Part shown: piece after piece, positions 1-34,534 of the stretch
How the letters are laid out: each line of letters opens with the position of its first letter
How positions within the stretch are numbered: the first letter of the stretch is position 1
Source of the DNA: Bacteroidota bacterium
GTDB lineage: Bacteria; Bacteroidota; Bacteroidia; Flavobacteriales; Schleiferiaceae
Assembly: GCA_005786915.1 (NCBI GenBank)
Contig: SYCM01000094.1
Location: 1 to 34,534 of the forward strand
Length of the DNA: 34,534 nucleotides
Direction: 5' to 3'
Translations under genes and position numbers: made by a program
The notes under the pieces: model-generated
Told to the model about the DNA's origin: nothing
The model's database searches: none
Seen by the model: only the letters and a program-made list of their open reading frames with translations

Positions 1-869
1 GCCAGTCCCACGTCTTCTGCGGCCGAAATCACCAACCTCCGGGCGATGAATTCGGGCGGTTCGCCGCCCGCAATCATGCGGGCCAACCAGTAGACTGCCG
101 CCTGCGGATCGCTTCCACGTATTGACTTGATGAGCGCACTGGCCACGTCGTAGTGCATATCGCCCGCGCGGTCGTAGCGCACCGCCGCCCTGGGGGCGTT
201 CTGGATAATCCACTCCGAAGACAGGACCGTGATCCCGTCGTGCTTGGCAGCGAGGGCCAGTGATTCCAGTAAATTCAAGAAGCGGCGGGCGTCTCCGCCG
301 CCCAGAGGCGCCAAGGTTTCCAAGTCGACGTCGGCGATATGGCAGGCCTGCAGTTCGGCATCCTGCGCGAGCGCACGCCGACCTAAGGCAATCAAGTCCG
401 CATCGTCCAGCGACCGGAGCACGAAGAGCTGGCAGCGCGACAGCAAGGCCGAGTTGACTTCAAAACTCGGATTTTCGGTCGTCGCGCCCACTAAAGTCAA
501 GGTTCCGCGCTCGACTGCGCCCAGCAGCGCGTCCTGCTGGCCTTTGTTGAATCGGTGGATTTCGTCGATGAACAGCATGCGGCCCTTGGGCGCAAACATT
601 CGGTCGTTTTCAGCCCGCGCAATTTCGTCGCGCACGTCTTTAACCCCAGCCGAAACGGCGCTTAACGTCGAAAATGGAAGGTCAACGTGCTGCGCCAGCA
701 GCTGCGCCAAGCTCGTCTTGCCCACTCCCGGCGGACCCCAAAACAGGAGCGAAGGCAATCGCCCGGCCGCGATGGCGGGCCGCAGCGCTCCTTTGGGGCC
801 CACAATGTGCTCCTGACCGACGTATTCGGCCAAGGACTTGGGGCGCATGCGTTCGGCGAGGCTAGGCAT
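1..869 (-). CDS. rarA: Replication-associated recombination protein A (RarA/MgsA AAA+ ATPase); C-terminal part lies beyond the window start
   Basis: Absent from the ORF track because it runs off the window edge. Hand translation of the reverse complement from the ATG at 869-867 gives MPSLAERMRPKSLAEYVGQEHIVGPKGALRPAIAAGRLPSLLFWGPPGVGKTSLAQLLAQHVDLPFSTLS..., then ...GRMLFIDEIHRFNKG. This shows a Walker A motif (GPPGVGKT) and a Walker B/sensor region typical of RarA. The start overlaps the stop of the upstream gene by 8 nt. Confidence 0.85.
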   Translation of the reverse strand, partial: MPSLAERMRPKSLAEYVGQEHIVGPKGALRPAIAAGRLPSLLFWGPPGVGKTSLAQLLAQHVDLPFSTLSAVSAGVKDVRDEIARAENDRMFAPKGRMLFIDEIHRFNKGQQDALLGAVERGTLTLVGATTENPSFEVNSALLSRCQLFVLRSLDDADLIALGRRALAQDAELQACHIADVDLETLAPLGGGDARRFLNLLESLALAAKHDGITVLSSEWIIQNAPRAAVRYDRAGDMHYDVASALIKSIRGSDPQAAVYWLARMIAGGEPPEFIARRLVISAAEDVGL

Positions 870-1632
870 GCTTCCAAAGTTCGGGGGCTTCGAGTCCCAA
901 TCCAAAAAGCGCGAAATCGAGGCGCGCGGGATCTTCAGGGTCTATCGCGCGCAACGCCGCGTCGAGTTCCCGCACGGCGGCAGCGTCGTTGGCAGTACGC
1001 TTCAGCAGTCCGAGGCTTCGCGCCACACGACCAGTATGCACGTCGAGCGGGCAACTCAGGGCGGACTTGGGCAGGTGGGACCAGATTCCAAGGTCCACCC
1101 CGCGCGACGAAGGACGCACCATCCAGCGCAGGTAGAGGTGAAGGCGCTTTGCAGCCGAGCCTGCGGCCGGGCTGGCAATGTGCTTGGCGGTGCGCGAGGC
1201 GACGGCGTCGCCGAGCAGTTCCGTTCGGGCGCGGTCAATGGCGGCAAAAAAATCGGTTTCTCCGGGTTTTAGTGCAAAAAGGGGAGCGAGGGAGCCGTGG
1301 GTCCGAAGGGCTTGCTGCATTCCGCGCAGCAGCACGACCGAGTCTTCAGCAAGTAGGGTACGGTGGCGCCAAGGCAAGGACTTAAGGTCTTCGTCGTCGG
1401 CTTCGAGCAGCCACTGGGCAGGACGGTCGGTCATGCCGGCGAGGGCCCGCTCGGCCGAGGTGATAATCGAGCGGCGCGAACCCCACGCTACGGTCGCGGC
1501 CATGAATCCCACGACTTCTGCGCTCGTCGGGTCGTCGGCAAAGCGCCGCGGGAGCAAAAGGGGATCTGAGGCCACAAATTCGGGCCGTTCCACCCGGTCG
1601 GCCCATTCCAAAACGAGATCGGCTACGCCCAT
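862..1632 (-). CDS. TIGR02757/DUF2400 family protein
   Basis: ORF 862..1716. I chose the internal ATG at 1632 ([19 protein letters not shown]...) because the upstream 28 aa are Gly/Pro/Ala-rich and overlap the preceding gene. Family-typical blocks are AAKRLHLYLRWMVRP, GVDLGIW, CPLDVHTGRVARSLGLL and DFALFGLG. Confidence 0.8.
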   Translation of the reverse strand: MGVADLVLEWADRVERPEFVASDPLLLPRRFADDPTSAEVVGFMAATVAWGSRRSIITSAERALAGMTDRPAQWLLEADDEDLKSLPWRHRTLLAEDSVVLLRGMQQALRTHGSLAPLFALKPGETDFFAAIDRARTELLGDAVASRTAKHIASPAAGSAAKRLHLYLRWMVRPSSRGVDLGIWSHLPKSALSCPLDVHTGRVARSLGLLKRTANDAAAVRELDAALRAIDPEDPARLDFALFGLGLEAPELWKHA

Positions 1633-2279
1633 GCTCCGTCCTGCAGGTGCAGTCGGCGGTCGGTGCGAGCCGCAAGCCAATCCGAGTGCGTCACCACCAC
1701 CACCGACACGTTCCACGTGCTTCGAGCTTCGGCAAGCAGGGAATAAAGTTCTTCGGAACGCGCGCGGTCGAGGTTGCCAGAGGGTTCGTCGGCGAGCACC
1801 ACCTTAGGGCGGTTAATTAGGGCCCGAGCAATCGCTACGCGCTGCTGTTCGCCGCCGCTCAGCGCGTCGGGGCGGTGCTTAAGGCGCTCGGAAAGGTCCA
1901 GGCGTTCAGCCAGTTCGTGGGCGACGACCTCGGCTTCGCGCGCCGACCGACCTGCAATGAGGGCGGGAAGTACGATGTTTTCGAGCGCCGTTAATTCGGG
2001 CATTAAATGGTGGAACTGAAAAACCAGTCCGAGCTCCTGATTGCGAAAGCGGTCTAGTGCGGCACCCTGAGTAGGGTAGGGAGCACCCGCAAAGCGCAGC
2101 TGACCTGAATCCGCCTGATCGAGACCCGCCAGCAGGTGAAGCAGGGTGGATTTACCCGAGCCGCTCGCGCCCGTGATGGCGACAAACTCCGACTCAAAAA
2201 GCTCGAAATCAAGGTTCTGTAAAACCTGAAGGCTTCCGTAGCTCTTGCAAAGGTGTTCGGCTTGAATTAAGGGCTTCAT
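1623..2279 (-). CDS. ABC transporter ATP-binding protein (LolD/MacB-type ATPase)
   Basis: 218-aa ORF with Walker [13 protein letters not shown] signature [15 protein letters not shown] and Walker [13 protein letters not shown]. It overlaps the next gene by about 10 nt, suggesting an operon with the TIGR02757 gene and rarA. Confidence 0.88.
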
Positions 2280-2297
2280 GCCTCAAAAGTAGGCTGA

Positions 2298-2323
2298 AAT
2301 CCGAGGTCTGCGGCGTACTTTTG
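2298..2323 (+). promoter_or_regulatory. Putative sucC promoter: AATCCG-N12-TACTTTTG (Bacteroidetes-type -7 box TAnnTTTG at 2316-2323)
   Basis: The perfect TAnnTTTG match TACTTTTG ends 34 nt before the sucC ATG. The same AATCCG-N12-(CG)TACTTTTGC arrangement, with the same spacing, occurs upstream of sucD at 30958-30983. Confidence 0.5.
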
Positions 2324-2356
2324 CGCCGACTCTTCGCAACCTAAGAAACTCCTTCC

Positions 2357-3547
2357 ATGAACATTCACGAATACCAAGGCAAAGAAATTTTAGCCGGATA
2401 CGGCGTGCGCACTCAGCGCGGAATCGTGGCATGTACTCCTGAAGAAGCGGTTGCGGCAGCCAAGCAACTTACCGAACAAACCGGAACCGGTTGGCACGTG
2501 GTCAAGGCACAGGTTCATGCGGGCGGACGAGGTAAAGGAGGCGGCGTGAAGCTGGCCAAAAACCTCGACGAAGTGCGCGAGCGCGCCGAGCAAATCATTG
2601 GAATGATGCTCGTGACCCCCCAAACTTCGGCCGAAGGCAAAAAAGTGCATCAGGTGCTGATCGCTGAAGACGTGTACTATCCGGGCGAGTCGCCGACCGC
2701 TGAGTTCTACATGTCGGTACTTCTCGACCGCGCCGCAGGATGCCCGATGATCATGTACAGCCCCGACGGCGGTATGGACATCGAAGAGGTGGCTGAGAAC
2801 CATCCAGAGCGCATTTTCATTGAGCACATCGACCCGTCGGTGGGACTTCAGGACTTTCAAGCGCGGCGCATTGCGTTCAACTTGGGCTTGAGCGGTTCCG
2901 CCATGAAGGAAATGATCAGCTTTGTCAAGAGCCTCGTGAAGGCCTACCAAGGTGCAGATGCTTCGCTGTTTGAAATCAACCCGGTCCTCAAGACGAGCGA
3001 CAACCTCATCATGGCCGTAGACGCCAAGGTGGTGCTCGACGACAACTCCCTGTTCCGTCACCCCGATTTGGCTTTGCTTCGCGACACGCGCGACGAAGAT
3101 CCCACTGAGGTGCGCGCCGGAGAAGTCGGTCTGAATTTCGTGAAGCTCGACGGCAACGTGGGCTGCATGGTCAACGGGGCGGGGCTTGCGATGGCCACCA
3201 TGGACATCATCAAAATGGCGGGCGGCAACCCCGCCAACTTCCTTGATGTGGGCGGAACCGCTGACGCCCAGCGCGTGGAAACGGCCTTCCGCATCATTCT
3301 AGAAGACGCCAACGTGAAGGCCATTCTCGTCAATATTTTTGGCGGAATTGTGCGCTGCGACCGCGTAGCCCAAGGTATTGTCGATGCGTACCGTTCCATC
3401 GGAGAAATTCCGGTGCCCATCATCGTTCGCCTTCAGGGAACCAATGCCGCTGAAGCTAAGAAGCTCATTGAAGACAGCGGGCTGAAGGTGTACTCGGCCA
3501 TCATGCTTCAGGAAGCCGCGGACTTGGTTCGCCAGCACGTCAGCTAA
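2357..3547 (+). CDS. sucC: Succinyl-CoA ligase (ADP-forming) beta subunit
   Basis: 396-aa ORF starting MNIHEYQGKEILAGYGV, with an ATP-grasp region (VVKAQVHAGGRGKGGGVKL) and a C-terminal CoA-ligase domain (MVNGAGLAMATMD, NIFGGIVRCD). Confidence 0.96.
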   Translation: MNIHEYQGKEILAGYGVRTQRGIVACTPEEAVAAAKQLTEQTGTGWHVVKAQVHAGGRGKGGGVKLAKNLDEVRERAEQIIGMMLVTPQTSAEGKKVHQVLIAEDVYYPGESPTAEFYMSVLLDRAAGCPMIMYSPDGGMDIEEVAENHPERIFIEHIDPSVGLQDFQARRIAFNLGLSGSAMKEMISFVKSLVKAYQGADASLFEINPVLKTSDNLIMAVDAKVVLDDNSLFRHPDLALLRDTRDEDPTEVRAGEVGLNFVKLDGNVGCMVNGAGLAMATMDIIKMAGGNPANFLDVGGTADAQRVETAFRIILEDANVKAILVNIFGGIVRCDRVAQGIVDAYRSIGEIPVPIIVRLQGTNAAEAKKLIEDSGLKVYSAIMLQEAADLVRQHVS

Positions 3548-3558
3548 GGGAATGCCGC

Positions 3559-4083
3559 ATGCACGCGCTTGAGCTCGCTTCGGCGCTGCTGAACGGGGGC
3601 TACGCTCTGGGTCTTGCGTACCGCAAGCGCTGGGCATGGCCCCTTGGCTTTCTCGGAACGCTGTTGACCATTGCGGTTATGCTTCAGGCGAAGCTCTATG
3701 CGGAATCGCTGCTCAACCTAACGTACGCGGCAATGGCCCTGCTCGGGTGGTTGGCCTGGTCCCATGTGGGGCGCTTCTCTTGGACCGCTCGGCCCCTTCG
3801 CGACGCAGGTTGGGCTGTGGGTGCCGCCGTTTTAACCGCCTGGCTCATGCGTTCCTTTACCGACAATCCGCGGCCTATCTGGGACGCCTTGCTCTTTTCG
3901 GGCGGACTTCTCGCTACCTGGTGGCAGGTTTGTGGCGAGCGTTGGAACTGGCCGCTCTGGACCGTCCTTAACCTTGCGGGGCTGTACGTGTACGCCGACC
4001 TTGGACTCGAGATTTATGCAGCCTATAGCGGACTGATGGCACTGGTGGCCGTTTGGGGCTGGTACCGATGGAGCGTCCGCTAA
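3559..4083 (+). CDS. pnuC: Nicotinamide riboside transporter PnuC-family membrane protein
   Basis: 174-aa polytopic hydrophobic ORF. It carries the duplicated PnuC-like pattern W-W-P-x-G ... LYA ... Y ... GW..W in both halves (RWAWPLGFLG...KLYAESLLNLTYAAMALLGWLAW and RWNWPLWTVLN...IYAAYSGLMALVAVWGWYRW). Confidence 0.65.
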   Translation: MHALELASALLNGGYALGLAYRKRWAWPLGFLGTLLTIAVMLQAKLYAESLLNLTYAAMALLGWLAWSHVGRFSWTARPLRDAGWAVGAAVLTAWLMRSFTDNPRPIWDALLFSGGLLATWWQVCGERWNWPLWTVLNLAGLYVYADLGLEIYAAYSGLMALVAVWGWYRWSVR

Positions 4084-4700
4084 AACGCGGCTAGCCAGGA
4101 GGCAATTGCTTGCCAACAGTCCGGAGCAATGCCGTGGCCCATTCGGAATCGCTGGACCGTCAAGGTCGCGCCGCGGAGCTGAGCGCGCTCGTAGCTGGGC
4201 ACCGAAAGGGATGGCGGAATGACCCCGTCTTCGTCGCCAACTGCGGCGAGGTGGGGCAAATCAGGGTCGGGGTTCCACGTCAGGTCGTCCGCAAACCAGT
4301 CCATCGGGGCGTAGCTCGCCACGGCCACGCATCCCGAAATCAATTCCGGCCGGCTCAGCGCCAGGGCATTGGCCATGATTCCGCCCTGCGAAAAGCCAAA
4401 GAGTACCGGCTTCGTTCCCGATCGTTCGAGGGCCTCCGTCAGGGAATCCATGGTTTCGCGCACTTGACCGGCGTCCATGTGGCGCACGCCGTTCGCATCA
4501 AAATGCAGGTCGTACCAGGCGAATCCCCCCTGGTCCAAGGGCCGAGGAGCGCGCAGCGAGCGCACGGTCCAATCGCGCGGAAGCAAACGGGCTAATCCAA
4601 ACAAGTCGCCTTCGTGGCTGCCGTACCCGTGAAGGAACCATAATTCACGGCGCGCAGGGCCCTCGGCCTCGCGCACCTGGGCAGCGTGCAGCACATTCAC
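4080..4700 (-). CDS. Alpha/beta hydrolase (phospholipase/carboxylesterase family)
   Basis: 206-aa ORF with nucleophile elbow GFSQGG, plus downstream Asp (GDEDGVIP) and His (RMGHGI) candidates. Its start overlaps the upstream stop in an ATGA arrangement. Confidence 0.75.
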   Translation of the reverse strand: MNVLHAAQVREAEGPARRELWFLHGYGSHEGDLFGLARLLPRDWTVRSLRAPRPLDQGGFAWYDLHFDANGVRHMDAGQVRETMDSLTEALERSGTKPVLFGFSQGGIMANALALSRPELISGCVAVASYAPMDWFADDLTWNPDPDLPHLAAVGDEDGVIPPSLSVPSYERAQLRGATLTVQRFRMGHGIAPDCWQAIASWLAAF

Positions 4701-5137
4701 CGTTCAATGTCCCAAGTTAGGTCGGCGAGTAGGCGAATCGAATGCACAAAGTCCAAAGCGGGGCGCCGGGACAGCGACCATTCTTCGGGGCTGAGCATGG
4801 ATAAAACGTGTTCCCCCTCGGCGCGGCGGTACAAGTGGTACACGTGGTTGATTACCGGCTTGAAGCTCATTTTGGCGCCGTAAACCCATTCCGAAACTTC
4901 ACGTCGCCGCTGAATGGCCTTGGCTTGTTCGGCCAGTAATTCCATCTGACGGCGAAGCAAGTCCATTTGCTGGTCTGTTTGCTGCGCCATGGTTTCGAGC
5001 GACTGGTGGCGGATCATGCCTTCCTGCGTCGGCACGATGGGTGGTCCGCTCACCGAATGCGCGTAGGGCAGGAGGCCCGGATTTTGGGCCACCTTGTCGG
5101 CGTCGATGGGGTTAACCGTTATAGGGCGATCGCTCAT
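4697..5137 (-). CDS. DUF2452-like conserved hypothetical protein
   Basis: 146-aa ORF with good GC3 bias. The sequence pattern (PYAHSVSGPPI, a coiled MDLLRRQMELLAEQAKAIQRR segment, PVINHVYHLY) matches my recollection of Bacteroidota DUF2452 proteins. The function is unknown. Confidence 0.6.
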   Translation of the reverse strand: MSDRPITVNPIDADKVAQNPGLLPYAHSVSGPPIVPTQEGMIRHQSLETMAQQTDQQMDLLRRQMELLAEQAKAIQRRREVSEWVYGAKMSFKPVINHVYHLYRRAEGEHVLSMLSPEEWSLSRRPALDFVHSIRLLADLTWDIER

Positions 5138-5146
5138 GCAGCAAAG

Positions 5147-5602
5147 TTAAAGGGTGCCGAACATGCGTTCGTTCGCCGCCCAGCGGTACGAAAAAATCTG
5201 CTCAAGTTTGGGGCGGACCAACCACGGATGCACCAGATTGCCCAAAATCCCCAAAGGCACTTTGTAGTGAACCACGTCGGTCATCTTTACCCCGCCAGGA
5301 ACCGAATCAAAAAAATGCTCGTGGTGCCAAATCGCATAAGGTCCCACGCGCTGCTCATCCACAAAATAGGATCCTTCGCGAACGTGCGTTATTTCTGTGA
5401 CCCAACGCATCGGTATCCCAAGAAGGGGAGAAACCGTATACTCAATGAACAAACCCGGATACATGACTTCAGGCACGTCACCGTGCACCACAAATCCGAG
5501 TTCCTTGGGGGTAATTTTGGCTAAGTTCTTCGGTGATGAAAAGAAGGCCCAGGCTTCTTCGAGTGAGATGGGCAAAACTTGGGTTCGTTCGATGCGGTAC
5601 AT
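5147..5602 (-). CDS. SRPBCC (START/polyketide-cyclase-like) family protein
   Basis: 151-aa ORF starting MYRIERTQVLPISLEEAWAFFSSPKNLAKITP, with FVDEQRVGPYAIWHHEHFF typical of the COG4276 SRPBCC group. Confidence 0.7.
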   Translation of the reverse strand: MYRIERTQVLPISLEEAWAFFSSPKNLAKITPKELGFVVHGDVPEVMYPGLFIEYTVSPLLGIPMRWVTEITHVREGSYFVDEQRVGPYAIWHHEHFFDSVPGGVKMTDVVHYKVPLGILGNLVHPWLVRPKLEQIFSYRWAANERMFGTL

Positions 5603-5625
5603 GCCCTGTTAACCGAGGCGCGAAC

Positions 5626-6009
5626 CTAATGTTCAGCCCCTTCAGGCTCAAGCACCCGGAACTTGCCGTCGCGTACTAATATTAACTGATCGTAACCCGA
5701 AGCACGAAGGACGCTGGTTTTGGGCGCAATGGAGGTCTTCTTGGCGACTACCACCTTTGGCAGCTGCGATTTTTCTTCGAGTCTCGTCATGTCCCTGGGC
5801 GTCCCCAAAATGACGAAGGTCAAGTCAAAGTCAGAATAGACCCGCGCGGCGTGCTGAACCACGCTCAAACTCAGTTTGTTCCGTCCCGTCAAAATGTGCG
5901 AAAGGACGGCTCGAGAAACACCAAGATCGCGAGCAACCGCCGCCGCACTCCGCGAACTGCGCTCCATCCATTCCTTAAAACGTTCATTTTCTGCCGGTAT
6001 GCGTCCCAT
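5626..6009 (-). CDS. Helix-turn-helix (XRE-like) DNA-binding protein
   Basis: 127-aa ORF with an N-terminal HTH segment (SAAAVARDLGVSRAVLSHILTGRNKLSL). The C-terminal half has no motif I recognise. Confidence 0.6.
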   Translation of the reverse strand: MGRIPAENERFKEWMERSSRSAAAVARDLGVSRAVLSHILTGRNKLSLSVVQHAARVYSDFDLTFVILGTPRDMTRLEEKSQLPKVVVAKKTSIAPKTSVLRASGYDQLILVRDGKFRVLEPEGAEH

Positions 6010-6018
6010 ACCTCAAAG

Positions 6019-6966
6019 TTACAATTCGTAGGCAACGTTTACAATTGTTTCACCCTTTGTGTTGAAGTATTCAACAAACAGTTGTTGTTGGGTGACTGTG
6101 ATGACTGCGAAGTGCTCTTGATTGATTGGCTTTCCCACGATGGTAGTGTTTTCCTCTGTTTCGGGACTTCGCGGAGGGAATACCTTGGAGGTAAGCGGCG
6201 AAGAACAAACTTCGATGAATCGTTTTTCGCGGTGCTGAAGCTCCTCGACTTCACCGTGGTGGCGATCGCCCGTCAAAAACACCACTCTGCCGGGAAAGCG
6301 CGCGCATCGATCCAACAACTCCAAACGCTCCTTTGGGTAGCGGACCATATTTTCAAAGGACTCCGCCAAATTCAGTACCTGCGAACCGACGGCAACGAAC
6401 ACCACGCGGGCGTCGCGGTTTTGCTCAAGTTCTAAAGAAAGCCACTCCAACTGCCCCTTACCGAGCACCTGGGTACCTATGGGGCCCCGATGCGTACGGT
6501 CGTCAAGGGCAATAAAATGAACCGCTCCGCGACGCTCGGACCATCTCAGGTCGCCATACTTGGCCAAATTGAACGGGGTATCCGCAAAAATAGACGAGAA
6601 AATTCGGGCACTCACTCCGCGGAGCGCATAGGTCGAGTCCGCGTCGTTGGGACCAAAATCGTGGTCGTCCCAAATGGCTCGCTGCGGAACAGACTTCATC
6701 ATGCTCGCCAAGGGCGGACTCGACAAACGGCGTTCCCAGTTTTTCACCATCAGTGTGCTGTCGTTCCATTCCTCTGCGGTATAGTAGGTATTGTCGCCTA
6801 ACCAAAAAAAGAACGAGGGCTTTTTTTCTTCAATTCGGGCAAAAATGGCCTCGCGTTCAGGCGTACGAAGTTCCGCACAGCTTCCCGCAGCGAAGCGCAG
6901 ATTTTGCCCCAAAGCAACCAACGGCAAAGCAAGGAGCGCCGCAACGGAGCCAACAAGGTATTTCAT
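6019..6966 (-). CDS. Secreted PhoD-like metallophosphatase (alkaline phosphatase D family)
   Basis: 315-aa ORF with a signal peptide (MKYLVGSVAALLALPLVALGQ) and metallophosphatase blocks FAAGSC, WLGDNTYY, WDDHDFGPND and LTGDRHHGE. Confidence 0.78.
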   Translation of the reverse strand: MKYLVGSVAALLALPLVALGQNLRFAAGSCAELRTPEREAIFARIEEKKPSFFFWLGDNTYYTAEEWNDSTLMVKNWERRLSSPPLASMMKSVPQRAIWDDHDFGPNDADSTYALRGVSARIFSSIFADTPFNLAKYGDLRWSERRGAVHFIALDDRTHRGPIGTQVLGKGQLEWLSLELEQNRDARVVFVAVGSQVLNLAESFENMVRYPKERLELLDRCARFPGRVVFLTGDRHHGEVEELQHREKRFIEVCSSPLTSKVFPPRSPETEENTTIVGKPINQEHFAVITVTQQQLFVEYFNTKGETIVNVAYEL

Positions 6967-8056
6967 GTACGAAAGTTACTCGTCGAAACCGCTTAATTTT
7001 GGCACTGTGCGTTACCAAAACTTTAGTTCTCGAAGCCAGCAACTCGACCGCGCCGCACAGGCTGGAGGTTGGATTCTCGAAAACATTGATCCCCAGGGTG
7101 ATTTTCCCTTTTGGGTCGCTCGACACCCACAGGCTCACGGACGGATCCCTCGGGTCGCTTGGTCCATGATGCACGGCAACGAACCGACGGGGTTTGCGGC
7201 GCTTTGTGCGCTGATGGCGGCGGGCGAACCCCACAGCGATTGGACCTTGGTGCCGCTGGTAAACCCCACGGGCATCGATCTTTTTACGCGTTGCACCGCC
7301 TCAGGATTGGATCTAAATCGCTGCGCCCGCCGATCGGGACCGCGTGAGGCGGACCTACTCAAGCACGTAATTCAGTCCAAACCCTTCCGTTTAGCGCTCA
7401 ATCTTCACGACCAGCGCAGCTTGTTTCATCCTACGGGTTCCTCTATCCCAAGTTCGCTCAGCGTTTTGGCGCCCCGGGCGCGTACGCCTCAAGGGGAGTC
7501 GGTTCCCGCCGAAGCACAGGGATGGGCCGGCTGGATCAGTACCTCAATGTCCCGGCGCGAGCCCAACTGGGGGTACGCACGATTTGACGATCAATACTAC
7601 CCCGAGGCCTTCGGAGAATGGTGCCAAGAGCTGGGAATTCTTACCGTAACCGTCGAAACCGGAGTTGCCATAGGCGACTACGCGCGAACCCGCGTAGCCC
7701 AGCAGCTGGGAGACATCCTTATCGAACTTGACCAAATGGAACGGCCACAAGCTAGTTCTTTCACCCACTACCAAGCCCTGCCGTTCAACGCCGCCAACGG
7801 CGTGGATGTGCTCTTGAGCGACGGTGATTCTGAAAGCTACTGGAAGTTCGAAGAAGAGGTCCAGGACCGAGCCTACCGTTGCGGTTTGGCGCGCGTTATT
7901 CCCTCAGAAGGGGCGGAGGTTCCGGTGTACCACCGCGTGGAGTGTGCACCCGACGAGTACCGCATTCTTACCGCTCGCGATCGCTGGACCTCAGTAGAGC
8001 TTTACGCAAGCGCTTCCGAAGGCTTACGCTCCTTGGCCGCGGGACTGCCTAAGTAG
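6965..8056 (+). CDS. M14-like zinc carboxypeptidase / succinylglutamate-desuccinylase-like protein
   Basis: The track ORF 6791..8056 extends antisense into the phoD-like gene, so I chose the ATG at 6965 (MYESYSSKPL...); the GTG at 7007 is an alternative start. It has an HxxE zinc motif (MHGNEPTG), a later His (LNLHDQ) and a catalytic Glu candidate (TVTVETG). No signal peptide is visible. Confidence 0.6.
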   Translation: MYESYSSKPLNFGTVRYQNFSSRSQQLDRAAQAGGWILENIDPQGDFPFWVARHPQAHGRIPRVAWSMMHGNEPTGFAALCALMAAGEPHSDWTLVPLVNPTGIDLFTRCTASGLDLNRCARRSGPREADLLKHVIQSKPFRLALNLHDQRSLFHPTGSSIPSSLSVLAPRARTPQGESVPAEAQGWAGWISTSMSRREPNWGYARFDDQYYPEAFGEWCQELGILTVTVETGVAIGDYARTRVAQQLGDILIELDQMERPQASSFTHYQALPFNAANGVDVLLSDGDSESYWKFEEEVQDRAYRCGLARVIPSEGAEVPVYHRVECAPDEYRILTARDRWTSVELYASASEGLRSLAAGLPK

Positions 8057-8364
8057 GTGAAATCCCTCGCTACTACCTCGGTTCGGTTCACGGTCTGCTG
8101 CTCGCTGTTGGTGTAGCTCGAATAGGCGATACTGCCTTCGATCACGCACAAATCGCCTTTCTTCATGATTTTGCTTGCGCGGACCGCAAGCTTGTTGAAC
8201 ATGACGAACTGATGCCAAAGGGTACGGTCCTCGTACGTGCCCTCGGCATTCTTCACGCGGTCGTGCGTCGCAATGCTGCAGCGCAAGCGAACTACGTCGT
8301 TTTCGAAGTTCTTGATTTCAGGGTCGGTGCCCAAGTAGCCAATAAGTTGAATTTTGTTTTTCAT
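8002..8364 (-). CDS. ssb: Single-stranded DNA-binding protein paralog (OB fold, no acidic C-terminal tip)
   Basis: 120-aa ORF starting MKNKIQLIGYLGTDPEIK, with RTLWHQFVMFNKLA, KKGDLCVIEGSI and NRTEVVARDF, the classic SSB OB-fold pattern. It ends ...AAKERKPSEALA without a DDxPF-type tip. Its last 55 nt overlap the 3' end of the convergent M14-like gene. Confidence 0.8.
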   Translation of the reverse strand: MKNKIQLIGYLGTDPEIKNFENDVVRLRCSIATHDRVKNAEGTYEDRTLWHQFVMFNKLAVRASKIMKKGDLCVIEGSIAYSSYTNSEQQTVNRTEVVARDFTYLGSPAAKERKPSEALA

Positions 8365-8557
8365 GATTTATACAATTGTTAATTAAGATTAAACAGGACA
8401 AACCTCAGGTCAGACGCGCACTTAAGTAGGTTATAAACGTAAAATCAGGAATTTATTAACTTTTTGTTCATTACTCACTTAGGGCGTAAATAGTTACAAT
8501 TGTATACATAATTTCGGCGCCGTTCCATTTGTAATTAATCTTAAAACCTCACAGACA

Positions 8558-8935
8558 ATGAACTCCAAAGCATCTAAGTTTTGCTTGAACTGCGGCCTTC
8601 CTGTTTTTGGCCGAGCTGACAAGAAATATTGCGATGATCACTGCCGAAACGACTTTCACAACAGCCAGGCAGTAACCAACTCTCGATTGACCCGCGCCGC
8701 GCACCGCAACCTCCGCCGCAACTACGAAATCCTCTCGGGCGTCGTAGAGGCGGGCATTAGCGAAATCGCCAAAGATGAGCTGCTCGTTTACGGATTTGCT
8801 TCCAAATCGGTCACCGAATTGGAACTTCGAGAAGACGGTACGATGATTTACGGCATTTACGACATCCACTACTTTGAAAAGGGAAACCGGATGATCGAAG
8901 TGTACCGCAAGTCCGATCTGCCGCAATATTGGTAG
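8558..8935 (+). CDS. Hypothetical protein with N-terminal CxxC...CxxHC zinc-ribbon-like motif
   Basis: 125-aa ORF (FCLNCGLPVFGRADKKYCDDHCRNDFHN). By eye its GC content is lower than in the flanking genes (about 47-50% against about 62%). I recognise no family. Confidence 0.55.
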   Translation: MNSKASKFCLNCGLPVFGRADKKYCDDHCRNDFHNSQAVTNSRLTRAAHRNLRRNYEILSGVVEAGISEIAKDELLVYGFASKSVTELELREDGTMIYGIYDIHYFEKGNRMIEVYRKSDLPQYW

Positions 8936-8955
8936 GTCGGCCTACCTTTGGCGCT

Positions 8956-10188
8956 ATGTCAGAGTGCATGGTCGTTGTAGGGGGTGGGGCTGCCGGTTTT
9001 TTCGCAGCCATTGCGGCGGCAGAAGCCAACCCTGAAGCGCGAGTGGTGCTGCTTGAGAAATCGGCCCAGTTCCTGGGCAAGGTTCGCATTTCAGGCGGCG
9101 GAAGGTGCAACGTGACCCATGCTTGCTTCGATCCGCGCGACTTGATCGAGTTTTACCCAAGGGGCGGGCAGGAATTGCTTGGCCCCTTTACTCGTTTTGC
9201 CTGTGGCGACACCATGGAGTGGTTTGAAGACCGCGGCGTCTCCCTAAAGGTCGAAGAGGACGGCCGGGTTTTTCCAGTCAGTGACGATTCAGAGACCGTC
9301 ATCGACTGCTTGATATCCATGGCAGAAGCCGCCGGAGTGCGGCGCGTCCTTCAATCAGGTCTGAAGCACCTCGAGCGGGGCATTGAAGATTCGTGGATTC
9401 TCACGCTGGAGAACTCGAGCTCGCTGGAGGCCGATCGGGTGCTTTTTGCCCCTGGGGCGAGCAAAAAAGTGTGGGACTTGTTGTCGGACTTGGGGCACCG
9501 CGTCGTGCCGCCAGTTCCGTCGCTGTTTACCTTCAACATTCGCGATGCGCGAATTGCGGAGCTTTCGGGGGTCTCGGTTCCCCATGTGCGCGTCACGCTT
9601 CCGGTGGGCGGATTGGAGACCGAGGGTCCGCTGCTCATTACCCACTGGGGGCTAAGTGGACCGGCTGTGCTTAAAATGAGTGCTTTTGGAGCGCGCTGGA
9701 TGGCGGAACAGGACCACCGATTTACGATTTACGTGAATTGGATTCCGCAGTACGAGACCGAAGACCTTTTGGACGCCCTGAATGCCCTGCGCAAAGACGC
9801 CGGTCACCAGCGCAAGCGCGTGCTTTCCAATGCTTTGTTCGGAATTCCTCTGCGTTTGTGGCGCAATTTGGGTGCCTACGCGCGGATTCCCGACACCGCA
9901 AACTGGTCCGACCTAAGCAAGCCCCAGTTGCGCAGGTGGGCTGAAGTGCTTACCGAGTCCGCTTTTTCAGTGGTTGGCAAGTCGACGTATAAAGATGAAT
10001 TCGTTACGGCGGGGGGCGTTGCCCTTAACGAGGTGTCGTTTTCTACCATGGAAAGCCGAATTTGTCCCGGCATCTACTTTGCGGGAGAAGTGCTGGACAT
10101 CGACGCGCTGACGGGCGGATTTAATTTCCAGGCGGCCTGGACCACGGGGTGGATCGCAGGCCACGCTATGGCGGGTTCCCCGATCTAA
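8956..10188 (+). CDS. HI0933/BaiN-like NAD(P)/FAD-dependent oxidoreductase
   Basis: Start chosen at the ATG at 8956 (MSECMVVVGGGAAGFFAAIAAAE, a dinucleotide-binding GGGAAG motif). Family blocks are ISGGGRCNVTH, ITHWGLSGPAVLK and FAGEVLDIDALTGGFNFQAAW. Confidence 0.85.
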   Translation: MSECMVVVGGGAAGFFAAIAAAEANPEARVVLLEKSAQFLGKVRISGGGRCNVTHACFDPRDLIEFYPRGGQELLGPFTRFACGDTMEWFEDRGVSLKVEEDGRVFPVSDDSETVIDCLISMAEAAGVRRVLQSGLKHLERGIEDSWILTLENSSSLEADRVLFAPGASKKVWDLLSDLGHRVVPPVPSLFTFNIRDARIAELSGVSVPHVRVTLPVGGLETEGPLLITHWGLSGPAVLKMSAFGARWMAEQDHRFTIYVNWIPQYETEDLLDALNALRKDAGHQRKRVLSNALFGIPLRLWRNLGAYARIPDTANWSDLSKPQLRRWAEVLTESAFSVVGKSTYKDEFVTAGGVALNEVSFSTMESRICPGIYFAGEVLDIDALTGGFNFQAAWTTGWIAGHAMAGSPI

Positions 10189-10194
10189 AAAAAA

Positions 10195-10226
10195 TTTGCG
10201 CAAATCAATATTGCTAACTATATTAG
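10195..10226 (+). promoter_or_regulatory. Putative promoter of the repressor/polymerase cassette (-33 TTTG at 10195-10198, -7 TATATTAG at 10219-10226)
   Basis: The spacing between the two elements is 20 nt, which fits the established Bacteroidetes sigma-A consensus TTTG-N19-21-TAnnTTTG with one mismatch in the -7 box. An alternative pair is TTG 10211-10213 with TAATTTTA 10232-10239, which would give a nearly leaderless mRNA. Confidence 0.45.
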
Positions 10227-10228
10227 CA
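10212..10228. promoter_or_regulatory. Candidate operator O1: perfect palindrome TGCTAA-N5-TTAGCA
   Basis: Read directly from the sequence as TGCTAACTATATTAGCA. It overlaps the predicted -7 box and ends 17 nt upstream of the repressor ATG (10245). Confidence 0.55.
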
Positions 10229-10243
10229 TACTAATTTTAGCAA
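10229..10243. promoter_or_regulatory. Candidate operator O2: imperfect palindrome TACTAA-N2-TTAGCAA
   Basis: It directly abuts O1. TTAGCAA (10237-10243) is also the exact inverse of TTGCTAA (10211-10217). The region therefore holds four alternating CTAA/TTAG half-sites. Confidence 0.4.
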
Positions 10244-10244
10244 C

Positions 10245-11024
10245 ATGGCACTCGCGGAACAAATTAAAAACTACCGAAAGGCAAAGGCTTGGACCCAGAC
10301 TCAGCTCGCCAAACGCCTTGGGCTCAGCCGAGCTCAAGTGGGATCCTATGAAGAAGGTCGGGCGGAACCCAAGCTCGATTCGCTAAAAGCGATGGCGCAA
10401 CTCTTCGGGTGCAGTATTGACACCCTAGTTTCGGGCGATGCGCGGAGCGCGCACGAGCTTTCGGGGCAGCGGATGCGCGTACTGACCGTGGCCGTCGATC
10501 CCAAATCAGGGCGCGAGCGCGTCACCGTAGTTCCAGTTAAGGCTGCTGCAGGCTATTTGGGCGGCTACGGAGATCTTGATTTTATTGAAGCGCTTCCGCA
10601 GTTTGCCCTTCCGCTTCCGGAGTTTGCCCAGGAAGAAACCCGCAGGGTCTTTCAAATTCAAGGAGACAGCATGCTTCCCGTGGTTTCGGGGTCCTACGTG
10701 ATTTCGAGCTATGTTCAGGACTGGCGAAGCATCAAAACCAACGATCTCTACGTGTTCCTCACGCAGGAGCAGGGCGTGGTGTTTAAACGCGCCATCAACC
10801 GAATCGCTGAGTCGGGCTACATAGACCTGGTTTCGGACAATCCCATCTACGCCCCGTACTCCGTCCACGTAGACGACCTGATTGAAGTATGGAAGGTCCA
10901 GGGATTTATACAGCTAGACGTGAATGCCAAGCCCAGCATGGATCAAGTTATTCTCGCTCGCTTAGAGCACTTGCAGGGCGAAGTGCACGCGCTTCGCCGT
11001 TCGCTTAACCAGCATGTTGCCTGA
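10245..11024 (+). CDS. LexA/CI-like self-cleaving repressor (XRE-family HTH plus S24 peptidase domain)
   Basis: 259-aa ORF with an N-terminal Cro/C1 HTH (WTQTQLAKRLGLSRAQVGSYEEGRAEP). It has an Ala-Gly cleavage-site candidate (PVKAAAGY), a catalytic Ser in QGDSMLP and a Lys in VVFKRA about 39 residues later, as in LexA (S119/K156). It sits immediately upstream of the polymerases. Confidence 0.85.
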   Translation: MALAEQIKNYRKAKAWTQTQLAKRLGLSRAQVGSYEEGRAEPKLDSLKAMAQLFGCSIDTLVSGDARSAHELSGQRMRVLTVAVDPKSGRERVTVVPVKAAAGYLGGYGDLDFIEALPQFALPLPEFAQEETRRVFQIQGDSMLPVVSGSYVISSYVQDWRSIKTNDLYVFLTQEQGVVFKRAINRIAESGYIDLVSDNPIYAPYSVHVDDLIEVWKVQGFIQLDVNAKPSMDQVILARLEHLQGEVHALRRSLNQHVA

Positions 11025-11030
11025 TGCGTG

Positions 11031-12242
11031 ATGGATCGGGTGGTGCTCCACATGGACCTCGACAGCTTCTTTGTGTCGGTGGAACGCCTAATGGACCGGC
11101 GCCTCCATGGAATTCCGGTTTTGGTTGGTGGCCTGAGTGATCGGGGAGTGGTAGCGGCGTGCAGCTACGAAGCCCGGCAAACAGGCGTTCGGTCGGGAAT
11201 GCCCATGCGAATGGCTCGGGACCTCTGCCCAGAAGCGGTAGTCGTGCGGGGCAATTCCATGGAGTACACCAAGCACTCAAAGGTGGTCACCGACATCGTT
11301 CATCAAGCCGTGCCCGTGCTCGAGAAAGCATCTATTGATGAGTTTTACGCAGACCTGAGCGGCATGGACCGCTTTTTTGGGACGTACCAATTTGCCCAAG
11401 AACTGCGCGATCAAGTGATCCGGGAGTCTGGCCTGCCTATTTCCTTCGGGCTCTCTACCAGCAAAACCGTAGCCAAGGTGGCCACTGGAGAAGCTAAGCC
11501 CAACAACCACCGGCACGTGCCCCGGGGTATTGAGCGCCCGTTCATGGCGCCGCTTTCGGTTCGAAAAATACCCATGGTAGGAGAAAAAACCTACCAAACC
11601 CTTCGGGTTCTTGGTGTTCAGCGCATTGCAACGCTGCAAGAAATGCCGGCCGAGATGCTCTACCAGGTGCTGGGGAAGCCCGGACTGGAGCTTTGGAACA
11701 AGGCTCAAGGGGTCGACGACCGTCCGGTTAAGCCCTACAGCGAGCGAAAATCCATTTCTACCGAGCGGACGTTTGAGCAGGACACCTTAGATGAGGTCAA
11801 GCTTCGCGGAATGCTTCTGGCCATGGCCGAAAACCTAGCCTTTCAGTTGCGGCGCGGCCACCGTTTAACCAGCAATGTCGCCGTCCGCATTCGATACGCC
11901 GACTTTCAGACGGTTTCAAGGCAGCGCCAAATTCCCTACACTGCCTCAGACGAAGTGCTGCTTGAGGCGATAGAAGGCTTGTTTCGCCAGCTTCACGACC
12001 GGAGGCAGCGGGTGCGGCTTATCGGCGTGCGCTACAGCGGACTCGTTGGGGGAGGGGAGCAGTTCGGACTATTTGAGGTAGACGACCGCGGGCACCGACT
12101 TAGCGAAGCCATGGACCTCATTCGGTCCCGATACGGAGATCGATCGGTTGTCCGCGCGTTTGGAATGGCGGCCCAAACCATCGGGCGATCGAATCCTTTT
12201 AATGGCGATCCACCGCCGCTTTTAGCCAATCGTAAGCAGTAA
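11031..12242 (+). CDS. dinB: Y-family DNA polymerase IV (DinB type, catalytic residues intact)
   Basis: The track ORF starts at the GTG at 11028; the ATG at 11031 was chosen. It has LHMDLDSFFVSVE (catalytic Asp pair), SIDEFYADL (Asp-Glu) and a little-finger region. QFGLF near residue 345 is a candidate beta-clamp-binding motif. Only 6 nt separate its start from the repressor stop. Confidence 0.9.
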   Translation: MDRVVLHMDLDSFFVSVERLMDRRLHGIPVLVGGLSDRGVVAACSYEARQTGVRSGMPMRMARDLCPEAVVVRGNSMEYTKHSKVVTDIVHQAVPVLEKASIDEFYADLSGMDRFFGTYQFAQELRDQVIRESGLPISFGLSTSKTVAKVATGEAKPNNHRHVPRGIERPFMAPLSVRKIPMVGEKTYQTLRVLGVQRIATLQEMPAEMLYQVLGKPGLELWNKAQGVDDRPVKPYSERKSISTERTFEQDTLDEVKLRGMLLAMAENLAFQLRRGHRLTSNVAVRIRYADFQTVSRQRQIPYTASDEVLLEAIEGLFRQLHDRRQRVRLIGVRYSGLVGGGEQFGLFEVDDRGHRLSEAMDLIRSRYGDRSVVRAFGMAAQTIGRSNPFNGDPPPLLANRKQ

Positions 12243-12334
12243 ATTGAGGCGATAGTATTTTTCTATTGTTGTTTTCAAAAGTCTTAAATTCAGATCTTTA
12301 GATTATAATTTTTAAAGTATTAAATTAATTAAAT

Positions 12335-13114
12335 ATGTGCGGACGCTACGTTCAGGTTTCCAAGCTCGAAGTACTCGAGAAGCGCTTCGAAGCAGAAGCA
12401 ACGCAACCCGAATGGTGGCAGCCCAACGCCAATGTGGCCCCTGGAACCCGGGCACCCATAATCACCTCAGATGCCCCAAAGTCGATTCAGTGGTACCAGT
12501 TTGGCTTTCGCCCGAGCTGGGGAACGGCCCAAATGATGTTCCTCAACGCACGCGCTGAGGGCGACCACAACCCCGAGAACGACCCCGGGTACCGAGGAGC
12601 CAAGGGAATCATCCAAAAACCAAGCTTTCGAAAAGCCATTCGAAGCCAGCGCTGCCTCGTGCTGGCTGACGCGTTTATCGAGGGACCCTTTGATCGAAAA
12701 CTCAGCGAGCCCTACCTCGTCTACCTCAAAGGCAAGGAACGGCCGTTTGCCATGGCTGGGGTGTTGGACGCCTGGGTCGACCCCGACACGCAGCGCCCGA
12801 CGTACTCGTTTGCAATCATCACCACGACGGCCAACGAGGTGCTTCAGCACATTCGGCATCCGCGCTCGCCCGTCATCCTGCCGCGCTCGGCGGAGTCCGC
12901 TTGGTTGTCGCCCGACACGCCCCTCGCTGAAATTACCGACTTGCTTGCCCCATGGCCTTCAGAGGGCATGAATGCATACCCCATTAGTCCCGCAATTAAG
13001 CGCCCTTCGGCGCAGGGGCTGGAGTTGCTTCAGCCCATTGGGCCGCGCGTAATGCCTGAAGAAGAGCTCCGCCTCACCAGCCATATTGAGCTGCAGGGCG
13101 CCAAACCTCGTTAA
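12335..13114 (+). CDS. SOS response-associated peptidase (SRAP; YedK/HMCES family abasic-site processing protein)
   Basis: 259-aa ORF beginning MCGRY (catalytic Cys2). NARAE, LADAFIEG (Glu) and IRHPRSPVILP (His) match the conserved SRAP active-site positions. Confidence 0.9.
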   Translation: MCGRYVQVSKLEVLEKRFEAEATQPEWWQPNANVAPGTRAPIITSDAPKSIQWYQFGFRPSWGTAQMMFLNARAEGDHNPENDPGYRGAKGIIQKPSFRKAIRSQRCLVLADAFIEGPFDRKLSEPYLVYLKGKERPFAMAGVLDAWVDPDTQRPTYSFAIITTTANEVLQHIRHPRSPVILPRSAESAWLSPDTPLAEITDLLAPWPSEGMNAYPISPAIKRPSAQGLELLQPIGPRVMPEEELRLTSHIELQGAKPR

Positions 13115-13145
13115 ATGCCGGAGCGTGCGCATTACCCATACCGCT

Positions 13146-16100
13146 ATGAGCATGCACTTCGGGCTGTATGCCCCCGAAGACGTACTTCGCTTTGCCGAGC
13201 AATGGGGCGGCGGAACCCGGCTCATCGCCGCTGAGGTCAACAGCTCAGGCGGATGGCTGCCGCTCCTTCGCCAGGCGCAGATTCCGCTTCAGCCGGCGGT
13301 CGATTGGCGAGCGGGCGGACTCCGTACCGCAGTCTTTTTACCGCGATCTATGGACGCCTACCGCTTTCTGATGCAGTGGGTGAGCGAGATGCGGTTGACG
13401 AATCGAGTAGGGGACTGCGGCGACTGGTTGCGCGGACCGCTGCATCCCGACGTCGACGTGGTTTTTCCGATCCAGCGGGCGCCGCAGCGCCCGCTGGGGC
13501 CGCGCGAATGGTTGGGCGTGCACGACCACGAACAGCTCCGGGCGCAACGGCACCCACAACCCGAGCGAGCGCTGGCATGGAAAACCTGCGTATTTGCCCG
13601 CCCTGAAGACCCCGAATTGCACCGGGTCCTTCGGGCGATCCACCGAAACGGAACCCTGGCCAACCTTCCAGTGCACGAAGTCCTCGAGGAGCGCGACCCA
13701 TGGTGGGAGTCCGCAGAACGCACCCAGCAGCGCTTCGAGCCCTGGATTTGGCGGCAAACAGAGCGCTTCCTTGCGGAACTTCCCGACTGGAACCTTGCAC
13801 AATGGCGTGGGAACGGGAACCAAAACCAAGCAACCTACACCGGGCGGCGCAGCAAGGACCGAGCTCTGCTCCGCATGCTGTGCGAAGACGCGCTCCCCGA
13901 GCGCTACCCCGGGCGCGACCGCGACCCCGTCCTAAAGGCACGGCTCGAAAAGGAACTCAAGCTCATCGAGCAGAAGGACTTCGTCGCGTACTTCCTGCTG
14001 AACTGGGACGTGGTCCGCTACGCCCAAAAGCAGCATTTTTTTTACGTAGGGCGGGGGAGCGGAGCCAACTCCATGGTAGCCTATCTTCTTAAAATTACGA
14101 ACGTTGACCCTATTGAATTAGATCTTTACTTTGAGCGATTCATCAACCTCTACCGCAGCGCTCCACCGGACTTTGACCTCGACTTTTCGTGGCGCGACCG
14201 GCCACGGCTAACCGAATACCTGTTTACCCGCTTTCCGCACACCGCGCTGCTTGGCGCCGTCAGTACGTTCCAGCACCGCGCGGTCGTTCGCGAACTCGGC
14301 AAAGTATGGGGGCTTCCCAAGTCAGACATCGACGAATTAGCCGACGGAAAACTCCGCGACCGCGACGAAACGGCTCGGGCCATCCTGCGCTACGGCCGCT
14401 ACCTGCACGGGCTCCCCAACCGCATGACCTTGCACTCGAGCGGAATTCTCGTCGCCAACGCCCCACTCACCACTTGGTCGACCACCTTCATGCCGCCCAA
14501 AGGCTTTACTACGGTCGACATGGACATGCACACCGCCGAAGACGTCGGGCTGCACAAATTCGATATTTTGGGCCAGCGCGGACTGAGTAAAATTTCAGAA
14601 ACCCTAGCCACACTGCATCGAGCGGGCATTCCCACCGCCGACATTCACGACAGCCAGCGCTTCAAACAGGATCCGCACTGCCTCGAACTGCTGCGCAACG
14701 GAGGCGCCATGGGCTGTTTTTATGTCGAATCGCCGGCCATGCGCATGCTCATGACCAAGCTTCAAACCTCGAACTACCTCGAGTTGGTCGCCGCCAGCTC
14801 TGTCATTCGCCCCGGCGTCTCGTCGTCGGGCATGATGAAAGCCTACATCGACCGGCACCGCAGTCCGGAACTCCGCGCGCAGGCAAACCCCGACCTGCTG
14901 CGCATCCTGCCGGAGACCTACGGCGTTATGGTCTACCAAGAAGACGTAATCCGCGTGGCGCACGAATACGCGGGGCTGAGCTTGGCCGAAGCCGACGTGC
15001 TTCGCCGCGGAATGTCCGGAAAATTCCGCTCCCGCGCCGAATTTCAGCAGGTAGCGCAGCAGTTTTTTGCCAACTGCGCCGAGCGCGGACACTCTTCTGA
15101 AGCCGCCCGCGAAGTGTGGCGCCAAATCGAAAGCTTTGCCGGCTACGCCTTTGCCAAAGGACACTCCGCGTCGTATGCCGTGGAAAGCTTCCAAAGCCTC
15201 TACTTGAAAGCCTACTTCCCCGTGCCGTTCATGGTTGCCAACGTCAACAACGGCGGGGGCTACTACCGGGCTGAGCACTACCTCAACGAGGCGCGCCGGC
15301 ACGGAGCGCGCATCGAACCGCCTTGCGTGAACGACGGGCGAACGTTTACGGTGCTGCAGCCCAGCCTCCGGGTGGTTCTCGGAACCGACCGCATCCGCAG
15401 CTTTGACGCCGAATTTGGCCGGCGAATTGACCGCGCCCGGCAGGAGGGAGGTCCCTTCACCGACCTCGACAACTTCATCGACCGACTGCACCAGCCGGGA
15501 GCGCCCGTCGCCCTCGACTCGCTGCTGCTCCTGATCCGGGCTGAAGCTTTTCGCTTCACGGGCCGCTCCATGCGCACGCTTCTTTGGGCGGCCCACCGGC
15601 GCCTGGGCCACCGCCCGCCGCCGGCGCCCGGCCCCAGCCTGTTCGACGAAGGCGAAGCGCCCAAGTCGACCCTGAACGAAGTCCCTTTACTGAAAACCAG
15701 TGAATTAGAGCGAGCCTACGAGCAAATCGAGCTTTTTGGATTTCCGCTTTGCGATCCGTTTTGGTTATTCCAACTTCCTGAAATTCAATCCTCAATTGAC
15801 CCCGAGAACTGGGCGAAGCACCACGGAACCTCCATCGAGACCCTGGGCTACCTCGTAAGCCTCAAAAACACCAAAACGCAACGCGGCGACTGGATGCAAA
15901 TCGGAACTTTTGAGGACCGCCGCGGCGTTGTATTCGACGTGGTCCTTTTTCCGCCCGCCGTGGCGCGCCACGCCATACGCCGCCGCGGGATTTACTTGAT
16001 GCGCGGTCGAATTTCGGTCGAATACGGCTACGCCAGCCTTGACGTCCAGTACCTGGAGCGCGCAGCCGCCAAATTGGATCCGCGGTTTGACGAGACGCCT

Positions 16101-16187
16101 GCACACCTGATGCCGGTGGCCACGCGGTCAGGCCGCGGCATGACGGTGGGACGAAATCCGATTAAATCGCTGCTCCGCGGTTCCTAA
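13146..16187 (+). CDS. dnaE2: Error-prone DNA polymerase DnaE2 (ImuC), C-family alpha-subunit paralog
   Basis: The track ORF starts at 13086; the ATG at 13146 (MSMHFGLYAPED...) was chosen because it lies after the SRAP stop. Core pol III alpha blocks are VGRGSGANSMVAYLLKITNVDP, PPDFDLDFSWRDR, KFDILGQRGLS, CFYVESPAMRML, SVIRPG and VYQEDVIRVA. The length of about 1013 aa is typical of DnaE2. Confidence 0.9.
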   Translation: MSMHFGLYAPEDVLRFAEQWGGGTRLIAAEVNSSGGWLPLLRQAQIPLQPAVDWRAGGLRTAVFLPRSMDAYRFLMQWVSEMRLTNRVGDCGDWLRGPLHPDVDVVFPIQRAPQRPLGPREWLGVHDHEQLRAQRHPQPERALAWKTCVFARPEDPELHRVLRAIHRNGTLANLPVHEVLEERDPWWESAERTQQRFEPWIWRQTERFLAELPDWNLAQWRGNGNQNQATYTGRRSKDRALLRMLCEDALPERYPGRDRDPVLKARLEKELKLIEQKDFVAYFLLNWDVVRYAQKQHFFYVGRGSGANSMVAYLLKITNVDPIELDLYFERFINLYRSAPPDFDLDFSWRDRPRLTEYLFTRFPHTALLGAVSTFQHRAVVRELGKVWGLPKSDIDELADGKLRDRDETARAILRYGRYLHGLPNRMTLHSSGILVANAPLTTWSTTFMPPKGFTTVDMDMHTAEDVGLHKFDILGQRGLSKISETLATLHRAGIPTADIHDSQRFKQDPHCLELLRNGGAMGCFYVESPAMRMLMTKLQTSNYLELVAASSVIRPGVSSSGMMKAYIDRHRSPELRAQANPDLLRILPETYGVMVYQEDVIRVAHEYAGLSLAEADVLRRGMSGKFRSRAEFQQVAQQFFANCAERGHSSEAAREVWRQIESFAGYAFAKGHSASYAVESFQSLYLKAYFPVPFMVANVNNGGGYYRAEHYLNEARRHGARIEPPCVNDGRTFTVLQPSLRVVLGTDRIRSFDAEFGRRIDRARQEGGPFTDLDNFIDRLHQPGAPVALDSLLLLIRAEAFRFTGRSMRTLLWAAHRRLGHRPPPAPGPSLFDEGEAPKSTLNEVPLLKTSELERAYEQIELFGFPLCDPFWLFQLPEIQSSIDPENWAKHHGTSIETLGYLVSLKNTKTQRGDWMQIGTFEDRRGVVFDVVLFPPAVARHAIRRRGIYLMRGRISVEYGYASLDVQYLERAAAKLDPRFDETPAHLMPVATRSGRGMTVGRNPIKSLLRGS

Positions 16188-16362
16188 GCGCGCAGATAAA
16201 AAAAAAGTAAATCCGGAAAAATCCGAATAGGTAGTGCGAAAAAAATGCCGGGAACTCGCCAACGTCATTAGGTTATATCCGAATTCCCAATTTTTAAAAC
16301 GCCGTTATCCTATAATATATATTATGTTAATTAACAATTCCACCCATCCGCCCTCCAGCCAT

Positions 16363-16386
16363 AAAAAAAGCCCGCACATGGCGGGC
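16363..16386 (-). terminator. Rho-independent terminator downstream of the TPR gene
   Basis: On the minus strand, stem GCCCGC/GCGGGC (16370-16375 with 16381-16386) has a 5-nt loop and is followed by a T7 run (the A-run at 16363-16369 on the plus strand). It lies 24 nt beyond the stop at 16410. Confidence 0.75.
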
Positions 16387-16409
16387 TTCTCTACTCAATC
16401 CTAAGGGAC

Positions 16410-17708
16410 CTACTTCAGCGCGGCGATTTCTGCAGCAATGCGCTTCACATCCTCGTACTTGCTCAACTTGTAGTACACTTCGCGCAGCGCCTCCAGCGTA
16501 CTCAAGTCTTTTGGGTTCACAGCGTACGAACGCTCGAAGTACGACAGCGCCTTTTGGAGCTCGGCATTCTTCTTTTTGTCCAGGTCGTCAAACTGCTTCT
16601 GCGTAGCGTTTCGCGGTAAGCTGTTGATCTGCTCGACGAATTTGTTGCTTTCGTCGATGTACACCAGGCCAAGCATATAAATGGCGTCCACGTACTTTTC
16701 GTCAGCAGCAATCGCCTTTTGGTAGTACTCGATGCCCTTGGCGACGTTCTTTAGTTTTTGGTGGTACAAAAAACCGGCATTGTACAGGTACAGCGGATTG
16801 TTCGGCTCTTTCGTTAGGGCCTCGTCCAGCTTGGCAATGGCGCCCGAAAAGTCCTCGCGGTCGAGGTATGCTTGGAGCTCAAGCTTGAGCAGGTCGTCGT
16901 TCGCCGGAAACTTCGCGCGGGCCACCTTAATCAGGGCGTCAAAATCCGCTACGCGCTTTTCTTCGATGTACATGAACAGGAGGCGCACGTAAAAATCCCC
17001 GAGAATACTCTCGGAACGCTGAGGATCGCTCGCCTTTTCCATCTTGAGGTACATGTCCAGGGTGGCTTTGTCGGGAAACGGGTAGCGCTTGCCGTCTTCC
17101 GCCAGCACGGCAGTCCACTGAATGCCCTTGTATTCGAGTTCGATCAACCTTTTAAACATCGCTTCAGCCTTGGCCTTGTCGCCCAACTCCGACGACAGGT
17201 ATGCGACGTACGACATGTTGGTCGTGTCCAGCTGACCCACCTTGGCGCGGGTGGCCACCGCACGCTCGTAGGCCGATACCGCTGATTTCTTATCGTTTTG
17301 GTTGAAGTTGAAATCTTCAGCCAATTGCACGTAGGCTTGGGCCAGAACTGGGAGCTTTTCCTGCGAAGCCGTACCCAGCTTTACTTTGCCCAGCTTGGTT
17401 TCGTAGTCCAGCAAATCCGAGTACGCGGCCACGGCCTCGTTCAAGGTTTCGAGGTTTTTGCTCGACGGATCGTTGAACAAAGCATAGTACACGTCGCCGC
17501 GGTACAAATAGTACTTCGGCATAAGCTTCGGATTGCGGGCTTCTGGCGCAATCGCGTCAATCCCCTTTTTGGCTTCATCGATGTACTTTTTGGCTTCGGC
17601 GAGGTCGCCGGCGTTCAAGGCAATTTTCGCACTTGAAATGGTGGGGCCGTCTTGGGCCTGCGCCAGGAGCGCAGCGCCAGCAAATGCGGCATAGAGGACC
17701 TTTTTCAT
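16410..17708 (-). CDS. Secreted tetratricopeptide-repeat (TPR) protein
   Basis: Start chosen at the ATG at 17708 (MKKVLYAAFAGAALLAQAQD, a signal peptide). Repeated A..Y..A/L helical pairs occur throughout (AVAAYSDLL, AVSAYERAV, GIEYYQKAI, ALSYFERSY). Confidence 0.75.
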   Translation of the reverse strand: MKKVLYAAFAGAALLAQAQDGPTISSAKIALNAGDLAEAKKYIDEAKKGIDAIAPEARNPKLMPKYYLYRGDVYYALFNDPSSKNLETLNEAVAAYSDLLDYETKLGKVKLGTASQEKLPVLAQAYVQLAEDFNFNQNDKKSAVSAYERAVATRAKVGQLDTTNMSYVAYLSSELGDKAKAEAMFKRLIELEYKGIQWTAVLAEDGKRYPFPDKATLDMYLKMEKASDPQRSESILGDFYVRLLFMYIEEKRVADFDALIKVARAKFPANDDLLKLELQAYLDREDFSGAIAKLDEALTKEPNNPLYLYNAGFLYHQKLKNVAKGIEYYQKAIAADEKYVDAIYMLGLVYIDESNKFVEQINSLPRNATQKQFDDLDKKKNAELQKALSYFERSYAVNPKDLSTLEALREVYYKLSKYEDVKRIAAEIAALK

Positions 17709-17731
17709 AACTACGGATTTAGCGCAAATAT

Positions 17732-17756
17732 AAAGGCCCTGAACCTCGTGGCCTTT
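17732..17756 (-). terminator. Possible gyrA terminator hairpin (weak)
   Basis: AAAGGCC (17732-17738) pairs with GGCCTTT (17750-17756) around an 11-nt loop. On the minus strand it is followed by ATATTT only, so the T-tract is poor. It lies 26 nt after the gyrA stop. Confidence 0.35.
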
Positions 17757-17781
17757 AACCAAATCAAAAAGTTAACGGCGC

Positions 17782-20292
17782 TTATTCCGTGGCCCCGTCT
17801 GCCCCTTCGGCCTCGGGAATCGCTCCCTCGGCACCTTCGATTGCTTCCTCAGGCTCTGAGGCCGGAACTTTGGCTACCGAAGCAATTAATTCGCCCGACT
17901 TGAGATTAATGAGGCGCACCCCTTGGGTAGCGCGGCCCATGACGCGCAAATCAGCAGCCGCCATGCGTATCATGATTCCGCGCTTCGTAGTGATCATCAA
18001 ATCGTCCTCGTCGGTGATGTCTTTGACTGCAATCACGTCGCCGGTTTTGTCGGTGACATTGAGCGTCTTAACACCCTTTCCTCCTCGGTTGGTGATACGG
18101 TAGTCCTCGACCAGCGTGCGCTTTCCGTAGCCGTTTTCGCTCACCACTAAAATGGAATCCTGCTCGCTTTCTGCACACACCATTCCTACCACTTCATCGT
18201 TCTCTGTATCGAGAGCCATGGCGCGCACACCAGACGCTCCACGGCCCATCGGGCGAACCTTCGTTTCAGGGAATCGAATCGCCTTCCCGCTGCGCACCGC
18301 CATGATGATTTCGTTGTTGCCGTTGGTCAAACGGGCCTCCAAAAGGCGGTCTCCGTCGCGGACGCCGATCGCGTGAATTCCGTTGGCGCGCGGACGGCTG
18401 TATGCTTCCAAGGTCGTCTTCTTAATGATGCCCTTGACGGTACACAGTACCACGTAGTGGCTGTTGACGTACTCTTCGTCCTTTAAATCTTTAGTATTGA
18501 TGAAGGCGCGAACCTTGTCGTCGCTCGGCAAGTTGATCAAATTGACGATTGCCTTGCCTTTGCTCGTGCGGTTTCCCTCCGGAATCTCGTATACACGCAA
18601 CCAGAAGCAACGACCTTGTTCGGTAAAGAGCAGCATGTAATTATGGTTCGTGGCTACAAACACGTGCTCAATAAAGTCCTCGTCGCGGGTGGTGGCACCG
18701 CGCGATCCCACTCCTCCTCTACTCTGCGTTTTGTAATCCGTCAGCGGGGTGCGCTTGACGTAGCCCATGTGCGAAATGGTGATGACGACCTCTTCGTCGG
18801 CAATCATGTCTTCCATGCGCATGTCGCCACCCGAAAAGTCAATTTCGGTGCGGCGCTCGTCCCCGTACTTATCCCGAACTTCAATCAGCTCATCTTTAAT
18901 GATTTGCATGCGCAAATCAACTTCGTTCAAAATGCGCTGTAGGTAGGTAATTTGCTCCATGAGCTCGTTGTACTCCGCCTTGATTTTGTCGCGTTCGAGG
19001 CCGGTGAGCTTTTGAAGGCGCAGGTCCAAAATGGCCTTCGCTTGAATTTCGCTGAGGCCAAAATTGCTCATCAAGCCGTCTTTGGCCGCGTCCACCGTTT
19101 CGGAACCGCGAATCAATTTGATTACGGCGTCGAGGTGATCGATGGCGATCAAGAGGCCCTCTAGTACGTGGGCACGCTTTTGCGCCTCGGCGAGTTCATA
19201 CTTCGAGCGGCGAACGACGACCTCGTGGCGGTGCTCCACGAAGTGCTTGATCATGTCCTTTAGGTTGAGCATCATCGGGCGGCCGTTGACCAAGGCAATG
19301 TTGTTCACGCTAAAGCTCGACTGGAGCTGGGTGTACTTGTACAGCTTGTTGAGCACCACATTGGGCACTGCCTCGCGCTTGCACACGTAAACGATGCGCA
19401 TGCCGTTACGGTCCGATTCGTCCCGAATGTCGGCTATGCCGTCCAGCTTTTTCTCGTCGACGAGGTCAGCCGTTTTCTTAATCATCTCGGCCTTGTTGAC
19501 CTGGTACGGAATTTCCGTAACGATGATGCAGTCGCGGCCATTCACCTCTTCAATGTGGGCCTTGGCGCGGAGTACGATGCGCCCGCGTCCGGTTTCAAAG
19601 GCTTCGCGAACACCGTCGTAGCCATATATGGTGCCGCCCGTGGGGAAGTCGGGGGCCGTGATGTGCTTCATCAAATCCACGACTTCGACGTCGTTGTTTT
19701 CGATGTAGGCGACCGTGGCGTTGATCGACTCTGTGAGGTTGTGCGGAGGCATGTTCGTCGCCATACCCACAGCAATACCGGAGGATCCGTTGACGAGAAG
19801 GGCGGGAATCCGGGTAGGAAGAACGGTCGGCTCCTCACGCGAGTCGTCGTAGTTCAGCTTAAAATCCACGGTGTCCTTGTCGATGTCGCGCACCAACTCT
19901 TCGGTAATCTTGCGCATGCGCACTTCGGTGTAGCGCATCGCGGCAGGAGCGTCACCGTCCATCGATCCAAAGTTCCCTTGGCCGTCGACTAGCATGTAGC
20001 GCAGGCTCCACTCTTGGGCCATGCGCACAATGGTGTCGTATATGGCGGAGTCTCCGTGCGGGTGATACTTACCCATCACCTCGCCAACTACTAGTGCCGA
20101 CTTCTTATAGGCTTTGTAGGAGTGGTTGCCCATTTCGTTCATCCCAAAGAGGACGCGGCGGTGAACGGGTTTGAGACCGTCGCGCACGTCGGGGAGGGCG
20201 CGCGAAACAATTACCGACATGGAGTAGTCGATGTAGGAGGTCTTCATCTCCTCCTCAATATTTATAGGTATAATGCGTTCGCCTTCGGCCAT
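17782..20292 (-). CDS. gyrA: DNA gyrase subunit A
   Basis: 836-aa ORF with [19 protein letters not shown], the [12 protein letters not shown] quinolone-resistance-determining region, the active-site AAMRYTE and C-terminal beta-pinwheel repeats. Confidence 0.97.
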
Positions 20293-20317
20293 AATGTCAG
20301 TTAACTAGTATATCATT

Positions 20318-20325
20318 CAAAAATA
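20318..20325 (-). promoter_or_regulatory. Candidate gyrA -7 box TATTTTTG
   Basis: The minus-strand sequence TATTTTTG is a perfect TAnnTTTG match ending 26 nt upstream of the gyrA ATG (20292). No clear TTTG -33 partner is present. Confidence 0.4.
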
Positions 20326-20362
20326 CGCGGCGGACCTCGGTTGATGCGCGGCGGAGCCTCGG
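20326..20362. repeat. Two GC-rich direct repeats CGCGGCGGA(G)CCTCGG with 21-bp periodicity
   Basis: The copies lie at 20326-20340 and 20347-20362 and are identical except for one inserted G. They sit in the AT-rich gyrA/clpC divergent region, directly upstream of the candidate gyrA -7 box. Confidence 0.6.
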
Positions 20363-20454
20363 ATTTTCTAGGGTTTTATGCACAATTTGATGTTTATAAA
20401 TAAGACGTCGCATTCCGCGTCGGGACATGGCACAGCATTGGTTACTTTGGGGGT

Positions 20455-23013
20455 ATGGATGAAAATTTCTCTCCCCGAGTCAAGGACGTCATTGGGTACA
20501 GCAAAGAAGAAGCGCTTCGCTTGGGCCACGACAGCATCGGCACGGAACACTTGGTCCTCGGTTTGATCCGTGAAGGAGCGGGTTCCGCCATTGAATTGCT
20601 TCAAGTGTTGGGCGTGGATTTGCTCGAAGTCCGCCACAAGATAGAAGGCCTTCACCAGGCGGTGGAAAACCCCGCGCTGAGCCGCAAGAACATCCCGCTT
20701 ACCCGGCAGGCTGAGAAGGCGCTGAAGACCACTTTTCTCGAGGCCAAGCTGTACGGAAGTCCGGTGATCCGCACGGCCCACCTCCTCCTCTGCATTCTGC
20801 GGAACGAAAACGATCCGGTCGCAGCGGTACTCCGCGGCCTGGGCATCGATTACGAAACCTTGAAGAACGAGTACCAAACCCGGTTCATGGAAGAGCGCAA
20901 GTCCGACCGGGGCAGCAACCCATCGGCCGCCCTCAGCGGCGACGACGACGACGACGAACCGACGCGCGGTAACGCACCCAAGGCCAGCAAGCCTGGGGAC
21001 GCGAAGAGCAAAACGCCCGTACTGGACAATTTTGGCCGCGACCTGACCAAGTTGGCCGAAGAAGACAAGCTGGATCCAGTGGTTGGGCGTGAAAAAGAGA
21101 TCGAGCGCGTGAGCCAGGTGCTGAGCCGCCGCAAGAAAAACAACCCCCTACTCATTGGTGAGCCCGGGGTCGGCAAGTCGGCAATCGCAGAGGGCCTCGC
21201 CCTGAAAATCGTGCAAAAGCAAGTTAGCCGCGTACTCTTTGGCAAGCGCGTCGTCACGCTCGATCTGGCGAGCCTCGTCGCAGGCACGAAGTACCGGGGC
21301 CAGTTCGAGGAGCGCATGAAGGCGCTCATGAATGAGCTGGAGAAAAATGACGACATCATTCTGTTCATCGACGAGATCCACACCATTGTGGGTGCCGGAG
21401 GCGCCACGGGTTCGCTCGACGCAAGTAACATGTTCAAGCCAGCGCTGGCCCGCGGAGAAATTCAGTGCATTGGCGCCACCACACTGGACGAATACCGACA
21501 GTACATTGAAAAAGACGGAGCCCTTGAGCGTCGCTTCCAAAAAGTCACGGTGGATGCACCGAGCCCCGACGAAACCTTCCAAATTCTACAAAACCTCAAA
21601 CCGAAGTACGAGGAGCACCACAACGTCACCTACACCGACGAGGCCCTTGCCGCCTGCGTTTCGCTGACTGTGCGCTACGTGCCCGACCGTTTTTTGCCCG
21701 ACAAGGCTATTGATGCATTGGATGAAGCTGGTAGCCGCGTGCACCTGGGTTCGATTTCGGTCCCCCAAGGCGTTCGCGAACTAGAGGAGCAGCTCGAAGC
21801 CGTCCGCCAGCAAAAAATGGAAGTGGTCAAAAAGCAACGCTACGAGGAGGCGGCCAAGCTCCGTGACGACGAAAAGCAAATTGAGGCGAAATTGGCGCAC
21901 GTTCAGGCCGAATGGGATGAGGAGGTTCGCAAAAACCGCACTCCCGTTACGGAAGACGACATTGCCGAAGTGGTAGCAATGATGACGGGAATACCCGTTC
22001 GCAAAGTGTCTAAAGACGAGCTCGCCAAGCTGGCGGCCATGGAAGCCGACATCAAGAGCAAAATCATCGGGCAGGACGAAGCCGTTCGCAAGGTGGTGCG
22101 GGCCATTCAGCGCAACCGCGCGGGCCTCAAGGATCCGAACAAGCCTGTGGGCTCCTTCATCTTTTTGGGACCGACGGGCGTGGGCAAGACGCAGCTCGCC
22201 AAAGAAATTGCCATTCAGCTGTTTGATTCGGCCGACGCGCTGATTCGCATCGACATGTCGGAATACATGGAGAAGTTTGCGATCACGCGGCTCGTCGGTG
22301 CGCCTCCGGGGTACGTGGGCTATGAAGAAGGTGGACAGCTGACCGAAAAGGTGCGCCGAAAGCCCTACTCGGTGGTACTGCTCGACGAGATTGAAAAAGC
22401 GCACCCTGACGTGTTCAATTTGCTCCTTCAGGCGTTGGACGACGGACACATGACGGATAGCCTTGGGCGCAAGGTCGACTTCAAGAATGCCTTGATCATC
22501 ATGACGTCGAACCTTGGTTCGCGTCAGCTCAAGGACTTTGGCACGGGCGTAGGTTTTGGCACCCGTACGCGACAAGACAACTCCGAAGAGCTGGCCAAGG
22601 GCGTCATCGAAACAGCCCTAAAGAAGGCGTTTGCGCCGGAGTTCCTCAACCGCATCGACGACGTGATTGTGTTTCAGCCTTTGGAAAAGGACGACATCTC
22701 GCGCATCGTGCACATCGAGCTTGAGAGCCTGCTCCGCCGCATGACGGCTTTGGAGTACCACGTGAGCCTCGACGATACGGCGGTGGCGTTCTTGGCCGAA
22801 AAAGGCTTTGATCCTAAGTTTGGGGCGCGTCCGCTTCAGCGGGCTATCCAGCGCTACGTCGAAGACCCCTTGGCCGAAGAAATCGTCAAGGGCGCGTTTC
22901 ACCCGGGCGATACCGTAGTGTTCTCCGGTGAAGAAGGGGCCGAACTGTTGAGTTTGCGCATCACGCCCAAAGAGGTTGCCGAGCCCAGCGCTCCGGCAGA
23001 ATCGAACGATTAG
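20455..23013 (+). CDS. clpC: ATP-dependent Clp protease ATP-binding subunit ClpC (class I AAA+ chaperone)
   Basis: 852-aa ORF with a Clp_N repeat ([13 protein letters not shown] / [13 protein letters not shown]). It has two Walker A motifs ([21 protein letters not shown]) and a short UVR-like middle segment ([12 protein letters not shown]), not the long ClpB M-domain. Confidence 0.92.
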
Positions 23014-23276
23014 AGGCTGATGAGCCCGGGGATTCCCTGAGCTTGTCGGTAGCGCTCTACGACCGCATCCACGCTGATCATCAGCTCCTTAGCGGTAAAA
23101 GACACGTAGTTGCCTTTCGAAGAGGGCCGCAGCGAAAGCTCAGCCACTTCAGGATCAAACAGCTGTTCAAGCTTCGCGATCGACTCGTTGTGGGCCGGAC
23201 AAATGAATTTAAACATATACAGCGCGGGCCAGGTGTAGTTTTGCTCCAGTAGTTCGCGAAATTTGACTTCCTCCAT
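23010..23276 (-). CDS. DUF493 (YbeD-like) small protein
   Basis: The track ORF 23010..23474 has an implausible N-terminus, so I chose the ATG at 23276 (MEEVKFRELLEQNYTWPALYMFKFICP...KGNYVSFTAKE...), giving 88 aa typical of the family. Its stop overlaps the clpC stop by 4 nt. Confidence 0.7.
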   Translation of the reverse strand: MEEVKFRELLEQNYTWPALYMFKFICPAHNESIAKLEQLFDPEVAELSLRPSSKGNYVSFTAKELMISVDAVVERYRQAQGIPGLISL

Positions 23277-23826
23277 GATCCAAAGTAACAGCACAACCCG
23301 TAGAATCGTTCTTACCGGCGCCCCCTCCACCGGTAAAACCTCTGTGGTGGCGCGGCTACAGGAGATGGGATACCCTGTGCTGCACGAGATTTCACGCGAC
23401 ATCATCACCCAAGAAGGCACCAAGCTGGGCGGCGAGGACCCTTGGCGAAATTTATTGGCATTTTCTGAAGTCATCTGGAAGCTGCGAAGCGCCCAACACC
23501 GAGAAGCGGCTCAGTACGTCGGTGACGTCTTTTTTGACCGAAGCTTGCTGGACACCCTTAGCTACCTACAAGCGGGCGACAAACCCATTCCCGAGTGGAT
23601 GGACCCTACCCCCTTCCCCTACCACTACAAAGTGTTCATTTTTCCGCCCTGGGAAGCCATTTACCGAACCGACGACGCCCGATGGGAGCCCTTTGAAACC
23701 GCGGTTCAAGTGCACGAATCGCTGGTGTCTACCTACTCTTCGTTGGGATACGAACTGATTGAGGTTCCGCGCAAGTCGGTCGAAGAACGCGTCGAGTTCA
23801 TTTTGAATGTCGTCCAGCGCACCTGA
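23275..23826 (+). CDS. AAA_28/NadR-like P-loop ATPase
   Basis: Start at the ATG at 23275 (MIQSN...); the TTG at 23263 is the track start. It has Walker A LTGAPSTGKTS and FFDRSLLDTLSY. The 3' end overlaps recQ by 20 nt. Confidence 0.65.
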   Translation: MIQSNSTTRRIVLTGAPSTGKTSVVARLQEMGYPVLHEISRDIITQEGTKLGGEDPWRNLLAFSEVIWKLRSAQHREAAQYVGDVFFDRSLLDTLSYLQAGDKPIPEWMDPTPFPYHYKVFIFPPWEAIYRTDDARWEPFETAVQVHESLVSTYSSLGYELIEVPRKSVEERVEFILNVVQRT

Positions 23827-25663
23827 CCGCCTTTCGGCCGTACTCTCCTCGGTTTGGGGCTACGCGGACTTTCGACCGCTGCAGCGACCCATTGCCGAAT
23901 CGGTACTCTCGGGCCGCGACACCGTGGCCCTGTTGCCCACCGGGGGCGGCAAGTCGCTGTGCTTTCAAGTACCCGGATTGGTCCTCGGCGGCACCACGGT
24001 GGTGGTTTCTCCGCTCATCTCGCTCATGGCGGACCAGGTTCAGCAGCTCGTACAGCGCGGAATCGACGCGCGCTCCTTGGCCGGCGACCTCAAGCCCGCC
24101 GACTGGATGCGGTTGCAGCAGCACCCTCCTCAGTTCGCCTACGTTTCGCCCGAACGGGCCCAATCCAAGAACTTCCTGGCCGTAATGGAGCACTGGGATG
24201 TGCGGATTCTGGCGGTCGACGAGGCCCACTGCGTCAGCCAGTGGGGGCACGACTTTAGGCCGCAGTACTTGCTCCTTCGTTCCCTGCGCAATGCCTTGCC
24301 GGGAATCCCCTGCCTCGCCCTGACCGCCTCGGCGACGCCCGAAGTGCTGCGCGACATCGTGGCGTCGCTTGGGCTGCAAGAAGCCCAGGTGTTTCAAGCA
24401 TCGTTTGCGCGTCCCAATCTGAGTTGGACGGTGCGCGTAGTTCCCGACGTAGTTCAGGCCTGCGTAGCGTCTTTGCGTCCCGAGGACGGTCGGCAAATCG
24501 TCTACGTGCGGAGCCGCGCCGGCGCGGCCAAATGGGCCGACGCCCTTCGGCAGCGCCGCATCCCCGCGGCGGCCTACCATGCGGGTCTTTCACGGGAGGA
24601 GCGCATGCGGCTGCAGACGGCATGGTCTCAAGGCGAGGTCCGCACGATGGTGGCCACCACGGCCTTTGGAATGGGCATCGACCAACCCAACGTTCGCCAA
24701 GTGGTGCACGTCGAAGTGCCCGAGAGTCCTGAGGCCCTCTACCAAGAAATGGGACGCGGAGGCCGAGACGGCCAGCCCGCTCATGCCCTCGTACTGCTCG
24801 ACGCGAAGTCCTTGGACCAATTCCGCCGCAAAATGGAGCGCAGCATGCCCGAGTTCTCGACCTGGGTGCGTCAGTACCACGAACTCGCCAGCAGGGCCCA
24901 AATTGCGGTAGGCGACGGACCTGGGGTAGCGCTCAAGCCGCAGTCGCCCGCTGAAGACCTGCTGCTCCGCATAATGGCGCGCAAGGGGCTCGCCGATGCC
25001 ATGGAAGGGCTTGAAACCAGCGTGCGGGTCCAGCTGCGCTACGGCGGCAGCGACCTCGTCGACGTTGCCGAGGCCAACCCGAAATACTCCGAACTGCTGT
25101 ATGCCCTGGCTCGCAAAGTTCCCGGAGTGGTGCACCACGCCGAAACCGTCGACCTCAGTGCGCTGGCGAGCTTTGGGTCGTGGACCCTTGCCGAGGTGCG
25201 CTCCCTCCTGTTTTCAGCCGCCGATTTAGGCCTGCTAGATGCCGAATCTGGGGCGTCGGGGAGCGCCTACCGCTGGATGCATCCGCGCTACCCCCAGCCG
25301 ACCAGCCCCATACCTAAATCTGAATGGGAAGTCGACCGAAACCGTATTCTACGGCGGGCGCGAGCCGTGTTGGCCGTGCTCGATCCGCACGCGGTGGCAT
25401 GCCGTTTTGTGCAGCTCCTCGCCTACTTTGGCGAGGAGGGCAGTGATTGCGGACAGTGCGATGTGTGTACGCGCCGCGACCAACCTAATGATGCCGAACG
25501 CCAATTGCTCGACGCCCTTCGGTCAGCTCCCGATCAACGGATGCAGATTGCCGCAGCCGCCCAGCTGCTCCCCTTGTCTCGGCCCGCGTTCCTGACGCTC
25601 CTCACCCAGGGTTGCGAGTGGGGATGGTGGAACGTGGACGCCGACGGATGGATGCGGCTTTAA
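23807..25663 (+). CDS. recQ: RecQ-family ATP-dependent DNA helicase (atypical C-terminal architecture)
   Basis: 618-aa ORF with FRPLQ, LLPTGGGKSLCFQVP, AVDEAHCVSQWGHDFRP, LTASAT, TTAFGMGID and QEMGRGGRDG. A Cys cluster CRF-x13-CGQCDVC lies near residues 532-554. Confidence 0.88.
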   Translation: MSSSAPDRLSAVLSSVWGYADFRPLQRPIAESVLSGRDTVALLPTGGGKSLCFQVPGLVLGGTTVVVSPLISLMADQVQQLVQRGIDARSLAGDLKPADWMRLQQHPPQFAYVSPERAQSKNFLAVMEHWDVRILAVDEAHCVSQWGHDFRPQYLLLRSLRNALPGIPCLALTASATPEVLRDIVASLGLQEAQVFQASFARPNLSWTVRVVPDVVQACVASLRPEDGRQIVYVRSRAGAAKWADALRQRRIPAAAYHAGLSREERMRLQTAWSQGEVRTMVATTAFGMGIDQPNVRQVVHVEVPESPEALYQEMGRGGRDGQPAHALVLLDAKSLDQFRRKMERSMPEFSTWVRQYHELASRAQIAVGDGPGVALKPQSPAEDLLLRIMARKGLADAMEGLETSVRVQLRYGGSDLVDVAEANPKYSELLYALARKVPGVVHHAETVDLSALASFGSWTLAEVRSLLFSAADLGLLDAESGASGSAYRWMHPRYPQPTSPIPKSEWEVDRNRILRRARAVLAVLDPHAVACRFVQLLAYFGEEGSDCGQCDVCTRRDQPNDAERQLLDALRSAPDQRMQIAAAAQLLPLSRPAFLTLLTQGCEWGWWNVDADGWMRL

Positions 25664-25678
25664 CGCGACCTTTGCCCC

Positions 25679-26641
25679 ATGATTCGCACGGTTTTCTTTG
25701 GCACCCCCGACTTTGCCGTCACTTGCCTTAAAGCGCTTTCGGCATCTTCCGAAGTCGACGTGTGCGCGGTGGTCACGGCGCCGGATCGTCCTAGCGGTAG
25801 GGGGCAATCCATCCAGCCCTCGCCCGTTGCGCGGTTCGCCGAGGAGCTCGGCATTCCGGTTTTGCGCCCCGAACGATTAAAGGATGTTGCGTTTTTGGCG
25901 GAATTGCGCTCCCTTGAAGCCGACGTATTTACGGTAGTGGCTTTTCGCATGCTCCCCGAAGTAGTGTGGTCTATGCCGCGATTGGGGTCGCTCAACATTC
26001 ACGGATCGCTGCTGCCCGACCTGCGGGGCGCCGCCCCCATTCAGTGGAGCCTTGCCCACGGCGACTCCAAAACTGGGCTCACGGCCTTTTCGCTCAACGC
26101 CCACATCGACGAAGGCCCCATTTTGGCTCAGGTCGAGCTGGCGGTAGAACCGGACGAGACGCTGGGTTCGCTTTACCCCCGCATGGCCGAGGCGGGTGCC
26201 CAATTGGCGGTGCAGGTTTTGGCTGATTTCGCCCTAAACAAGCGAAACCCGCGGATTCAGCCCGAGTCGCCCAACCTTCGCTTGGCCCCCAAATTAGGGC
26301 CTGACTTTGCGCACCTGGAACAGCTTGACTCGTCGTTTTCGGTGCATAACCGCATTCGTGCCTGCGATTCAACGCCCGGAGCTAGCCTTCCGAGTCCCGA
26401 ACGCCCGGGGGAACGATTCAAGTTGTTTGCCAGTTCCTACCGTGCGACCCCCTTGAGCCAGGGCTCGGATTCGGTTTATTATGTAATTGATAATGAGTGT
26501 TTTAAGATAATTGACGGCCGTGGGGTGTCCGAAATTCACGAGATTCAATGGCCCGGAAAACGCCGCATGCCTGCCTCGGAATTTTTGCGCGGATCGCGAA
26601 TTAGAGGCCGATTTACACTTAGTGGTCAAAAAATTGACTAA
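25679..26641 (+). CDS. fmt: Methionyl-tRNA formyltransferase
   Basis: 320-aa ORF with VFFGTPDFAV, VVTAPDRPSGRG, LNIHGSLLPDLRGAAPIQW and a C-terminal OB-like domain. Confidence 0.92.
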   Translation: MIRTVFFGTPDFAVTCLKALSASSEVDVCAVVTAPDRPSGRGQSIQPSPVARFAEELGIPVLRPERLKDVAFLAELRSLEADVFTVVAFRMLPEVVWSMPRLGSLNIHGSLLPDLRGAAPIQWSLAHGDSKTGLTAFSLNAHIDEGPILAQVELAVEPDETLGSLYPRMAEAGAQLAVQVLADFALNKRNPRIQPESPNLRLAPKLGPDFAHLEQLDSSFSVHNRIRACDSTPGASLPSPERPGERFKLFASSYRATPLSQGSDSVYYVIDNECFKIIDGRGVSEIHEIQWPGKRRMPASEFLRGSRIRGRFTLSGQKID

Positions 26642-26645
26642 TTCC

Positions 26646-26675
26646 TTGTACGTATTGCGTTTCCGACTATATTTG
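26646..26675 (+). promoter_or_regulatory. Putative HU promoter (-33 TTG at 26646-26648, -7 TATATTTG at 26668-26675)
   Basis: TATATTTG is a perfect TAnnTTTG match with a TTG 19 nt upstream. It ends 41 nt before the HU ATG. Confidence 0.5.
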
Positions 26676-26715
26676 GGAAAACCAAACGTTTAATCACACT
26701 TTAAAAACATCAAGC

Positions 26716-26985
26716 ATGAACAAGGCAGAACTCATCGATGCCATCGCTGCAGACGCAGGTATCTCTAAAGCTCAAGCTAAATCAGCTTTGGATTCCGTTA
26801 CCAACAACATCGGCGGTGCTTTGGCCAAAGGAGGCAAAGTATCACTCGTAGGTTTCGGTACCTTCAGCGTATCAGCTCGCGGTGCTCGTGAGGGCCGCAA
26901 CCCCCAAACTGGCGCAACGATCAAAATCGCTGCCAAGAAGGTTGCTAAGTTCAAGGCTGGCGCTGAGCTGGCTGGCAAACTCTAA
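26716..26985 (+). CDS. hup: HU-family nucleoid-associated DNA-binding protein
   Basis: 89-aa ORF starting MNKAELIDAIA, with GFGTFSVSARGAREGRNPQTG and KFKAG, the canonical HU/IHF fold signature. Confidence 0.94.
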   Translation: MNKAELIDAIAADAGISKAQAKSALDSVTNNIGGALAKGGKVSLVGFGTFSVSARGAREGRNPQTGATIKIAAKKVAKFKAGAELAGKL

Positions 26986-27010
26986 TGCCCCCGAAATCAC
27001 CTAAACGCGA

Positions 27011-27034
27011 AAGCCGCCCTCGGGCGGCTTTTTT
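27011..27034 (+). terminator. Rho-independent terminator after HU (possibly bidirectional)
   Basis: Stem GCCGCC (27013-27018) pairs with GGCGGC (27023-27028) and is followed by a T6 run. It lies between the convergent HU and oxidoreductase genes. Confidence 0.8.
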
Positions 27035-27054
27035 CATGACCCAAAACGCCGCGG

Positions 27055-28065
27055 CTACTTCGCCAGGGCGTAGATGGACTCGATAATTTCGACCACCTTG
27101 AGTCCCTCAAGGGCGTTGGTGGTAATGGGGCGGGTACCCTCCAGCACGTCGCGCACGTTTTCGTACACATAAATGTGGTTGGCTGCGGACCCTTTGTAGG
27201 GGCCGTAGTCGTTGGGCGGATTGCTCGGGGCGAGCACCGGCATCTCGTAACCTTCAATATGGCAGTGCACCACTTCGTTCATGTACTGACCGGCCACTTT
27301 CAGGCTGCCCTTGGACCCAATCACCGTCATGGAACTCTCCAAGTTCGCGTCCCACACGCTGGTGCTGTAGTTCAGCGAACCCAGGGCGGCGCCGTGCTGG
27401 GGAAGGGCGAAATGCACGAGTCCGCTGTCCTCAAACGCAATACTGTGGCTGTGGTTGTAGTTGCGGAGTAGCGCACTCAGAGGCTTAACGTCGCCAAAAA
27501 CCCAGTATAAAATGTCGATGAAGTGGCTGAACTGCGTGAACAAGGTGCCTCCGTCGAGGTCCTTGGTTCCGTGCCATCCACCGGCGTGGTAGTAGCGGTC
27601 GTCGCGGTTCCAAAAGCAGTCAATGTGGACCTGGTAGATGTCCCCTAGGCGGCCCTCGTCCACCACCGACTTGAGCCACTCCGAAGGCGGTGAGTAGCGG
27701 TTCTGCATCACCCCAAACACGTAGCGGCCGTGCTGAAGGGCCGCGTGCAGTACGCGTTCCGCGTCCGCCTTGCGCAGCGCCATGGGCTTTTCAATGATCA
27801 CGTGGGCGTGGGCATTGAGGGCCGTCAAAGCGTGTTCGGCGTGAAGTCCGTTGGGGCTAGCGATGGCTACCACGTCCACGCGGTGCGCGGCCAGCAGCTC
27901 CTCTAGGCTTCGGTAGTGCGGAACCTCAGATTTTAACCCCAGCTCCTCGGCGGATTTTAGGTCGCAGGTCGCCACGAGCTGCGCTCCGCGGACGTTGCGA
28001 ATCATTTCAAGATGGCGTTGGCCAATGCGGCCGCAGCCGACCACGGCAAAAGTCGATGAACTCAT
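27055..28065 (-). CDS. Gfo/Idh/MocA family NAD(P)-dependent oxidoreductase
   Basis: Start chosen at the ATG at 28065 (MSSSTFAVVGCGRIGQRH, a Rossmann motif). It also has EKPMAL and a dimerisation-domain region. The start overlaps the pdxH stop in an ATGA arrangement. Confidence 0.85.
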   Translation of the reverse strand: MSSSTFAVVGCGRIGQRHLEMIRNVRGAQLVATCDLKSAEELGLKSEVPHYRSLEELLAAHRVDVVAIASPNGLHAEHALTALNAHAHVIIEKPMALRKADAERVLHAALQHGRYVFGVMQNRYSPPSEWLKSVVDEGRLGDIYQVHIDCFWNRDDRYYHAGGWHGTKDLDGGTLFTQFSHFIDILYWVFGDVKPLSALLRNYNHSHSIAFEDSGLVHFALPQHGAALGSLNYSTSVWDANLESSMTVIGSKGSLKVAGQYMNEVVHCHIEGYEMPVLAPSNPPNDYGPYKGSAANHIYVYENVRDVLEGTRPITTNALEGLKVVEIIESIYALAK

Positions 28066-28697
28066 GGTTGAAGTCGTTGCGCCGTCCACGTTTCGGCAGC
28101 GCTTAAGTGAAACTGAATGCGGTCGTGCAAGCGGCTGGCCCTTCCCTGCCAAAACTCAATTCGGTCCACGGCCAGGGCAAATCCGCCCCAATGCTCCGGG
28201 CGGACCACCCCGTCAGGGTTTGCGCGCTGCACCTCCGCCAGTCGCTGCTCCATTTCAGAACGCGAGGCAATGGGTTGCGATTGGTCCGAAGCCGCCGCAC
28301 CCCACTGACTTCCCAGCGGTCGGCTCGCGAAGTAGGCGTCGCTTTCAGAGGCCGGAATCCGGCGCACGCGCCCGCCAATTCGAATTTGGCGCTCCAAACT
28401 CGGCCAAAAAAACAAGGCGTGCGCCGACGGATCATGGGCTAAGTCCCGGCCTTTTTTGGATGCGTAATTCGTATAAAACACCATTTCACGGCCCCGAAGC
28501 TCCTTGAGCAACACGATGCGCGCGTCGGGGTGCCCCTCGGACGACACCGTGCTCAGGGCAAACGCCGTAGAATCCTCAACCCCAGTAGCCCGATATTCCT
28601 CGAGCCAGGCCGCAAATTGAACCATGGGGTCCGCGTTCAGCCAACGGTCGTCAAGACTCCCCTTGATATATTCTTTGCGGTCGTCGTGCAGCGCCAT
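28062..28697 (-). CDS. pdxH: Pyridoxamine 5'-phosphate oxidase
   Basis: 211-aa ORF with RIVLLKE, FYTNYASKKG, QIRIGG, YFASRP, WGGF and EFWQGRASRLHDR. Confidence 0.93.
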   Translation of the reverse strand: MALHDDRKEYIKGSLDDRWLNADPMVQFAAWLEEYRATGVEDSTAFALSTVSSEGHPDARIVLLKELRGREMVFYTNYASKKGRDLAHDPSAHALFFWPSLERQIRIGGRVRRIPASESDAYFASRPLGSQWGAAASDQSQPIASRSEMEQRLAEVQRANPDGVVRPEHWGGFALAVDRIEFWQGRASRLHDRIQFHLSAAETWTAQRLQP

Positions 28698-28718
28698 ATT
28701 TGCGCTAAATTAGTTCGC

Positions 28719-29261
28719 ATGCAGGGCAAACCGGGCGATTTTTTACTCGCGCATCCATTATTAGAAGACGAAAACTTCGAGCGCAGCATCGTCCTCTTGA
28801 CCCAATGGGATGAAGACGGGGCCGCGGGGCTCATTATCAATCGATTAAGTGACTTTACTTTGGATCAAGCCCTCAAGGGTACGTGGCCCGCTTGGAAGCT
28901 TTACATCGGTGGGCCGGTGCGCACGGATTCGCTGTACTTTGTGCACCAGCGGCCCGACCTGATTTCTGGAGGCCTTTTGGTAGGCGACGCACTCTATTTC
29001 GGAGGGGATTTCGATGCTATGCAGCACGCCGTTCGCCACGACTTGATTGACGAAGGAGAAATACTCTTTGCGGCGGGCTATGCTGGATGGACCCAAGGAC
29101 AGCTGGAAGGCGAATTGGACGAAGGAAGCTGGGTGCTGCAGCCGTCGGGTTCATGCGAGACCTGGTGGAAGCGCGAAGACCTCTACCCCTTGTTGGCCCA
29201 AAATTGGCCCGACGAATTGAAGCTTTGGGTTAACAAGCCCGAGGTTCCCTATTGGAATTGA
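28719..29261 (+). CDS. YqgE/AlgH family (UPF0301) protein
   Basis: Start chosen at the ATG at 28719 (MQGKPGDFLLAHPLLEDENFERSIVLLTQWDEDGAAGLIINR); GGPV and GYAGWTQGQLEGEL are also present. The longer track ORF from 28530 would run antisense through pdxH. Confidence 0.85.
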   Translation: MQGKPGDFLLAHPLLEDENFERSIVLLTQWDEDGAAGLIINRLSDFTLDQALKGTWPAWKLYIGGPVRTDSLYFVHQRPDLISGGLLVGDALYFGGDFDAMQHAVRHDLIDEGEILFAAGYAGWTQGQLEGELDEGSWVLQPSGSCETWWKREDLYPLLAQNWPDELKLWVNKPEVPYWN

Positions 29262-30043
29262 GCGATTTCTGACTCGGCTTGAACGAGTTGCTGCATGCGC
29301 TCCGCCGCCGTTGAGCCGTAGCTGGTCTTGCGGAACTGCCGTACCGCTGCCACCCCGTGAATGCTGTTGGTGAGCCAAACCTCTTCGGCGTGCTGGAGTG
29401 CGAACGGGCTGAAGAGTTCTTCGCGCACGCTCAAACCCATTTGGGGCGCCAATCGCAGCACCACTTCGCGCATCACGCCGCGAAGGGCTCCCGACTCCAG
29501 CGGAGGCGTCCACAGCTCCGACCCTTTGACAAACATGACGTTAGAGCGCGATGCCTCAAGGACCTGATTATCTGCATTCAGGATCAGCACGTCGTCGACG
29601 CGCTGTTCGCGCGCAAAACCGGCGGCGAGCACATAAAGCAAGGCGTTGGACGACTTGACGTTGCCCAGCAGCCCCGCCGACTTGCGGTGCTCTTGAAACA
29701 GTCCGAGCTCCGGCCTCAGGACCGGGAGCGGGTATCCGACGTGATCGAGTGGCTGCAGGTCTACCTCCCACGCCACCGCCGCATCTTGGGGCGGCGCGTA
29801 GCCCAGAGGACCCCGGCGCGTTACCTGCAGGCGCAGGCGGTAGTCCACTCGAGGATCGAGGTCCGCAATGCCCAAATCGCGCAGCCAACCTTGGGGGCTC
29901 CAGTGACTCGGAATGGGCATTCGAAGAATGCGCATTCCCGCCAGAAGCCTGAAGTAATGTTCCTCGGGATGAAGCAGGCGGCCGCCCGAAACCCGCATGG
30001 TTTCGAACAGTCCGTCGCCGTAGGCTTGCGCCCGGTCCATCAT
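29249..30043 (-). CDS. Class IV aminotransferase (aminodeoxychorismate lyase / branched-chain or D-amino-acid type)
   Basis: 264-aa ORF with YGDGLFETMRV and a fold-type IV pattern (LEASRSNVMFV, GVMRE). The start overlaps the sucD stop by 1 nt (TAATG). Confidence 0.78.
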   Translation of the reverse strand: MMDRAQAYGDGLFETMRVSGGRLLHPEEHYFRLLAGMRILRMPIPSHWSPQGWLRDLGIADLDPRVDYRLRLQVTRRGPLGYAPPQDAAVAWEVDLQPLDHVGYPLPVLRPELGLFQEHRKSAGLLGNVKSSNALLYVLAAGFAREQRVDDVLILNADNQVLEASRSNVMFVKGSELWTPPLESGALRGVMREVVLRLAPQMGLSVREELFSPFALQHAEEVWLTNSIHGVAAVRQFRKTSYGSTAAERMQQLVQAESEIAQFQ

Positions 30044-30924
30044 TAAGCGGTAACGCCGAAGAGCTCCGCCATGCGCTTGCCGATGTGGGCGGGCGAATCG
30101 ACGACTTCAACGCCGCATTCGCGCAAAATGGCTTTCTTGGCCTGCGCCGTGTCGTCGGCACCGCCAACAATGGCTCCCGCATGGCCCATAGTGCGGCCCT
30201 TGGGTGCCGTTTCGCCAGCGATGAAACCTACGACGGGCTTGCGGTTGCCGTCGGCCTTGATCCAGCGAGCCGCCTCGGCTTCGAGCTGGCCGCCAATTTC
30301 GCCGATCATTACAATGCCTTCGGTCTCGGGGTCGTTCATGAGCAGCTCTACGGCTTCGCGCGTGGTCGTGCCGATGATGGGGTCTCCGCCAATTCCAATG
30401 GCAGTGGTCACGCCCAATCCCGCTTTAACCAGTTGATCCGCGGCTTCGTAGGTCAAGGTACCCGACTTGGAAACGATTCCAATCTTGCCTTTTTTGAACA
30501 CGAAACCAGGCATAATGCCCACCTTCGCTTCGTCGGCCGTGATGACGCCCGGGCAGTTGGGGCCGATGAGGCGCACTCCGCGCTTGGTCACGTAGGCCTT
30601 GGCCTTCATCATGTCTGCGACGGGAATGCCCTCGGTGATGCACACGATAACCTGAATTCCGGCGTCGGCGGCTTCCATGATTCCGTCGGCGGCAAACGCG
30701 GGCGGAACAAAAATGATGGACACGTCTGCTCCGGTGGCCCGAACGGCATCGCTCACCGTGTTGAATACGGGGCGATCAAGGTGCTGCTGGCCCCCTTTCC
30801 CCGGGGTAATGCCTCCGACCACATTGGTTCCGTAGGCAATCATTTGCTCGGCGTGGAAGCTGCCTTCCTTGCCCGTAAAACCTTGGACGATGATTTTGGA
30901 TTTTTTGTGGACCAGGACGCTCAT
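30043..30924 (-). CDS. sucD: Succinyl-CoA ligase (ADP-forming) alpha subunit
   Basis: 293-aa ORF with [29 protein letters not shown] and the phosphohistidine loop MGHAGAIV. Confidence 0.96.
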
Positions 30925-30957
30925 TACGGTTTCAAGGATTAGCGGTTAATTGCGCGG

Positions 30958-30983
30958 CAAAAGTACGACGGGCAAGGCGGATT
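30958..30983 (-). promoter_or_regulatory. Putative sucD promoter: AATCCG-N12-TACTTTTG
   Basis: The minus strand reads AATCCGCCTTGCCCGTCGTACTTTTGC. The -7 box ends 34 nt before the sucD ATG, the same geometry as upstream of sucC. The AATCCG element overlaps the stop codon of the S46 peptidase gene. Confidence 0.5.
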
Positions 30984-33033
30984 AGCGGACGATGTTCATC
31001 TCCTGAATCAGTCGATCCGCACCCGCGTAGCGGTCCACAACCCATAGCACGTAGCGAATGTCCACCATGATGTTTCGGCAACGCTGGGGCGTGAAGTAGA
31101 AGTCGCTCATGGTTCCTTCCCAAACGCGGTCAAAATTGAGGCCGACCAGCTCGCCTTGGGCGTTGAATGCCGGACTGCCCGAATTGCCGCCCGAGGTGTG
31201 GTTCGCGGCTAAGAAGCATACTGGGAGTTCTCCGTTGCTCAAGGCGTAGGGGCCGTAATCTCGAACCTCAAGCTTGGCGCGGTAGGCCTCCGGAAGGTCG
31301 AATTCGTAGTCGCCAGGGCGGTACTTCGCGAGCACGCCGTCTGCGGTTGTGTGGGTGGTGTAGCGCATTCCGTCCGCCGGAGAAAATCCGCCCGCGCGGC
31401 CGTAAGCCACCCGCAATGTCGAGTTGGCGTCGGCGGCAATCTGCCGGTTGCCCGCGGCTGCGGCCGCCAACTGCAGGGCCATCCAGTCCTTCATGCCCGA
31501 CTGGTATGCCGACTCGGCCGGAGAAAGCCTCGCCATCAAGGCGTTGAACTCCTCGCGAAGCATTCCGCTCAACCCCAGCGCGGCATGCGCCTTGGCCTGG
31601 GCGTCAAACGCGTCCCACGAAGTTCCCTCGGCCGGCAAGGCAGGGACCGAAGACGCCACGCTGGCCTGGGTAAAGCGTGACAAATCCAGTTCCGAGTGCG
31701 CCACTTGGGCATTGGCATTCCATGCCGCGATCAGGCGCACGGCAGCACGACGGTCCAGCTCGGGATTCCAATCTTGGTACAGTTCGCGCAAGGCGGCCCT
31801 TGGTTTGTCGAGGTTGTCGCCCATTGCCGCAGCCTTTAAATAGGCAGTGGTCAGGCGGCTCCAGGTCACCAGTTCCCAGCGTGGAAGCAGTTCCTGGTAG
31901 TACAGAGCGGTCCAGCGGTCTCGCTCGAGGCGCTGGTTTTCTTGGGCAAAACGCTCCGTCAGTGCGCGTCCTTGGGGCGAAAAGGCCGCCACGCGGGCTT
32001 CGCGAGCCGCCAGTGTATCGAGGCCTGAAACCTCGGCCATGCCTTCGATTTGACCAATCCACTTCTTCCATCCGTTGGCAACACTGGCGTACTTGGAGGC
32101 GTACTGAATTTTGACCTTGGGATCGACGCGCATCGCGGAATCCCAGGTGCGAAGGACCTCGTGGCGCATCGCGACCCGCGTGGGCAGCATCACGTCGAGC
32201 TGCTGCTTGACTTCTGATACAGGCATGTAGCTGTCGGTGCGGCCAGGGAAGCCATAAATAAGGGTGAAATCCCCCTCTTCCACCCCGCGAAGGCTGATGG
32301 CCAACGGCTTGGCAACGTTCATTGGAACATTGTTCGGGCTGTATTCCGCCGGACTTCCGTCGGGAGCCGTGTACACGCGGAACAGCGAAAAATCGCCCGT
32401 GTGGCGCGGCCATACCCAGTTGTCGGTGTCGGAGCCGTACTTGCCCACCGCGCTCGGCGGCGTACCTACCAAGCGCACGTCGGGGTAGCGGCGAGCCGTG
32501 GTCAAGACGTAGCGGTTGCCGGCAAAAAGGGGCTTCACGCTGTAGATCCACGACGCGTCGGTTTTGGGTTGGGCAGCCGCAACCGACTTCATGGCTTCGG
32601 CGGGGTCTTGCCCCTTGGAAACCAGAGACTGTACCGCCAAGGTCACGTCTTCGGTGCGCAGCACAAAGTCCACAAACAACCCGGGATTGGGTTTTTCGTC
32701 TGCGTAGGACGCGGCCCAAAATCCGTGCTCCAGCAGGTTGTCTTCGAGGCTTGAATGCGACTGGATGGCGTCGTACCCGCAATGGTGATTGGTCAAAATC
32801 AGGCCCTTACTCGAAATCACTTCGCCGGTGCAGAATCCGCCAAAATGCACGACCGACTCGTTGAGTCCGCCCCCAGCAGCGGAATACACGGCCTCGGGCT
32901 TCATGCGCATCCCAAGGGCCTTCATGTCGGCTTTACGGCTGGCGACTTCGTGCGGAAACCACATTCCTTGCGCCCACGTCGGGGCCGAACTGAGGGCGGT
33001 CGCCGACAGCACCGCCAAGAGCATCTTCTTCAT
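30982..33033 (-). CDS. S46 family dipeptidyl-peptidase (DPP7/DPP11-like), secreted
   Basis: 683-aa ORF with a signal peptide (MKKMLLAVLSATALSSAPTWAQG). It also has GMWFP, CTGEVISSKGLILTNHHCG (catalytic His region) and the C-terminal GGNSGSP serine motif. Confidence 0.9.
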   Translation of the reverse strand: MKKMLLAVLSATALSSAPTWAQGMWFPHEVASRKADMKALGMRMKPEAVYSAAGGGLNESVVHFGGFCTGEVISSKGLILTNHHCGYDAIQSHSSLEDNLLEHGFWAASYADEKPNPGLFVDFVLRTEDVTLAVQSLVSKGQDPAEAMKSVAAAQPKTDASWIYSVKPLFAGNRYVLTTARRYPDVRLVGTPPSAVGKYGSDTDNWVWPRHTGDFSLFRVYTAPDGSPAEYSPNNVPMNVAKPLAISLRGVEEGDFTLIYGFPGRTDSYMPVSEVKQQLDVMLPTRVAMRHEVLRTWDSAMRVDPKVKIQYASKYASVANGWKKWIGQIEGMAEVSGLDTLAAREARVAAFSPQGRALTERFAQENQRLERDRWTALYYQELLPRWELVTWSRLTTAYLKAAAMGDNLDKPRAALRELYQDWNPELDRRAAVRLIAAWNANAQVAHSELDLSRFTQASVASSVPALPAEGTSWDAFDAQAKAHAALGLSGMLREEFNALMARLSPAESAYQSGMKDWMALQLAAAAAGNRQIAADANSTLRVAYGRAGGFSPADGMRYTTHTTADGVLAKYRPGDYEFDLPEAYRAKLEVRDYGPYALSNGELPVCFLAANHTSGGNSGSPAFNAQGELVGLNFDRVWEGTMSDFYFTPQRCRNIMVDIRYVLWVVDRYAGADRLIQEMNIVR

Positions 33034-33060
33034 TGCCCTAAGATACGGACGCCGAAAACG

Positions 33061-33085
33061 AAAAAACCCGCCGGGTGGGCGGGTT
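33061..33085 (-). terminator. Rho-independent terminator after fabG
   Basis: The minus strand reads AACCCGCC-CACCC-GGCGGGTTTTTT, a 6-bp GC stem followed by a T6 run. It lies 24 nt beyond the fabG stop. Confidence 0.8.
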
Positions 33086-33108
33086 GACGTACTAGTACGT
33101 ACTTGAGA

Positions 33109-33852
33109 TCAGGTCAGCAAACCTCCGTCGACCTGCAGAACTTGGCCGCTGATGTAGGACGAAAGGTCGCTCGCCAAGAACACGCAGGCGTTGGCCACGT
33201 CTTCGGGCTGGCCGCCGCGCTTCAACGGAATGGCGTCGCGCCACGACTGCACCACTTTTTCGTCGAGCACTCCGGTCATTTCGGTTTCGATAAAACCGGG
33301 GGCGATGGCGTTGCAACGAACTCCGCGCGAACCCAGCTCCAGCGCCACCGACTTGGTGAATCCAATGATTCCCGCCTTGGAGGCCGCGTAGTTCGACTGG
33401 CCGGCGTTGCCCTTGATGCCGACGATGCTCGATATGTTGATGATGCTTCCCGAGCGCTGCTTGAGGAAGTAGCGTTGAACGTGCTTGGTCGTGTTGAACA
33501 CCGACTTGAGGTTGGTCGAAATGACCTGATCGAAGTCCTCTTCGCTCATGCGGAGCAGCAACGTGTCGCGGGTAATTCCGGCATTGTTGACGACGACGTC
33601 GATTTGGCCGAATCGCGCTACGACGTCTTCGATTAGTTTTTCGGCCTGCTCGCCGCTCGAGGCGTCGCTGCGAAAGCCGGCTGCCTCGCCGTACCGGCTC
33701 AGTTCGGCTTCAAGCGCTTGCCCGCGCTCAACGCTGCTCAAGTAGGTGAACGCGACTTTGGCGCCTTCTTGCGCGAAGCGCTCGGCGATGGCTTTGCCGA
33801 TTCCTTTGGATGCGCCGGTGATTAAGGCGACTTTTCCGTCAAGTAGTCCCAT
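33109..33852 (-). CDS. fabG: 3-oxoacyl-[acyl-carrier-protein] reductase (SDR)
   Basis: 247-aa ORF with TGASKGIGKAIA, NNAGIT, the catalytic YAASKAG motif and PGFIETEMT. Confidence 0.92.
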   Translation of the reverse strand: MGLLDGKVALITGASKGIGKAIAERFAQEGAKVAFTYLSSVERGQALEAELSRYGEAAGFRSDASSGEQAEKLIEDVVARFGQIDVVVNNAGITRDTLLLRMSEEDFDQVISTNLKSVFNTTKHVQRYFLKQRSGSIINISSIVGIKGNAGQSNYAASKAGIIGFTKSVALELGSRGVRCNAIAPGFIETEMTGVLDEKVVQSWRDAIPLKRGGQPEDVANACVFLASDLSSYISGQVLQVDGGLLT

Positions 33853-34465
33853 GAGTATTTAGTTTGGGGCCCAAGGTACGTTCAGCAAGCCACGCGGAGC
33901 AAAGCCCAATCAACCAGCCCGCCACTACGTCTTCGACCCAGTGGTAGTGCAAAAACAAGCGACTTATCCCTATGCTGACGCCCAGCGCGAGGTAGCACCC
34001 GCTCCACGACGGCTTGCGAAAGGCCAAGAACAGCGCAAAAAAGGCACCCGTGGCGCTGTGGCCCGAGGGAAAGGTCTTGAGCCGGGCCGGATCGAGCAGC
34101 ACGGAGTGCCGAATCCCCTCTACCGCGCCGTAGGGCCGCACGAGGTCGGGCCAAAAGAAGTTCTTAGCCACCTGCGGAACCAGGGCCGCCGCAGCAAACC
34201 CCAGCAGAAATACCGCCCATTCCGCGCGGTTGCTGCGCCGCAGTGCGAGCCAGACGGCCACGACCAAGGCCATGGCTCCGTCGCCCAAGGCGGTCAAGCC
34301 GTGCATCACCTCAAAAAGGGGCAATCGGTCGAGTCCGCGGTGAAACGCATGACTTCCCATGGCGCCGTTGAGCGCCGCGAGCAGAACCGCCGAGGTTCCA
34401 AAGAAGAGCGCGGCCTGAACTACGACCCGATGGTGCGCAGCAGCGTCGTGATTTGGCTTTGCCAC
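33839..34465 (-). CDS. PAP2-superfamily membrane phosphatase
   Basis: 208-aa ORF with a GTG start at 34465. PAP2 motifs are PSGHSATG and SRLFLHYHWVEDVVAG, and several TM segments are present. The only other start is the ATG at 34360, but high GC3 in this frame between 34419 and 34360 argues for the GTG. Confidence 0.72.
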   Translation of the reverse strand: MAKPNHDAAAHHRVVVQAALFFGTSAVLLAALNGAMGSHAFHRGLDRLPLFEVMHGLTALGDGAMALVVAVWLALRRSNRAEWAVFLLGFAAAALVPQVAKNFFWPDLVRPYGAVEGIRHSVLLDPARLKTFPSGHSATGAFFALFLAFRKPSWSGCYLALGVSIGISRLFLHYHWVEDVVAGWLIGLCSAWLAERTLGPKLNTHGTT

Positions 34466-34534
34466 AGCGACCTCATTTCGTGTTCTTCGTCGGGCTCCAC
34501 GTAGTCGGTTACCGTGAGCAGTCCGTCGCCGGTA
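34420..34534 (-). CDS. 3' end of an unidentified CDS entering from beyond the window end
   Basis: Hand translation of the reverse complement gives ...TGDGLLTVTDYVEPDEEHEMRSLWQSQITTLLRTIGS*, with the stop at 34422-34420. GC3 is strongly biased (about 29 of 37 codons). It overlaps the PAP2 GTG start by 46 nt. I recognise no family. Confidence 0.35.
   Translation of the reverse strand, partial: TGDGLLTVTDYVEPDEEHEMRSLWQSQITTLLRTIGS

What the first reader, a model, noticed from the sequence alone, without database searches (positions are those of the whole stretch)
10189..16187. SOS-type mutagenesis cassette of non-canonical composition: XRE/S24 repressor, active DinB, SRAP, DnaE2
Seen in the sequence: four same-strand genes.
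- An XRE-HTH/S24 protein with an Ala-Gly site, a GDSM serine and an FKR lysine.
- Six nt later, a Y-family polymerase whose catalytic DLD and SIDE acidic residues are all present.
- After a 92-bp AT-rich spacer, an SRAP protein with Cys2, Glu and His in place.
- Thirty-one nt later, a DnaE2 with intact DxD and KFD polymerase motifs.

Established knowledge: the widely distributed damage-inducible cassette is lexA-imuA-imuB-dnaE2. In it, ImuB is a catalytically dead Y-family adaptor and ImuA is RecA-like. SRAP/YedK/HMCES proteins covalently shield abasic sites in ssDNA and were named for their genomic linkage to SOS genes.

Inference: no ImuA-like ORF exists here, the ImuB slot holds a polymerase that looks catalytically competent, and the regulator is CI/XRE-type rather than a winged-helix LexA. 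This looks like a variant, possibly LexA-independent, mutasome that couples abasic-site capture to two translesion polymerases. I cannot tell from here whether this exact architecture has been characterised experimentally.
Basis: partly seen in the sequence, partly recalled or inferred. Interest (0 to 1): 0.7.

Follow-up and report, generated by a model that had tools for sequence, protein, structure and literature searches.

The report
Bacteroidota SOS operon: repressor, two polymerases, SRAP
This is a real four-gene DNA-damage operon (self-cleaving repressor, active Y-family polymerase, abasic-site-shielding SRAP, second Pol III alpha copy), but its parts, their linkage and its regulator have already been described for Bacteroidota, so it is one more example of a known, biochemically untested system.

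Summary
The interpretation overstates novelty.

- **Regulator.** It is a Bacteroidota "non-canonical LexA" (Sánchez-Osuna 2021). It has a CI-type HTH, an S24 domain with A102-G103/S142/K181, and a terminal helix. The family's operator, CTAA-N5-TTAG, has its only perfect copy in the window 19 nt before the repressor's ATG.
- **Polymerases.** The Y-family enzyme is 59% identical to Cellulophaga algicola ADV50500. The C-family enzyme is collinear with ADV50501. These two are the type pair of the predicted ImuA/ImuB-free "PolY-DnaE2B-RecA" mutasome (Timinskas & Venclovas 2019; Timinskas 2026). The Y-family enzyme also carries a clamp motif, a RecA-N-terminus-like motif and a conserved tail.
- **Linkage.** In 68 of 80 Bacteroidota species genomes the two polymerase genes are adjacent on one strand.
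- **SRAP.** It lies between them in only 12 of 83 loci. A different SRAP subfamily sits nearby in 7 more. This linkage is recurrent but optional, and SRAP-DinB-DnaE operons were listed in 2013.

No ImuA, ImuB or UmuD gene is in the window.

Two things are new here. A conserved ATAG-N7-CTAT palindrome follows the Y-polymerase gene in 8 of 8 syntenic genomes. Relatives' SRAPs carry clamp-binding-like C-terminal tails.

Verdict: a new member of a known kind, of modest interest.

The parts
10189..10244 (+). Promoter/operator region upstream of the repressor gene. It is 56 nt and 25% G+C.
   Evidence: The layout is conserved in window, L001-L004 and L081-L083: a TTTG/TTG element, then the operator, then a conserved TAATTT(T/A)A box. 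Reading these as Bacteroidota -33/-7 promoter elements is inference from memory and was not tested.
10214..10226 (.). CTAACTATATTAG, a perfect CTAA-N5-TTAG operator of the Bacteroidetes non-canonical LexA. It lies 19 nt before the repressor ATG.
   Evidence: It is the only perfect copy in 34.5 kb (0.17 expected in the whole window). Copies at the same position occur in L001-L004, L007, L043 and L081-L083. The motif was defined by EMSA and mutagenesis in Pontibacter actiniarum (PMC8565304).
10245..11024 (+). Non-canonical LexA-type repressor, 259 aa. It has an XRE/CI-type HTH (aa 2-63), a flexible linker carrying cleavage site A102-G103 (nt 10548-10553), an S24 domain with S142 (10668-10670) and K181 (10785-10787), and a terminal alpha-helix (aa 232-258).
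   Evidence: Pfam. Residues are invariant in 20-31 homologues. The AlphaFold model has mean pLDDT 71: HTH 85-93, the S24 core (aa 133-222) about 70-91, the preceding linker much lower. Foldseek matches the C-terminal domain to LexA (rmsd 2-3 A) and the N-terminal domain to P22 C2 (TM 0.9). More than 7000 homologues exist, named XRE/LexA family.
11031..12242 (+). Active Y-family DNA polymerase of the 'Bacteroid-PolY2' group, 403 aa. Catalytic residues are D9, D11, D103, E104. It carries a beta-clamp-type motif QFGLF (aa 344-348, nt 12060-12074), a RecA-N-terminus-like motif (aa 357-378, nt 12099-12164) and a conserved tail TIGRSNPFNGDPPPLLANRKQ (nt 12177-12239).
   Evidence: It is 59% identical over 392 aa to C. 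algicola ADV50500. A profile of the C-terminal region hits only the E. coli RecA N-terminus in the whole PDB (weak, because the score sums over fused repeats).
12243..12334 (+). 92-nt spacer, 18.5% G+C. It may hold an internal regulatory region or promoter for srap-dnaE2.
   Evidence: There is no Rfam hit and no unusual RNA folding (z = -0.18).
12252..12266 (.). Conserved palindrome ATAGTATTTTTCTAT (ATAG-N7-CTAT), 10 nt after the polymerase stop codon. Its function is unknown.
   Evidence: It is the only copy in the window (0.08 expected). It sits at the same position in 8 of 8 syntenic genomes, whether or not srap is present.
12335..13114 (+). SRAP (YedK/HMCES family) protein, 259 aa, with C2, N71, E116 and H175. 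Unlike many relatives, it has no C-terminal QxxLF tail.
   Evidence: Pfam PF02586 at 2e-44. It aligns with YedK and with Bacteroides 2f20. For residues and tails.
13146..16187 (+). DnaE2B-type C-family polymerase, 1013 aa. It has a reduced, degenerate PHP domain (aa 1 to about 220), a palm with D342, D344 and D473, fingers, an (HhH)2 domain, a PSLF clamp-like motif (F833) and an OB fold (aa 896-972). It lacks the tau-binding C-terminal domain.
   Evidence: The AlphaFold model has pLDDT 72. Foldseek matches full-length Pol III alpha structures (TM up to 0.65). The N-terminal 389 aa are collinear with C. algicola DnaE2B ADV50501 (35% identity, E 4e-71).

Best explanation
This is a chromosomal, damage-inducible (SOS-type) operon of an uncultured Schleiferiaceae/Cryomorphaceae-like Flavobacteriales bacterium.

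Proposed mechanism:
1. The first gene encodes the phylum's LexA analogue, a CI-type HTH fused to an S24 autopeptidase. As a dimer it binds the CTAA-N5-TTAG operator in its own promoter and represses the operon.
2. After DNA damage, RecA-ssDNA filaments stimulate self-cleavage at A102-G103 by the S142/K181 dyad. The operon is then transcribed.
3. The operon delivers an active, clamp-binding Y-family polymerase. Its C-terminal RecA-N-terminus-like motif is predicted to dock on RecA.
4. It also delivers a DnaE2B polymerase with a reduced PHP domain. Together with RecA, these two form the predicted ImuA/ImuB-free 'PolY-DnaE2B-RecA' mutasome.
5. In this lineage it also delivers an SRAP enzyme. By homology with YedK/HMCES, this enzyme covalently caps abasic sites in single-stranded DNA.

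Shown here: gene content, catalytic residues, motifs, operator, family membership, and conserved linkage.

Inferred from homologues or the literature: repression and cleavage, damage induction, complex formation, and the SRAP chemistry.

Unknown: whether SRAP cooperates mechanistically with the polymerases.
For: - Domains and residues.
- Operator: the only perfect CTAA-N5-TTAG in the window lies 19 nt before the repressor ATG. It is conserved at that position in relatives whose DnaE2 is only 47-89% identical.
- Regulator family: it was validated by EMSA, site-directed mutagenesis and mitomycin-C RT-qPCR in other Bacteroidetes, where error-prone polymerase genes were the most strongly induced (PMC8565304). 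The predicted structure shows the family's three-part fold plus its terminal helix.
- Polymerase pair: PolY is 59% identical to ADV50500, and DnaE2 is collinear with ADV50501. These are the type PolY-DnaE2B-RecA pair, for which the authors report AlphaFold complex models above their acceptance thresholds.
- Conserved linkage: polY and dnaE2 are adjacent on the same strand in 68 of 80 species genomes, in both gene orders.
- PolY C-terminus: the QxxLF motif, the RecA-NT-like motif and the tail are all conserved.
- SRAP linkage: SRAP lies between the polymerase genes in 12 loci, and a second SRAP subfamily lies nearby in 7 more.
- Native location: cassette G+C is 59% against 58% for the window, and synteny is conserved as HI0933-like | cassette | TPR | gyrA | clpB.
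Against: - There is no expression, binding, cleavage or polymerase data for this organism.
- No member of the PolY-DnaE2B-RecA class has been characterised biochemically or genetically in the literature I could search.
- The RecA-NT similarity is statistically weak taken alone.
- The 92-nt AT-rich spacer and its conserved palindrome suggest that srap-dnaE2 may have separate control. If so, 'one operon, one repressor' may be too simple.
- SRAP is absent from most cassettes, including close syntenic relatives L004, L082 and L083. It is therefore not an obligatory component.
- Absence of ImuA/ImuB could be tested only within 34.5 kb, not genome-wide.
Confidence: 0.8

Rival explanations
1. The four genes are co-regulated, but their products act independently. 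They share an SOS promoter only. The Y-family enzyme works as an ordinary stand-alone Pol IV, the DnaE paralogue works on its own, and SRAP works alone. No multi-subunit mutasome forms.
For: - NCBIfam places the Y-family protein just above the Pol IV equivalog cutoff (259.8 against 256).
- No complex of this type has been demonstrated experimentally.
- SOS genes often cluster without their products interacting.
Against: - The two polymerase genes stay adjacent in 68 of 80 genomes despite inversion of their order and a change of regulator type.
- PolY carries a conserved RecA-NT-like motif and an invariant extra tail that stand-alone DinB lacks.
- Published AlphaFold complex models for the type pair score above the authors' acceptance thresholds.
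Confidence: 0.25
2. SRAP is a structural or regulatory subunit of the mutasome. It could act as an autopeptidase switch, a PolY-binding small subunit or a clamp-tethered partner, rather than as an independent abasic-site shield.
For: - SRAPs of two subfamilies have become linked to the cassette independently.
- Many linked SRAPs in relatives end in a clamp-binding-like QxxLF motif.
- A UmuC-SRAP-like-RecA complex has been predicted in other phyla.
- The original autopeptidase-switch proposal is in PMC3765255.
Against: - The window's SRAP has the full catalytic set of YedK (C2/N71/E116/H175) and lacks the QxxLF tail.
- SRAP is missing from most cassettes, including syntenic relatives.
- Published biochemistry on YedK/HMCES supports abasic-site crosslinking, not autoproteolysis (titles and abstracts).
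Confidence: 0.1
3. The cassette is cargo of a prophage or other mobile element, and the CI-like repressor is the element's lysogeny repressor.
For: - The N-terminal domain is closest to the phage P22 C2 and CI repressors.
- NCBIfam's best partial hit is phage RstR.
Against: - There are no phage or mobility genes in the window. The neighbours are housekeeping genes: sucC, ssb, gyrA, clpB, a recQ-like helicase, fmt.
- G+C equals the genome background.
- The same chromosomal synteny holds in relatives down to 50% DnaE2 identity.
- There is no tRNA attachment site.
Confidence: 0.02
4. It is a decayed canonical lexA-imuA-imuB-dnaE2 cassette that has lost imuA.
For: The gene order resembles regulator, Y-family, C-family.
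Against: - The Y-family protein has all catalytic residues and no ImuB-C domain.
- The C-family protein scores 364 bits against a cutoff of 939 for the NCBIfam error-prone DnaE2 model.
- It groups with DnaE2B, a class reported only in genomes lacking imuA/imuB.
- The regulator is not a winged-helix LexA.
Confidence: 0.02

Closest known systems
Predicted PolY-DnaE2B-RecA mutasome of Bacteroidetes. The type example is Cellulophaga algicola ADV50500/ADV50501 (Timinskas & Venclovas 2019, PMC6511836; Timinskas et al. 2026, PMC12926913).
   Same: - An active Y-family polymerase of the Bacteroid-PolY2 group (59% identity).
- A RecA-NT-like motif and a clamp motif.
- An adjacent DnaE2B with a reduced PHP domain.
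- No ImuA, ImuB or ImuB-C.
   Different: - Here the regulator gene heads the same operon.
- An SRAP gene is inserted between the two polymerase genes.
- A conserved ATAG-N7-CTAT palindrome follows polY.
- The PHP N-terminus is further eroded (SHTAYSFRFG reduced to SMHFG).
Non-canonical LexA of Bacteroidetes, CTAA-N5-TTAG class. The type example is Pontibacter actiniarum WP_025606010.1 (Sánchez-Osuna et al. 2021, PMC8565304).
   Same: - CI-type HTH.
- S24 domain with Ala-Gly and Ser/Lys.
- Terminal alpha-helix.
- Perfect CTAA-N5-TTAG in its own promoter.
- Control of error-prone polymerase genes.
   Different: The protein was not compared directly with the type protein, because that sequence was not on hand. 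The size of the regulon in this genome is unknown.
Canonical lexA-imuA-imuB-dnaE2 cassette (Caulobacter, Pseudomonas, Mycobacterium).
   Same: A damage-inducible cassette that pairs a Y-family protein, which carries clamp and RecA-NT motifs, with a non-essential DnaE paralogue.
   Different: - No ImuA.
- The Y-family member is catalytically intact and has no ImuB-C beta-barrel.
- The DnaE paralogue is DnaE2B, not DnaE2A.
- The regulator is not a winged-helix LexA.
SRAP / YedK / HMCES abasic-site crosslinking proteins, and the SRAP-DinB(-LexA, -DnaE paralogue) operons catalogued by Aravind et al. 2013 (PMC3765255).
   Same: The fold family, the Cys2/Asn/Glu/His active site, and the genomic linkage to SOS polymerases.
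   Different: - It is embedded inside the PolY-DnaE2B cassette.
- The window protein lacks the clamp-binding-like tail that many cassette-linked relatives have.
- HMCES uses a PIP box for PCNA instead (from memory).
E. coli Pol V (UmuD'2C-RecA).
   Same: A Y-family polymerase whose C-terminal RecA-NT-like motif recruits a RecA monomer, followed by a conserved tail that binds a partner.
   Different: There is no UmuD. The presumed partner of the tail is a C-family polymerase, which is inference.

Membership tests
Bacteroidetes non-canonical LexA (Sánchez-Osuna 2021) | N-terminal multi-helical XRE/CI-type HTH (PF01381), not a winged helix. | tested here: met
   HTH_3 at 4e-16. Sequence match to the P22 C2 repressor. 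The model has five helices with pLDDT 85-93, and Foldseek gives TM 0.9 to P22 C2.
Bacteroidetes non-canonical LexA (Sánchez-Osuna 2021) | C-terminal S24 peptidase domain with an Ala-Gly cleavage site and a Ser/Lys dyad. | tested here: met
   Peptidase_S24 scores 31 bits against a cutoff of 23.3. A102-G103, S142 and K181 are invariant in 20 homologues. The C-terminal domain superposes on the LexA C-terminal domain at rmsd 2-3 A.
Bacteroidetes non-canonical LexA (Sánchez-Osuna 2021) | A terminating alpha-helical segment after the S24 domain. | tested here: met
   The model has a helix at aa 232-258, with pLDDT about 70-86 over aa 231-259.
Bacteroidetes non-canonical LexA (Sánchez-Osuna 2021) | A palindromic dyad-N5-dyad operator (CTAA-N5-TTAG class) in its own promoter. 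| tested here: met
   CTAACTATATTAG at 10214-10226 is the only perfect copy in the window. It is conserved in relatives.
Bacteroidetes non-canonical LexA (Sánchez-Osuna 2021) | Sequence-specific DNA binding, RecA-stimulated self-cleavage, and damage-induced derepression. | not testable with these tools
   These need EMSA, a cleavage assay and RT-qPCR. They have been shown only for homologues in other genera.
PolY-DnaE2B-RecA module (Timinskas 2019/2026) | A Y-family polymerase of the Bacteroid-PolY2 group with an intact active site. | tested here: met
   59% identity over 392 aa to ADV50500. D9, D11, D103 and E104 are present and conserved in 71 homologues.
PolY-DnaE2B-RecA module (Timinskas 2019/2026) | A RecA-N-terminus-like motif, plus a beta-clamp motif, in the PolY C-terminal extension. 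| tested here: met
   QFGLF at aa 344-348 and LSEAMDLIRSRYGDRSVVRAFG at aa 357-378 are conserved. The C-terminal profile hits only RecA N-terminal residues in the PDB, at E 1e-3. That score is inflated by fused repeats, so the support is weak but specific.
PolY-DnaE2B-RecA module (Timinskas 2019/2026) | A DnaE2B-type C-family polymerase: intact DDD triad, reduced PHP, no tau-binding C-terminal domain. | tested here: met
   D342, D344 and D473 are present. It is collinear with ADV50501 from residue 2. There is no Pfam PHP hit, but a weak profile alignment to the E. coli PHP domain exists. The alignment ends at the OB fold. 'Reduced PHP in Bacteroidetes DnaE2' is reported in PMC3919608. No phylogeny was built.
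PolY-DnaE2B-RecA module (Timinskas 2019/2026) | Conserved adjacency of polY and dnaE2. | tested here: met
   68 of 80 genome loci have them adjacent on the same strand: 46 as polY then dnaE2, 22 as dnaE2 then polY.
PolY-DnaE2B-RecA module (Timinskas 2019/2026) | The genome lacks imuA and imuB. | tested here: inconclusive
   No RecA/ImuA-like, ImuB or UmuD ORF is in the 34.5-kb window. The rest of the genome is not available.
PolY-DnaE2B-RecA module (Timinskas 2019/2026) | Physical complex of PolY, DnaE2B and RecA. | not testable with these tools
   Only single-chain prediction is available here. The literature offers AlphaFold models only.
Canonical ImuA-ImuB-DnaE2 cassette | A RecA-like ImuA gene in the cassette. 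| tested here: not met
   There is no such ORF between or around the four genes.
Canonical ImuA-ImuB-DnaE2 cassette | A catalytically dead Y-family ImuB with a C-terminal ImuB-C domain. | tested here: not met
   The catalytic residues are intact. The C-terminal extension is only about 65 aa and consists of motifs, not a domain.
Canonical ImuA-ImuB-DnaE2 cassette | A DnaE2 matching the curated error-prone polymerase model. | tested here: not met
   NF004225 scores 364 bits against a cutoff of 939. The DnaE1 model scores slightly higher at 415.5 bits.
SRAP / YedK / HMCES | SRAP fold (PF02586) with N-terminal Cys2 and the Asn/Glu/His active site. | tested here: met
   PF02586 at 2e-44 over the full length. 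C2, N71, E116 and H175 align with YedK.
SRAP / YedK / HMCES | Covalent thiazolidine crosslink to abasic sites in ssDNA. | not testable with these tools
   This is a biochemical property, inferred from homology only.

The most novel reading that the evidence does not exclude
In this lineage the cassette may be a three-enzyme abasic-site tolerance unit rather than just a polymerase pair.
- SRAP would cap abasic sites exposed in ssDNA.
- The clamp-bound PolY-DnaE2B(-RecA) machine would be specialised to insert opposite, and extend past, the resulting SRAP-DNA or peptide adducts.
- The conserved ATAG-N7-CTAT site in the AT-rich spacer would give srap-dnaE2 a second regulatory input, separate from the non-canonical LexA operator.
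- The clamp-binding-like QxxLF tails on relatives' SRAPs would make bacterial SRAPs clamp clients, analogous to the HMCES-PCNA interaction.
Probability: 0.12. Interest if true: 0.65.

Novelty: new member of a known kind. Interest (0 to 1): 0.28.

Why it matters
The PolY-DnaE2B-RecA module shows how a DnaE2-type mutagenic polymerase can work without ImuA and ImuB. It pairs two catalytically competent polymerases, which specialists have already flagged as unusual. No member has been studied at the bench.

This window adds one more example, from an uncultured marine-type Flavobacteriales lineage. It shows the regulator, both polymerases and an SRAP fused into one transcription unit.

Its practical value is modest. 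It confirms that published bioinformatic classes can be recognised from raw sequence. It also contributes two small leads: a conserved internal palindrome, and clamp-motif tails on linked SRAPs. Either could guide experiments in cultivable relatives.

Tried and rejected
- **Rfam and tRNA.** A whole-window Rfam scan and a tRNA scan found nothing.
- **RNA structure in the spacer.** Folding the 92-nt spacer as RNA gave z = -0.18, so an RNA element is unlikely.
- **Promoters and terminators.** The sigma-70 promoter and terminator scan gave background numbers only. It is not suited to Bacteroidota promoters.
- **Second operator.** A one-mismatch search for a second CTAA-N5-TTAG operator in the spacer found nothing above chance.
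- **S24 domain by sequence.** A phmmer search of the PDB with the repressor found only HTH matches. The S24/LexA similarity had to be shown through the predicted structure.
- **PHP domain.** Pfam gives no PHP hit for the C-family polymerase. I considered a missing or replaced N-terminal domain. I rejected that idea for three reasons: a profile alignment to the E. coli PHP domain, the alpha/beta model, and collinearity with C. algicola DnaE2B.
- **Prophage origin and decayed imuAB cassette.** Both were rejected (see rival explanations).
- **ORF between repressor and polY in L008.** A roughly 700-aa ORF there has no Pfam domain and was not pursued.
- **Literature on Bacteroidota PolY/DnaE2.** I found no experimental work.
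- **Literature on clamp motifs in bacterial SRAPs.** I found none. The library is incomplete, so neither absence proves novelty.

Full report
**1. Observation**

The window carries four consecutive + strand ORFs at 10245-11024, 11031-12242, 12335-13114 and 13146-16187. They are separated by 6, 92 and 31 nt.

Pfam assigns them as follows:
- HTH_3 plus Peptidase_S24.
- IMS plus IMS_C.
- SRAP.
- DNA_pol3_alpha, DNA_pol3_finger and HHH_6.

NCBIfam calls the second protein DNA polymerase IV, just above the equivalog cutoff (259.8 against 256). The fourth scores far below the cutoffs of both the replicative model (415 against 1002) and the error-prone DnaE model (364 against 939).

- Repressor: A102-G103, S142, K181.
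- Y-family polymerase: D9, D11, D103, E104.
- SRAP: C2, N71, E116, H175.
- C-family polymerase: D342, D344, D473.

These residues align with the catalytic residues of E. coli Pol IV, YedK and Taq/E. coli Pol III alpha. They are invariant or nearly so in the homologue sets.

**2. The regulator**

The upstream 56 nt are 25% G+C. They contain CTAACTATATTAG at 10214-10226, 19 nt before the ATG. This is the only perfect CTAA-N5-TTAG in 34.5 kb.

That palindrome is one of two operators defined for the "non-canonical LexA" family of Bacteroidetes. These are CI-like HTH plus S24 proteins. EMSA, site-directed mutagenesis and mitomycin-C RT-qPCR showed that they repress SOS genes, and error-prone polymerase genes were the most strongly induced (PMC8565304).

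The operator recurs at the same position in relatives (L001-L004, L007, L043, L081-L083).

An AlphaFold model of the window protein has mean pLDDT 71. It shows:
- a five-helix HTH;
- a low-confidence linker that holds the cleavage site;
- an S24 beta-domain;
- a final helix at aa 232-258. [quoted passage not shown]

Foldseek matches the C-terminal domain to LexA and the N-terminal domain to the P22 C2 repressor. More than 7000 homologues exist, almost all from Bacteroidota where a source names the organism.

So the regulator is not a LexA homologue by DNA-binding domain. It is the phylum's functional LexA.

**3. The two polymerases**

I scanned one genome per GTDB species with a profile of the C-family protein. 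This returned 80 Bacteroidota loci.
- In 68 loci a close homologue of the window's Y-family polymerase (55-94% identical) lies next to the DnaE paralogue on the same strand.
- The order is polY then dnaE2 in 46 loci, and dnaE2 then polY in 22.
- The linkage persists while the regulator type changes. Loci carry CTAA-N5-TTAG, tandem GGA-N5-TCC, or CTAC-N5-GTAG palindromes.

After the little-finger domain, the Y-family protein carries three conserved C-terminal features:
- a conserved QxxLF clamp motif (QFGLF, aa 344-348);
- a motif that resembles the RecA N-terminal helix-strand (aa 357-378);
- a nearly invariant tail (NPFNGxPPPLLAN).

A profile of this C-terminal region hits nothing in the PDB except the N-terminus of E. 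coli RecA. The score is modest and is inflated by the fused RecA repeats of those entries.

This is exactly the "Bacteroid-PolY2" polymerase that Timinskas and Venclovas (2019) found coupled to DnaE2 without ImuA or ImuB-C. [quoted passage not shown] The system was renamed DnaE2B-PolY-RecA in 2026 and supported there by AlphaFold complex models.

The type sequences are in that paper's supplement. The window PolY is 59% identical to C. algicola ADV50500 over 392 residues. The window DnaE protein is collinear with ADV50501 from residue 2, at 35% identity over the diverged N-terminal 389 residues.

The missing Pfam PHP hit is explained by the reduced PHP domain already reported for Bacteroidetes DnaE2. 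Three results support this:
- a family profile still aligns weakly with the E. coli PHP domain, and then continuously through to the OB fold, but not to the tau-binding domain;
- the model has an alpha/beta N-terminal domain and a C-terminal OB fold;
- the model matches full-length Pol III alpha structures.

**4. SRAP**

The SRAP has the full active site of YedK.

Its linkage to the cassette is recurrent but optional:
- The same subfamily lies between polY and dnaE2 in 12 of 83 loci (L001-3, L005-8, L031, L043, L049, L060, L081).
- A different subfamily (26-34% identical, starting MCY/MCF rather than MCGRY) lies within a few kb in 7 more loci.
- Close syntenic relatives L004, L082 and L083 lack it.

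So the evidence supports co-regulation and a shared damage context. It does not support a demonstrated mechanistic coupling.

**5. Context**

All other large ORFs of the window are housekeeping or unassigned. They include sucC/sucD, an NMN transporter, an SSB paralogue, an HI0933-like flavoprotein, a TPR protein, gyrA, clpB, a RecQ-like helicase and fmt. None is ImuA/RecA-like, ImuB or UmuD.

Cassette G+C (59%) equals the window's (58%). The order HI0933-like | cassette | TPR | gyrA | clpB is kept in relatives down to about 50% DnaE2 identity. The cassette is therefore native chromosomal DNA, not a prophage.

The closest relatives are MAGs labelled Schleiferiaceae or Cryomorphaceae.

**6. Mechanism**

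Shown here:
- gene content, active sites and motifs;
- the operator;
- family membership;
- conserved linkage.

Inferred from experiments on homologues:
- repression through the operator;
- RecA-stimulated self-cleavage;
- damage induction.

Inferred from published computational work:
- PolY docks on RecA through its RecA-NT-like motif and pairs with DnaE2B;
- both enzymes can use the beta clamp (QFGLF in PolY, PSLF in DnaE2B).

Inferred from YedK/HMCES biochemistry:
- SRAP crosslinks to abasic sites in ssDNA.

Unknown:
- which polymerase inserts and which extends;
- what the invariant PolY tail binds;
- whether SRAP cooperates with either polymerase.

**7. What is not yet explained**

The 92-nt spacer (18.5% G+C) begins with a palindrome, ATAG-N7-CTAT, 10 nt after the polY stop codon.
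- It is the only copy in the window.
- It sits at the same place in all eight genomes of the syntenic clade, whether or not srap follows.
- A second partly conserved dyad lies about 25 nt downstream.
- It is not a stable RNA structure and not a known RNA family.

A protein-binding site at an internal promoter for (srap-)dnaE2 is my best guess, and it is untested.

Separately, many cassette-linked SRAPs in relatives end in QxxLF after a basic linker. The same is true of 15 of the 105 full-length SRAP cluster representatives closest to the window protein. [quoted passage not shown] **8. Verdict**

The finding is real and correctly described. It is a further member of systems already published: the regulator in 2021, the polymerase pair in 2019 and 2026, and the SRAP linkage in 2013.

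It remains biochemically uncharacterised as a class. That keeps some interest alive, but this instance from an uncultured organism adds little beyond two small leads.

Interest is 0.28. Novelty: a new member of a known kind.

Noticed in passing
window 12252-12266; L001 7107, L002 7111, L003 7110, L004 7875, L081 3437, L082 4319, L083 4399: The palindrome ATAG-N7-CTAT lies just after the polY stop codon in 8 of 8 syntenic genomes, with or without srap downstream. It is the only copy in the window, and 13 scattered copies occur in 1.25 Mb of other loci. A second partly conserved dyad (AATACT..AGTATT-like) lies about 25 nt further on. Its function is unknown; it may be an internal operator or promoter.
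   Followed up: partly
SRAP C-termini in L005, L006, L008, L031, L035, L043, L049, L059 (also L007, L010, L018, L034, L072); representatives P0241-P0390: Cassette-linked SRAPs of two subfamilies end in a clamp-binding-like QxxLF motif after a basic linker. Examples are GQQSLF, EQGSLF and GQLGLF. So do 15 of the 105 full-length nearest SRAP cluster representatives. The window SRAP (12335-13114) and those of L001-3 and L081 are 259 aa and lack this tail. I found no paper in the held library describing it.
   Followed up: partly
L010, L018, L021, L023, L025, L028: intergenic region between the divergent repressor gene and dnaE2: In Flavobacteriaceae loci where a repressor paralogue is divergent from dnaE2-polY, the shared intergenic region carries CTAC-N5-GTAG palindromes instead of CTAA-N5-TTAG or GGA-N5-TCC. 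This is a further operator variant with the same dyad-N5-dyad geometry.
   Followed up: partly
L014, L019, L020, L024, L029, L030, L037, L039, L042, L044, L048, L053, L054, L062, L071, L077: about 40-140 nt upstream of the first polymerase gene: Tandem pairs of GGA-N5-TCC, offset by exactly 19 nt, precede the polY-dnaE2 or dnaE2-polY pair. No repressor gene detectable with the window repressor lies next to them, except a divergent paralogue in L054. This fits the second operator class reported in 2021.
   Followed up: partly
window 13146-13300, compared with L002/L003 and C. algicola ADV50501: The PHP N-terminus of the window's DnaE2B is eroded further than in relatives. The motif SHTAYSFRFG/CHSYYSLRFG is reduced to SMHFG, and TDINN has become AEVNS. 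Any residual metal binding is very unlikely.
   Followed up: partly
window 8002-8364, - strand: A short SSB paralogue of 120 aa (PF00436 at 3e-23) ends in ...KPSEALA. It has no acidic C-terminal tip. It lies 1.9 kb upstream of the cassette, and no CTAA-N5-TTAG operator is next to it.
   Followed up: no
window 8558-8935, + strand: A 125-aa ORF with a CxxC...CxxxC cysteine pattern near its N-terminus has no Pfam match. It lies between the SSB paralogue and the HI0933-like gene.
   Followed up: no
L008 3635-5800 (similar gaps in L031 and L060): In Crocinitomicaceae-like loci, about 2.2 kb between the repressor gene and polY holds an ORF of roughly 700 aa, open on both strands. Neither reading has a Pfam domain.
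   Followed up: no
L082 7545-8156 and L083 9830-10438, - strand: In the relatives that lack srap, an HhH-GPD family DNA glycosylase gene lies downstream of dnaE2: immediately in L082, and after one intervening gene in L083.
   Followed up: no
window 23807-25663, + strand: A RecQ-like helicase of 618 aa has its RecQ zinc-binding hit at aa 529-555. That is about 200 residues after the Helicase_C domain (aa 224-322), which suggests a long insertion.
   Followed up: no
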